From a virus (Duplodnaviria; Caudoviricetes), in the IMG/VR virus record IMGVR_UViG_3300025033_000033, positions 1 through 41,400 of that record: a stretch of DNA of 41,400 nucleotides; one strand, 5' to 3'. This document shows, one piece after another, positions 1-41,400 of this stretch. The notes beneath the pieces were generated by a model that did not search any database, was not told the DNA's origin, and saw only the letters and a list, made by a program, of their open reading frames with translations. The stretch's first letter is position 1. Every line of letters starts with the position of its first letter. A program made the translations under genes and the position numbers.

Positions 1-90
1 CTTAATTTCCTTGATTATTTGTTTTTTCGAATACTCTAAATTTGACCTAATTATCCTAAATACTTCCACTTGGAGCTCTAAGTCGTCCAT
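1..90 (-). CDS. Hypothetical protein, partial (runs off the window start)
   Basis: ATG at 90 just after the YopX stop, preceded by AAAGGGG; reads MDDLELQVEVFRIIRSNLEYSKKQIIKEIK with no stop before position 1. Confidence 0.55.
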   Translation of the reverse strand, partial: MDDLELQVEVFRIIRSNLEYSKKQIIKEIK

Positions 91-91
91 A

Positions 92-460
92 TCATTCCCC
101 TTTCTGCATTAGCTCATGGTTTTGGTGAATGTTGCCGATAACTTCTACAGATTTAAAATCAATAACTCCAAAGCTACAAACTGGAAAACTGCAATCTTCT
201 TGTTCTATTTGGTATTCAAGCCAGTCTTCACTAAAGAACACTACGCCTCTCACATCGCAAATATCATTTACCTCTGTTTTTGCTGTGACAATATCACCCT
301 CGTAAACTTCAACGGCATTCTTATCCTTTATGCCTGTGTATTGGCGTCGATACTTCACTGGGCCTGTTTCTGAGAAGTCCAAGCCAAACTCTATTTGCTG
401 TAATGTGTATCTCAATGGTGGATGACTCTCAAATCCATACTCAAACTTAATTTCTCTCAT
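92..460 (-). CDS. YopX-family phage protein
   Basis: MREIKF start, QYTGIKDKN..EVYEGDIV and EVIGNIHQN motifs typical of YopX. Confidence 0.85.
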   Translation of the reverse strand: MREIKFEYGFESHPPLRYTLQQIEFGLDFSETGPVKYRRQYTGIKDKNAVEVYEGDIVTAKTEVNDICDVRGVVFFSEDWLEYQIEQEDCSFPVCSFGVIDFKSVEVIGNIHQNHELMQKGE

Positions 461-818
461 TTAGTTTACTCCTCTTAAATAAGACAGCTCCAAATCCATC
501 AGATCCGACTTTAATTGTGTCAATAAATTTTGGCTTGATTGGTAAATTAAATTTTTCCATGCCTCTAAATTTTTCTGGTATTACCAGCTCTTTGTACTCG
601 TAATGGTAAACTTCCTTTTTGAAAGGCCAGAAGCCTTTATATCCAGTTATTGCTTTTCGACGAGGAACTACTATGTGTGGAAGAGCCGAATACTGACTAA
701 CATTACCGCAACTCCAGCATGTACAGCTTTTATATATATCGTATCCATTAACTTCAGATGCGCAATTATTACAAATACACACTGAACCCCATTTACCGTA
801 TTTTACGACTTCACTCAT
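447..818 (-). CDS. Hypothetical Cys-rich (possible Zn-binding) protein
   Basis: 123-aa ORF with CICNNC and CTCWSC; AGGAGAG ribosome binding site upstream. Confidence 0.65.
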   Translation of the reverse strand: MSEVVKYGKWGSVCICNNCASEVNGYDIYKSCTCWSCGNVSQYSALPHIVVPRRKAITGYKGFWPFKKEVYHYEYKELVIPEKFRGMEKFNLPIKPKFIDTIKVGSDGFGAVLFKRSKLNERN

Positions 819-838
819 ATCATTTCTCTCCTAAAATC

Positions 839-868
839 AAAAGACCTGCACAGTATGCAGGTCTTTTT
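839..868 (-). terminator. Intrinsic terminator after nrdJ (possibly bidirectional), overlapping a promoter
   Basis: AAAAGACCTGCA-cagta-TGCAGGTCTTTT perfect hairpin flanked by A/T runs; minus-strand TTGACA (880-875) with a 17-nt spacer to CATACT. Confidence 0.8.
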
Positions 869-886
869 TAATGGTGTCAATAGTTT

Positions 887-2068
887 TTATACTATTTCGC
901 AAACTCCACCAGAACAAGCTTGCGCACCTGTCGTATTAACATCAACGTACTTTGGCTTTATGTCTGCATTTTCCCAATCAATTGCCTTGAATGCTTTAGT
1001 GACATTCTCCCATTTATGAAGAAGATGCACATCCTTTAACAAGTAAGTTGTTTGGCGCTTATCTCCATCAAAATACTTATCTGCAAACTTATCGAACCTA
1101 CGAACCCAGTCGCGCTTCAAAGCATTTTTACTTGTGGCATGAGTTAGTTCAGCCTTCCCATCTGGGTTTGATCCATCCGCAACAGCACAAGCTCTCCACA
1201 GGTCAGCTTCATAAGCATTTAGCGCATCAACAATTAACCCTGATGCGAACATCGATGCAACTCCATATTCATCGATTATTTCTTGCTCAGTTTTTACCTC
1301 TGTAAATGGTGCTTGAGCATAATCCTTGTCTCCACTCGGAGGAAGGAAGCTAATGCCAGCAAAGCTCTCCTTGTTCTCCCAAACATATTCCTCAACCTCA
1401 TCCCAATCATCAACAGTAATTGTGTTTGAGATGTTGTGTCGCAACATTGGGTGATTGCCAAGCTCAGGTCTAGTTCCATGCTCAACCCAAGAGTTCTGTG
1501 CTTTTTTAACGTACTCTAAAAGCTTAACACCCATTAAATCCTTTTTAAACTTAGCGCCTTCTGGAGCTATGATTGGGAATGAAATTACAACATCTTTCCC
1601 GCTCGCAGACCATACAGAGTCTTCAACAGCATCTGGATTTATTCGCTTAAATTCCTTTGGTACATCCTCATTAACGTTCGCCTGCATATTTCTGAAGTAC
1701 CGCTTGCTATGGTGAGGGTGAATCCCTGAAGCAGTGCCAAGCAATACCGACGAGTTGCCAGCGGGTTTTGTGCAACTTATTCTCGCAGCCTTGTTGATGC
1801 CAATCAAGTCGGCAACCTCAGCGTTAATTTCTTTTGCGTACTCAGCCAAGCATTTCATGTTGTCGTCGTCGAAAAGAAAATCTGGATTCTCCATCCACCC
1901 AGTAATGCTTACGCCAAGCAATGCTTCTTTCTCAAATGCCTCCTTAGTTGCTTTGTCTCCATATTCAAAATCTGTGTAACCAGCTTGCAACGTCCCAATA
2001 ATTGTTGCAGCCTTCACAGCCCTCTTTGCATTTTCCATGTTATTCATTACGCCTCCATTACATTCGGT
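887..2068 (-). CDS. nrdJ: Class II (adenosylcobalamin-dependent, monomeric RTPR-type) ribonucleotide reductase, exon 3
   Basis: Frame extends upstream of ATG 2047 as TECNGGV, completing CNLTE after splicing; LLGVSITG, CTKPAGNSS, HNISNTI, GISFLP, YAQAPF and C-terminal CSGGVC. Confidence 0.9.
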   Translation of the reverse strand, partial: TECNGGVMNNMENAKRAVKAATIIGTLQAGYTDFEYGDKATKEAFEKEALLGVSITGWMENPDFLFDDDNMKCLAEYAKEINAEVADLIGINKAARISCTKPAGNSSVLLGTASGIHPHHSKRYFRNMQANVNEDVPKEFKRINPDAVEDSVWSASGKDVVISFPIIAPEGAKFKKDLMGVKLLEYVKKAQNSWVEHGTRPELGNHPMLRHNISNTITVDDWDEVEEYVWENKESFAGISFLPPSGDKDYAQAPFTEVKTEQEIIDEYGVASMFASGLIVDALNAYEADLWRACAVADGSNPDGKAELTHATSKNALKRDWVRRFDKFADKYFDGDKRQTTYLLKDVHLLHKWENVTKAFKAIDWENADIKPKYVDVNTTGAQACSGGVCEIV

Positions 2069-2813
2069 CAGTTATGTTGAAAGAGGGTCGTTAATCCTCT
2101 CCGGTTTCTTCATAGGTTTTTAGTATGTATTTTGCAAATAACAATAATTGCTCTGCACTTGCATTTGCCTTCATAGCATTTGCTATTTGGCTTATTACTT
2201 GGATATTATCTTGTGTATACCCTTTTGAGTTGTCAATTCTATCTAAAGAATACGAGCTATCATAAGCTCCTGGCCTTCCAGAATTAACCTTTAACTCAAT
2301 CCCTAATATAGGACATACTTTTGGCAAAAATATATCTTCAACCTCAAGAGTAGATTCCATTCCTTTTGCTCTTGCTCTCTGTTTCGCTCTTTGCCACATT
2401 CTTTTTTCAGGAGTCTGCGATTTGACTCTTTTTGAATTGCATGGTTTGCATATTTTCATTCTGCAACCAAACTTTCTCTTCTCAAAAATACAGCCGCACA
2501 TAGTACATTCTCTATGTGTCTCAGTCTCAAAATACCCATTCCTATTTTTTCTCATAAATCACCCTCATGTTGATCTATGAAGAAACTCCTGCATGTTTCC
2601 ATGCAGCTCAGACTATATCATCACCAATCGCTACTTGGTGGAGGGTGCTTCCTCTCACTTGAGAGTACGAAGTTCATCTACTCATAAAGAGTAGGTATCT
2701 TCTAGTCGTTGAACCTTCTAAAGGGTCGCCCCTAAAGCTTGGCTGCTGATTACCTTATGCTACGCACTTAGGCTTCCCAGCAATTCACCCTCTTTTACAA
2801 CCTCTACTCAATA
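2069..2813 (-). mobile_element. Group I intron 2 (IA2-like, 745 nt) carrying a homing endonuclease
   Basis: P1: exon UGUAACCUU pairs with GAGGUUGUA, U.G at the splice site; core GAAUUGCUGGGAAG, AAUCAGCAGCCAAG, GGUUCAACGACUAG, GAUAUAGUC; P7.1/P7.2-like insert; P9 CUGCAUG-GAAA-CAUGCAG; terminal G at 2069. Confidence 0.92.
2091..2555 (-). CDS. Intron-encoded His-Me finger (HNH-like) homing endonuclease
   Basis: CTMC/CKPC Zn motifs, CPILG, SLDRIDNSKGYTQDNIQVISQIANAMK; lies 3' of P7' and P9 inside intron 2; GAGGGTG Shine-Dalgarno. Confidence 0.85.
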   Translation of the reverse strand: MRKNRNGYFETETHRECTMCGCIFEKRKFGCRMKICKPCNSKRVKSQTPEKRMWQRAKQRARAKGMESTLEVEDIFLPKVCPILGIELKVNSGRPGAYDSSYSLDRIDNSKGYTQDNIQVISQIANAMKANASAEQLLLFAKYILKTYEETGED

Positions 2814-2878
2814 AAGGTTACATCCCTGAAATGCACTGACTCCAGAAGGAGATACAGGCATGAATGATATTTCTACGC
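2814..2878 (-). CDS. nrdJ: nrdJ exon 2 (65-nt micro-exon)
   Basis: GC GTA GAA ATA ... CAG GGA TGT AAC CTT; with the last T of exon 1 gives (NP)CVEISFMPVSPSGVSAFQGCNL. Confidence 0.92.
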
Positions 2879-3056
2879 CTCACACCGCAAGTATCAATGA
2901 CTTTCTTGCTGTGCGCTGGACTATCGCTCGCACCTATTAAGATGCCCCTCTCGCTTAGTCTCTCACGCTGGCTTTACCCTTGCGCCCTGTAAGTGTGTCA
3001 TCACCGTCCAAGTCAATCAGAGAAGGTTTTAAATCCGCACGTTATTTAATTGGCTA
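2879..3056 (-). ncRNA. Group I intron 1, ORF-less, 178 nt
   Basis: P1: exon AAUCCGU pairs with GCGGAUU (U.G); P3 CCUUCUC/GAGAGGGG; P7 GACUA/UAGUC; P8 GCAUCU-UAAU-AGGUGC; terminal G at 2879; removal restores NPCVEI. Confidence 0.9.
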
Positions 3057-4029
3057 ACGGATTGAACATAAATTCGGTGCTTTCGCTCCAAATAATTCCC
3101 GGCTCTCCAAACTGCTTTATTGATTTAAAAAGCTTTCCATAAGTTTCTCTCGCTGTCTCACTCCTTACCAGCATCACTGAATTATTTGATCTTGCTCTCT
3201 GAGGGTTTTTAACAAACCAGTCACCAGTTTTAGCTTCGATCATTTCTTCGTCATCTGGACTGCAAATTGAGATACTTGCGCTTCTTCGAATCCCGCCTGA
3301 AAGTACAGCATCAGATGTGTGCATTACAATGTCGTACACATGAATTGGACGCAATACATCTCCATCTTTTATTGCGCTTTCAATCACCGATTCGATTTTA
3401 TTTAGCGAAGCACGTAATCCGTCAGGGCCAGGAGCTTTAAACCCGCCAGAAATAAGTGATCCCTCTGGTCGAATCTCACTGAAATCAAAAAGAACATTAC
3501 ACCCAGAATACTCCTTGAAAGTACCGCCACCTTCAAAATAAGATGACATTAAAACACCAATTGCATCAGACCATCCTTCGATGGTATCGGGGACAACGAA
3601 GATTTTCGCCTCTCCTGATCGCTGCTTTATTTTCGGTAATTTTTTCACGTGATGCTTTTGTACGCTAAAACCAACGCCACCACCTTGCAATAACCACCAC
3701 ATCGTGTCTTGGAAAAACGATGGTCGATCAGCATAACTGGTAAGACAATTAAATTGCCTTCCATTTTTACGCAACATTGGTTCACCGCCAAATTGAAGAC
3801 TTCGCTGTGATGCCAAGCAAAACTTATCCTTGTAAGCGTGAGTTGCAAAATCAATCAAATCTGAAAGACGCTCACTTAAGCTTATTTTGCTTTTATACTT
3901 TTCCTTGTGCATATCCATGACACGATCAACAGCCTCATCCCAAGTCTCGTAGCGGCCTTCTTTGTCATTCCAAGCTGAATACCCTTTTATGAAGTTGTAC
4001 TTGCTCATTTCATTTGTATAGTCCATCAA
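3057..4029 (-). CDS. nrdJ: Class II ribonucleotide reductase, exon 1
   Basis: ETWDEAVDRV, QFNCLTSY, GGGVGFSV, VLSGGIRRSA, RARSNNSV, GEPGI; similarity stops at FNP, exactly where NPCxE is expected. Confidence 0.92.
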
Positions 4030-4271
4030 ATCCCCTTAAAAATTTCGTTTATCTCGTTAATATTAAACCCAATGACTCGCTTGGATTCACCGCCATCTTT
4101 CATAGCAATCGTTGTCGGCACACCCCTTACACCAAACTTACGTGCTGCTTCAGAGCCTTCATCAGTATCTATGTCGTAGACCTTACTAAAACTCATTCCA
4201 TTGTTGTTTGTGAATTCTTTTAATTGCTTGCATGGTGCGCACCAAGATGCGCTGAATAAGATTACTTCCAC
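4026..4271 (-). CDS. Thioredoxin
   Basis: FSASWCAPCK active site and GVRGVPT cis-Pro motif; GTG start with AAGGAG; 4-nt overlap with nrdJ. Confidence 0.9.
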   Translation of the reverse strand: MEVILFSASWCAPCKQLKEFTNNNGMSFSKVYDIDTDEGSEAARKFGVRGVPTTIAMKDGGESKRVIGFNINEINEIFKGI

Positions 4272-4286
4272 TTGATCTCCTTAGAA

Positions 4287-4308
4287 TAAAAAGCCCTGAC
4301 TTCAGGGC
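4287..4308 (-). terminator. Putative intrinsic terminator
   Basis: Minus strand GCCCTGA-AG-TCAGGGC followed by TTTTTATT. Confidence 0.6.
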
Positions 4309-4316
4309 GGTTGTGA

Positions 4317-4326
4317 ATTATATCAT
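4317..4326 (-). promoter_or_regulatory. Extended -10 promoter motif ATGATATAAT
   Basis: Perfect TGnTATAAT in an intergenic gap; the same 10-mer recurs upstream of several minus-strand genes. Confidence 0.6.
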
Positions 4327-4342
4327 GGAGCTTCCTTTATGG

Positions 4343-5926
4343 CTACCTCCATTTTCCATTTTTAATTGTAACAATGGCTCGTTTTCCGTTCTTATAGGTC
4401 AAAATATGTGAGTTAGACCAGCTACTTCCGCCAACGTTGTACCCCATATCCAAATTGCCACTTACGCCAGCCATATACACACCATCTAGGATAGTTGCAG
4501 AGTGACCGTGACCTATGTTCGACTTGCTTCCTTGAACCTGAAAAGCTCGAATAGAGCCTCTGCCGCCATTATTGCCATTATGACCATGTTGACCGCACTC
4601 AATGCCTCCGCATATCACAAATTGCTCATCCGTCTTCAAGAACTCTATGCCAGAAATATCACCAGCCATTTCGCAAGCCTTTTTAAAGACATTAAACGCT
4701 TTGTCTCCACTTGCGATTGCTTTGTAGCTCTCAAGTTGCAGTTCAAGGAAGAATAAAGCATTTGCAGGATCAAGTCTATAGTCAGATGATGTCAACCACC
4801 GTTTTAATGCAAGATCGTGATTGCTCTCGACGACAATAACCTTACTCCACTCTCGTTTCATTGACTGCATAACATCAAGAGTAATTGCAACCTCATCACT
4901 CACTGAGTCAGTGTTATTACAGTGCATCTCAAATCTGAAGTATTGATTGCCAATATTGTGATGGTTTCGATATTTCATGTCAAAAACATCGTGAATGAAC
5001 TGATACTTTGGTTTCAATGTATCAAGTATTGAGCTTTCGTTATTCCAGCTAATATCAGCCACATCATCGTCTAACTGAGCCGCATGAATGTCACCCCAAT
5101 TAACCGCTTCAATTGCATTACCAGAGGAAACCCCTTCTGGAGTGTAGTATTTATCAAGGTCATAAAAGCAGCCTGTCTTAGAGTCTGCATTCAACTGACG
5201 AACAAACCAGTCTCCATCATCGTCAACAGTTACGTACAGCGCACCAAACACATGATGGAACTCTGCCTTTTGTCCTGCTTTTCGTTGAATGTAATTCATC
5301 TGCGTAACACTTCCGGTTGTGTAAAGCATCTTAGCAGGCGTGTGCTTGCTTGTTGGAAGGGATTGCAGTTGTACCTTCGCGTGAGGAATAATGCCGCTAT
5401 TCGTTCCTGTATAGCTATGAAATCCAGATAGTGGATTTGCTGCTGTTGGTAGAATGTCGAGTGATCCACACCAAATTAAATCATTGGCCAAAAAACAATC
5501 TTCATCAAGAACGTATTCTTGAATTTTTGGATCGAACCAATTGTTATCGTCTTCAGTGGTGTTTTGAAATCCATTTTTATTGTAATGGAATCTTCCGGCG
5601 ATTAGTCTTGCGTCATTTTCCTTTGCAAAAACCTTTAGCGATTCAAGAAATTCATTGTGAACAAACGTATTGTTCTGTGCAGAAAACAGAACGAATCGCC
5701 TTCCATCAAGTCGCTTTCTTTTTTCGTGCATAGCAACTTTTGTTCCGCTTGCGACAGGCTTCTTGTCGTTTGCTTCCCAGAAATCACTAAACGACTCGCG
5801 CCTAAGAAACCGCCCAACGGCGGTCTTAGATGAGCCAATATGATTCGCTATCTCCCGATGAGACATTCCCTCATCAAGCGATAGCCTGACGATCTCTAAA
5901 AGATCGTCATTCGTTAATCCACTCAT
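4343..5926 (-). CDS. N-terminal HTH plus calcineurin-like metallophosphoesterase/nuclease (resembles T5 A1-type proteins)
   Basis: MSHREIANHIGSSKTAVGRFL HTH; WGDIH, HDVFD, ESNHD, QHGH and GHGHS metal-binding motifs. Confidence 0.7.
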   Translation of the reverse strand: MSGLTNDDLLEIVRLSLDEGMSHREIANHIGSSKTAVGRFLRRESFSDFWEANDKKPVASGTKVAMHEKRKRLDGRRFVLFSAQNNTFVHNEFLESLKVFAKENDARLIAGRFHYNKNGFQNTTEDDNNWFDPKIQEYVLDEDCFLANDLIWCGSLDILPTAANPLSGFHSYTGTNSGIIPHAKVQLQSLPTSKHTPAKMLYTTGSVTQMNYIQRKAGQKAEFHHVFGALYVTVDDDGDWFVRQLNADSKTGCFYDLDKYYTPEGVSSGNAIEAVNWGDIHAAQLDDDVADISWNNESSILDTLKPKYQFIHDVFDMKYRNHHNIGNQYFRFEMHCNNTDSVSDEVAITLDVMQSMKREWSKVIVVESNHDLALKRWLTSSDYRLDPANALFFLELQLESYKAIASGDKAFNVFKKACEMAGDISGIEFLKTDEQFVICGGIECGQHGHNGNNGGRGSIRAFQVQGSKSNIGHGHSATILDGVYMAGVSGNLDMGYNVGGSSWSNSHILTYKNGKRAIVTIKNGKWR

Positions 5927-5940
5927 ATTTCCTCCTAGTT

Positions 5941-6522
5941 TTAGTGTACTGTCTGCTCTAGTTCTTCCTGTTCTTCAGCAAGAAGCGCTCTGTGCTCGAT
6001 GAGAACATCCAATCGCTCTTTTATTTCATCAGCGTTTAAGTAAACATCGCCAGCGGTTTTTACTTTCTCAATCTCGTCTAGTGTCAAGAACACACCATAA
6101 GTATCGTCGATAAATTTATTGATGTTGCTCATGACAGAGGTTACGTGTTTTGCCAAGTTTGATGGTGTTCCGCCAGATTGCAAAAATCCTTCATGGATCA
6201 TCATTGTCGCGTGATCGCTAATATAGAAATAATCACAGTTCAAAAAAATTGCAGAAGCAGCACTAGACGCATCGCCAATCAAAAAGCCGCCAATATTGCA
6301 TTGACACAAGCTCATTGCAGATAAGATGCTTTTCATTCCGTATGCGTCACCACCAGGTGAGTTTATATAAAGAATAATATTATCATCTTGTTTTGCAGAG
6401 ACCATGACCTCTACAAGCGCCCTATAATATTCTGGCGACTTGATCTCCTCATCAAGGTGAAATGAATATTCTGTTGCTGTACTCTCATTAGCTGTTGGCA
6501 GTAAAATATCTATATCTTCCAT
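5941..6522 (-). CDS. ClpP-like serine protease
   Basis: LYINSPGGD, ASSAAS (Ser), MMIHE (His), GDVYLNADE (Asp). Confidence 0.85.
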   Translation of the reverse strand: MEDIDILLPTANESTATEYSFHLDEEIKSPEYYRALVEVMVSAKQDDNIILYINSPGGDAYGMKSILSAMSLCQCNIGGFLIGDASSAASAIFLNCDYFYISDHATMMIHEGFLQSGGTPSNLAKHVTSVMSNINKFIDDTYGVFLTLDEIEKVKTAGDVYLNADEIKERLDVLIEHRALLAEEQEELEQTVH

Positions 6523-6535
6523 TATCCCTCCTAAT

Positions 6536-7630
6536 TTAAACCATTACTTGGCTGATTATGCAGGTAAATCCGTCTTCTTCAATAACCATTGGACTTACCT
6601 TGTTGTCGTAAATTTTGCATGTGATTGTATCAGACTTTATGTGCCTTAACCCATGTAACACAAAACTTGGATCATAGGCTAGCTTCATTGGCTCAGACCC
6701 TACATGAGTCATTGGAATTGCATCGCTAATCTCATTGGCATCACCGATAATAAATTTACCAACAACAACAGCCTCAACATCGCCAATATCCGCATTAATG
6801 ATACAGCGACTATTTCTTGGGTCGTCAGCGATAGAGCTAACACGTTTCAAACACTCTGTCATTTGCTCTTTACTGAAAGTTAGTTCATGCTTGATATTAA
6901 ATCTTCCACTTGGATTTGCAGCTCTAAAGTTTAAATACTTCATGTCAATCAGCGGCAAGAAAGTCTTAAAGTCAGTTCCAGAAATAATCACATGACTTCT
7001 ACTTAACTGCATTCTTGTGCATTCTGCAATATCCTTAGCAGCAACAGTAATTAGATTGATTGGAATAATAAACTCATCAAATAATCCTGAGCATGGCACT
7101 GATTTTATTGCGATGAAATGCTTATTTGTTGCAGCAACTTTTGCACTGTCTTCATCTCTCGAAACAACAACGCCATTTATCGCTTTGTTTATATCGTCCT
7201 TCGCACTAGCAAATGAAACCATGCTTATTGCCTCTGACAGCGCGACAAAATCAATATCTATATCAATGAACGAACCTGTATTGATTGTAGGTATCAGAGA
7301 TTGGTCAATAACCGGTGACTTTACGCGAGACTTTCCACAAACAATAACTGCCGATCCATTATCTGCTTTTATTGAGATGAATTTATCCTTTGGCAATGTC
7401 TTTAGTAAACTAATTAGCTTGTCAAAACGAACAGCTATCTCAAGAGGATCTCCAGTCGAGTTAATGGTTACTGATTTTTGTATTCTGCCATCAACTGCTG
7501 TAAGTATTGCTTCTCCATCATTCGATGAAATCAAAACGTGTTTGCTTGGCTCGTCTTTTGCTTTTGCCGCAACAACAGCAAGTCTATTCATTGCCTCAAG
7601 TAAGTCTTCTACCTTAAAATTAATCTTCAT
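6536..7630 (-). CDS. dnaN: DNA polymerase III beta-like sliding clamp
   Basis: 364 aa three-domain size; LTAVDG, VSFASAKDDINKAINGV, VAATNKHFIA, LIDMKYLNFRA and C-terminal IISQVMV parallel DnaN motifs. Confidence 0.8.
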   Translation of the reverse strand: MKINFKVEDLLEAMNRLAVVAAKAKDEPSKHVLISSNDGEAILTAVDGRIQKSVTINSTGDPLEIAVRFDKLISLLKTLPKDKFISIKADNGSAVIVCGKSRVKSPVIDQSLIPTINTGSFIDIDIDFVALSEAISMVSFASAKDDINKAINGVVVSRDEDSAKVAATNKHFIAIKSVPCSGLFDEFIIPINLITVAAKDIAECTRMQLSRSHVIISGTDFKTFLPLIDMKYLNFRAANPSGRFNIKHELTFSKEQMTECLKRVSSIADDPRNSRCIINADIGDVEAVVVGKFIIGDANEISDAIPMTHVGSEPMKLAYDPSFVLHGLRHIKSDTITCKIYDNKVSPMVIEEDGFTCIISQVMV

Positions 7631-8096
7631 CAGCGAATAACTCCATTTGAGCAGAGTCTACAAAGCGTATGTGATCATTAATCCGCTGATAATCAACCGA
7701 TGTTAATGATTTTACGGGTACGGTTATTGAATCGATTCCGTACAGCTTTAGAACTTCATCCTGCGAACATCCATCAGAAAACATGTAAACTGCATTCGCT
7801 AAATCTGTAGCTGTGATGCCTGTCGATGTTGGCGAGACAACACCAAGATGTCTTGCTCGTGAGTAAAGTGATGCCATATCACATGATAGAGCTTCACACA
7901 ACTCCTCTTTGCTTGATAGGTAAAAGAAAGTAAGAATCATACTGTCTTCTGCTGAAGACCATTGTGATTTTTTCTTGATTTCTAGTGTATGTTGAAAAAG
8001 CGAACTTGCTACTTGCAAGGCAACTTCGTGAGTGCATGAGTCAATTATTTCGTTGACGATTCTTTGTGATTTTTCTTTAGGTGTATCTTCTTTCAT
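7620..8096 (-). CDS. Hypothetical protein with a helical/HTH-like core and C-terminal QMELF motif
   Basis: ATG 8096 with GGGAGG preferred over the ORF-track start; WS.AED..L and SLYSRARHLGV resemble Myb/HTH-like helices. Confidence 0.65.
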   Translation of the reverse strand: MKEDTPKEKSQRIVNEIIDSCTHEVALQVASSLFQHTLEIKKKSQWSSAEDSMILTFFYLSSKEELCEALSCDMASLYSRARHLGVVSPTSTGITATDLANAVYMFSDGCSQDEVLKLYGIDSITVPVKSLTSVDYQRINDHIRFVDSAQMELFADED

Positions 8097-8136
8097 ATTA
8101 ATCCTCCCAGACTTCGATTTAAACAATCATAGGAGG

Positions 8137-8165
8137 ATTATCTAGTAAAATTAACGACTTGTCAA
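8137..8165 (-). promoter_or_regulatory. Sigma70-type promoter
   Basis: TTGACA (8165-8160), 17-nt spacer, GATAAT (8142-8137). Confidence 0.7.
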
Positions 8166-8869
8166 ATCAAGTCTGTTGATTCGTAAACTAAATTAATGCG
8201 AGCAACAAAATCAGAACGCATATTGTTGTATTTGCTGAACTCAAAATACTCAATGCCTTTCTGTGGGTTTTTGTTAAAGATCTCAATGGTTTTGCTTAGA
8301 CCAGACCGCTTGCCAGTTGATGTATACTTCTGGCTTTCGTCACCTTCAACCACAACCTTTGAATTCTTGCCAGTTCGCTCAAGCAGTAGTTTGATAATTT
8401 CTGGAGACATTTGCTGGGCTTCAGAGATTATAATAAGAGAATCGTCTAGACTATCTCCGATGATGAAATTTGGTATGCGGAATTGAATTCTCTTATCAAT
8501 ATCGCATCTAACCTTTTCTTTTGACAGTAGTTGCTCAAGGATTCGTTTTGCTGACGAGAAGTGTGGGCCAAGTTTATCTTCTTCGCTTCCCGGCAATGCA
8601 CCAATCTTGTCCATACCAACTTCTACTGGAGTTCTGATTACAATGATTTTCTTCGTATTATCTTTTAGATATGTTTTTACGAAGTTGTGGAGAATTGCGG
8701 CAGTTTTACCAACGCCAGCCTTCCCAGAAACCATCACCATATCGCTTGAATCTATAATATCTGAAAGCTCTTGCTGTTCTGGCGAAAGCTTCCAATCTTT
8801 AATTCCGTAAACCTGTGGCCCTTTCTTGTCACGGTAATGATCAAGGATTGCTGGTTGACGTTTTGACAT
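8162..8869 (-). CDS. phoH: PhoH-like ATPase
   Basis: GKAGVGKT Walker A, IRTPVE, IGALPG, EAQQMS, LLERTG, VEGDESQ, RS motifs; ATG 8869 with GAGGGG. Confidence 0.85.
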   Translation of the reverse strand: MSKRQPAILDHYRDKKGPQVYGIKDWKLSPEQQELSDIIDSSDMVMVSGKAGVGKTAAILHNFVKTYLKDNTKKIIVIRTPVEVGMDKIGALPGSEEDKLGPHFSSAKRILEQLLSKEKVRCDIDKRIQFRIPNFIIGDSLDDSLIIISEAQQMSPEIIKLLLERTGKNSKVVVEGDESQKYTSTGKRSGLSKTIEIFNKNPQKGIEYFEFSKYNNMRSDFVARINLVYESTDLI

Positions 8870-8950
8870 ATAACTACCCCTCTTTGAATGGAGTTTAAAT
8901 GATAGCATTGATTGATGCGGCTAGTTTTTAACCAGTACGCATCATAATTG

Positions 8951-9799
8951 CTACACGCTAAATTTGTATGCTATAGGATCGTGGTGACTGTAATCACTTA
9001 CTTCAAACGAACTTAAATCAATCCAACTCAACACGTCATCAATACTTAGGTTTGGATGCGGCTCACTAAAGTCAAACTTTGGACTAGGATATGGATCTCG
9101 CTTAACCTGCTCAAGTACACCATCAAGCTGATCCTCGTAAATATGAGCATTCACAATTTTATGAAATGCCTTACCTGCTGGAATTTTTGTAACAGCAGAC
9201 ATGATGAAAAGAAAGAAGTAAACCTGAACCATATTGAAGTTTAACCCCAAAGGAACATCGCACGAGCGCTGAGCGCTGTTTAAGTACAGCTTTCCATCAA
9301 GGATTGAGAATTGATGCTCATACATACATGGGCGCAAACAGCCTTTGTCAAAATCCGCCGGATTCCACATCTGAAGAATTTCTCCACGATCATCAACTCC
9401 ATTAGACAAATTACTGACGACTTTCATTAGCTGATCATACCCAGATCCAGCAAAGTTTCGCATCTGGTATCCGTACACTTTCCCCATGTCGCCATCGGCA
9501 TTTCGATGCTTGTTGTCAAGCCAGCTCTTATTCTCATTTGCATTTGCAATCCAAGTATTCGTCCCAAGCTCAGAAAAATCGTATGCGTTTGTGTAGCCTC
9601 GCAAATAGCCAATCATCTCGCTTATTGCAGCCTTCCAGTAGCTCTTTCGAGTCGTCACAAGCGGAAAGTCTCCTGCCTCAACATCGTAAGTTAGGTCGGC
9701 ATTAATAACCGTAAGGCAGCGCTTCCCAGTGCGTTCGTTCTCAACCCAATGGCCTTCATCTAGGATTCGCTTGCATAAATCCAAATACTGCTTAGTCAT
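8951..9799 (-). CDS. thyA: Thymidylate synthase
   Basis: [40 protein letters not shown]. Confidence 0.97.
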
Positions 9800-9802
9800 A
9801 AA

Positions 9803-10108
9803 TCACTCGCCATCCATCACATAAAAATCAGCCATCAATCCACGCAAGCTGTCGTTTCCTCGATCAAGTGAGGTAAACCGAATGCTGCCTCCGCTTGGGA
9901 ACTTCATAAGCATATCGCTAAGCACAACGCTGTCAAATAGATCCTGAAACATTCCCATGTAGGAGAACATTGCATTGCGAGCATCTTTCGCAAGATCCGT
10001 AACGTAAATAACGCTCTCTCCTGTGTACGCTGCGAAAATCAAACCACCTACTGGCATTTTCCTTGCCTTCGTAAAAGCACCGTACTTACCAGTTACCAAC
10101 TTTGTCAT
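9803..10108 (-). CDS. Hypothetical protein resembling part of a terminase/SF2 ATPase domain
   Basis: AAGGAG RBS and 4-nt overlap with the upstream gene; FPSGGSIRF.S.D...LRG...D..VMD pattern. Confidence 0.6.
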   Translation of the reverse strand: MTKLVTGKYGAFTKARKMPVGGLIFAAYTGESVIYVTDLAKDARNAMFSYMGMFQDLFDSVVLSDMLMKFPSGGSIRFTSLDRGNDSLRGLMADFYVMDGE

Positions 10109-10620
10109 AACTTCTCCTTCTTGAATTTCTTGTAACCCATTAACCCGATTAGCGCAGAATCACCGCGACCATCGAAATACTTAAACCCATCTTTGCACCT
10201 GCTGTTTGCTTGAACAAACGAATCAGCTAAGTCAGGATACAGCTTTGCGCATTTCTTTGCGCTCATGTTCTTATCTTGACCAATCAAGCCAGCGGATGCT
10301 TTCCAAGATTGCGGTGTTAAGAATACTACGTTTTTCGTCAATGTCAAACCAAGACATTTGACTTCAGCGAAACGCTCACCAAACGAGAACATTGACTTGA
10401 CGCCTTGCGCTGATCTCGCCCCAACCTTCTCAATAAACACCATGTCAATTTGGCCACCAGCAATCTCAATAATCTCATCTCGCACAGAGATCAAGTCAAA
10501 CATCTTCTCGCCAGAAACAACCTCATGAGAGAGATCCATTACGCCAAGGAACGAGAGATCATCGAAAACTGAGACTGCACCACTAGCGCCTGGGTCAACC
10601 CCTAAAAACTTCATATCCAC
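10105..10620 (-). CDS. RuvC-like Holliday junction resolvase
   Basis: LGVDPGASGA, FIEKV, SMFSFG, TPQSWK, DGRGDSALIG. Confidence 0.85.
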   Translation of the reverse strand: MDMKFLGVDPGASGAVSVFDDLSFLGVMDLSHEVVSGEKMFDLISVRDEIIEIAGGQIDMVFIEKVGARSAQGVKSMFSFGERFAEVKCLGLTLTKNVVFLTPQSWKASAGLIGQDKNMSAKKCAKLYPDLADSFVQANSRCKDGFKYFDGRGDSALIGLMGYKKFKKEKL

Positions 10621-10642
10621 ACCTCGAAAACTATTTCGACGA

Positions 10643-10670
10643 ATCCTACACCAACCGTTTCAGTTGTCAA
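10643..10670 (-). promoter_or_regulatory. Leftward sigma70-type promoter
   Basis: TTGACA (10670-10665), 16-nt spacer, TAGGAT (10648-10643). Confidence 0.6.
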
Positions 10671-10675
10671 ATCCA

Positions 10676-10877
10676 GAATAAAAGGATCGATTTTTAAAAA
10701 AGGAGAAAAAAAGGAGAGTAAATCCTCCTTAAATAAAACACCGTTCGAGACGGCATAGTAGAAGGGTATATAGTAATATATATATAATTAATTAATTAAA
10801 ATAATATATATAATAGTTACTACTAACTATCCAACCACCCCCAGTAGTATTACTCCCTATTTTTAATCCTTTTATTC
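10676..10877. other. Candidate replication origin / divergent control region
   Basis: Non-coding; 12-bp inverted repeat GAATAAAAGGAT (10676-10687) / ATCCTTTTATTC (10866-10877) around an almost pure A/T core (about 10767-10815). Confidence 0.5.
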
Positions 10878-10892
10878 CTCAGAATACAAAAC

Positions 10893-10921
10893 TTGACATC
10901 AGCAATCCATTCAGGTACTCT
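10893..10921 (+). promoter_or_regulatory. Rightward sigma70-type promoter
   Basis: TTGACA (10893-10898), 17-nt spacer, TACTCT (10916-10921). Confidence 0.7.
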
Positions 10922-10948
10922 CCTGAAAAACGAATCACAGGAGCAACC

Positions 10949-11149
10949 ATGAAAAACAACTTCGTCGCCAAACACGCACAAACATCCGGTGCTGGATTTC
11001 ATACCGAGAAGTCCAAGCCCGATCTGATTGACGACACGATAACCGTAAAGTGCTTGACATGCTGCAAGTACGTTGATATAAATCACAACGAAATGAGATG
11101 CCCGCTTTGCGGATCAAGCAATATAATCGAGATAGGAGGTTTGCAATGA
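10949..11149 (+). CDS. Small Zn-ribbon protein
   Basis: AGGAG RBS; CLTC...CPLCGS. Confidence 0.7.
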   Translation: MKNNFVAKHAQTSGAGFHTEKSKPDLIDDTITVKCLTCCKYVDINHNEMRCPLCGSSNIIEIGGLQ

Positions 11150-11367
11150 AAATATCAGAGATAATTCATACACTGGTCGCAATACTTGAGACTCAAGGCG
11201 ATCTGGATGCTGTATCGACAACACAAAATACTTGCGGAGATGATCAGATGCTTGCGCCAGTGGAGATTAATATCATCGAGCTGAAAGACAATTGGTTTGC
11301 GGTTGATTTTACGGCGTGCGAGTCAGCTAGCATCAAGCCAAACCCATTCATCGGACTTCCACTATGA
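11146..11367 (+). CDS. Hypothetical protein
   Basis: ATG 11146 with AGGAGG; ATGA overlaps at both ends. Confidence 0.7.
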   Translation: MKISEIIHTLVAILETQGDLDAVSTTQNTCGDDQMLAPVEINIIELKDNWFAVDFTACESASIKPNPFIGLPL

Positions 11368-11900
11368 CCGAGTTTTATACCGGTGTCGGCAGTAGAAACG
11401 TAACTGACAAAGGTTTTCAGGACTGCAAGCAGATTGCAGAGGCTATGAGCAAAAAGCTAATCGTTCTTCGCTCAGGTGGAGCTACCGGATGCGATACAGC
11501 ATTTGAGCTTGGAGCTGGATCAAACCATAACGTGTACTTGCCTTGGAATAACTTCAACGGAAGGTCTGACGAGAATGGCGTATACGTAAACTCGAAAACA
11601 CTTTACACGCACAAGGAAGCAGAGTATATTGCGTCGATACATCATCCAGCTTGGGACAAGTGTAGTCCAGCAGCCAAACTTTTGCATACAAGAAACGTGT
11701 TTCAGGTTCTTGGTTTTGAGCTTAACAACCCAAGCCAAGTGCTAGTTTGTTGGGCTGAGCCAGATAAACGTACTCGTGTGAAAGGTGGTACAGCAACTGC
11801 GGTTGCTATAGCTTATGCACATGGCGTTCCGGTATATAATATCTGGCTCGAAAAAGATCACAACGAGATAAAAGAGATTCTCGGACTTACGCGACAATGA
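11364..11900 (+). CDS. SLOG-superfamily (DprA/Smf-like) nucleotide-binding protein
   Basis: YTGVGSR, LRSGGATGCDTAFE, HHPAW, LHTRNVFQVLG, GGTATAV. Confidence 0.75.
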   Translation: MTEFYTGVGSRNVTDKGFQDCKQIAEAMSKKLIVLRSGGATGCDTAFELGAGSNHNVYLPWNNFNGRSDENGVYVNSKTLYTHKEAEYIASIHHPAWDKCSPAAKLLHTRNVFQVLGFELNNPSQVLVCWAEPDKRTRVKGGTATAVAIAYAHGVPVYNIWLEKDHNEIKEILGLTRQ

Positions 11901-14245
11901 GAGAGGTAAACTTGAGAGATAATTTTAACGAAGACACCATGCACGAAAACATAATGGATTTTGCTGAGGCAGGATACCATATCCTATTGATCCGTGGAGT
12001 CGATGACAAAGGCAAGTGTAAATGCGGAAACCCAGACTGCGAGAATCAATACAAGCACCCACGCATTGGTAATTGGTCATCTGCAAAAATGCCAGCGCCA
12101 AGCGAGGTTGAATCGCTTATTGAGAACAGAGTGTTTGAGCAGTCATACGGACTCATACTAAAAGAGGATGATCTTGTCGTTGACTTTGATCCTAGAAACA
12201 ATCTCAACGCAATAAAGGAGCTCAATGAAGTTCTTGGTATCGATGTTGAGAAGGAATCGACACTCACAGTAAAAACAGGTAGTGGCGGAAAGCACTTCTT
12301 CTTCAAGAAGCCAACAACCGTAAACACAGTGAAGAATTTACCAGAAATCAAAGGCATTGATTTTTTGAGCAAAGGCTCATTTGTTGTTGGTTGTGGGTCT
12401 TATCACAAGAGCGGATTCCCATACGAGTTTATAGAGCACTCTAAGTCAGATCCAAAATCTGTTGGTCAGGCTCCAGAATGTTTACTGAACTTAGTTGAGC
12501 GTCAAGACATTGTACTTGACTCTGCTTACGAGGCTGGATCATCGTCACTGGACGACCTTAAAAGCGCATTAGCAGCCATACCTAATGACGACAACACTGA
12601 CTATGATACTTGGCTAAACATCGGTATGGGACTGGCTTACGAGACATCAGGGAGCCTTCGTGGGTATGCTCTATGGGAGGACTGGAGTGAGAAGTCACAG
12701 AAGCATGATGGAACCCTAATGAGTAAGAAATGGGACTCGTTTACTCGCATTCCAAATAACTCAAACCCAAGAACAGCAGGGACTATTTTCAGACTGGCTT
12801 ATGAGAATGGATGGGAGCAATCATACGCAAATGAAATTGACCTCAGCAAGTTCGCCATAAAAAAAGAGTCGGAGAAAATTGTACTAAAAAAGTATTCGAC
12901 AGACGAAGCACTTGAGATAAAAGATGTCCCTGAGTGTTTGCGATCAATCAAGGGTGTCATGGGTGAGGTTGTCAGCTACATTGTATCGACTGCAAAGTAC
13001 CCGCTGTATATGCCGTCAATATCGGCAGCCTTGGCTTTTTGTGGGACGATAACAGGCCGAGACTTTACAACGGATTATGATAACTATACGCCATTGTATT
13101 TGATGACTGTTGCGGAGACTGGTAGTGGCAAGGAGTATCCATACACTGCAATCTCAAAGATCATGTATGCAGCAAGGCAAGAGGCGCTGATCAAAGGTGA
13201 AGTAACCGGCAAGTCTGCAATCGTCACAGAGCTGTATCGTGATCCACGATGCTTGTTTGTCAAAGATGAAATGGCTCACTGGATGCAGATCATCGGAGCC
13301 AAGAACGTGTCGGAGAATAAGATCAACGAAGTTAAATCTTGGATGGAGCTATTTAGCAAGCACGACACGACATACGCATCAGACTCGTTTACAAACTTAC
13401 GTGAGATCTTGAAGGGCGAGGAAGGCGTTGAGGACAGCAAGACAAGGATTATCATTCAGAAGCCTAGTGTTGGACTTCTTGGTATGACCACTCCAGACAA
13501 GCTTGCTGACTCGATGAATCGAATGATGATTCAGGATGGATTCTTAAATCGATTCATGGTTTTGTTTGCTCAAGAAGGCGATCAGCTCATGAACAAGAAA
13601 GCTAAGAGCACTCCAGTTCCGCAAAGCATCTTGTCTTGGATTGAAACCATTGAGCGTAGGATCATGCACGAGAATAAAGGTAAGAACGGACAAGGCAGAA
13701 ATAATTATGAGCGACCACTTGATCCGATTGTTCTTGAGTTTGCAAAGGATGCAATGAATAGACTTGATAAGTACGAGGTAAGTATTCTTAATCGCAAGAA
13801 GCAGTTGCGACAACATCGACTTGAGAATATGATTGTGCGCAACAGAGAGAAGGCAATGCGAATTGCGCTTTCATACGAGTTATCAATGAATCCTTATAGC
13901 GATAAGGTAACTCTTGAAAGTGTTGAGTTTGCAATTGCGCTTGTTGATTATACGTTCGAGCAGATAATTGATTACATTGGCATGGAGATGATCGAATCTC
14001 AATTTGACAAGCGATACAAAGAGGCTTACGATACGATTGAAAGATTTGGGAGTGAAGGCGTACTAAAGCGAGATCTTAACAAGCTACATCCTTTCAAATC
14101 CTGTGATGGCAAGACTCGAAACGAAATCTACCAATATCTGTTGATTGACGCACAGAAGATTATTCAGGTTGAGGATGATAATGGTGGAAGGGGAAGAAAG
14201 CCGCATAGAATATATGCGAGTAAATTTATAGCGGAGGAGGAATGA
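11897..14245 (+). CDS. Primase-polymerase with PriCT-2 and C-terminal P-loop (DUF3987-like) helicase domain
   Basis: CKC...KHP, VVDFDPRN, TGSGGKHFFF, YDTWLNIGMGL, W.DWS.KS.K, AETGSGKE, KDE, DGFLNRF. Confidence 0.85.
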   Translation: MREVNLRDNFNEDTMHENIMDFAEAGYHILLIRGVDDKGKCKCGNPDCENQYKHPRIGNWSSAKMPAPSEVESLIENRVFEQSYGLILKEDDLVVDFDPRNNLNAIKELNEVLGIDVEKESTLTVKTGSGGKHFFFKKPTTVNTVKNLPEIKGIDFLSKGSFVVGCGSYHKSGFPYEFIEHSKSDPKSVGQAPECLLNLVERQDIVLDSAYEAGSSSLDDLKSALAAIPNDDNTDYDTWLNIGMGLAYETSGSLRGYALWEDWSEKSQKHDGTLMSKKWDSFTRIPNNSNPRTAGTIFRLAYENGWEQSYANEIDLSKFAIKKESEKIVLKKYSTDEALEIKDVPECLRSIKGVMGEVVSYIVSTAKYPLYMPSISAALAFCGTITGRDFTTDYDNYTPLYLMTVAETGSGKEYPYTAISKIMYAARQEALIKGEVTGKSAIVTELYRDPRCLFVKDEMAHWMQIIGAKNVSENKINEVKSWMELFSKHDTTYASDSFTNLREILKGEEGVEDSKTRIIIQKPSVGLLGMTTPDKLADSMNRMMIQDGFLNRFMVLFAQEGDQLMNKKAKSTPVPQSILSWIETIERRIMHENKGKNGQGRNNYERPLDPIVLEFAKDAMNRLDKYEVSILNRKKQLRQHRLENMIVRNREKAMRIALSYELSMNPYSDKVTLESVEFAIALVDYTFEQIIDYIGMEMIESQFDKRYKEAYDTIERFGSEGVLKRDLNKLHPFKSCDGKTRNEIYQYLLIDAQKIIQVEDDNGGRGRKPHRIYASKFIAEEE

Positions 14246-14305
14246 CATGGCAATTGGAAAATATGATAATATTCGCGGTTCAATTAAAATAGGAGATAAA
14301 CAAAT

Positions 14306-15121
14306 ATGAGTTTTAATTTTGACAATGTAAAAAAAGGCAAGCGAGATCACGCAAAGATTTTCTTGTTTTATGGAGTCCCAGGTATTGGTAAGTCAACTCA
14401 GTGCAGTTTACTGCCAGACGCTTACTTCGTACCAATCGAAGATGGTACCGGTGAACTTGATGTTGCTCAGTATCAGTTTGATGATGGTCGAGTAAAACTC
14501 CAAGATTACGGTGAAGTTGTTGGTGTGCTTGAGATGGTTTACATGGCTGGCATCGAAGCTAAAACCAACGGTGAGAAATTCCCAATCAGCAACTTAGTTG
14601 TCGACTCTGTTTCTGCACTTGAGCCTTTGATTTGGGATGTGGTGTGTGCAGAAGGTGATGACAAGGGTAACGTCAAAAAGAACATCGAAGATTTTGGTTT
14701 TGGTGGTGGATACAAGCGAGCACTAAAGAAATGGCAGCACTTTTTCTCTATGCTTGAGACGATTCGCAATGATCTTAATATCAACGTCTGGATGATTGGT
14801 CACTCACAAGTTAAGAACGTTAATGTGCCAGACAATGAACCTTATGATCGATGGATTCCAGAGCTTCATAGGGATGCTGTTGGTTACCTGCAAAAGAATT
14901 GCGATGGTGTTTTGTTTGCAAACTACAAAACAATCGTTCGTAAAATTGACGGCAAAATGGGTCAGAAGGAAAACAAGGTTATTAACAATGAGAGTCCTCG
15001 TATTTTGTACACAAACGAAATGCCTGCTTTCATGGCTAAAACGCGATCTAATCCGCCATTGCCGCTTGAGATGCCTATGGACTTAAACTTATTAATGAGC
15101 TCTTGGAGCAAACAAGACTAA
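14306..15121 (+). CDS. Sak4-like (AAA_24) ATPase / single-strand annealing protein
   Basis: YGVPGIGKST, IEDGT, VVDSV, IGHSQ, AFMAKTR. Confidence 0.8.
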   Translation: MSFNFDNVKKGKRDHAKIFLFYGVPGIGKSTQCSLLPDAYFVPIEDGTGELDVAQYQFDDGRVKLQDYGEVVGVLEMVYMAGIEAKTNGEKFPISNLVVDSVSALEPLIWDVVCAEGDDKGNVKKNIEDFGFGGGYKRALKKWQHFFSMLETIRNDLNINVWMIGHSQVKNVNVPDNEPYDRWIPELHRDAVGYLQKNCDGVLFANYKTIVRKIDGKMGQKENKVINNESPRILYTNEMPAFMAKTRSNPPLPLEMPMDLNLLMSSWSKQD

Positions 15122-15128
15122 TTAGTAT

Positions 15129-15156
15129 TTGACAAATGAAATGAGGCTGGTATTAT
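15129..15156 (+). promoter_or_regulatory. Sigma70-type promoter for the SSB gene
   Basis: TTGACA (15129-15134), 16-nt spacer ending TGG, TATTAT (15151-15156). Confidence 0.7.
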
Positions 15157-15193
15157 CAGTCTCAACAATCAACAAACAAGAGGAATATACTTT

Positions 15194-15769
15194 ATGATAA
15201 ATATGACAGACGCTTACCAACAAGCACAGGAAGAAAACAACTCATACGCACCAATTCCAAATGGTGACTATCCTATCATTGTAGAGAATGCTGAGTACAA
15301 GCAATACAAGTCAGGTAAATGGGGTGTTTCAGTTCAACTATCAATTGTAAATCACCAACAGTTTGATAATCGCAAGTTGTTTGATAACTTTGTTATTTTT
15401 GAGTCAGATGGTCAGACTGAGGTTATTCGCCAAGACAATAACGGCAATAACCGAAACTTCGGAAAGATCAACTACGCTAAGTTGTGTGAAGCTGCTGGTT
15501 TAACGCCAGAGCAGGCATCTGATCCAACAAACCTGATTCAGAAGATGTTAGTTGTTAAAACCAAACTGGCTGACAAGAATGACGGATCTGGAGAGAAAGA
15601 TGCTAAGCCTTCATACTACAAGCCGATGGCCGGTGTTGGTGGTTCAAGCCAACCATTGCAGCAAGCAGCTCAACAACCTGCACAACAAGCTCAGCCAGTA
15701 CAAGGCGGATTTGGCGGTCAGGCTAGTGGATTTACACAACAGAATACAAACGCATTTGCACGTAAGTAG
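15194..15769 (+). CDS. Single-stranded DNA-binding protein (DUF669-like)
   Basis: PIPNGDY, RKLFDN, Gln/Gly-rich disordered tail; follows the Sak4-like gene. Confidence 0.75.
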   Translation: MINMTDAYQQAQEENNSYAPIPNGDYPIIVENAEYKQYKSGKWGVSVQLSIVNHQQFDNRKLFDNFVIFESDGQTEVIRQDNNGNNRNFGKINYAKLCEAAGLTPEQASDPTNLIQKMLVVKTKLADKNDGSGEKDAKPSYYKPMAGVGGSSQPLQQAAQQPAQQAQPVQGGFGGQASGFTQQNTNAFARK

Positions 15770-15789
15770 TCTGATTTAATTTAAATATC

Positions 15790-15814
15790 AAGGAGGCTTA
15801 TTGCCTCCTTTTTT
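15790..15814 (+). terminator. Intrinsic terminator
   Basis: AAGGAGGC-ttatt-GCCTCCTT followed by a T run. Confidence 0.8.
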
Positions 15815-15825
15815 ATGGAGGTTTT

Positions 15826-16812
15826 ATGAAGCATAAAAACGTACTAGAAAAGATGTGGAAGGCAATGGAAGATAAGCCTGAACAGCGTAGAACGTACCTT
15901 GGCATGTCTACATTCGGCACTCACTGCAACAGAAAACAGTGGCTTGAGTTTAGACACGCATTCGACCCAAAAACAAACTACCAATCGGAATCGCACTTTG
16001 CAGATGGTCATCACTCTGAAGATGTACTTATCTCAAGACTAAAAGCAGCAGGCGTTGAATTATTTGACAAGGCAGAGAATGGAGAACAGTTCGCACTTCA
16101 GGATATGTACTGGCTACGTGGTCATCAGGATGGGATTATTGTCATAGATAAAACTCCTCATGTTTGGGAAGCGAAGTCTACCGATGACAAAAAGAAGGCG
16201 AAGCTCGCAAAGCTAATACAAGAAGACGAAGGAACGGCATTAAAGAAATGGGATGAGAACTATTACGCTCAGGCAATTTTGTACTGCGGCTATTCTGGAA
16301 TCCATAAACACATACTTATGGCTTGCAGCCACGGAGCAAGAGAGAAGTTAAATTCAACAGGAGATCATCGAACGGTTGTTGTAGAGACTGATTTTGATGA
16401 AAATTACTTTAATGAGTTGAAAGCAAAAGCAAAAGACGTTATAGTTAGTGACGCATTACCAGAACCAGCTTGGAGCCTTCAATATGATAAGCCGCTGTGT
16501 GTTTGGAAAACAGGTCAGTGCGAAGCTTATGAGTACTGCAAAGGTCGTCACATTGGAAAACCTAATTGCAGAAATTGCGGTTATTGTGAATTTACATTAT
16601 CAGGTGCGAACTGCACAAAGACAGGAGATGCTTTAAATGAAAAAGAAATGGTTGACTTCAAGGAATGCCACAAGTATCATCCTAACATCATACATTGGCT
16701 TGACCTCATCGAAATGGATGAATCTGGAAACGTTGTTTATCGCGATGACTCAGGTAACGAGTTTATTAATAAAAACTCTTTAGATTTTTATGAATTAATT
16801 AATGGAGTGTGA
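15826..16812 (+). CDS. Cas4-like PD-(D/E)XK exonuclease
   Basis: YLGMS..G.HCNRK, GH.DG, WEAKS, YYAQ; C-terminal Cys cluster. Confidence 0.8.
   Translation: MKHKNVLEKMWKAMEDKPEQRRTYLGMSTFGTHCNRKQWLEFRHAFDPKTNYQSESHFADGHHSEDVLISRLKAAGVELFDKAENGEQFALQDMYWLRGHQDGIIVIDKTPHVWEAKSTDDKKKAKLAKLIQEDEGTALKKWDENYYAQAILYCGYSGIHKHILMACSHGAREKLNSTGDHRTVVVETDFDENYFNELKAKAKDVIVSDALPEPAWSLQYDKPLCVWKTGQCEAYEYCKGRHIGKPNCRNCGYCEFTLSGANCTKTGDALNEKEMVDFKECHKYHPNIIHWLDLIEMDESGNVVYRDDSGNEFINKNSLDFYELINGV
16768..16807 (+). repeat. 40-bp direct repeat, copy 1
   Basis: AATAAAAACTCTTTAGATTTTTATGAATTAATTAATGGAG; 39/40 identical to 17997-18036. Confidence 0.95.
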
Positions 16813-16813
16813 T

Positions 16814-18001
16814 ATGGGTAGTGATATGACTGAGCTGGAAGAAAAAGCAACAAATAAGGCAATAAATAATAAATACAACTATTGGCATGGTATGCCTAGA
16901 TTTGTTCAAAACAAAAAAACTGAATACAAAAAGATAATATGCCTTATTGGATTGCAAAAGATATTTCTCAGATTTGATAATGAAGATGATTATAGTGTGT
17001 TTATTGATAGGTGTATGACGTTTGGTGTTGCTCTAGGGAAATTTGTTGTTTTTGAAAGTCTTGATTATGCAGAAGTGGTTCTTGATCAGAAGCTGACATC
17101 AAAAACAAAGTCTATATGGTATCCATTTAGGTCTCACTGGGGTGGCATAACCGAAAAAAAATATTACAGTAATCATCCTGGGCCTAGATTCCCTGTTTAT
17201 ATAGTATCAAAAGGCAGAGCTAGCAATTGACTTACAACAAAGGCATTGGACTTAATGGGCGTCAGCCATTACATTGTTTGCGAGGAGCATGAAGCTAATG
17301 AGTACGAAGAAAAAACAAATGCTAAAATTTTGGTTCTACCAAAAAAATACCTTGATAAGTACGACACTTGCGATAATATTGGTGACACCAAGAGTAAAGG
17401 CCCAGGCGCCGCTAGAAATTTTTGCATAGATCACTTAAAAGCAAATGGATTTTCAAAGCATTGGGTTATGGATGATAACTTAGACGCTTTTCACTACCTA
17501 ACTGATAATGAAAAGCTAGAGGTTAGAACTGGTGCGACATTGGCAGCGACAGAGGATTTTGTTGATCGTTACACAAACGTACCAGTTGCAGGTCTTAACT
17601 ATTATTCATTTTGCAAAAATGGAGATGCGGTTCCTCCAGTTGTATTTAATACTCGAATATACTCCTGCCTGTTAATTGATAACGATTCAGGATACAGATG
17701 GAGAGGGCGGTACAATGAGGACACTGATCTCTCGTTGCGAGTGTTAAAAGATGGTAAATGCACTATACAAATGAACGCATTTCTCTGTGGAAAGGTCACA
17801 ACTCAGCGTATGCGTGGAGGCAACAGCAAAGAGTTTTATGACATTGAGGGAACTAAACCTAAGTCGCAAATGATAGCAGATTTACACCCAGATGTTGCCA
17901 AAGTTGTTTGGCGATTTAATCGTTGGCACCACCATGTAAACTACAGGCAGTTCAAGGAAAACGCATTAAAGATTGTTGACTATGGGTTGTTTTTGAAATA
18001 A
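16814..18001 (+). pseudogene. Putative GREB1/TAGT-like DNA-modification glycosyltransferase fusion with one in-frame TGA (17228-17230); pseudogene or readthrough
   Basis: ORFs 16802-17230 and 17246-18001 share a frame: PVYIVSKGRASN*LTTKALDLMGV; GAARNF, WVMDDN, YSCLLI, RWRGRYNEDTDLSLR. Confidence 0.65.
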
Positions 18002-18036
18002 AAACTCTTTAGATTTTTATGAATTGATTAATGGAG
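17997..18036 (+). repeat. 40-bp direct repeat, copy 2
   Basis: AATAAAAACTCTTTAGATTTTTATGAATTGATTAATGGAG. Confidence 0.95.
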
Positions 18037-18043
18037 GGCAACA

Positions 18044-18229
18044 ATGAAACTAAAAGTTAGCTTATCAATTGGATTTCCATCGGCTTGTAAAAATGCCGTT
18101 ATTGAAGTAGATGATGATGAATATAACGATTGCGAGACAGATGAAGAACGAAACGACTTGCTGAGTGAATATTGGCAGGACTGGGCAAATAATAATATCG
18201 ATGGCGACTATGAGATAGTTGAAGATTAG
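18044..18229 (+). CDS. Small acidic hypothetical protein
   Basis: GGAGG RBS; 61 aa, in an operon-like run. Confidence 0.75.
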   Translation: MKLKVSLSIGFPSACKNAVIEVDDDEYNDCETDEERNDLLSEYWQDWANNNIDGDYEIVED

Positions 18230-18238
18230 GAGGGTGAA

Positions 18239-18616
18239 ATGGATATATATAAAATATACGTGCAACACTTTTCACAGAAGGACAGCCATGAATCAATTGA
18301 GACATTTCTACTTGCTAGCTCAGTAGATAGTGTTTATCGGTGGGTTGATAAAGAAAAACAATATGGATCTTTTTCTGATAGAGAGGAAGATTGCGAAACT
18401 TTCGATATTTACGATGATAAGTATGACGTTATTGGCACTGAAACATTTAAAGAAAAGATGATTAGGATTGGAGGTGAATATTTCGATGAAGATCTTGAGC
18501 TGCATGATCTATATTATGGAGCAACAATTTACGGATGGGAAAAAGCTATTAGCAACCCTAGTGACGCTGAAATTACAGTACTTAGAAAACTCGGAGTACT
18601 TGATGAGTCAGATTAA
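18239..18616 (+). CDS. Hypothetical protein
   Basis: AGGAGG RBS; 125 aa. Confidence 0.75.
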   Translation: MDIYKIYVQHFSQKDSHESIETFLLASSVDSVYRWVDKEKQYGSFSDREEDCETFDIYDDKYDVIGTETFKEKMIRIGGEYFDEDLELHDLYYGATIYGWEKAISNPSDAEITVLRKLGVLDESD

Positions 18617-18648
18617 TAAATAATAAAAGCGCAATTGGAGAATAAATA

Positions 18649-18996
18649 ATGAATAACGAAGCAATGAGAAAGGCGTTTGAAGATAGATTTCAAGACTTAC
18701 CATTGGATGGTGTATTCTGGTCTGAAGAATTAGGCCGCTATACAGCAAAAGAAGAATGGTTGGTTCCAGTCGTAGATTTTTCTAACGATATGTTTGACGT
18801 ATTCAAAGCAGGCATCGAACACCAAAAAAAGCGCACTGATGCACTTGAGTCTATTTTGAGGAAGCTGCTTGATAATGGAGATTGGTTCGAGTCTGCAATT
18901 GAGCTTGATGTTTATACGAAAGACAATGTTTCTGGAGTCGAGCTTGAGAAAGAAGCCATAAAATTAATTGGTAAAAGCGAGGAAGAAAATGACTAA
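18649..18996 (+). CDS. Hypothetical protein
   Basis: GGAG RBS; 115 aa. Confidence 0.7.
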   Translation: MNNEAMRKAFEDRFQDLPLDGVFWSEELGRYTAKEEWLVPVVDFSNDMFDVFKAGIEHQKKRTDALESILRKLLDNGDWFESAIELDVYTKDNVSGVELEKEAIKLIGKSEEEND

Positions 18997-19186
18997 AAAA
19001 GTATTACTTGAAGTACACGATGACAACTTAGTTTATGACGCAACAGGATGCTGTATTGGAACTTGGATGGATTCAATGAAGTCCTTTGAATCTGAAAAGA
19101 TGGATATAAAAGATCTGATCCGATTAAAGGAGGCTGGATTCGACTCTGATGAAATAATTAAGATGAATAAGGAGGGCGTTATTTAA
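18989..19186 (+). CDS. Hypothetical protein
   Basis: ATG 18989 with GAGG; ends 1 nt before the helicase ATG. Confidence 0.65.
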   Translation: MTKKVLLEVHDDNLVYDATGCCIGTWMDSMKSFESEKMDIKDLIRLKEAGFDSDEIIKMNKEGVI

Positions 19187-19187
19187 T

Positions 19188-20837
19188 ATGGCTTTAATAC
19201 CAAGACCATATCAGCTTGGCGCAATTAATGCAGTGATTGACTATTTGTTTGAAACAGATGGTCATCCTTGCATTCAGGCACCTACGGCATCCGGCAAGAG
19301 CTTAATGCAAGCTGAGATAGCTCGTAGGGTGTATGACATAGCACCTGACAAGCAGCAGGTGTTCTTAACAGATGTAACAGCGCTTATCGGCCAGAATAGA
19401 GAAGAACTTCTTGAGCAATGGCCTGACGCGAGAACTACAACATACAGCGCATCTTATGGGCAGAAAAATCATACTGGTGAGCTTGTGTTTTGCGGTATTC
19501 AATCTGTTTACAAGAACGCATCACTATTCAACGACGTGTCTGTTGTTTACATTGACGAAGTTCACAGAGCATCGTTAAAAGTTGGTGGCATGTACCATCA
19601 GTTCTTTACTGAGCTTTGGAAGAAAAACCCTCATGCTAGAATTGTTAGTCTGTCAGCAACTCCTTGGAAGTTGGAATCTGGAACCATTGAAGGTACTTGG
19701 ATCTGTACTGAAATAGTCTATAGCATTCCAATGAGCGAACTCTTTAATGATGGATTTCTATGCCCAATCATAACTCCAAAAACAAGCCTGACTCTCGATT
19801 TTAGTAAGATAAAAAAAGCAAAATCCGGTGAATTTGATGAAGAAGAAATGGCTAGACTCATGGATGACGATAATGTCACCAATGCAGCGCTGGATGATGC
19901 TATGCGATATGCAAGCAACAGAAAGTCAGGATTGATCTTCGCGTGCAACGTTGCCCATGCTGAGCACATTAAGAAAGCATTAGAAGATCGAGGTGAATTT
20001 GCTGAGGTTATCATTGGTGAGACTATCACTGAAGACCGCAAGCGAATCGTTGATGATTTCAAGAACTTCAAACTGAGATGGATTATATCTGTCGGCACAC
20101 TAACAACAGGATTTAATGCAAAGAATGCAGACTTGCTAATCGTGTTGAGAGCAACGCAGTCTAGCAGCCTGTGGCTTCAGATACTTGGTAGAGTGCTCAG
20201 AACACATGAGTCAAAGATAAACGCATTGATTCTTGATTTTGGTTCAAACGTTGAGAGATTTGGTCGAATAGATATGATTGGACCTCCACCAACTAAAGAA
20301 GCTAAGAAGCAAGCAAAGAAAACTCCGTTCAAGCAATGCCAAGGCATCTTATCAAATGGTTGGCAGTGCAATAACATCGTTCCATATCTTGATAAGAGCT
20401 GCCCTAAATGCGGATATGAATTTGGAGGAGATACAACACCGAATCATGGCACTGAGGCGAGCAAAGGCGACCTAACAACCATTAACCAGATTGTTAAGGC
20501 ATTTGATGTTAATAATGTGTCTTGGGCTAAGCACGTAGACGCAAAGGGAAATGACTCGCTAAAGGTAAGCTATCGGTATGGAATTGGCATCAATTCAATT
20601 GAAGATTATTTGTATTTTAGTGGGGAGCCTTGGCAGCGTATTGAGGCGTGTAGATGGTGGGAAGACAGGGTTTCTGGTGACATAGCACACCAATGCCCAA
20701 AGCATATAGAAACGGCTGTCGCAGAGTTAAATCACTACGGCTTAAAGCCATTCTCAAAGATACATGTTGATGTCACTAATGCAAAAGTGACACCATCAGG
20801 TAACTACATTGGTCACAAGATAATTGGTTACGAGTGA
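19188..20837 (+). CDS. Superfamily 2 helicase (RadD/YejH/UvsW-like) with Zn finger
   Basis: PRPYQ, APTASGKS, DEVH, SATP, LTTGFN, QILGRVLR, CPKCGYEF. Confidence 0.92.
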   Translation: MALIPRPYQLGAINAVIDYLFETDGHPCIQAPTASGKSLMQAEIARRVYDIAPDKQQVFLTDVTALIGQNREELLEQWPDARTTTYSASYGQKNHTGELVFCGIQSVYKNASLFNDVSVVYIDEVHRASLKVGGMYHQFFTELWKKNPHARIVSLSATPWKLESGTIEGTWICTEIVYSIPMSELFNDGFLCPIITPKTSLTLDFSKIKKAKSGEFDEEEMARLMDDDNVTNAALDDAMRYASNRKSGLIFACNVAHAEHIKKALEDRGEFAEVIIGETITEDRKRIVDDFKNFKLRWIISVGTLTTGFNAKNADLLIVLRATQSSSLWLQILGRVLRTHESKINALILDFGSNVERFGRIDMIGPPPTKEAKKQAKKTPFKQCQGILSNGWQCNNIVPYLDKSCPKCGYEFGGDTTPNHGTEASKGDLTTINQIVKAFDVNNVSWAKHVDAKGNDSLKVSYRYGIGINSIEDYLYFSGEPWQRIEACRWWEDRVSGDIAHQCPKHIETAVAELNHYGLKPFSKIHVDVTNAKVTPSGNYIGHKIIGYE

Positions 20838-21496
20838 CTTTCTTCAACCTTCTTCATAGACATAATTTCTCCGTTCAAGCGTGATGCGTCTATTTCGATT
20901 CGCTCAATGTCTTGCTCGGAGAAGTTAAAGTGCTTATCGCAGGATTCAATCATCAAACACCCATAGAGCGCGTTTGAATAGTCGAACAACGGTATTGCAT
21001 AGAGCGACTTAACTTTTGCGTATATCAGGTTTTGGTACAGGCCGTAGTCAGTATCTTTTATGTCTGACACATCAGGGAGGGAATAGACTTCATTCTTTAC
21101 TAGCTGTCTAAGTATTCTTGAGTAGAATGACGCTGGAACACCGTTAATTGCAGAGCTGACTGAGTGTACGTTTGGCTTTAACTGCTCATTCCTAATATGA
21201 ACTTTCATGCTAGGTATATTTGCAACATTTACTTCACCGTTTCTTAGTTCAAAGACTATAGCTCGATCAGCGTTGTATTTTTGACGAATCCGATCAAGAT
21301 CGTCCATGACAATGCTGTCATGCTCAATGAACTTATTGTAATCTTGGTGCTTGAATTTAGGCTTCTGGTTGTTCTCGATTGATTTTAATTTTCGCCACAT
21401 AGCAAAAAAAGCTGCAATACCAAGCATTACAGCTACTCCAGCGTAATTTCCAGACGCCACCAATCCACCAAGAATGTTGATAAATGTTGTTTCCAT
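20828..21496 (-). CDS. Membrane protein with GAF-like domain; candidate holin or lysis regulator
   Basis: N-terminal hydrophobic helix; ADRAIVFE, VKSLYAIPLFD, YGCLMIE GAF-like strands; last gene of the lysis cassette. Confidence 0.6.
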   Translation of the reverse strand: METTFINILGGLVASGNYAGVAVMLGIAAFFAMWRKLKSIENNQKPKFKHQDYNKFIEHDSIVMDDLDRIRQKYNADRAIVFELRNGEVNVANIPSMKVHIRNEQLKPNVHSVSSAINGVPASFYSRILRQLVKNEVYSLPDVSDIKDTDYGLYQNLIYAKVKSLYAIPLFDYSNALYGCLMIESCDKHFNFSEQDIERIEIDASRLNGEIMSMKKVEESHS

Positions 21497-21534
21497 GTTC
21501 GACCATTTTAAGTTTATAGTTTTATATTAGGTCG

Positions 21535-21544
21535 ATTATATCAT
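21535..21544 (-). promoter_or_regulatory. Extended -10 promoter motif ATGATATAAT
   Basis: Exact motif; its TGA is the stop codon of the upstream ORF. Confidence 0.65.
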
Positions 21545-21878
21545 TTCCCGCTGTTCTTTTTGTCAAGCTGTGTTTGATAATCTATGATTGAGTCACTGCA
21601 ATCAGCAATCCAATTCCATGCCTCCTGACCCCATATTACGTACTCAGACATCGATAAACCGCCAACGTGAGGATTTATATTGGTCTTTGAGCAATTAAGC
21701 GGAGGCAGCGAATACACGGTCTCTACTACTTTTACTGGCCTATCTATTGGCTCAGGAGGACTAGCAACAGATATTATCTCAGTTTTTACCGGCTTCGAAA
21801 TCCACCCAAGCAGGAACCCGACAAGAAGGCATGTCACCACGACTGTCAATTTCTCTTTTGAGGTTTTCGATAGCAATT
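21541..21878 (-). CDS. Putative o-spanin (Rz1-like); start uncertain
   Basis: Overlaps the 3' end of the i-spanin in another frame; hydrophobic stretch, then Pro-rich region, two Cys and a C-terminal helix. Confidence 0.5.
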
Positions 21879-22189
21879 TGTTTAAGCCTGTCACTGTCTT
21901 TCCAATTATTAATCTTATCAATCTGCTTTCTGAGATCAGAGTTACAATTTTCGATCCTACGCTCAAGATCATCGACAATATCGTCATATTTATCATTTTG
22001 ATTTAATGCCTCTTTGTAAGCTAAGAGATTTGCTTCACTTGATTCTTTCAGCGTTTTATTATCGTTTTCGATAACAGCAATATAGGTTGACTGCTTTTCT
22101 ATTTTCTTCTCATCTTTAATATTGTCAATAGCCTGCCCGCCATTGAAGATTAGTGATAAGATTAAAGCTATACCAAGAATAAAATCCAT
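21779..22189 (-). CDS. Putative i-spanin (Rz-like)
   Basis: N-terminal TM helix, long coiled coil, C-terminal C.VP; downstream of the endolysin. Confidence 0.7.
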   Translation of the reverse strand: MDFILGIALILSLIFNGGQAIDNIKDEKKIEKQSTYIAVIENDNKTLKESSEANLLAYKEALNQNDKYDDIVDDLERRIENCNSDLRKQIDKINNWKDSDRLKQIAIENLKREIDSRGDMPSCRVPAWVDFEAGKN

Positions 22190-22416
22190 CAGTCGTCATC
22201 CTTCTGTAAATGCTTCATGCGCTGAACTTTCTCAATAGCCTCACCAGTAATCCATGCTATGATACCGGAAACCATCATTGGCACTATTATCATTGAAAGT
22301 GATAGCTCATTAGCTCCGATATCGCCAGGTAGGAACATCCATCCAACGACAGTCTGAACGATAAACATCATCCAGAAAACAACTACTTGTCTTGCTCGTC
22401 TAGGTGTTAGAGACAC
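22189..22416 (-). CDS. Small two-TM membrane protein (holin or antiholin candidate)
   Basis: 75 aa with two hydrophobic helices and charged termini, inside the lysis cassette. Confidence 0.6.
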   Translation of the reverse strand: MSLTPRRARQVVVFWMMFIVQTVVGWMFLPGDIGANELSLSMIIVPMMVSGIIAWITGEAIEKVQRMKHLQKDDD

Positions 22417-22951
22417 GATTCACCATCCAGCCATAAATGTATTTTTCATCTTTTTCTCTGCGCTCACAAAGCTCTACATAAAACGCACCCTGAAGACAGT
22501 TAAGCATATTTACAAGAACATCTATACCTTCGTCTCCGCGCTTCTTGTAAAAAGTTTTTAGCGTCAATACAGTGTTATTTCCAACGGCGCCATCAATCTT
22601 TATATCGTTGTAAAATTCTTGCTTGTTGTTCAGAACATTCAGGCATCGTTGCAAAAATTTAGCGCTTGCACCAATACCGAGATTTACACCGGTATCGAAT
22701 AATTCGAATGCAAGGTCTTCATTTATTTCACTGATTTCATTAAGCCGAAGAGAATCCCAATACATTGATTTATAAATTAATCTAGCATCATCTTTTGTGA
22801 GCGACTTTACTGGCTTGGTTAGGCCAAAACTTTCGGCGACAGCCTTTGTTATACCGTACTTTGTTTCACCGCCAGAGTCAGATGGATCATTTGAATAACC
22901 ACCTTCAACTCTGATTATCTCGTTTATAGCGTCTTCTGATTTCTTTATCAT
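22400..22951 (-). CDS. Endolysin, glycoside hydrolase family 108 with PG-binding domain
   Basis: EGGYSNDPSDSGGETKYGIT, FDTGVN.G, LQRCLN, DG.VG..T, YGWMVNRV. Confidence 0.92.
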   Translation of the reverse strand: MIKKSEDAINEIIRVEGGYSNDPSDSGGETKYGITKAVAESFGLTKPVKSLTKDDARLIYKSMYWDSLRLNEISEINEDLAFELFDTGVNLGIGASAKFLQRCLNVLNNKQEFYNDIKIDGAVGNNTVLTLKTFYKKRGDEGIDVLVNMLNCLQGAFYVELCERREKDEKYIYGWMVNRVSNT

Positions 22952-23361
22952 TTTTCGTCATCCTCAATGGCTTTGATTGAGTGTGGCTTACCACCTTCAA
23001 GCAACCAAGATAATTCAAATTCAATTATCTTCCAATGTAATGCACCGGTATCACGCAAGTTTTTACCAACAACACTGGATGCTGTTTGGTCTGCATTTCC
23101 AAATTTATTTGGACAGTCATAAATCAAGTTCAATAGGAACTTAAACACAACCTGCCAGCACTGATCCAAGCTAACTAAGCAGTCAACGCCCCACTTGGTT
23201 AGTGGGATTTTTATGTTTAAAGCATACCTGAAGAACATCAATACAATACACCCAATATAAAAATATATGATATATGGGTGCAGTATAAATAAAAGAACAC
23301 CGGCAGCAACTATCAGAAAATTAAACCATAGTGCGTATATTATCGAAATGAGAGCTTTCAT
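22948..23361 (-). CDS. Hypothetical membrane protein
   Basis: Two N-terminal hydrophobic helices; SLDQ and GNADQTASS motifs. Confidence 0.7.
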   Translation of the reverse strand: MKALISIIYALWFNFLIVAAGVLLFILHPYIIYFYIGCIVLMFFRYALNIKIPLTKWGVDCLVSLDQCWQVVFKFLLNLIYDCPNKFGNADQTASSVVGKNLRDTGALHWKIIEFELSWLLEGGKPHSIKAIEDDEK

Positions 23362-23699
23362 GAAAGAATGCTCATGTATTGTTCAAATATGCGTGCCACT
23401 TCATCTTCACCGTGTCGCAATGCGCCGCGTATGTCATCGGCGGTTATCATTACGAGTCTGTTATCCTCGGCTATCCACGGTGTCGTGCTCTCGCCGTCCT
23501 CTGTCATCCGTTCCAATTTGCGGCGTAGGCGTATCTCGTCTTGTTCGCGGCATTGAATAAAGTCACCATCCGCCGTTTCATACGTGATTGAGTCAAGTGC
23601 GACTTGTCGTGCGGCCTTAGCAGCTTGGCGCGTTTGTTCCGCTGCCTCTGCTGCTTTGTCTTGTGCCGTTGTTACGGTTGCGTTATTCAGCCAAGTCAT
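23358..23699 (-). CDS. Tail-fibre-associated protein (DUF4376-like)
   Basis: Downstream of the tail fibre; helical N-terminus, WIAEDN motif. Confidence 0.6.
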   Translation of the reverse strand: MTWLNNATVTTAQDKAAEAAEQTRQAAKAARQVALDSITYETADGDFIQCREQDEIRLRRKLERMTEDGESTTPWIAEDNRLVMITADDIRGALRHGEDEVARIFEQYMSILS

Positions 23700-23994
23700 T
23701 GCTCACGGCCTCCGGTTCGTAAATGTAGTTAAGCTCCCAAGTGTCGGCGGTAATTTCCACAGGTGTAGGGAATCTCGTTTCATGCGGTGCGTTTGCGCCG
23801 TGTGTTAGTGTGATGGTCAGCTCGAAGTTGTTGCCGTTGCGCGTGCAATTTTTAACGACTGGATGGTCAACCGTTGCACCGTCCGGTATCTCTGACAAGT
23901 CGTAATCAGTGCCGTTGACTGTGAGCGTTGTGTCGTTGATTTCGGCGGTTAGTTTGTCGCCATCGAAGCGAGGGTTAAAGTTAATTTTTATCAT
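23683..23994 (-). CDS. Tail-fibre-associated hypothetical protein
   Basis: MIKINFNP, LTVNG..YDLS.IPDGAT, ANAPHETRFP; directly after the tail fibre. Confidence 0.7.
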   Translation of the reverse strand: MIKINFNPRFDGDKLTAEINDTTLTVNGTDYDLSEIPDGATVDHPVVKNCTRNGNNFELTITLTHGANAPHETRFPTPVEITADTWELNYIYEPEAVSNDLAE

Positions 23995-23996
23995 AA

Positions 23997-25019
23997 TTAG
24001 TACCATCTCCCGATTACTGTCATAACTTCTATGTTTGATCCTTCCGTGCCAATATTGACCGCAGTATTGTTTTTCACTCGCATAGTTACAGCAGATACGG
24101 AAATTGTTTTTTCTAGCTGCGCGATGCCACTACCGGCACTTGTGCCGCCATATCCGAACGGAATGACTACGGGAGTGCTGTGAAATGGAGCAGGAAAGCT
24201 CCATGTCCTATCAAGCTCCGCATTTACTGCCCACCCACCACCTATAGACCTTCTGTGCGTACAAATCTGCGTCCCATCAGCAAACCGCACAAACTCACCA
24301 TTCGCGTTAGAGCCACGCTGAATAACCGCACCCGTAGGTACGCCGCTTGATTGCGAGACTGTGCCTAGGAGGTTTCCGGTGTGGTAGAGTTCTTGCCAAG
24401 CGCCCCAAACCCCACTAACTTTCGTTCGGGTGTATACTGCGCTACCGTCAAAGTCTGTGTGCTGCTGTGTCGCGCCGTTCTCCTCGACGTTTTCGATGTG
24501 AAATAGTAGCCCGCCTAGTGTGCCAGGCTTGTTCAAGTCGCCGCCGTTTATGTTATAAAACCCAGTTGCCGCGATTAGGTTCAAATTATTAGAAGGTGGG
24601 CGTGCCCCAATCGTACCTAAACCAAAATCCCCAACCTTTGTCACTCGTCCAGCAGTTGTGTCGGTAGATGATGTTGTCAAGTCTGCGCTGGCAGCAGTGC
24701 CAAGATCAGATAGCGTTGGAGAATCCTTCACCCATTCGTTAATAATGGCAGCAGGACGCACATCTGTGTCATCAAAAATAGGCTTGCCATCGTAGAAGTC
24801 TCGATGGATCACATAAGGCTGAGAGGCTACTGTAGTTCCACCGTAATTGACAGTGATTGTCACTTGGGTATCTGATGGGATTGATTGAATTATATATACG
24901 AGCTTATTTGGAGCTAAGATCCAGTCTCCTACACTCACATTTGCAAGCCATTCAGTTCCAGATCCAGTAATAACATTAGATCCAGATGCAAATGATGCCG
25001 TACCAATTCTGTATTGCAT
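23997..25019 (-). CDS. Tail fibre protein
   Basis: VITGSGTEW N-terminus, LGTAA..D, KVGDFGLG, knob-like WGAWQELYHTGN, GSNANGEFVRFADGTQIC, terminal IGRWY. Confidence 0.85.
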   Translation of the reverse strand: MQYRIGTASFASGSNVITGSGTEWLANVSVGDWILAPNKLVYIIQSIPSDTQVTITVNYGGTTVASQPYVIHRDFYDGKPIFDDTDVRPAAIINEWVKDSPTLSDLGTAASADLTTSSTDTTAGRVTKVGDFGLGTIGARPPSNNLNLIAATGFYNINGGDLNKPGTLGGLLFHIENVEENGATQQHTDFDGSAVYTRTKVSGVWGAWQELYHTGNLLGTVSQSSGVPTGAVIQRGSNANGEFVRFADGTQICTHRRSIGGGWAVNAELDRTWSFPAPFHSTPVVIPFGYGGTSAGSGIAQLEKTISVSAVTMRVKNNTAVNIGTEGSNIEVMTVIGRWY

Positions 25020-25046
25020 GGTTAAGTCCTAAGTTTAATTATTTCA

Positions 25047-25056
25047 ATTATATCAT
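25047..25056 (-). promoter_or_regulatory. Extended -10 promoter motif ATGATATAAT (tail fibre gene)
   Basis: Exact motif 28 nt upstream of the ATG. Confidence 0.65.
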
Positions 25057-25066
25057 GATAAACCTA

Positions 25067-25095
25067 TTTACATTAAAGTTGCTTGGTGCTAGTAT
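25067..25095 (+). promoter_or_regulatory. Sigma70-type promoter for the plus-strand inserted gene
   Basis: TTTACA (25067-25072), 17-nt spacer ending TGC, TAGTAT (25090-25095). Confidence 0.6.
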
Positions 25096-25128
25096 TGCTT
25101 TATTAAATTAAATAAGAGGGGATTAACT

Positions 25129-25545
25129 ATGAGATTAATGGCAGCACTATTTATCTTTATCATGTCATCGTCAACGTTTGCTGGGTCTGTGTACTTTGGC
25201 GGATACACTGATCATCTAGTAACTGGTAAATTTAACGAAGTTAATCAGGTAGTAATAGCTCAATTCGATGGAGGATTGACAATTGGATCGATGGTTAATT
25301 CATACGGTCGCGACTCGGTAATGGTTGGCTATGTTCAAGACAATGATAAGCCTGTTAAATTTGGCTTAGTTCTAGCCACTGGATACGAGCCTATCAATCT
25401 ATATTTGCAAGATTACTTGGACTCGACTCCTTTGGTTCCTATGCCTTTGGTCTCAATTGACTTAAATGTGTTTAACGGTGCCAGCATAACCGCCAACTGG
25501 ATTAGCGGCGTTGTTATCAATGCTGGGGTTAAGTTTTCTTTTTAA
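25129..25545 (+). CDS. Small outer-membrane beta-barrel protein (PagP-like), moron
   Basis: Sec signal peptide ending TFA, amphipathic strands, C-terminal GVKFSF; own promoter and GAGGGG RBS; opposite strand to its neighbours. Confidence 0.7.
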   Translation: MRLMAALFIFIMSSSTFAGSVYFGGYTDHLVTGKFNEVNQVVIAQFDGGLTIGSMVNSYGRDSVMVGYVQDNDKPVKFGLVLATGYEPINLYLQDYLDSTPLVPMPLVSIDLNVFNGASITANWISGVVINAGVKFSF

Positions 25546-28500
25546 ACTGGCGCATTCATAAGCTTAACATCACCAATCCAGTACATTGCACCGTCTGCGT
25601 CAGTTCCACTATCGAGTATAGCTAGGTTAAAATAAGGTAACTGGTAGCCGTCATACAGTGGATTTCTAGCTGGTAAATGCGTATAGAATACAGAGTTATA
25701 GATGTTACCATCACCGTAGCCAAGCTCAGGAACATCAACACCATTAATGTAAACTCTTAATGATGTGTTTGGGATGTAGACTATTTCTAAATCAGTTGGT
25801 GAAGTTAATGCCTTTGTAACTTCACTTGAATAAGCACCTACAGCCACAGACTCAGGAGGCATTGAGGCATAAGAGTCACTTGGCTTAGTTACTGAGCTTC
25901 TTACTCCATAGCTAAATGCACTGCCTGTTCCTCTAAACTGTATTAATATAGCGCCTTGGCTATTATTTAGTCCATTCCCCATTCCAATGATAAAAACATC
26001 ATCATTGTTTGCGCTGCCACCAGGTAAAAATCTAACTTTCAGTCTACATTCTGTATCGAAGTTTAGGAACCCGTAAGAAAATTGACTTTCTGGCGCTAAC
26101 TCAACTCGACTAAATTTACTTCCAGCGCCTGCACCAGCTAGTGACACGCTAGTAGCCTTGTTATTATTAATCCCTGTAACTGTAACACCGTAGCTTACCG
26201 ATTCTGATTTAAATGCGTCATAGCCAACCACATTTCTATATAGATAGTCATTACCATAGGAATCGTTACCAGCAAATACAGTTCCACGCCCAATCCTCAT
26301 TCCTTGGCTAGAATTAAAAGTAATGTTTGCATCGCTAAAACCAAAGCTAAAAGCGCCAGACGAGTCAACCCAGAAAGCATAATCAGATCCATCATATGCA
26401 TTTAGTATTAAAGGATTTGATGATTCTGAAGGTACGCTAACAGCGCCCATCGTTATCTCATAACCTGCATTACTGCTCTTAATTACGCCACTTGCACCAT
26501 CTAGGATTATCCCCGTACCTATATCAACTTGAACCGTAACTGTTCCTGCTGTTATTTTTGCTGCTGTTATGGTATTTATCTTTGCGTCAGTAACAGCTAG
26601 GTCTTGAATGGCTGCTGTGCCTACTGCTAAATTTGCAATCTTAGTTGAAGTAACTGAGCTATTCGCCAACTTTGCAGCATCGACAGCTAATGCGGCTAGC
26701 TTCTCATTTGTAACAGCACTTGCCTCTAACTTTTCAGCATTGATAGCATCGTCAGCTATCTTTGATCGACTAACAGCAGCAGCAGCGATTAGAGCCTCAC
26801 TAATAGAGCCACCTTCAAATTGAGATTGAATAAATGCTGAGCTAGCTCCGTCAACTGTAGCCCAAGGCCCAAGACCGTCCACATCAATAGCTGCTAATTG
26901 CTTGGTGGTTACTGCGACACTTGACGAGCTACTACCTACGCCGAACTGATCGACACTTGTCAATCCAAATCTATATTCTGTTCCTTGAGCTAAGTTTTCA
27001 ATTGAAACCGTATTACCTTGAACGCGCAAAGGCGTCGAAGTGAACGGATTGCCAGTGCCTTGAACTAGATAGAAGTCAACACCAACAAAGTCAACGTCTG
27101 TAGGCAAATCAAACTTAACATTGAACGAGTTATAGCCGATCTCTGTAGATATTCCAGTAACAGCAGCCGGAGCAGGGTTTGCAACATCAAATCCAGACCA
27201 CGTAGACGAATGACCTGTACTAGCTACAGCTTGAACTTCTATATAGAATTGACGAACTGGACTTCCACCTGTATCTTTTTTGTTTTTATCAAAAGTGTAG
27301 GTGTATATATTTTCTTTGATTTCTTCTTCTCGAAGAATCTCTCCTGCCTTTGATCGTCTAATTCTGACGTTGTAACCTTTAAGGTGCAGGTCTTCTACGC
27401 CATTCATTGACACAATGCTGCCAGCATTTAAAATAGCAGATCGCTTCCATTTGAATTCAGCATTAGGTGACTTCCATTGATTCCAATTCTCGTTGTTATC
27501 AATTCGATTGACCAGCTCAAGACCTTTTACAGTCGGCACTTGGATTTCGATTGGTGGAACATCATTTCCACCAGCAGATTCATCTGGATTCTTTGTTATA
27601 AGAGGGACAGTGTGTTCAACAGCAGAAATACCACCTGCCGTACCCTGTGTATTGTATGCTCTTGCTCTTATTTCATAGGTGTCACCAAGTGCGGTAACTT
27701 CTACAGTGGATTCATTTGTTAAACCATATTTTGCCGGATACCAAGCGGTTTGTCCTTTTATTCTGTAATCGAAAAAAGCAAAACCAAATTTATTATCGAC
27801 AGCAGTTGCAGTCAACTCAAGGGTAATCTTGTCACCCTTTGGACTATCTGGAAAGTTTATTTTCTGGTTGATGTTTATAACCGGAGATCCAGTATTCTCA
27901 ATAATATCTTTGCCAGCAACAGGCGAGAACGCAGGATCTTTCTTGACATAGAAAGAGCCAGAGCACTTTGCACTATAATCCTTTCCAGCTTCAACCCTTC
28001 CGCTTGGAAGTAATGGCGCAAAGTTATCGCCAGATACAGTTTTGTAAGATCTATCACCATTTTCTTTCGGTCGCTTATTTACCCCTGATATTTCAGACCA
28101 ATTACCAACTCTTGCCTTTACTGCACCACCAGCACCAGACAGATTTGGTCTTGGTGATGTTATATCTGTAATAAAGCACAACACAGCTCCCGGCCACCCA
28201 AATCCACCTGCTCCAGCCGCATAGTCAGTTCCAGCGACACCAATAACCGCTACGCTTGGGTCATTATCACTGCCAGATACATCTATACATTCTGCGTTAT
28301 CAAAAAACAAATTATTAACACAAAATGCTATGCCTCCGCCGCCAGATACCGCATCTCCTCCAGCATACAATCCTTGATTAAGTCCAGCAGAATTTCTTAA
28401 TCCACCACCAGCTCCACCGCCGTTACCAAACAGTTTTGTGGTTGTCGGTAGTTTTGAGATTGATCCATCACTATTAAGTGACGGGTAAAACTTCTCAATA

Positions 28501-30533
28501 ACTGAATTAGAAGCGCCAATTAATCCTCTGCCTTCCCCAGGATTCTGCCTAACGACATACCTGTCTGGGATCTTGAATGGGCCAAAACCTTTCCATTTTA
28601 TCGATGTCTTCATTCCCTCTTGGCTTGAATCTTCTCCTCCGAAATAACCTTTACCGCCGATAACTCCACCTGACTTTGCGTTTATTTTGCCAGTATTAAC
28701 TATCGTAAAGTCTTTGCACCCGAACCAAACAGTGCCAAGCGTGGTTAGAGTTATTCCGTCAGCTATCTTAATGTCGCCAAAAGAATTATGCAATAATGTT
28801 ATTGAATCTCTTGATCCTATTGTTTGGTTTTGATCAATAACAAAAGTATTTTCATCTGGAGTTCCAGACACGACAGACTCAATTGCAGTCCAGCCCATAG
28901 CACCGTAATCAACATCTATGGAATTAGACCCAAGATCGAAATCAATAGGTGTTGCTTTGCCCGAGCTTCCAAACAGATCAAGATCCATTGTTCCTTCAAG
29001 GAAGTTCCAAGAAATACCTTGAACCTCGAACGACATATTCAGGTTTCTATCTGATATAAAGTCAGGTTGATTTGCTAGATCTAGCTTTATTATAGATCCG
29101 ACCTCAAGCATTATCGCACTACTCATTAGCACTGATACAGTAGGCTTTATTTGAGGCTCGCTGTATCTTGCCCTTATGCCCTCTGCAAGCGATGATATAA
29201 TAGCCTGACTATCAGTATCTCTATTTCTTATGCCTTTTATGTTTATATCTAGCGTTTCAGACCATATATTGTTTCTTGCAAAACTGTCAGCATCTATGTA
29301 GCCATTCTCTCTTGCGTATTTTTCTTCCTTCCAATCCCAAGACCAATTAACCCTAAAAACGTTTCTTATTGCCTTTGAATTTCTCAGGATTTCTGGGGAG
29401 CTTAAAATAGATTCATTGTTTATCGTGATCTCGGCTGGGGCGTCATAAGGTATATCTGAAAATCTTTTAAGATATAGTTGACCATCCTGATCGATATACA
29501 TGAATAGGTTGAATGGCTTCAAGCATTGCTCATATATAAATTCTTTCGCAGAATCTTCTTTCAGCCCAATAAATTGAAGATTAAAATCCCATAGATCTCC
29601 GCCAATTTCTTCAAATGATGGTGTGTTTATAAAAACAGACGATACGCCTGCATTCCAGTTGTCAGGTAATCGCTTTCCTGCGTCACCATACAGACTGCCA
29701 TTCATTATCGCCAAGATCATTTTAGGAATATTAAGGTCTAAATAAATAAATTCCTCAAGCTCTATTGATCCACCATCCTGACTTCCAGCTAAGTCTATCT
29801 GTCTTGTGCCAAATAAAGCTCTTCCATCAACTACAAATTTATTTGAGCCAGTCTTTCCTGACCAGCGGATAACCTCAAGCGCATCATCTCCATTTGAGTC
29901 TGTTCCGGAAGCAACGAGATAACCAACCTCCCTTCCTGGCGCATCAACCCAATTGCTATCATGAAACACGGCATTGAAGGCGGCGTTATCTAAAACCTCA
30001 ATTTCTTTTGTTGACGTAGGTGTTGCATCGGCGAAGCCGATACCTTTGACCAAAGTTGTTTTTGACTTAGATCCAAAAACCTTCTGCCGAATAAATCTCT
30101 GAGTATCACTTGTCTTGAATGTGTACTGATTTACATCTTGGTTTACTTCATTTATGTATTGCGGCGGAAGAGATACGTAATCTTCAAACCGAATGTTCAT
30201 TAATCCGTAATGAAATATAACCTTGTTGTTATTAAGGGTATCATTAAATGATGATAGTAAGATGCGTTGAAAATCAGTTAATCCTTGGTCAATAACAGTG
30301 AAGGTGTAATCACCAATTGTTGACTGGCCTCTTTCTGGCGTTATCTTCTGAGATCCGCCAGTTGCAGATACTATGCACTCATCAAACCTGTGAGATCCAG
30401 CATCAACTATTTTTATTCGCTTTGACGTAGTAAAGTAAATGTTTCCATTTTCATTTTGAACCTCGATAACTAACGCTGGCTCTCTGCTGTTACTTACATT
30501 TGCAGCTAAAAAACGATCACTAATATTAAGCAT
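25542..30533 (-). CDS. Large tail tip / central fibre (host-specificity) protein
   Basis: 1663 aa downstream of the tape measure; hub-like N-terminus, Gly-rich region, FN3-like domains, about 10-aa A(V/I)T..KIA repeats. Confidence 0.8.
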   Translation of the reverse strand: MLNISDRFLAANVSNSREPALVIEVQNENGNIYFTTSKRIKIVDAGSHRFDECIVSATGGSQKITPERGQSTIGDYTFTVIDQGLTDFQRILLSSFNDTLNNNKVIFHYGLMNIRFEDYVSLPPQYINEVNQDVNQYTFKTSDTQRFIRQKVFGSKSKTTLVKGIGFADATPTSTKEIEVLDNAAFNAVFHDSNWVDAPGREVGYLVASGTDSNGDDALEVIRWSGKTGSNKFVVDGRALFGTRQIDLAGSQDGGSIELEEFIYLDLNIPKMILAIMNGSLYGDAGKRLPDNWNAGVSSVFINTPSFEEIGGDLWDFNLQFIGLKEDSAKEFIYEQCLKPFNLFMYIDQDGQLYLKRFSDIPYDAPAEITINNESILSSPEILRNSKAIRNVFRVNWSWDWKEEKYARENGYIDADSFARNNIWSETLDINIKGIRNRDTDSQAIISSLAEGIRARYSEPQIKPTVSVLMSSAIMLEVGSIIKLDLANQPDFISDRNLNMSFEVQGISWNFLEGTMDLDLFGSSGKATPIDFDLGSNSIDVDYGAMGWTAIESVVSGTPDENTFVIDQNQTIGSRDSITLLHNSFGDIKIADGITLTTLGTVWFGCKDFTIVNTGKINAKSGGVIGGKGYFGGEDSSQEGMKTSIKWKGFGPFKIPDRYVVRQNPGEGRGLIGASNSVIEKFYPSLNSDGSISKLPTTTKLFGNGGGAGGGLRNSAGLNQGLYAGGDAVSGGGGIAFCVNNLFFDNAECIDVSGSDNDPSVAVIGVAGTDYAAGAGGFGWPGAVLCFITDITSPRPNLSGAGGAVKARVGNWSEISGVNKRPKENGDRSYKTVSGDNFAPLLPSGRVEAGKDYSAKCSGSFYVKKDPAFSPVAGKDIIENTGSPVININQKINFPDSPKGDKITLELTATAVDNKFGFAFFDYRIKGQTAWYPAKYGLTNESTVEVTALGDTYEIRARAYNTQGTAGGISAVEHTVPLITKNPDESAGGNDVPPIEIQVPTVKGLELVNRIDNNENWNQWKSPNAEFKWKRSAILNAGSIVSMNGVEDLHLKGYNVRIRRSKAGEILREEEIKENIYTYTFDKNKKDTGGSPVRQFYIEVQAVASTGHSSTWSGFDVANPAPAAVTGISTEIGYNSFNVKFDLPTDVDFVGVDFYLVQGTGNPFTSTPLRVQGNTVSIENLAQGTEYRFGLTSVDQFGVGSSSSSVAVTTKQLAAIDVDGLGPWATVDGASSAFIQSQFEGGSISEALIAAAAVSRSKIADDAINAEKLEASAVTNEKLAALAVDAAKLANSSVTSTKIANLAVGTAAIQDLAVTDAKINTITAAKITAGTVTVQVDIGTGIILDGASGVIKSSNAGYEITMGAVSVPSESSNPLILNAYDGSDYAFWVDSSGAFSFGFSDANITFNSSQGMRIGRGTVFAGNDSYGNDYLYRNVVGYDAFKSESVSYGVTVTGINNNKATSVSLAGAGAGSKFSRVELAPESQFSYGFLNFDTECRLKVRFLPGGSANNDDVFIIGMGNGLNNSQGAILIQFRGTGSAFSYGVRSSVTKPSDSYASMPPESVAVGAYSSEVTKALTSPTDLEIVYIPNTSLRVYINGVDVPELGYGDGNIYNSVFYTHLPARNPLYDGYQLPYFNLAILDSGTDADGAMYWIGDVKLMNAPV

Positions 30534-31203
30534 CTAATACCTCTGAGATAGAATACTGATAGTTATATTTGTTTATGTAGTTATTACCTATTCTATCTCT
30601 CGATCCTCTATTTGCCATTGTTACAGTCATTTCCCTATCATCCTCGTCAAGATTTGTGTGAATGAAATCTTCTTTATTCATAACCGATGACCTGAACATC
30701 TCGAACTCCTCTGTCGATACCTCATCATTAACACCGACAAACTTAACCTCACATGAGTAAGTGTTCTTCGCATTGAACAAAGATGAAACTTCCCTGCCTG
30801 AAAGCGACTCTGACTGCATTGTTCTATCTGATGGAGACTGATTGAACTGACTCAGTGTTAATTGTATTGCATATTCAGAATAAATATCGAGATCTGAGAT
30901 CCAAACGTTTCTACCAACAGATGCTGTTGCGTATTCGAAATCGTTATCATCATCACTCTCAGTTAGATTGACAATGAACGAATCACCAATGATGTCTTCA
31001 TAAGATATTCTTCTCCATTCATAGAAATCATTCTGGACAAGAATAAAACCAGAGGTTGGAGTTGCTAAAGGAATTGTCCCAGATTCAACAGTGATCTCTG
31101 TAACATCATTTACAGTTAGCGCAGTTGCCAGCTTCAATTGATTTTCTTGAGCTGGCTTAATTAGGTTTCTTTTTGGATAAAATTTTACTGTCGTGTTAGA
31201 CAC
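30526..31203 (-). CDS. Putative distal tail protein
   Basis: Position between tape measure and tail tip; beta-rich, 225 aa. Confidence 0.6.
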   Translation of the reverse strand: MSNTTVKFYPKRNLIKPAQENQLKLATALTVNDVTEITVESGTIPLATPTSGFILVQNDFYEWRRISYEDIIGDSFIVNLTESDDDNDFEYATASVGRNVWISDLDIYSEYAIQLTLSQFNQSPSDRTMQSESLSGREVSSLFNAKNTYSCEVKFVGVNDEVSTEEFEMFRSSVMNKEDFIHTNLDEDDREMTVTMANRGSRDRIGNNYINKYNYQYSISEVLDA

Positions 31204-33862
31204 TTAAAGCCCTGCCTTGTGCTGATTCTGGGTTGATGATTATACCATCATTATCAATGTAACTTGATATCGCCTTAGCTATATCTTCTGGAGAAGCTGT
31301 ACCAGAAGTTACATTTATCGTTATCTGTCTATTATCAGTATTGCTAGTCTGCTGTGACGAAACTCCACTTGCTGACGGAGCAGATGGTGCGCTATAGTTC
31401 TGCGATTTTGCTTTTGCGAATTGTGCTGCACCTGTAGCAGCGGCGGCTGCTGCGTTTATTGCTTTTAGTGCAAACGGCATCCCAGGCTCAGCAAAAGCGC
31501 TCATTATCGCCAAGCCAGTCTGAAGCGCTATGCCAGCAATGGTGTATCTCTTGTTTGCTTCAAATGCAGCCTCAGCATTTTTCTCTTTTGTCTTCCGCTC
31601 CTCATCAGACAAATCTTCTGAGGTGCTCAATTCCTTATCAAGTTCTTGTTGTCTAATTGATGCTAGAGTACCAAACAAATCTGTGAATGCCTTGGCTGCA
31701 TTCCCTATCCTACTTATTGTTTCTATCAATTTCTCCATTGTGGTCATCTGATCCCACATGCTTTTTTTGATATTTTCAGTAAGCGCAGCTAATTCATCAG
31801 CTTCTTTTTTTCTTAGCTGAGACTTTATTATTTCTGCTTCAATAAGTGATGTCACGTTTGCATCAATAAATCTTCTTTCAGAATCATATCTTTCTTTTAT
31901 AAGCTGCTCTTCTGACTTTAATGAGTCTTTGATGGATTGAAGTCTATCTCTTCTCTCATCTGCATCTGAATTCTGATTCAATGCAGAAAGACCATCTTGT
32001 AGCTGCCTATTTATCTTTAAAATAAGATCAGCTTTTTGTTTTTCATCATTAACTAATGCAGCAACTATTTCTTTTCGTTCTTTCGACTGAGCAATTAAAG
32101 CCTCTCTTTCGCTTCTTAATGAACTTATAAGTTTGTCTAGGTCATCCTGATCATATTTAGCCTTTATACCAAGTTTTTCATCACGCTGGCGAATCAACTC
32201 AGCTATTATCTTATCTGCTTGTGCTTTTACTTGTGCCGATTCAACTATGTCCCTAGCTTTTCTTAGCGCATCAATTCTGTCATTATATTCTTTTTCAATT
32301 TTAAGCTTTTCAAATGTCTTGTACTTTTCTGTATCTATTAGTTTATTCGCCGCTTCAATTGTTTTTCTTGATATTTCTCTTTCCTTTTCTGCCTGCTTGT
32401 TAAGTAATTGATTCAAATATTCGACATTACTTCTTATCTGTTTAGCTATAGTTTCTTGTTCGGATATTATCTGATTTAATGTTTTTCCGCTCTGATCACC
32501 TATCCCATCTATTATAGTATCGCCAGAAACACCAAGGTTTGATAAACCTTCTATTGTGCTCCCAAGATCAAAATATTCTTCTTTAAGTTTTTTTATTACA
32601 TCTGTCTGCGTATGTATTTCACCAGAAAGCTGATCAAGCGATAGCGCATCTGGAAATGTCCCAGATGCAGCAACAACTGCGGAAAGTCCACTAAATGATT
32701 TTCTAGCTTGCTCTAGCTTCAATATTAATTCTGCAACGGCAAAAACTGCAAGAGCTAGGCCGCCCGCTGGATTGGCAAAGAACAAAAACGCCTTTGCAAG
32801 CCTAGTAGCTGCAATTGCAGCAAAAATAGCAGCCCTTCCAGCAGCCAATACTCTTATTGTAAACTTCACCAAGGCAACAACACCGAAAGATAATATTGCA
32901 ACACCTACGGTCTGCATCGCTGATGCAACCTTGTCAGCAAATGAGTCGAAATTCTGAGCAAGGTCATCTATTCTTAGTGCAAGTCCAGAGGTAAATCCAG
33001 TCGCATCATCCACGGCTCCTATGTAGTTTTCCAGAGATGCTTTTAGATTACCAAATGCTTTCGCTACAGTTACATTGACGTTTCCATATTGGTCATTAAC
33101 AGTTTGAAATTGAGATGCTAAAGCTGAGAGAAGCATATCAATATCTCCAAGACCTTCTTCAGAGAAGGTTTTTAAGATTTTAATGGCAGTCACACCAGAG
33201 GCTTCCATGTTTCTAAATTCATCTGAAACCTCTCTTAATCCGTTTGCAAGAACATCCCTTAATCCTGGAGCTTGTTCGAAAATGGAGTTTAATTCTTGCG
33301 AGAATCCTGTTGTAAATCCAGATGATATTATCTGCGTAAACTGACGTAACGCACCCTGTGCTTCCTGAGCATTTGAGCCGCCAATCTGAATTGCCTTGTT
33401 TACCGTCTCTGTTATCCTAAAAAGTTCTTCTTGAGACACTTTTGTTCTATCAACAGAGCTTGCAAGTCTTAAATATAAGTTTGCGTTTTCTTGCAGGCTG
33501 GTTCTAGTCTTTAATGAGACATCAACCAATCTCTTCTGAACATCAGCAAGCTTTTCACCTTCAACAAGAGTGATGCGCAATTTGTTTTGAAGCTCGTTGA
33601 AGTCGTCGGCTAACTTTATGCCGGTAATGATGGTCGCAGCACTTGCTATTTTTGCAAGCAATCCGCTCATGGCGTTTAATGATCTATTAACACCTATGAT
33701 CTTGCCGTTTAGATTTGATTGGTTGCTAGAAAGCCTGCTTGTTGAAGATGATGTTCTATCAGTAGCGCCTGCTGTTGCATTAAGCTTCCCAACAAGCGCA
33801 TCTATTTGCCTCTTTGCATCTGAAGCATCAACTGTAACTTTAATTTTTTTTTCGATAGCCAT
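31196..33862 (-). CDS. Tape measure protein
   Basis: KIKVTVDAS start, tape-measure domain (ALRQFTQ, QELNSIFEQAP), hydrophobic and coiled-coil tracts. Confidence 0.92.
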   Translation of the reverse strand: MAIEKKIKVTVDASDAKRQIDALVGKLNATAGATDRTSSSTSRLSSNQSNLNGKIIGVNRSLNAMSGLLAKIASAATIITGIKLADDFNELQNKLRITLVEGEKLADVQKRLVDVSLKTRTSLQENANLYLRLASSVDRTKVSQEELFRITETVNKAIQIGGSNAQEAQGALRQFTQIISSGFTTGFSQELNSIFEQAPGLRDVLANGLREVSDEFRNMEASGVTAIKILKTFSEEGLGDIDMLLSALASQFQTVNDQYGNVNVTVAKAFGNLKASLENYIGAVDDATGFTSGLALRIDDLAQNFDSFADKVASAMQTVGVAILSFGVVALVKFTIRVLAAGRAAIFAAIAATRLAKAFLFFANPAGGLALAVFAVAELILKLEQARKSFSGLSAVVAASGTFPDALSLDQLSGEIHTQTDVIKKLKEEYFDLGSTIEGLSNLGVSGDTIIDGIGDQSGKTLNQIISEQETIAKQIRSNVEYLNQLLNKQAEKEREISRKTIEAANKLIDTEKYKTFEKLKIEKEYNDRIDALRKARDIVESAQVKAQADKIIAELIRQRDEKLGIKAKYDQDDLDKLISSLRSEREALIAQSKERKEIVAALVNDEKQKADLILKINRQLQDGLSALNQNSDADERRDRLQSIKDSLKSEEQLIKERYDSERRFIDANVTSLIEAEIIKSQLRKKEADELAALTENIKKSMWDQMTTMEKLIETISRIGNAAKAFTDLFGTLASIRQQELDKELSTSEDLSDEERKTKEKNAEAAFEANKRYTIAGIALQTGLAIMSAFAEPGMPFALKAINAAAAAATGAAQFAKAKSQNYSAPSAPSASGVSSQQTSNTDNRQITINVTSGTASPEDIAKAISSYIDNDGIIINPESAQGRALSV

Positions 33863-33893
33863 AGAGATGCCCAATAATATAATTCGTCATCCA

Positions 33894-33903
33894 ATTATAT
33901 CAT
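33894..33903 (-). promoter_or_regulatory. Extended -10 promoter motif ATGATATAAT (tape measure gene)
   Basis: Exact motif; its TGA is the stop of the GT-like chaperone. Confidence 0.65.
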
Positions 33904-34225
33904 TTTTGGGCAGATCTATTCTTTTCTCTTTGCTTTGCGCAATGTGTTATGTACGTATCATCAATGACGAACGCTATTGCAGCTAAATCCCTGACTGGGA
34001 CTGGGGACGGCCTGTATTCAAGAAGCTCCTTAACATCTCGCCAAGTCAACTTTTTAATAAGCCCACTCATGTGATCAACTTCGCGGGCTTCTATTGTTGA
34101 GTAGTACCATCCAGCACATAAATCAACAAGATCATTTGATTCTGGTTCTTTTAACATTCCAGACTTAATTAGCTTGTCGATTGCGTGCTTCTTCTCAGAT
34201 GCAACAAAAAGCTGATGACTTACTA
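33900..34225 (-). CDS. Tail assembly chaperone, -1 frameshift extension (lambda T-like)
   Basis: The -1 frame is open from the slippery site as VVSHQLFVASEKKHAIDKLIKSG into MLKEPES...; IDDTY motif. Confidence 0.8.
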
Positions 34226-34591
34226 CTTTTTTGCAACTTCTCGTGATTCTTCAATCTCTTTCTCACGATCACCAGCCATCTCAATTGACTTCCAGTAGAG
34301 TACCATGAGCAAGTCATCGTAATCATCATGAGTTAGATACTCAACTGCTGTAGCATCTGAATACTCAAGCTTTTCACCGTCATCAAAGTACATATCATCC
34401 CAGCCAACAACGTGAGTTTTTACAAACTCTTTTTTCTGACCAGAAGACAACATTGTGTCTTTCATGCCGTTTGTATACATTGCGAACGAAGTCATTATCT
34501 CCTGAGACATTGGCTTCACCTTGAAAGTGACTCCATCAAACTCAACATCTTTTGCACTTCGATCTTTAAAACCAGTTTTAAGTTTACGCAT
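34223..34591 (-). CDS. Tail assembly chaperone (lambda G-like)
   Basis: ATG 34591 with GGAG; VVGWDD, LEYS motifs; ends AKK. Confidence 0.85.
   Translation of the reverse strand: MRKLKTGFKDRSAKDVEFDGVTFKVKPMSQEIMTSFAMYTNGMKDTMLSSGQKKEFVKTHVVGWDDMYFDDGEKLEYSDATAVEYLTHDDYDDLLMVLYWKSIEMAGDREKEIEESREVAKK
34226..34232 (-). other. Programmed -1 ribosomal frameshift site A AAA AAG
   Basis: GCA AAA AAG TAG at the end of the G-like gene; the -1 frame joins the downstream ORF. Confidence 0.85.
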
Positions 34592-34607
34592 ATTTTTCTC
34601 CAAAAGT

Positions 34608-34632
34608 AAAAGGCGTACATTAAGTACGCCTT
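34608..34632 (-). terminator. Intrinsic terminator after the tail tube gene
   Basis: AAGGCGTAC-ttaat-GTACGCCTT then TTACTTTT. Confidence 0.7.
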
Positions 34633-34652
34633 GCATTATATATCAATTAATT

Positions 34653-35837
34653 TTATGGTGCAGCGATGAAGTTGAATTCAACCGCATAACCTTCTGGCGT
34701 ACCAACAGCACCAAATGTACCATTGTTTTGCAGTGTCTCGCCATTGCCAGTATTGTCTCGTGTGAGCTCTGTATACTGAACTGAAGGCATGTTTACAACA
34801 AGATAGTTTCCGTCAACATCTTTAAACGTTACGCCAAGGCCAAACAACGTCTCATTGTCACGCTTATTAACTTCAGAATCCGCTGTTGTGGTATTCGTTC
34901 CATCAACATAAGACACCAAGCTGCCAGTAACATTTGACTTATCAAATGAAATTAAGCAAGCGCCTTCCTTGCCAATTGCAGGCTGACCATCTGCTCCGTT
35001 CTCAATAGAGAATGAGAAGTCGGTATAGCAAATCGATGCCATGTCAGCAGGAATACCATCAACCCAAAACTCAAGCACATCTTTTACCGATCCAGATACA
35101 CGAGACGTATCAACTGCATTGTCAGTTGATCCAGCAATCTGAGCGATCCCAGAAACTTGACCAAGGCCAATCATGTCGTAAGTTAATGTTACGATTGACT
35201 CTGTTGTAAGATTCACATTAAGAGAGTTAATTTGAACACCCTCAAACGTTTTATAAATTGTTCCAGAGTCTGTTGGGATTCGCTTTTGAATAGCAAAGCC
35301 TTTCTCGAAGTTTGAATTTCGATATGACTTGCCTGTCAGTGTTGCGGATACCGTTTCATCCACGGGGGCAGGAGAAACGTTGACGTTATCGTCATCCACG
35401 ACACTTGTAATTCGAAATACTCGATTGTTATTTGCAGTACCGAAAGCACCAACGAACTGACCGACAACTGCGTTAGCAAAAGCACCAACCTGACTAATTG
35501 ATGAAGTCGCGTTGGTGAAAGTTGTAGATCCTGTAGCGCTTACGACGGCTGCTGAATCAGCTTGCAGCGCGCCTTGAACAAAAGACTCAAGTAGTGGATC
35601 AGCGACCGAAAGTTCAGAGTCGATAGAGCCTGAAACATCGGAGCCAGTGATAATGTTATATCCTGGCTGGCGAGATGTTGAAACCATCTCGCTTTGGGTG
35701 AATGACTTCTGTATGTCAATATCGCCACCAGTGCGTCGAATTGAACTCCAAGTCGGTGTTGCTGGAACGCCAGCAGAAGGGGTAGACTGTTCTACTGCCC
35801 AAAATGATACGGCGTTCCCCTGTATAGAATTTGGCAT
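34653..35837 (-). CDS. Major tail tube protein
   Basis: 394 aa beta-rich; TPTW..IRRTG, SE..S.RQ, VSGSI..E; position before the chaperones. Confidence 0.85.
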   Translation of the reverse strand: MPNSIQGNAVSFWAVEQSTPSAGVPATPTWSSIRRTGGDIDIQKSFTQSEMVSTSRQPGYNIITGSDVSGSIDSELSVADPLLESFVQGALQADSAAVVSATGSTTFTNATSSISQVGAFANAVVGQFVGAFGTANNNRVFRITSVVDDDNVNVSPAPVDETVSATLTGKSYRNSNFEKGFAIQKRIPTDSGTIYKTFEGVQINSLNVNLTTESIVTLTYDMIGLGQVSGIAQIAGSTDNAVDTSRVSGSVKDVLEFWVDGIPADMASICYTDFSFSIENGADGQPAIGKEGACLISFDKSNVTGSLVSYVDGTNTTTADSEVNKRDNETLFGLGVTFKDVDGNYLVVNMPSVQYTELTRDNTGNGETLQNNGTFGAVGTPEGYAVEFNFIAAP

Positions 35838-35870
35838 TTGTAGCCCCTTTTATTAAATTAAACAAACTCA

Positions 35871-35880
35871 ATTATATCAT
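35871..35880 (-). promoter_or_regulatory. Extended -10 promoter motif ATGATATAAT (tail tube gene)
   Basis: Exact motif; its TGA is the stop of the upstream gene. Confidence 0.65.
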
Positions 35881-36365
35881 ATATACCTAACAACAAATGG
35901 ATACCGGATTGTCTTCTCGTTCCACTTATTGCTACCGGATGCTCGCATAACGCGAACAATGTCTTTTGGTGAATCTTGTTGTGAGTATATCTCGCTGTTG
36001 TCACTACCTCTGAGCGTCTTGTTTAGGTATATCAAATCAAGCGCTGGCTCAATTATTGTTTCTACTGCTTTGGAAGACTTGCTGTTAGGCCAATACACGC
36101 TGAAATCGACAAATACAAGCGTTCTCTTATGCTTATTGACACCATCGGTTATGCTTGAGTTGAATGTAAGCGCCTCTGTAACAAGCATTCTAATCCAATA
36201 GTCATCAGTGGGCTGTGATGGGGTCTCTGTGAAGCTATTCATATCAAAGTATGAAGCGCCAATATCAAGAGCGCCATTGTGATAGCCATCTGGAAAGTGA
36301 CAGATATAAGGCTCAGAAAAACCCTCGACAAACAACTGTGTTAAATCTTTCTTGAAAGTCTGCAT
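35877..36365 (-). CDS. Putative tail terminator protein
   Basis: Synteny immediately before the tail tube; YWIR and P.VVRY motifs. Confidence 0.6.
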   Translation of the reverse strand: MQTFKKDLTQLFVEGFSEPYICHFPDGYHNGALDIGASYFDMNSFTETPSQPTDDYWIRMLVTEALTFNSSITDGVNKHKRTLVFVDFSVYWPNSKSSKAVETIIEPALDLIYLNKTLRGSDNSEIYSQQDSPKDIVRVMRASGSNKWNEKTIRYPFVVRYI

Positions 36366-36772
36366 TAGTTAATAGCCTCGGCAGCAACAATAACAGCTCC
36401 GCTAACAAGCGAGTCTGCTGTTTGTGTGGTGAAATCCCAGCCAACAGTAGGTGCATATAAATTACCTGACTCTATGTCCATGACTGAGTTTTGTATGAAA
36501 ATTATATTATCTTCTTTTAAGTTAAATCCGCCAATGTCAAGCATCATCCCAGCTAGTGTTTCTGTGCCAGACGGGTCTTCATTGATGAACTGACCATCGT
36601 ATTCTTGGTTTATAGAGACGTTCCAGTTACCTTTGAATAATCCTGTGTCTACTGGGCTATTTTTGACGACATACGCTGATGCGTATCCTGCCATCTTCTG
36701 AATGTCCGTTGATATTTCATCGAACAACTCATCAGCCAATAAATCATCGTCAAAGGACTCAACTTTAAACAT
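36365..36772 (-). CDS. HK97 gp10-like neck / tail completion protein
   Basis: SPVDTGLFKGNWNVS, IFIQN..YA; ATG 36772 overlaps the upstream stop. Confidence 0.75.
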   Translation of the reverse strand: MFKVESFDDDLLADELFDEISTDIQKMAGYASAYVVKNSPVDTGLFKGNWNVSINQEYDGQFINEDPSGTETLAGMMLDIGGFNLKEDNIIFIQNSVMDIESGNLYAPTVGWDFTTQTADSLVSGAVIVAAEAIN

Positions 36773-37152
36773 TATCGCCTCAGTAATAGATTCCAAGAAA
36801 CTTTGACTGGATCTGATGCAATGCCTTTACATGTGTATTCAAGGCCATCAAAGGTCACTGTCTGTTCTAATGGTGGTTTCTTTTCAAGCTCTTCTTGTCT
36901 TGCGATAACAACCACATCGCCAATCTGATATTGACTAAATACCTTATCCATTGGTCTTTCAGATTTTGATGGATTCGTTAATGCAGCAGAGCATGAATAG
37001 GTGTTCTCTGTTGTAATTCTAACGCCTGTCTCTCTGTCTATTGCGCCAGAGATTACTTCAGTCCAAGATAATTCATAGAATGCGTCTGCAAAAAATTCAC
37101 TGGCTTGAAAGCTTTTAAATAGCTCATTAAATATCTCATTTGCACCAGCCAT
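36772..37152 (-). CDS. Putative head-closure (stopper) protein
   Basis: D.ETG, GD, DP..VSW.L.LRR motifs; synteny. Confidence 0.65.
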   Translation of the reverse strand: MAGANEIFNELFKSFQASEFFADAFYELSWTEVISGAIDRETGVRITTENTYSCSAALTNPSKSERPMDKVFSQYQIGDVVVIARQEELEKKPPLEQTVTFDGLEYTCKGIASDPVKVSWNLLLRR

Positions 37153-37697
37153 TAACCTCTCCCGACAGTCATTGAGTATTTACCAGTCCCTGATGACACG
37201 TATGGCTCAAGAACGAGAGAAACTTCATCTTGAATTATTGAAGGCTTTGCACTTAGCTGTGCATTTGGAGAAAAGTATTCTTGATATCCAAGTCCATCCA
37301 TGCCCTGCTTTTTAACGCCGGTAACACTATTATCTGCAACTCGATTTGACTGCAAAACATACCAAGCTTGAAGTGCTGTTGCTTCTGCAATTTCTTTTGG
37401 GAAGATAGTGTAATCTGTTATCGATACTCCACGAGAATCGTACAAATAAAGCCTTGGGAAAAACAAAGAATAAGTTTCGTCGTACAACTCACCATTAAAT
37501 GATTTGCCGTAGACAAGATCAATCTGCTTGGTTGCAGTAATGACTGCTTTTGCTATTTCTTCATCGGTTATCGTGCCAATGATCTTGTATGGATCAGTAA
37601 GCCAAAATACTTTTGTATCTGCCACAGAAACATAAGAGTTAGCTGTTGCACCAACATCTGAAATAACATCGAACCCAGTAAAATTTTCTGTAGCCAT
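37152..37697 (-). CDS. Head-tail adaptor (DnaT-like family)
   Basis: ANSYVSVAD, AT..ID, L.FPR, L.PY motifs. Confidence 0.75.
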   Translation of the reverse strand: MATENFTGFDVISDVGATANSYVSVADTKVFWLTDPYKIIGTITDEEIAKAVITATKQIDLVYGKSFNGELYDETYSLFFPRLYLYDSRGVSITDYTIFPKEIAEATALQAWYVLQSNRVADNSVTGVKKQGMDGLGYQEYFSPNAQLSAKPSIIQDEVSLVLEPYVSSGTGKYSMTVGRG

Positions 37698-37723
37698 AAA
37701 AAAAGCCTATAAAAGTATAGGCT
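37698..37723 (-). terminator. Intrinsic terminator abutting the adaptor start codon
   Basis: AGCCTATA-cttt-TATAGGCT then TTTTTT then ATG. Confidence 0.65.
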
Positions 37724-37725
37724 CT

Positions 37726-37735
37726 ATTATATCAT
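37726..37735 (-). promoter_or_regulatory. Extended -10 promoter motif ATGATATAAT (adaptor gene)
   Basis: Exact motif immediately upstream of the hairpin. Confidence 0.65.
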
Positions 37736-37760
37736 TGATTAAAATTAAGATTTGATGAGA

Positions 37761-38084
37761 CTACTTTGTACCGGTAATTTTAAGTTTATAATGCGTAGCA
37801 CCGACAATGCCTGCTGGTGTTACAGTTACTGTTTTAATAGGCCCAGCAGCACTCGCATAGTCACCTAGAGATGTACTGTCTATTGATCCATTAGTGAAGT
37901 CACTATCATCACCTGCACCATCAATTCGACCAGTCACTGTTAGAGTTCCAGCAGATGGCGTCACTTCTGTGATGTATTGATCAGAGTAATAGGTTGCTGC
38001 CGCAGTCCAATTAGAGAACTCCTTATCAACACTGATTGTCTGTGCAGATCCAACAACTCCCATCACTGTATATGTTCTTGCCAT
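37761..38084 (-). CDS. Hypothetical beta-rich (probably virion) protein
   Basis: 107 aa Thr/Gly-rich; GAGG RBS. Confidence 0.7.
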   Translation of the reverse strand: MARTYTVMGVVGSAQTISVDKEFSNWTAAATYYSDQYITEVTPSAGTLTVTGRIDGAGDDSDFTNGSIDSTSLGDYASAAGPIKTVTVTPAGIVGATHYKLKITGTK

Positions 38085-38113
38085 GTTCTTGCCTCGAAAT
38101 TTTATTAGTTTGA

Positions 38114-38123
38114 ATTATATCAC
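38114..38123 (-). promoter_or_regulatory. Extended -10 promoter motif GTGATATAAT
   Basis: One-base variant; its TAA is the stop of the 668-aa gene. Confidence 0.55.
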
Positions 38124-40121
38124 ATTAGTTGGTCTTAAAGCGCCATAAGCTGGAACCAATACTTTAGGATCCTCTGGTTCATAACCGTAAGCTGGAGGCA
38201 GTGAATTAACAGCTCTCCAAACAATGCTAATCATCTGCGTGTTACTCGTTCCTGCTGCGTTGGTAGCCGTTACCGTGATAGTCTCTGTTTCTTCAGTATC
38301 GTTAGCAAGCCGTGTTAGTGCACCCGCATTACTTAGCGAGTAACTAGCTTGATCAGCGCCTCCAGTTATCGTCCAGCTCGTTGCAGCATCACCGCCTGCG
38401 ATTGTAAGTGTTCTGCTTAGTGCTTGTCCTACTTTTGCGTAGATTGTCTTTGTTGGTGCCAATACAGGCGCTAATTGCGCTCTAGTCGTTACGCTGAATG
38501 AATCGCCAGCTACACCACCTGATACAACTCCACCAAACGAAGCACTGGCTTGCAGTCTGACGTATATTGTAACACCGTTACCAGCGTTTACACTTGCGCC
38601 GAAACCTGATCCTGAGCTTAGCGATACTTCGGCGGTACCTGTTGCAGTCCAATCGATTGCAGTTGTGATTCCACTTGTAACGAATGATCTAGTCACATAA
38701 GCGCTAGGCTCAGCACCTGTTGTGTCAGCTCCTAAGTCTGGTACATCAGGCGTAACATCGTGATTAACTGTGACTGTTCGCGTTACTTGGTCAGCCGCAT
38801 TGCCTGCCGCATCACTTACGTTGTAGTATTTGTAATAAGTCCCTACTGTAGTGTCATCAACCGAACCAGTCACTACGATATTTGCAGTTATATCGCCGTC
38901 AACATTATCGCTAGCCGTTGCACCAGCATCGACCCAAGTATCACCGGCTGTAATTGTGTCTGTACCGCTAGTTAATGTTATTACTGGCTTGGTTACGTCT
39001 GGGCCAGTGTATGCACTTAGATTTAGTGTGTATGGATACCAGAAAACACCGCCACCCAATCCTCCAGCATCAAACTTGCCAATAACCAGGTCAACACTAG
39101 CGGCATCTGTGTAAAAATACCCATTTTCGAGAACTTCTGTGCCGCTAACTATTGGGTAGTAAACTAGGTCATTGTGATTTAATGATATGCCACTTATTTC
39201 ATCATTTAGCGTGCCAGCACCAGTGTCTGGGAACGTCAATTGGGTTAATGAATAGCCTGTTCTTGATCGTATTATTATATTACCAAAATCAAGCGTTCCT
39301 GCGTCGTACTCAACAGTTAGCGTCAAAGGGTAATTCAAATTAAATAAGTGCGATACGTCGGATAATGCTGTTAAGTCAGTTGGAACAACTAAATTTGGGA
39401 GCGTGCCGGTATATGGTACGCTTACACCATTAATATAAACAACGGGAGTTCCTGTCAATCCATCGCCAGTGTAAATATTTATTGATGTTCCTTCGTTAAC
39501 ATCGGTATCAGCACTTGGACTGCCACCGCCAACGACTGACCATATAGGGGTACCAGCACCAGCAAAGCTAGGATTATCACCATCAACAGTTTCGCTGATC
39601 GGTGGAGTAGCTGACTCACCGTCGAAACTAAAAATCATATTATTCGCGGTATTAACGTTGTCAATAAAGCTAAATGCGCTAACAGTCAGTCCACTGAACG
39701 TATTGAAGTTTTCACCCAAGTTACCAAAAAGCGGTACTGTGTGCCAAGTTGCTGCTGATGTTCCTACACCCTGAGATACGCCGTTTATGTACAGAGTAGG
39801 TATTGTTGCTGCTGCTAACTTCTCTATCTTGATCGTATTTACATCATCAAAAACAACATCAGATAGAAAACTACCCCACGAAACACTAGCAGCCGCTGCA
39901 TTCTGCATAGTGAATGATGTAGCACCTCTTGAAAAATAAATCCGATTAGCGCTTGCACCTTGAGCAATTGTGCCCATTAGTCGCTCATTTGATGTATCGC
40001 CACTTGGCATGTAAACGCTAAAATTAAGCTCCCAGTCACCTTGCGAGCTACCGTTTAGGGTGTTGACCAATGCGTTAGCAAAAACAATGCGGCAATTTGT
40101 GAGCGTTACTTGATTAGCCAT
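38115..40121 (-). CDS. Multi-domain protein with LamG-like, Ig-like (DUF5011-like) and cadherin-like domains; probable virion appendage
   Basis: DVTKPVITL...DAGATASDNVDGDIT...YNVSDAAGNAA.QVTRTVTV; W.ITGGAD, ITVTATNAAG. Confidence 0.75.
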   Translation of the reverse strand: MANQVTLTNCRIVFANALVNTLNGSSQGDWELNFSVYMPSGDTSNERLMGTIAQGASANRIYFSRGATSFTMQNAAAASVSWGSFLSDVVFDDVNTIKIEKLAAATIPTLYINGVSQGVGTSAATWHTVPLFGNLGENFNTFSGLTVSAFSFIDNVNTANNMIFSFDGESATPPISETVDGDNPSFAGAGTPIWSVVGGGSPSADTDVNEGTSINIYTGDGLTGTPVVYINGVSVPYTGTLPNLVVPTDLTALSDVSHLFNLNYPLTLTVEYDAGTLDFGNIIIRSRTGYSLTQLTFPDTGAGTLNDEISGISLNHNDLVYYPIVSGTEVLENGYFYTDAASVDLVIGKFDAGGLGGGVFWYPYTLNLSAYTGPDVTKPVITLTSGTDTITAGDTWVDAGATASDNVDGDITANIVVTGSVDDTTVGTYYKYYNVSDAAGNAADQVTRTVTVNHDVTPDVPDLGADTTGAEPSAYVTRSFVTSGITTAIDWTATGTAEVSLSSGSGFGASVNAGNGVTIYVRLQASASFGGVVSGGVAGDSFSVTTRAQLAPVLAPTKTIYAKVGQALSRTLTIAGGDAATSWTITGGADQASYSLSNAGALTRLANDTEETETITVTATNAAGTSNTQMISIVWRAVNSLPPAYGYEPEDPKVLVPAYGALRPTNVI

Positions 40122-40124
40122 TTA

Positions 40125-41400
40125 TTACACTCCATACTTAAGTAGGACGCGATCCTCAGCGCCATCATTATTCGGCCCAACTCTATCCAGCAAGAAGTAC
40201 CAATGTCCGCCAATCGGGTCAAAGCTTGCACCAATCATCATGCTATATCCTTCTGGTACATACTCAGCGTCAACAATCTCCATGAATGGCAGATTTAAAA
40301 CGCCAAAGTCATACGGTTCTATATCCCATGGATTTGTCGCAGCTAAAACGTCAGATTTTTTAAACAACCAGTAATAATTATATCGGTCTGATTTAACGAA
40401 AGGGGAGTCACCACCGCTCAATGGGTCGCCTGCGTCATTTGCAATTTTGTATTGCTCACCCCATCGCAAGCCATCATTTTTACCAACGCACATTATCGTA
40501 TCGGTGCTTGGCAAAAATGCCATCGACCTAATAGTTGTTGTCTTGTTATACACAGCATTAGTTATTGTTGCATGATCAACACCCATAATGTGAGTCGCAC
40601 CAGTAGGATCATATGGGTAATTCATAAATATACCCTGATCAGAAATAGCACCATTTAAACTTGGATTAGCTGTTAAATCAGTTAAATCTAGACCTCGACA
40701 ACTAGGCCCGATGCTCAGTGACCCATCAATAGAGTCGTTAGCTGCATAGCCATAGAAGTGTGCACAACCAAACGCCGCTTGATCTTCTGTTGGAATTGAG
40801 CCAATCCAACCCGCTGCGGATCTACCACCAGCCAAATCATACAAGCCATCAATTGAACTTGTTGAAATGCTTGTTTTGTCGTTAATAACAACCGTAGTTT
40901 CAGGTCTGTTTAAGTTGTCATACCAGTTGATTGCATTAACTATTAATTCTGAATCGGTACCGTTCGAGTAGATCCCAGTTATTCTGTCCAAATACGGAAA
41001 TCCAACAGCCTCATCTGATCCTAAAAACACGTTATAAAATGGCTGTGTGTTTGTTGCTACATTAAGCGCACTATGATCTGTAGAGTTAATAAATTCAGGT
41101 AATGAAAATTCACCGACCATCAATGCACCAGCACCTGAGCTAACCTGCGCGCCGGCTACAAAAATGGAATTCCTAGCATTATCATAATGGAAATAACAGT
41201 TAGAGTTGTACCTGATAGATCCATCATTAAATGTTCCATTTGGTATTCTACAAGCACCAACTAAGGATAACTCTTTAATATTCCATAAGTCAGCACCAAA
41301 GGGTCGATCTGCTGCTGGTCTTAGTGAAGATGGTGATCGGCCATCATATGTTGGGCTTGTTGATTGCTCTGTAAGTGACACTGATATAGCTGGATCTCCA
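40125..41400 (-). CDS. Large beta-rich (propeller-like) hypothetical protein, 5' end outside the window
   Basis: Frame stays open to the window edge (GDPAISVSLTEQ...), so GTG 41381 is probably not the start. Confidence 0.7.
   Translation of the reverse strand, partial: GDPAISVSLTEQSTSPTYDGRSPSSLRPAADRPFGADLWNIKELSLVGACRIPNGTFNDGSIRYNSNCYFHYDNARNSIFVAGAQVSSGAGALMVGEFSLPEFINSTDHSALNVATNTQPFYNVFLGSDEAVGFPYLDRITGIYSNGTDSELIVNAINWYDNLNRPETTVVINDKTSISTSSIDGLYDLAGGRSAAGWIGSIPTEDQAAFGCAHFYGYAANDSIDGSLSIGPSCRGLDLTDLTANPSLNGAISDQGIFMNYPYDPTGATHIMGVDHATITNAVYNKTTTIRSMAFLPSTDTIMCVGKNDGLRWGEQYKIANDAGDPLSGGDSPFVKSDRYNYYWLFKKSDVLAATNPWDIEPYDFGVLNLPFMEIVDAEYVPEGYSMMIGASFDPIGGHWYFLLDRVGPNNDGAEDRVLLKYGV

What the first reader, a model, noticed from the sequence alone, without database searches (positions are those of the whole stretch)
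887..4029. nrdJ is split by two group I introns around a 65-nt micro-exon carrying the active site
Seen: exon 1 ends AAT CCG T (3057). A 65-nt segment (2878-2814) absent from the ORF track reads GC GTA GAA ATA...GGA TGT AAC CTT, and exon 3 starts ACC GAA (2068). Joined, these give an uninterrupted 2220-nt (739-aa) frame reading FNPCVEISFMPVSPSGVSAFQGCNLTECN. Both introns follow a U paired to G in P1 and end in G. Established: NPCxE holds the thiyl-radical Cys and catalytic Glu, and CNL holds a redox Cys, in class II RNRs. Multi-intron RNR genes are known in phage Twort nrdE (class I). Inference: the radical Cys codon itself (T|GC) is split, so activity needs two accurate splicing events, and skipping the micro-exon would frameshift the gene. 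Automated annotation would call two fragments.
Basis: partly seen in the sequence, partly recalled or inferred. Interest (0 to 1): 0.85.

Follow-up and report, generated by a model that had tools for sequence, protein, structure and literature searches.

The report
Two introns flank reductase's catalytic loop
A phage gene for a predicted vitamin-B12-dependent ribonucleotide reductase is cut by two unrelated introns, likely self-splicing, that leave most of the catalytic loop on a 65-base exon; the layout is real and recurs in other phages, and the first intron belongs to a very small type that the standard RNA database model misses.

Summary
Confirmed. Joining 4026-3057, 2878-2814 and 2068-887 gives one open frame of 738 aa (739 from the TTG). 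It aligns with 109 uninterrupted homologues, and N322, C324, E326 and C343 are invariant in all of them. Intron 2 (745 nt) is a standard Rfam group I hit with P7.1/P7.2 and a PacI-like nuclease ORF; relatives sit at the same site, 6 nt upstream, or free beside intact nrdJ. Intron 1 (178 nt) has no Rfam hit. Yet 17 aligned homologues at the same Cys codon keep P1, P3-P10 (99% of cells paired, 18 of 42 pairs compensatory), and one lies in cultured Roseobacter phage CRP-118. Two other phage contigs isolate the same loop with different intron pairs (35 and 41 nt exons), and inteins use the same codon. So the layout is best read as two selfish elements hitting neighbouring conserved codons, not as a switch. 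Skipping is predicted to be disfavoured. Splicing was not shown in RNA; one contig gives a 13-base hint of the exon 2/3 junction. Multi-intron RNR genes and micro-exons are published for class I. This scan noted nrdJ micro-exons and the compact intron family before, on other DNA.

The parts
3057..4026 (-). nrdJ exon 1 (ATG 4026; alternative TTG 4029); holds C94, the monomeric class II insertion domain, N322, P323 and the first base of the C324 codon
   Evidence: PF21995 29.2 bits, cut-off 27
2879..3056 (-). Intron 1, 178 nt, ORF-less compact group I intron in the thiyl-Cys codon. Guide 3038-3032; P10 arm 3042-3039; P3 3026-3020/2952-2946; P4 3012-3009/2989-2986; P6 2984-2982/2968-2966; P7 2962-2956/2923-2918; P8 2945-2930; one long P9 about 2915-2881; terminal G 2879
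   Evidence: structure and covariation; no Rfam hit; homologue in CRP-118
2814..2878 (-). nrdJ exon 2, 65 nt; completes C324, encodes E326 and C343-N-L; its first 3-4 nt form P10 of intron 1 and its last 7 nt form P1 of intron 2
2069..2813 (-). Intron 2, 745 nt, IA2-like group I intron. Guide 2804-2798; P3 2792-2786/2647-2641; P7 2708-2703/2615-2610; P7.1 2694-2678; P7.2 2665-2652; P9 2606-2589; P9.2 2100-2082; terminal G 2069
   Evidence: Rfam RF00028 92.5 bits, E 1.2e-22; elements
2091..2555 (-). 154-aa ORF in the P9 region of intron 2; predicted beta-beta-alpha-metal (HNH-type) nuclease, likely a homing endonuclease
   Evidence: phrog_3322 endonuclease E 2.8e-34; model pLDDT 89; best folds PacI, Foldseek E 2.6e-4 and Z 7.3 / rmsd 2.5 / 82 aligned
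2552..2580 (-). Predicted hairpin that covers the start codon of the intron ORF, with the Shine-Dalgarno-like GAGG in its loop region
   Evidence: fold, coordinates; a repressing role is inferred by analogy with T4 intron nucleases (recalled)
887..2068 (-). nrdJ exon 3, ending in the C730/C735 pair
   Evidence: (both Cys invariant in 109 of 109)
4026..4271 (-). Thioredoxin/glutaredoxin-like gene whose stop overlaps the nrdJ ATG; likely reductant partner
   Evidence: PF00085 E 1e-12; partner role inferred
839..867 (-). 12-bp hairpin just after the nrdJ stop, terminator-like
   Evidence: not listed by the terminator scan

Best explanation
The gene is a phage monomeric class II-type ribonucleotide reductase interrupted by two unrelated group I introns that likely each splice themselves out of the mRNA, restoring one 738-aa frame, and they are inferred to have arrived independently at two neighbouring, highly conserved codons. 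Shown by sequence: the boundaries, the restored frame, and the core helices of both introns. Inferred from the group I mechanism: each intron uses its own guide (P1), takes up a free guanosine in P7 and ligates at its terminal G, in either order; only the doubly spliced RNA makes enzyme, because either unspliced intron stops translation (residue 326 or 346). Intron 2 is likely mobile through its own nuclease. Intron 1 has lost or never had an ORF, although relatives carry ORFs in the P8 loop. The micro-exon is a by-product of two targets lying 65 nt apart, and skipping is predicted to be rare because the two guides and cores differ.
For: Restored frame colinear with 109 homologues. Only PDB hit of a full-length homologue is L. 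leichmannii RTPR (profile E 4.6e-36). Intron 2: Rfam 92.5 bits. Intron 1: in 17 aligned members at the same codon, 99.3% of 714 cells pair and 18 of 42 pairs change on both sides (P3 6 of 7, P5 3 of 3, P8 4 of 4, P10 2 of 3, P1 1 of 7, P7 1 of 6), against 35-46% pairing when slid. P10 and P1 covary with the EXON letters, which argues for selection on splicing. In 93 distinct family members from many genes P3 pairs 95.7% against 66% for shuffled partners. Independence: intron 1 occurs without a second break in 43 of 45 resolved RNR loci, and intron-2-type cassettes occur without intron 1. Other combinations isolate the same loop: L084 (35 nt), L229 (41 nt), and L225 (intein plus intron). Inteins or intein-like inserts follow N-P-C in 6 of 9 long homologues (2 of them scanned, both PF14890). 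Cross pairing of exon 1 with guide 2 is 4 of 7, -1.3 kcal/mol, against 7 of 7, -5.7 for the cognate pair. One contig (run X23) keeps intron 1 and continues from 2814 into 13 bases that match only 2056-2068.
Against: No spliced RNA was seen. The X23 hint is one contig at depth 3.7 with 13 bases beyond the joint, below the tool's 31-base rule for bridging, and the run type is only guessed as DNA. P5 and P8 columns were picked from the same alignment before counting, so leans toward the structure; the first count gave 93.5% and 13 of 38. Intron 1 folds no better than shuffles (z -0.46), lacks P2 and an obvious P9.0, and has an A.G mismatch at the base of P4 (90 of 93), so it may need protein help. 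P10 of intron 2 is weak. Full-length homologues score 159-178 bits against TIGR02505, below its cut-off of 340. Skipping between introns of different subgroups is reported for Coxiella 23S rRNA (PMC10136302, passages).
Confidence: 0.88

Rival explanations
1. Intron 1 is a real intron but too reduced to splice alone; it needs a host or phage protein, or the neighbouring intron 2 core.
For: 178 nt against 205 nt for the compact Azoarcus model intron (PMC13168695, passages); no P2, A.G at the base of P4; no folding advantage over shuffles. Some Bastillevirinae introns spliced in vivo but not in vitro (PMC11878797, passages).
Against: All catalytic-core helices, including the P7 G-C pair with a bulged A, are present and conserved. 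It stands without a second break before the redox Cys in 43 of 45 resolved loci, which excludes a need for an adjacent intron 2 but not for a protein.
Confidence: 0.3
2. The pair is a selected control device: two splicing steps, or regulated skipping of the catalytic exon, gate dNTP synthesis on the GTP level or translation state of the host.
For: Skipping or either unspliced intron gives a dead, truncated protein. The layout recurs in L084 and L229. An 'on-switch' idea is discussed for phage introns, and skipping is shown for SIOphi (PMC11878797, passages).
Against: The recurrences use different intron families and three different downstream sites, as independent invasion predicts. Only 2 of 45 resolved intron-1 loci have the second break. 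109 close homologues have no insert. Cross pairing of the guides is poor.
Confidence: 0.08
3. No splicing: the two annotated ORFs are translated separately and assemble, as in the fragmented Aeh1 NrdA.
For: Exon 3 has an in-frame ATG at 2047 after a GGAGG. The Aeh1 precedent exists (PMC3045599, passages).
Against: Neither fragment contains C324, E326 or C343; exon 1 ends N-P-L-A-N-stop. Both inserts have group I cores.
Confidence: 0.02
4. Pseudogene or assembly artefact.
For: Uncultured phage; the record is estimated 51% complete.
Against: The same 3025 bases are identical in another metagenome contig, and contigs of several runs lie on it with 0-1 differences; these may share the window's source. 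All invariant residues are intact, and the inserts recur at the same sites in cultured phages.
Confidence: 0.02

Closest known systems
Bacillus phage phiNIT1 nrdE (class Ib), small exon between two group I introns, confirmed by nanopore cDNA (PMC11878797, passages)
   Same: RNR large-subunit gene, two introns, an exon of about 66 nt that annotation misses.
   Different: Class Ib. Its small exon lies upstream of the catalytic loop, which is intact in its third exon. Here the exon is the catalytic loop of a class II-type enzyme.
Staphylococcus phage Twort nrdE (two introns) and orf142 (three introns, 23-nt exon, skipping)
   Same: Several group I introns in one phage gene, one with an HNH nuclease (PMC3653736 and PMC10136302, passages).
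   Different: The Twort nrdE introns are about 1 kb apart and break the Pfam profile near positions 74 and 380. The skipping orf142 introns are near-identical IA2 copies; here the two introns are unrelated. The two primary Twort papers were not read.
Phage IA2 introns with a nuclease ORF in the P9 region (T4 nrdD type, recalled); unannotated relative in Rhizobium phage RHph_N3_13 nrdJ
   Same: P7.1 and P7.2, ORF 3' of P9. RHph_N3_13 has a 61% identical ORF in an Rfam-positive intron in nrdJ.
   Different: RHph_N3_13 inserts 6 nt further upstream (after the Cys codon) and its ORF is labelled a sigma-factor decoy. The ORF fold is PacI-like.
Azoarcus pre-tRNA-Ile group I intron (205 nt; PMC13168695, passages)
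   Same: Compact group I core with few peripheral domains.
   Different: Intron 1 is 178 nt (ORF-less relatives 167-223 nt), has no P2, a 6-nt J3/4 and a 6-nt J8/7, and sits in a protein gene. No direct sequence comparison was made.
Lactobacillus leichmannii RTPR (PDB 1L1L)
   Same: Best and almost only solved relative; its N-P-C-G-E...C-N-L loop is visible; insertion domain and C-terminal Cys pair present.
   Different: Distant: homologues fall below the TIGR02505 cut-off. Residue roles (thiyl Cys, Glu, redox Cys) are recalled knowledge.

Membership tests
Group I intron (intron 1) | P1 with U.G at the 5' splice site | tested here: met
   7 of 7 pairs; U.G in 17 of 17, one position compensatory in 3
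Group I intron (intron 1) | Terminal G and P10 | tested here: met
   G at 2879; P10 98% paired, 2 of 3 pairs compensatory
Group I intron (intron 1) | P3/P7 pseudoknot with guanosine-binding G-C pair and bulge; P8 | tested here: met
   P3 6 of 7 compensatory, P7 100% paired with 1 compensatory pair, P8 4 of 4; P7 end pair A-U 65 / G-C 8 of 73
Group I intron (intron 1) | P4-P5-P6 domain | tested here: met
   4-bp P4 with U-A/C-G change in 77/16 of 93, preceded by A.G in 90 of 93; P5 3 of 3 compensatory; P6 invariant. Atypical, not canonical.
Rfam RF00028 (intron 1) | Score at or above 50 bits | tested here: not met
   No hit at E<=10 in the window; 0 of 17 family introns at the gathering score; 0 of 5 at E<=5. 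The Rfam seed lacks ID and IE (PMC11878797, passages).
Named subgroups IA-IE (intron 1) | Best score to a subgroup covariance model | not testable with these tools
   GISSD subgroup models are not held; ID is not excluded
Group I intron (both) | Guanosine-dependent self-splicing | not testable with these tools
   No raw RNA reads; needs an assay
Group I intron (intron 2) | RF00028 core, P1 U.G, terminal G, P9.0 | tested here: met
   92.5 bits; P1 7 of 7 and a 2-bp P9.0; terminal G at the same site in 9 of 9 loci shown, the window's own included
Subgroup IA2 (intron 2) | P7.1 and P7.2 between P7 and P3 (definition recalled; PMC3984707 names them as class features) | tested here: met
   Two hairpins 2694-2678 and 2665-2652; no subgroup model run
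Homing endonuclease (intron 2 ORF) | Nuclease fold with intact active site | tested here: inconclusive
   beta-beta-alpha-metal folds top the searches (PacI Z 7.3, under the tool's caution line of 8); D105, Y113, N117, N126 invariant in 59 sequences; roles recalled from PacI
Homing endonuclease (intron 2 ORF) | Cuts the intronless allele near the insertion site | not testable with these tools
   Indirect only: 27 of 27 distinct close relatives lie in or just after an RNR gene
Monomeric class II RNR (RTPR, NrdJm) | Insertion domain, N-P-C-x-E and C-N-L loop, C-terminal Cys pair | tested here: met
   PF21995 above cut-off
TIGR02505 RTPR equivalog | Score at or above 340 bits | tested here: not met
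   Full-length homologues P0001 and P0003 score 178 and 159; best family but below cut-off. The joined protein itself was not scanned.
Class II RNR | No beta subunit; adenosylcobalamin dependence | tested here: inconclusive
   No beta-subunit family among 26 proteins scanned (114 ORFs listed); record 51% complete; cofactor untested

The most novel reading that the evidence does not exclude
Intron 1 stands for an unclassified subgroup of group I ribozymes (no P2, 4-bp P4 on an A.G pair, 6-nt J3/4 and J8/7, single P9) that self-splices without protein at 167-180 nt, below the Azoarcus model. It has colonised the thiyl-radical Cys codon across several phage RNR clades, where a second intron family and inteins compete for the same codon. 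Such RNR genes are systematically mis-annotated, and the family offers a natural minimal ribozyme testable in a cultured phage (CRP-118).
Probability: 0.35. Interest if true: 0.65.

Novelty: new variant of a known kind. Interest (0 to 1): 0.42.

Why it matters
It is a clear case of selfish elements crowding an enzyme's catalytic loop: two sites 65 nt apart, with at least two intron families and inteins at the first and three adjacent positions at the second. Gene callers lose the catalytic residues, so phage RNR surveys would miss or misclassify such genes. The compact intron family is invisible to Rfam and is a candidate small ribozyme. A natural pair of unlike introns around a frame-critical exon tests the rule, drawn from engineered pairs, that distinct splice-site helices prevent skipping.

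Tried and rejected
RNA evidence: of 24 runs listed, 1 was RNA. Its 4 short contigs bridge no junction; one crosses 2814 by only 4 bases. Seven distinct runs were laid and no joint row was reported; runs X11, X15 and X16, chosen because their word shares might fit intron loss, showed only patchy cover. Lack of cover of intron 2 in X23 is not counted as evidence. Whether X23 is DNA or RNA could not be told (17 of 30 bins covered). No intronless near-identical allele was found: best full-length homologue 69% over exon 1; one metagenome match, identical to the window. Rfam FTHFS and other weak hits over the region are chance level. The promoter scan is at shuffle level, 10 against 8.9. Subgroup assignment through bacterial genomes failed: 12 of 88 pattern matches carried the core motifs, none tied to a described intron. 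My model R1 found no further family member in the window or in 32 intron-2-type loci. Literature: ten searches listed no paper describing group I introns around the catalytic loop of a phage nrdJ, or this compact family. The library lacks most subscription papers, two primary papers (Twort nrdE 2002; cyanobacterial RNR intron 2007) were not held, and no supplements were read. The RNRdb entries (over 100 curated RNR introns, PMC2795772 passage), the Bastillevirinae tables and the 42,459-intron database may bear on novelty.
Full report
Setting. The window is a 41.4-kb virus record, estimated 51% complete, with tail, primase, helicase, thymidylate synthase, PhoH and clamp genes. 22 of the 24 runs listed for the gene are labelled aquifer metagenomes of one year and may be one campaign. 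The reductase lies on the minus strand just after a thioredoxin-like gene.

Observation. Joining the three stated segments gives an open frame of 739 aa from the TTG or 738 aa from the ATG at 4026. Of 120 listed homologues, 109 were 700-800 aa and were aligned; 11 were left out, 9 of them over 900 aa. All 109 share N322, P323, C324, E326, C343, N344, L345 and E347, and 79 of 109 align without a gap across both junctions. The closest solved relative is the monomeric B12-dependent RTPR of L. leichmannii. Exon 1 carries the matching insertion domain, though full-length homologues stay below the TIGR02505 cut-off. The roles of these residues are recalled knowledge. Unspliced RNA stops at residue 326, RNA with only intron 1 removed at 346, and skipped RNA at 326 in another frame.

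Intron 2. Rfam RF00028 scores 92.5 bits. It has two hairpins between P7 and P3, as in IA2 (definition recalled), then P9, an ORF, P9.2 and a 2-bp P9.0 before the terminal G. P10 is weak. The ORF matches PHROG endonuclease families, folds confidently (pLDDT 89) and is nearest to PacI and other beta-beta-alpha-metal nucleases (Z 7.3 is below the tool's caution line). Its start codon sits in a predicted hairpin. A scan gave 64 viral loci with relatives. I classed the 32 best non-self loci plus Rhizobium phage RHph_N3_13 (33 loci, 27 distinct), by script and for three loci by eye. Nine lie in an intron at the same site, 11 in an intron 6 nt upstream, 1 inside the redox-Cys codon, and 6 stand free just after an intact RNR gene. 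14 of 20 loci scanned have an Rfam hit beside the ORF. The other 31 loci are more distant and mostly not intronic. This fits a nuclease adapted to this stretch of RNR and captured by introns, a route described in PMC3984707 (passages); cutting is untested.

Intron 1. Rfam finds nothing. BLAST found a 74% match in Roseobacter phage CRP-118, inserted after the same base of the same codon in an nrdJ annotated as two genes. A core-motif scan gave 121 viral loci, about 180 estimated. With a P1-based scan (74 loci) this made 53 distinct candidates after N-P-T, including the window itself and one probable false positive. 45 had a 3' end resolved by pattern (at least one wrongly); 28 are 167-223 nt and 17 are 379-876 nt, with ORFs or remnants in the P8 loop of those examined. 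The flanks include several RNR motif types. I aligned 17 short members with a resolved 3' end. A first structure gave 93.5% pairing; with P5 and P8 re-registered from the same alignment, 99.3% and 18 of 42 pairs compensatory, against 35-46% for slid controls. P1 and P10 track changes in the exons. Across 93 distinct members from many genes (121 loci less 19 duplicates and 9 without the motif), P3 pairs at 95.7% against 66% shuffled, P4 has four pairs on an A.G mismatch, and J3/4 and J8/7 are 6 nt as I assigned them. None of 17 members reaches the Rfam score. The Rfam seed lacks ID and IE introns (PMC11878797, passages), so the family may be a known subgroup that I could not test. The RNA folds no better than shuffles.

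Recurrence. The first site also holds a different intron type in Pseudaeromonas phage KLEP7 and in L229, there with a LAGLIDADG ORF. Intein-like inserts follow N-P-C in 6 of 9 long homologues. The catalytic loop is cut out as a micro-exon in L084 (35 nt) and L229 (41 nt) by other intron pairs, and L225 pairs an intein with the second-site intron. Only 2 of 45 resolved intron-1 loci have the second break. Independent arrival at two conserved targets explains this without a control function.

Skipping. Exon 1 pairs with guide 2 at 4 of 7 positions (-1.3 kcal/mol) against 7 of 7 (-5.7) for exon 2, and the two cores are unlike. In engineered tandem introns, distinct splice-site helices suppressed skipping; skipping is still reported for Twort orf142 and for unlike introns in Coxiella rRNA (PMC10136302, passages). 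Low skipping is therefore a prediction.

Reads. No raw RNA was available. One contig of run X23 lies on 2814-3021 without differences and carries 13 further bases that match the window only at 2056-2068, the start of exon 3. It is either an allele without intron 2 or a half-spliced RNA. It is one low-depth contig and shorter than the tool's bridging rule, so it is a hint only.

Comparison. Introns in phage RNR genes are common; a 2013 survey lists split nrdJ in two phages without introns named for them (PMC3653736, passages). phiNIT1 nrdE has a cDNA-confirmed small exon (PMC11878797, passages); by my mapping it is about 66 nt and upstream of the catalytic loop. The same paper gives 173 nt as the smallest size among the introns it modelled, so 178 nt is not unprecedented. 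Papers seen: passages of PMC3653736, PMC11878797, PMC2248736, PMC7595605, PMC11835236, PMC2795772, PMC3984707, PMC10580990, PMC8323127, PMC10136302, PMC4853749, PMC3045599; abstract and passages of PMC13168695; parts 1-2 of 4 of PMC6125680; part 1 of 2 of bioRxiv 2020.01.27.920355; no supplements. Ten searches found no description of this nrdJ layout or of the compact family, within a library that lacks most subscription papers. Earlier notes of this scan describe a three-intron nrdJ with a 10-nt exon and a 168-nt intron of a compact family missed by Rfam; they are unchecked leads.

Verdict. Real and correctly read. It works like known multi-intron phage RNR genes and is a new variant of that kind: a class II-type enzyme, the catalytic loop as the micro-exon, and an unclassified compact intron in the thiyl-Cys codon. 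Interest 0.42.

Noticed in passing
L084 1426-1863 and L229 650-2270: Two other phage nrdJ genes with the catalytic loop on a 35-nt and a 41-nt exon between different intron pairs.
   Followed up: partly
L005 (Roseobacter phage CRP-118) 2492-2663; L007 (KLEP7) about 1160-1380; L223 (RHph_N3_13) 1887-2569: Unannotated group I introns in nrdJ of three cultured phages, each annotated as two RNR genes; the RHph_N3_13 intron ORF is labelled a sigma-factor decoy.
   Followed up: partly
L144 532-715, L182 516-704, L143: Members of the compact intron family in Omnitrophota genomes, in flanks that look like tRNA 5' ends rather than anticodon loops (by eye; ARAGORN calls no tRNA).
   Followed up: no
L161 100-280 and 529-705: Two tandem members of the compact family on a contig binned as Methanobacterium; may be viral or mis-binned.
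   Followed up: no
L033/L046 near 1400-1640; L225 near 1470-1510: An intein end (H-N-C) followed within a few codons by a group I intron in RNR genes.
   Followed up: no
L226, L232, L239, L240, L241, L253 near 1801: Free-standing copies of the intron-2 nuclease directly after intact RNR genes; Streptomyces phages such as NootNoot show the same order.
   Followed up: partly
L077 857-1079 and L243 2634-2861: A further intron site in nrdJ near the T-x-V-K-P motif (about residue 445).
   Followed up: no
window 17246-18001: TET-associated glycosyltransferase (PF20691, E 8.5e-45), suggesting modified DNA bases in this phage.
   Followed up: no
window 10676-10877: AT-rich palindromic stretch inside a 12-bp inverted repeat between divergent gene blocks; possible origin or promoter region.
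   Followed up: no
window 20828-21496, 6536-7630, 5941-6522: GAF-domain protein, DNA polymerase III beta clamp and ClpP-like gene.
   Followed up: no
window 3009 and 10084: One contig of X11 differs at 3009 (P4 of intron 1); an X23 contig has a 14-base loose end at 10084 that matches nothing else in the window.
   Followed up: partly
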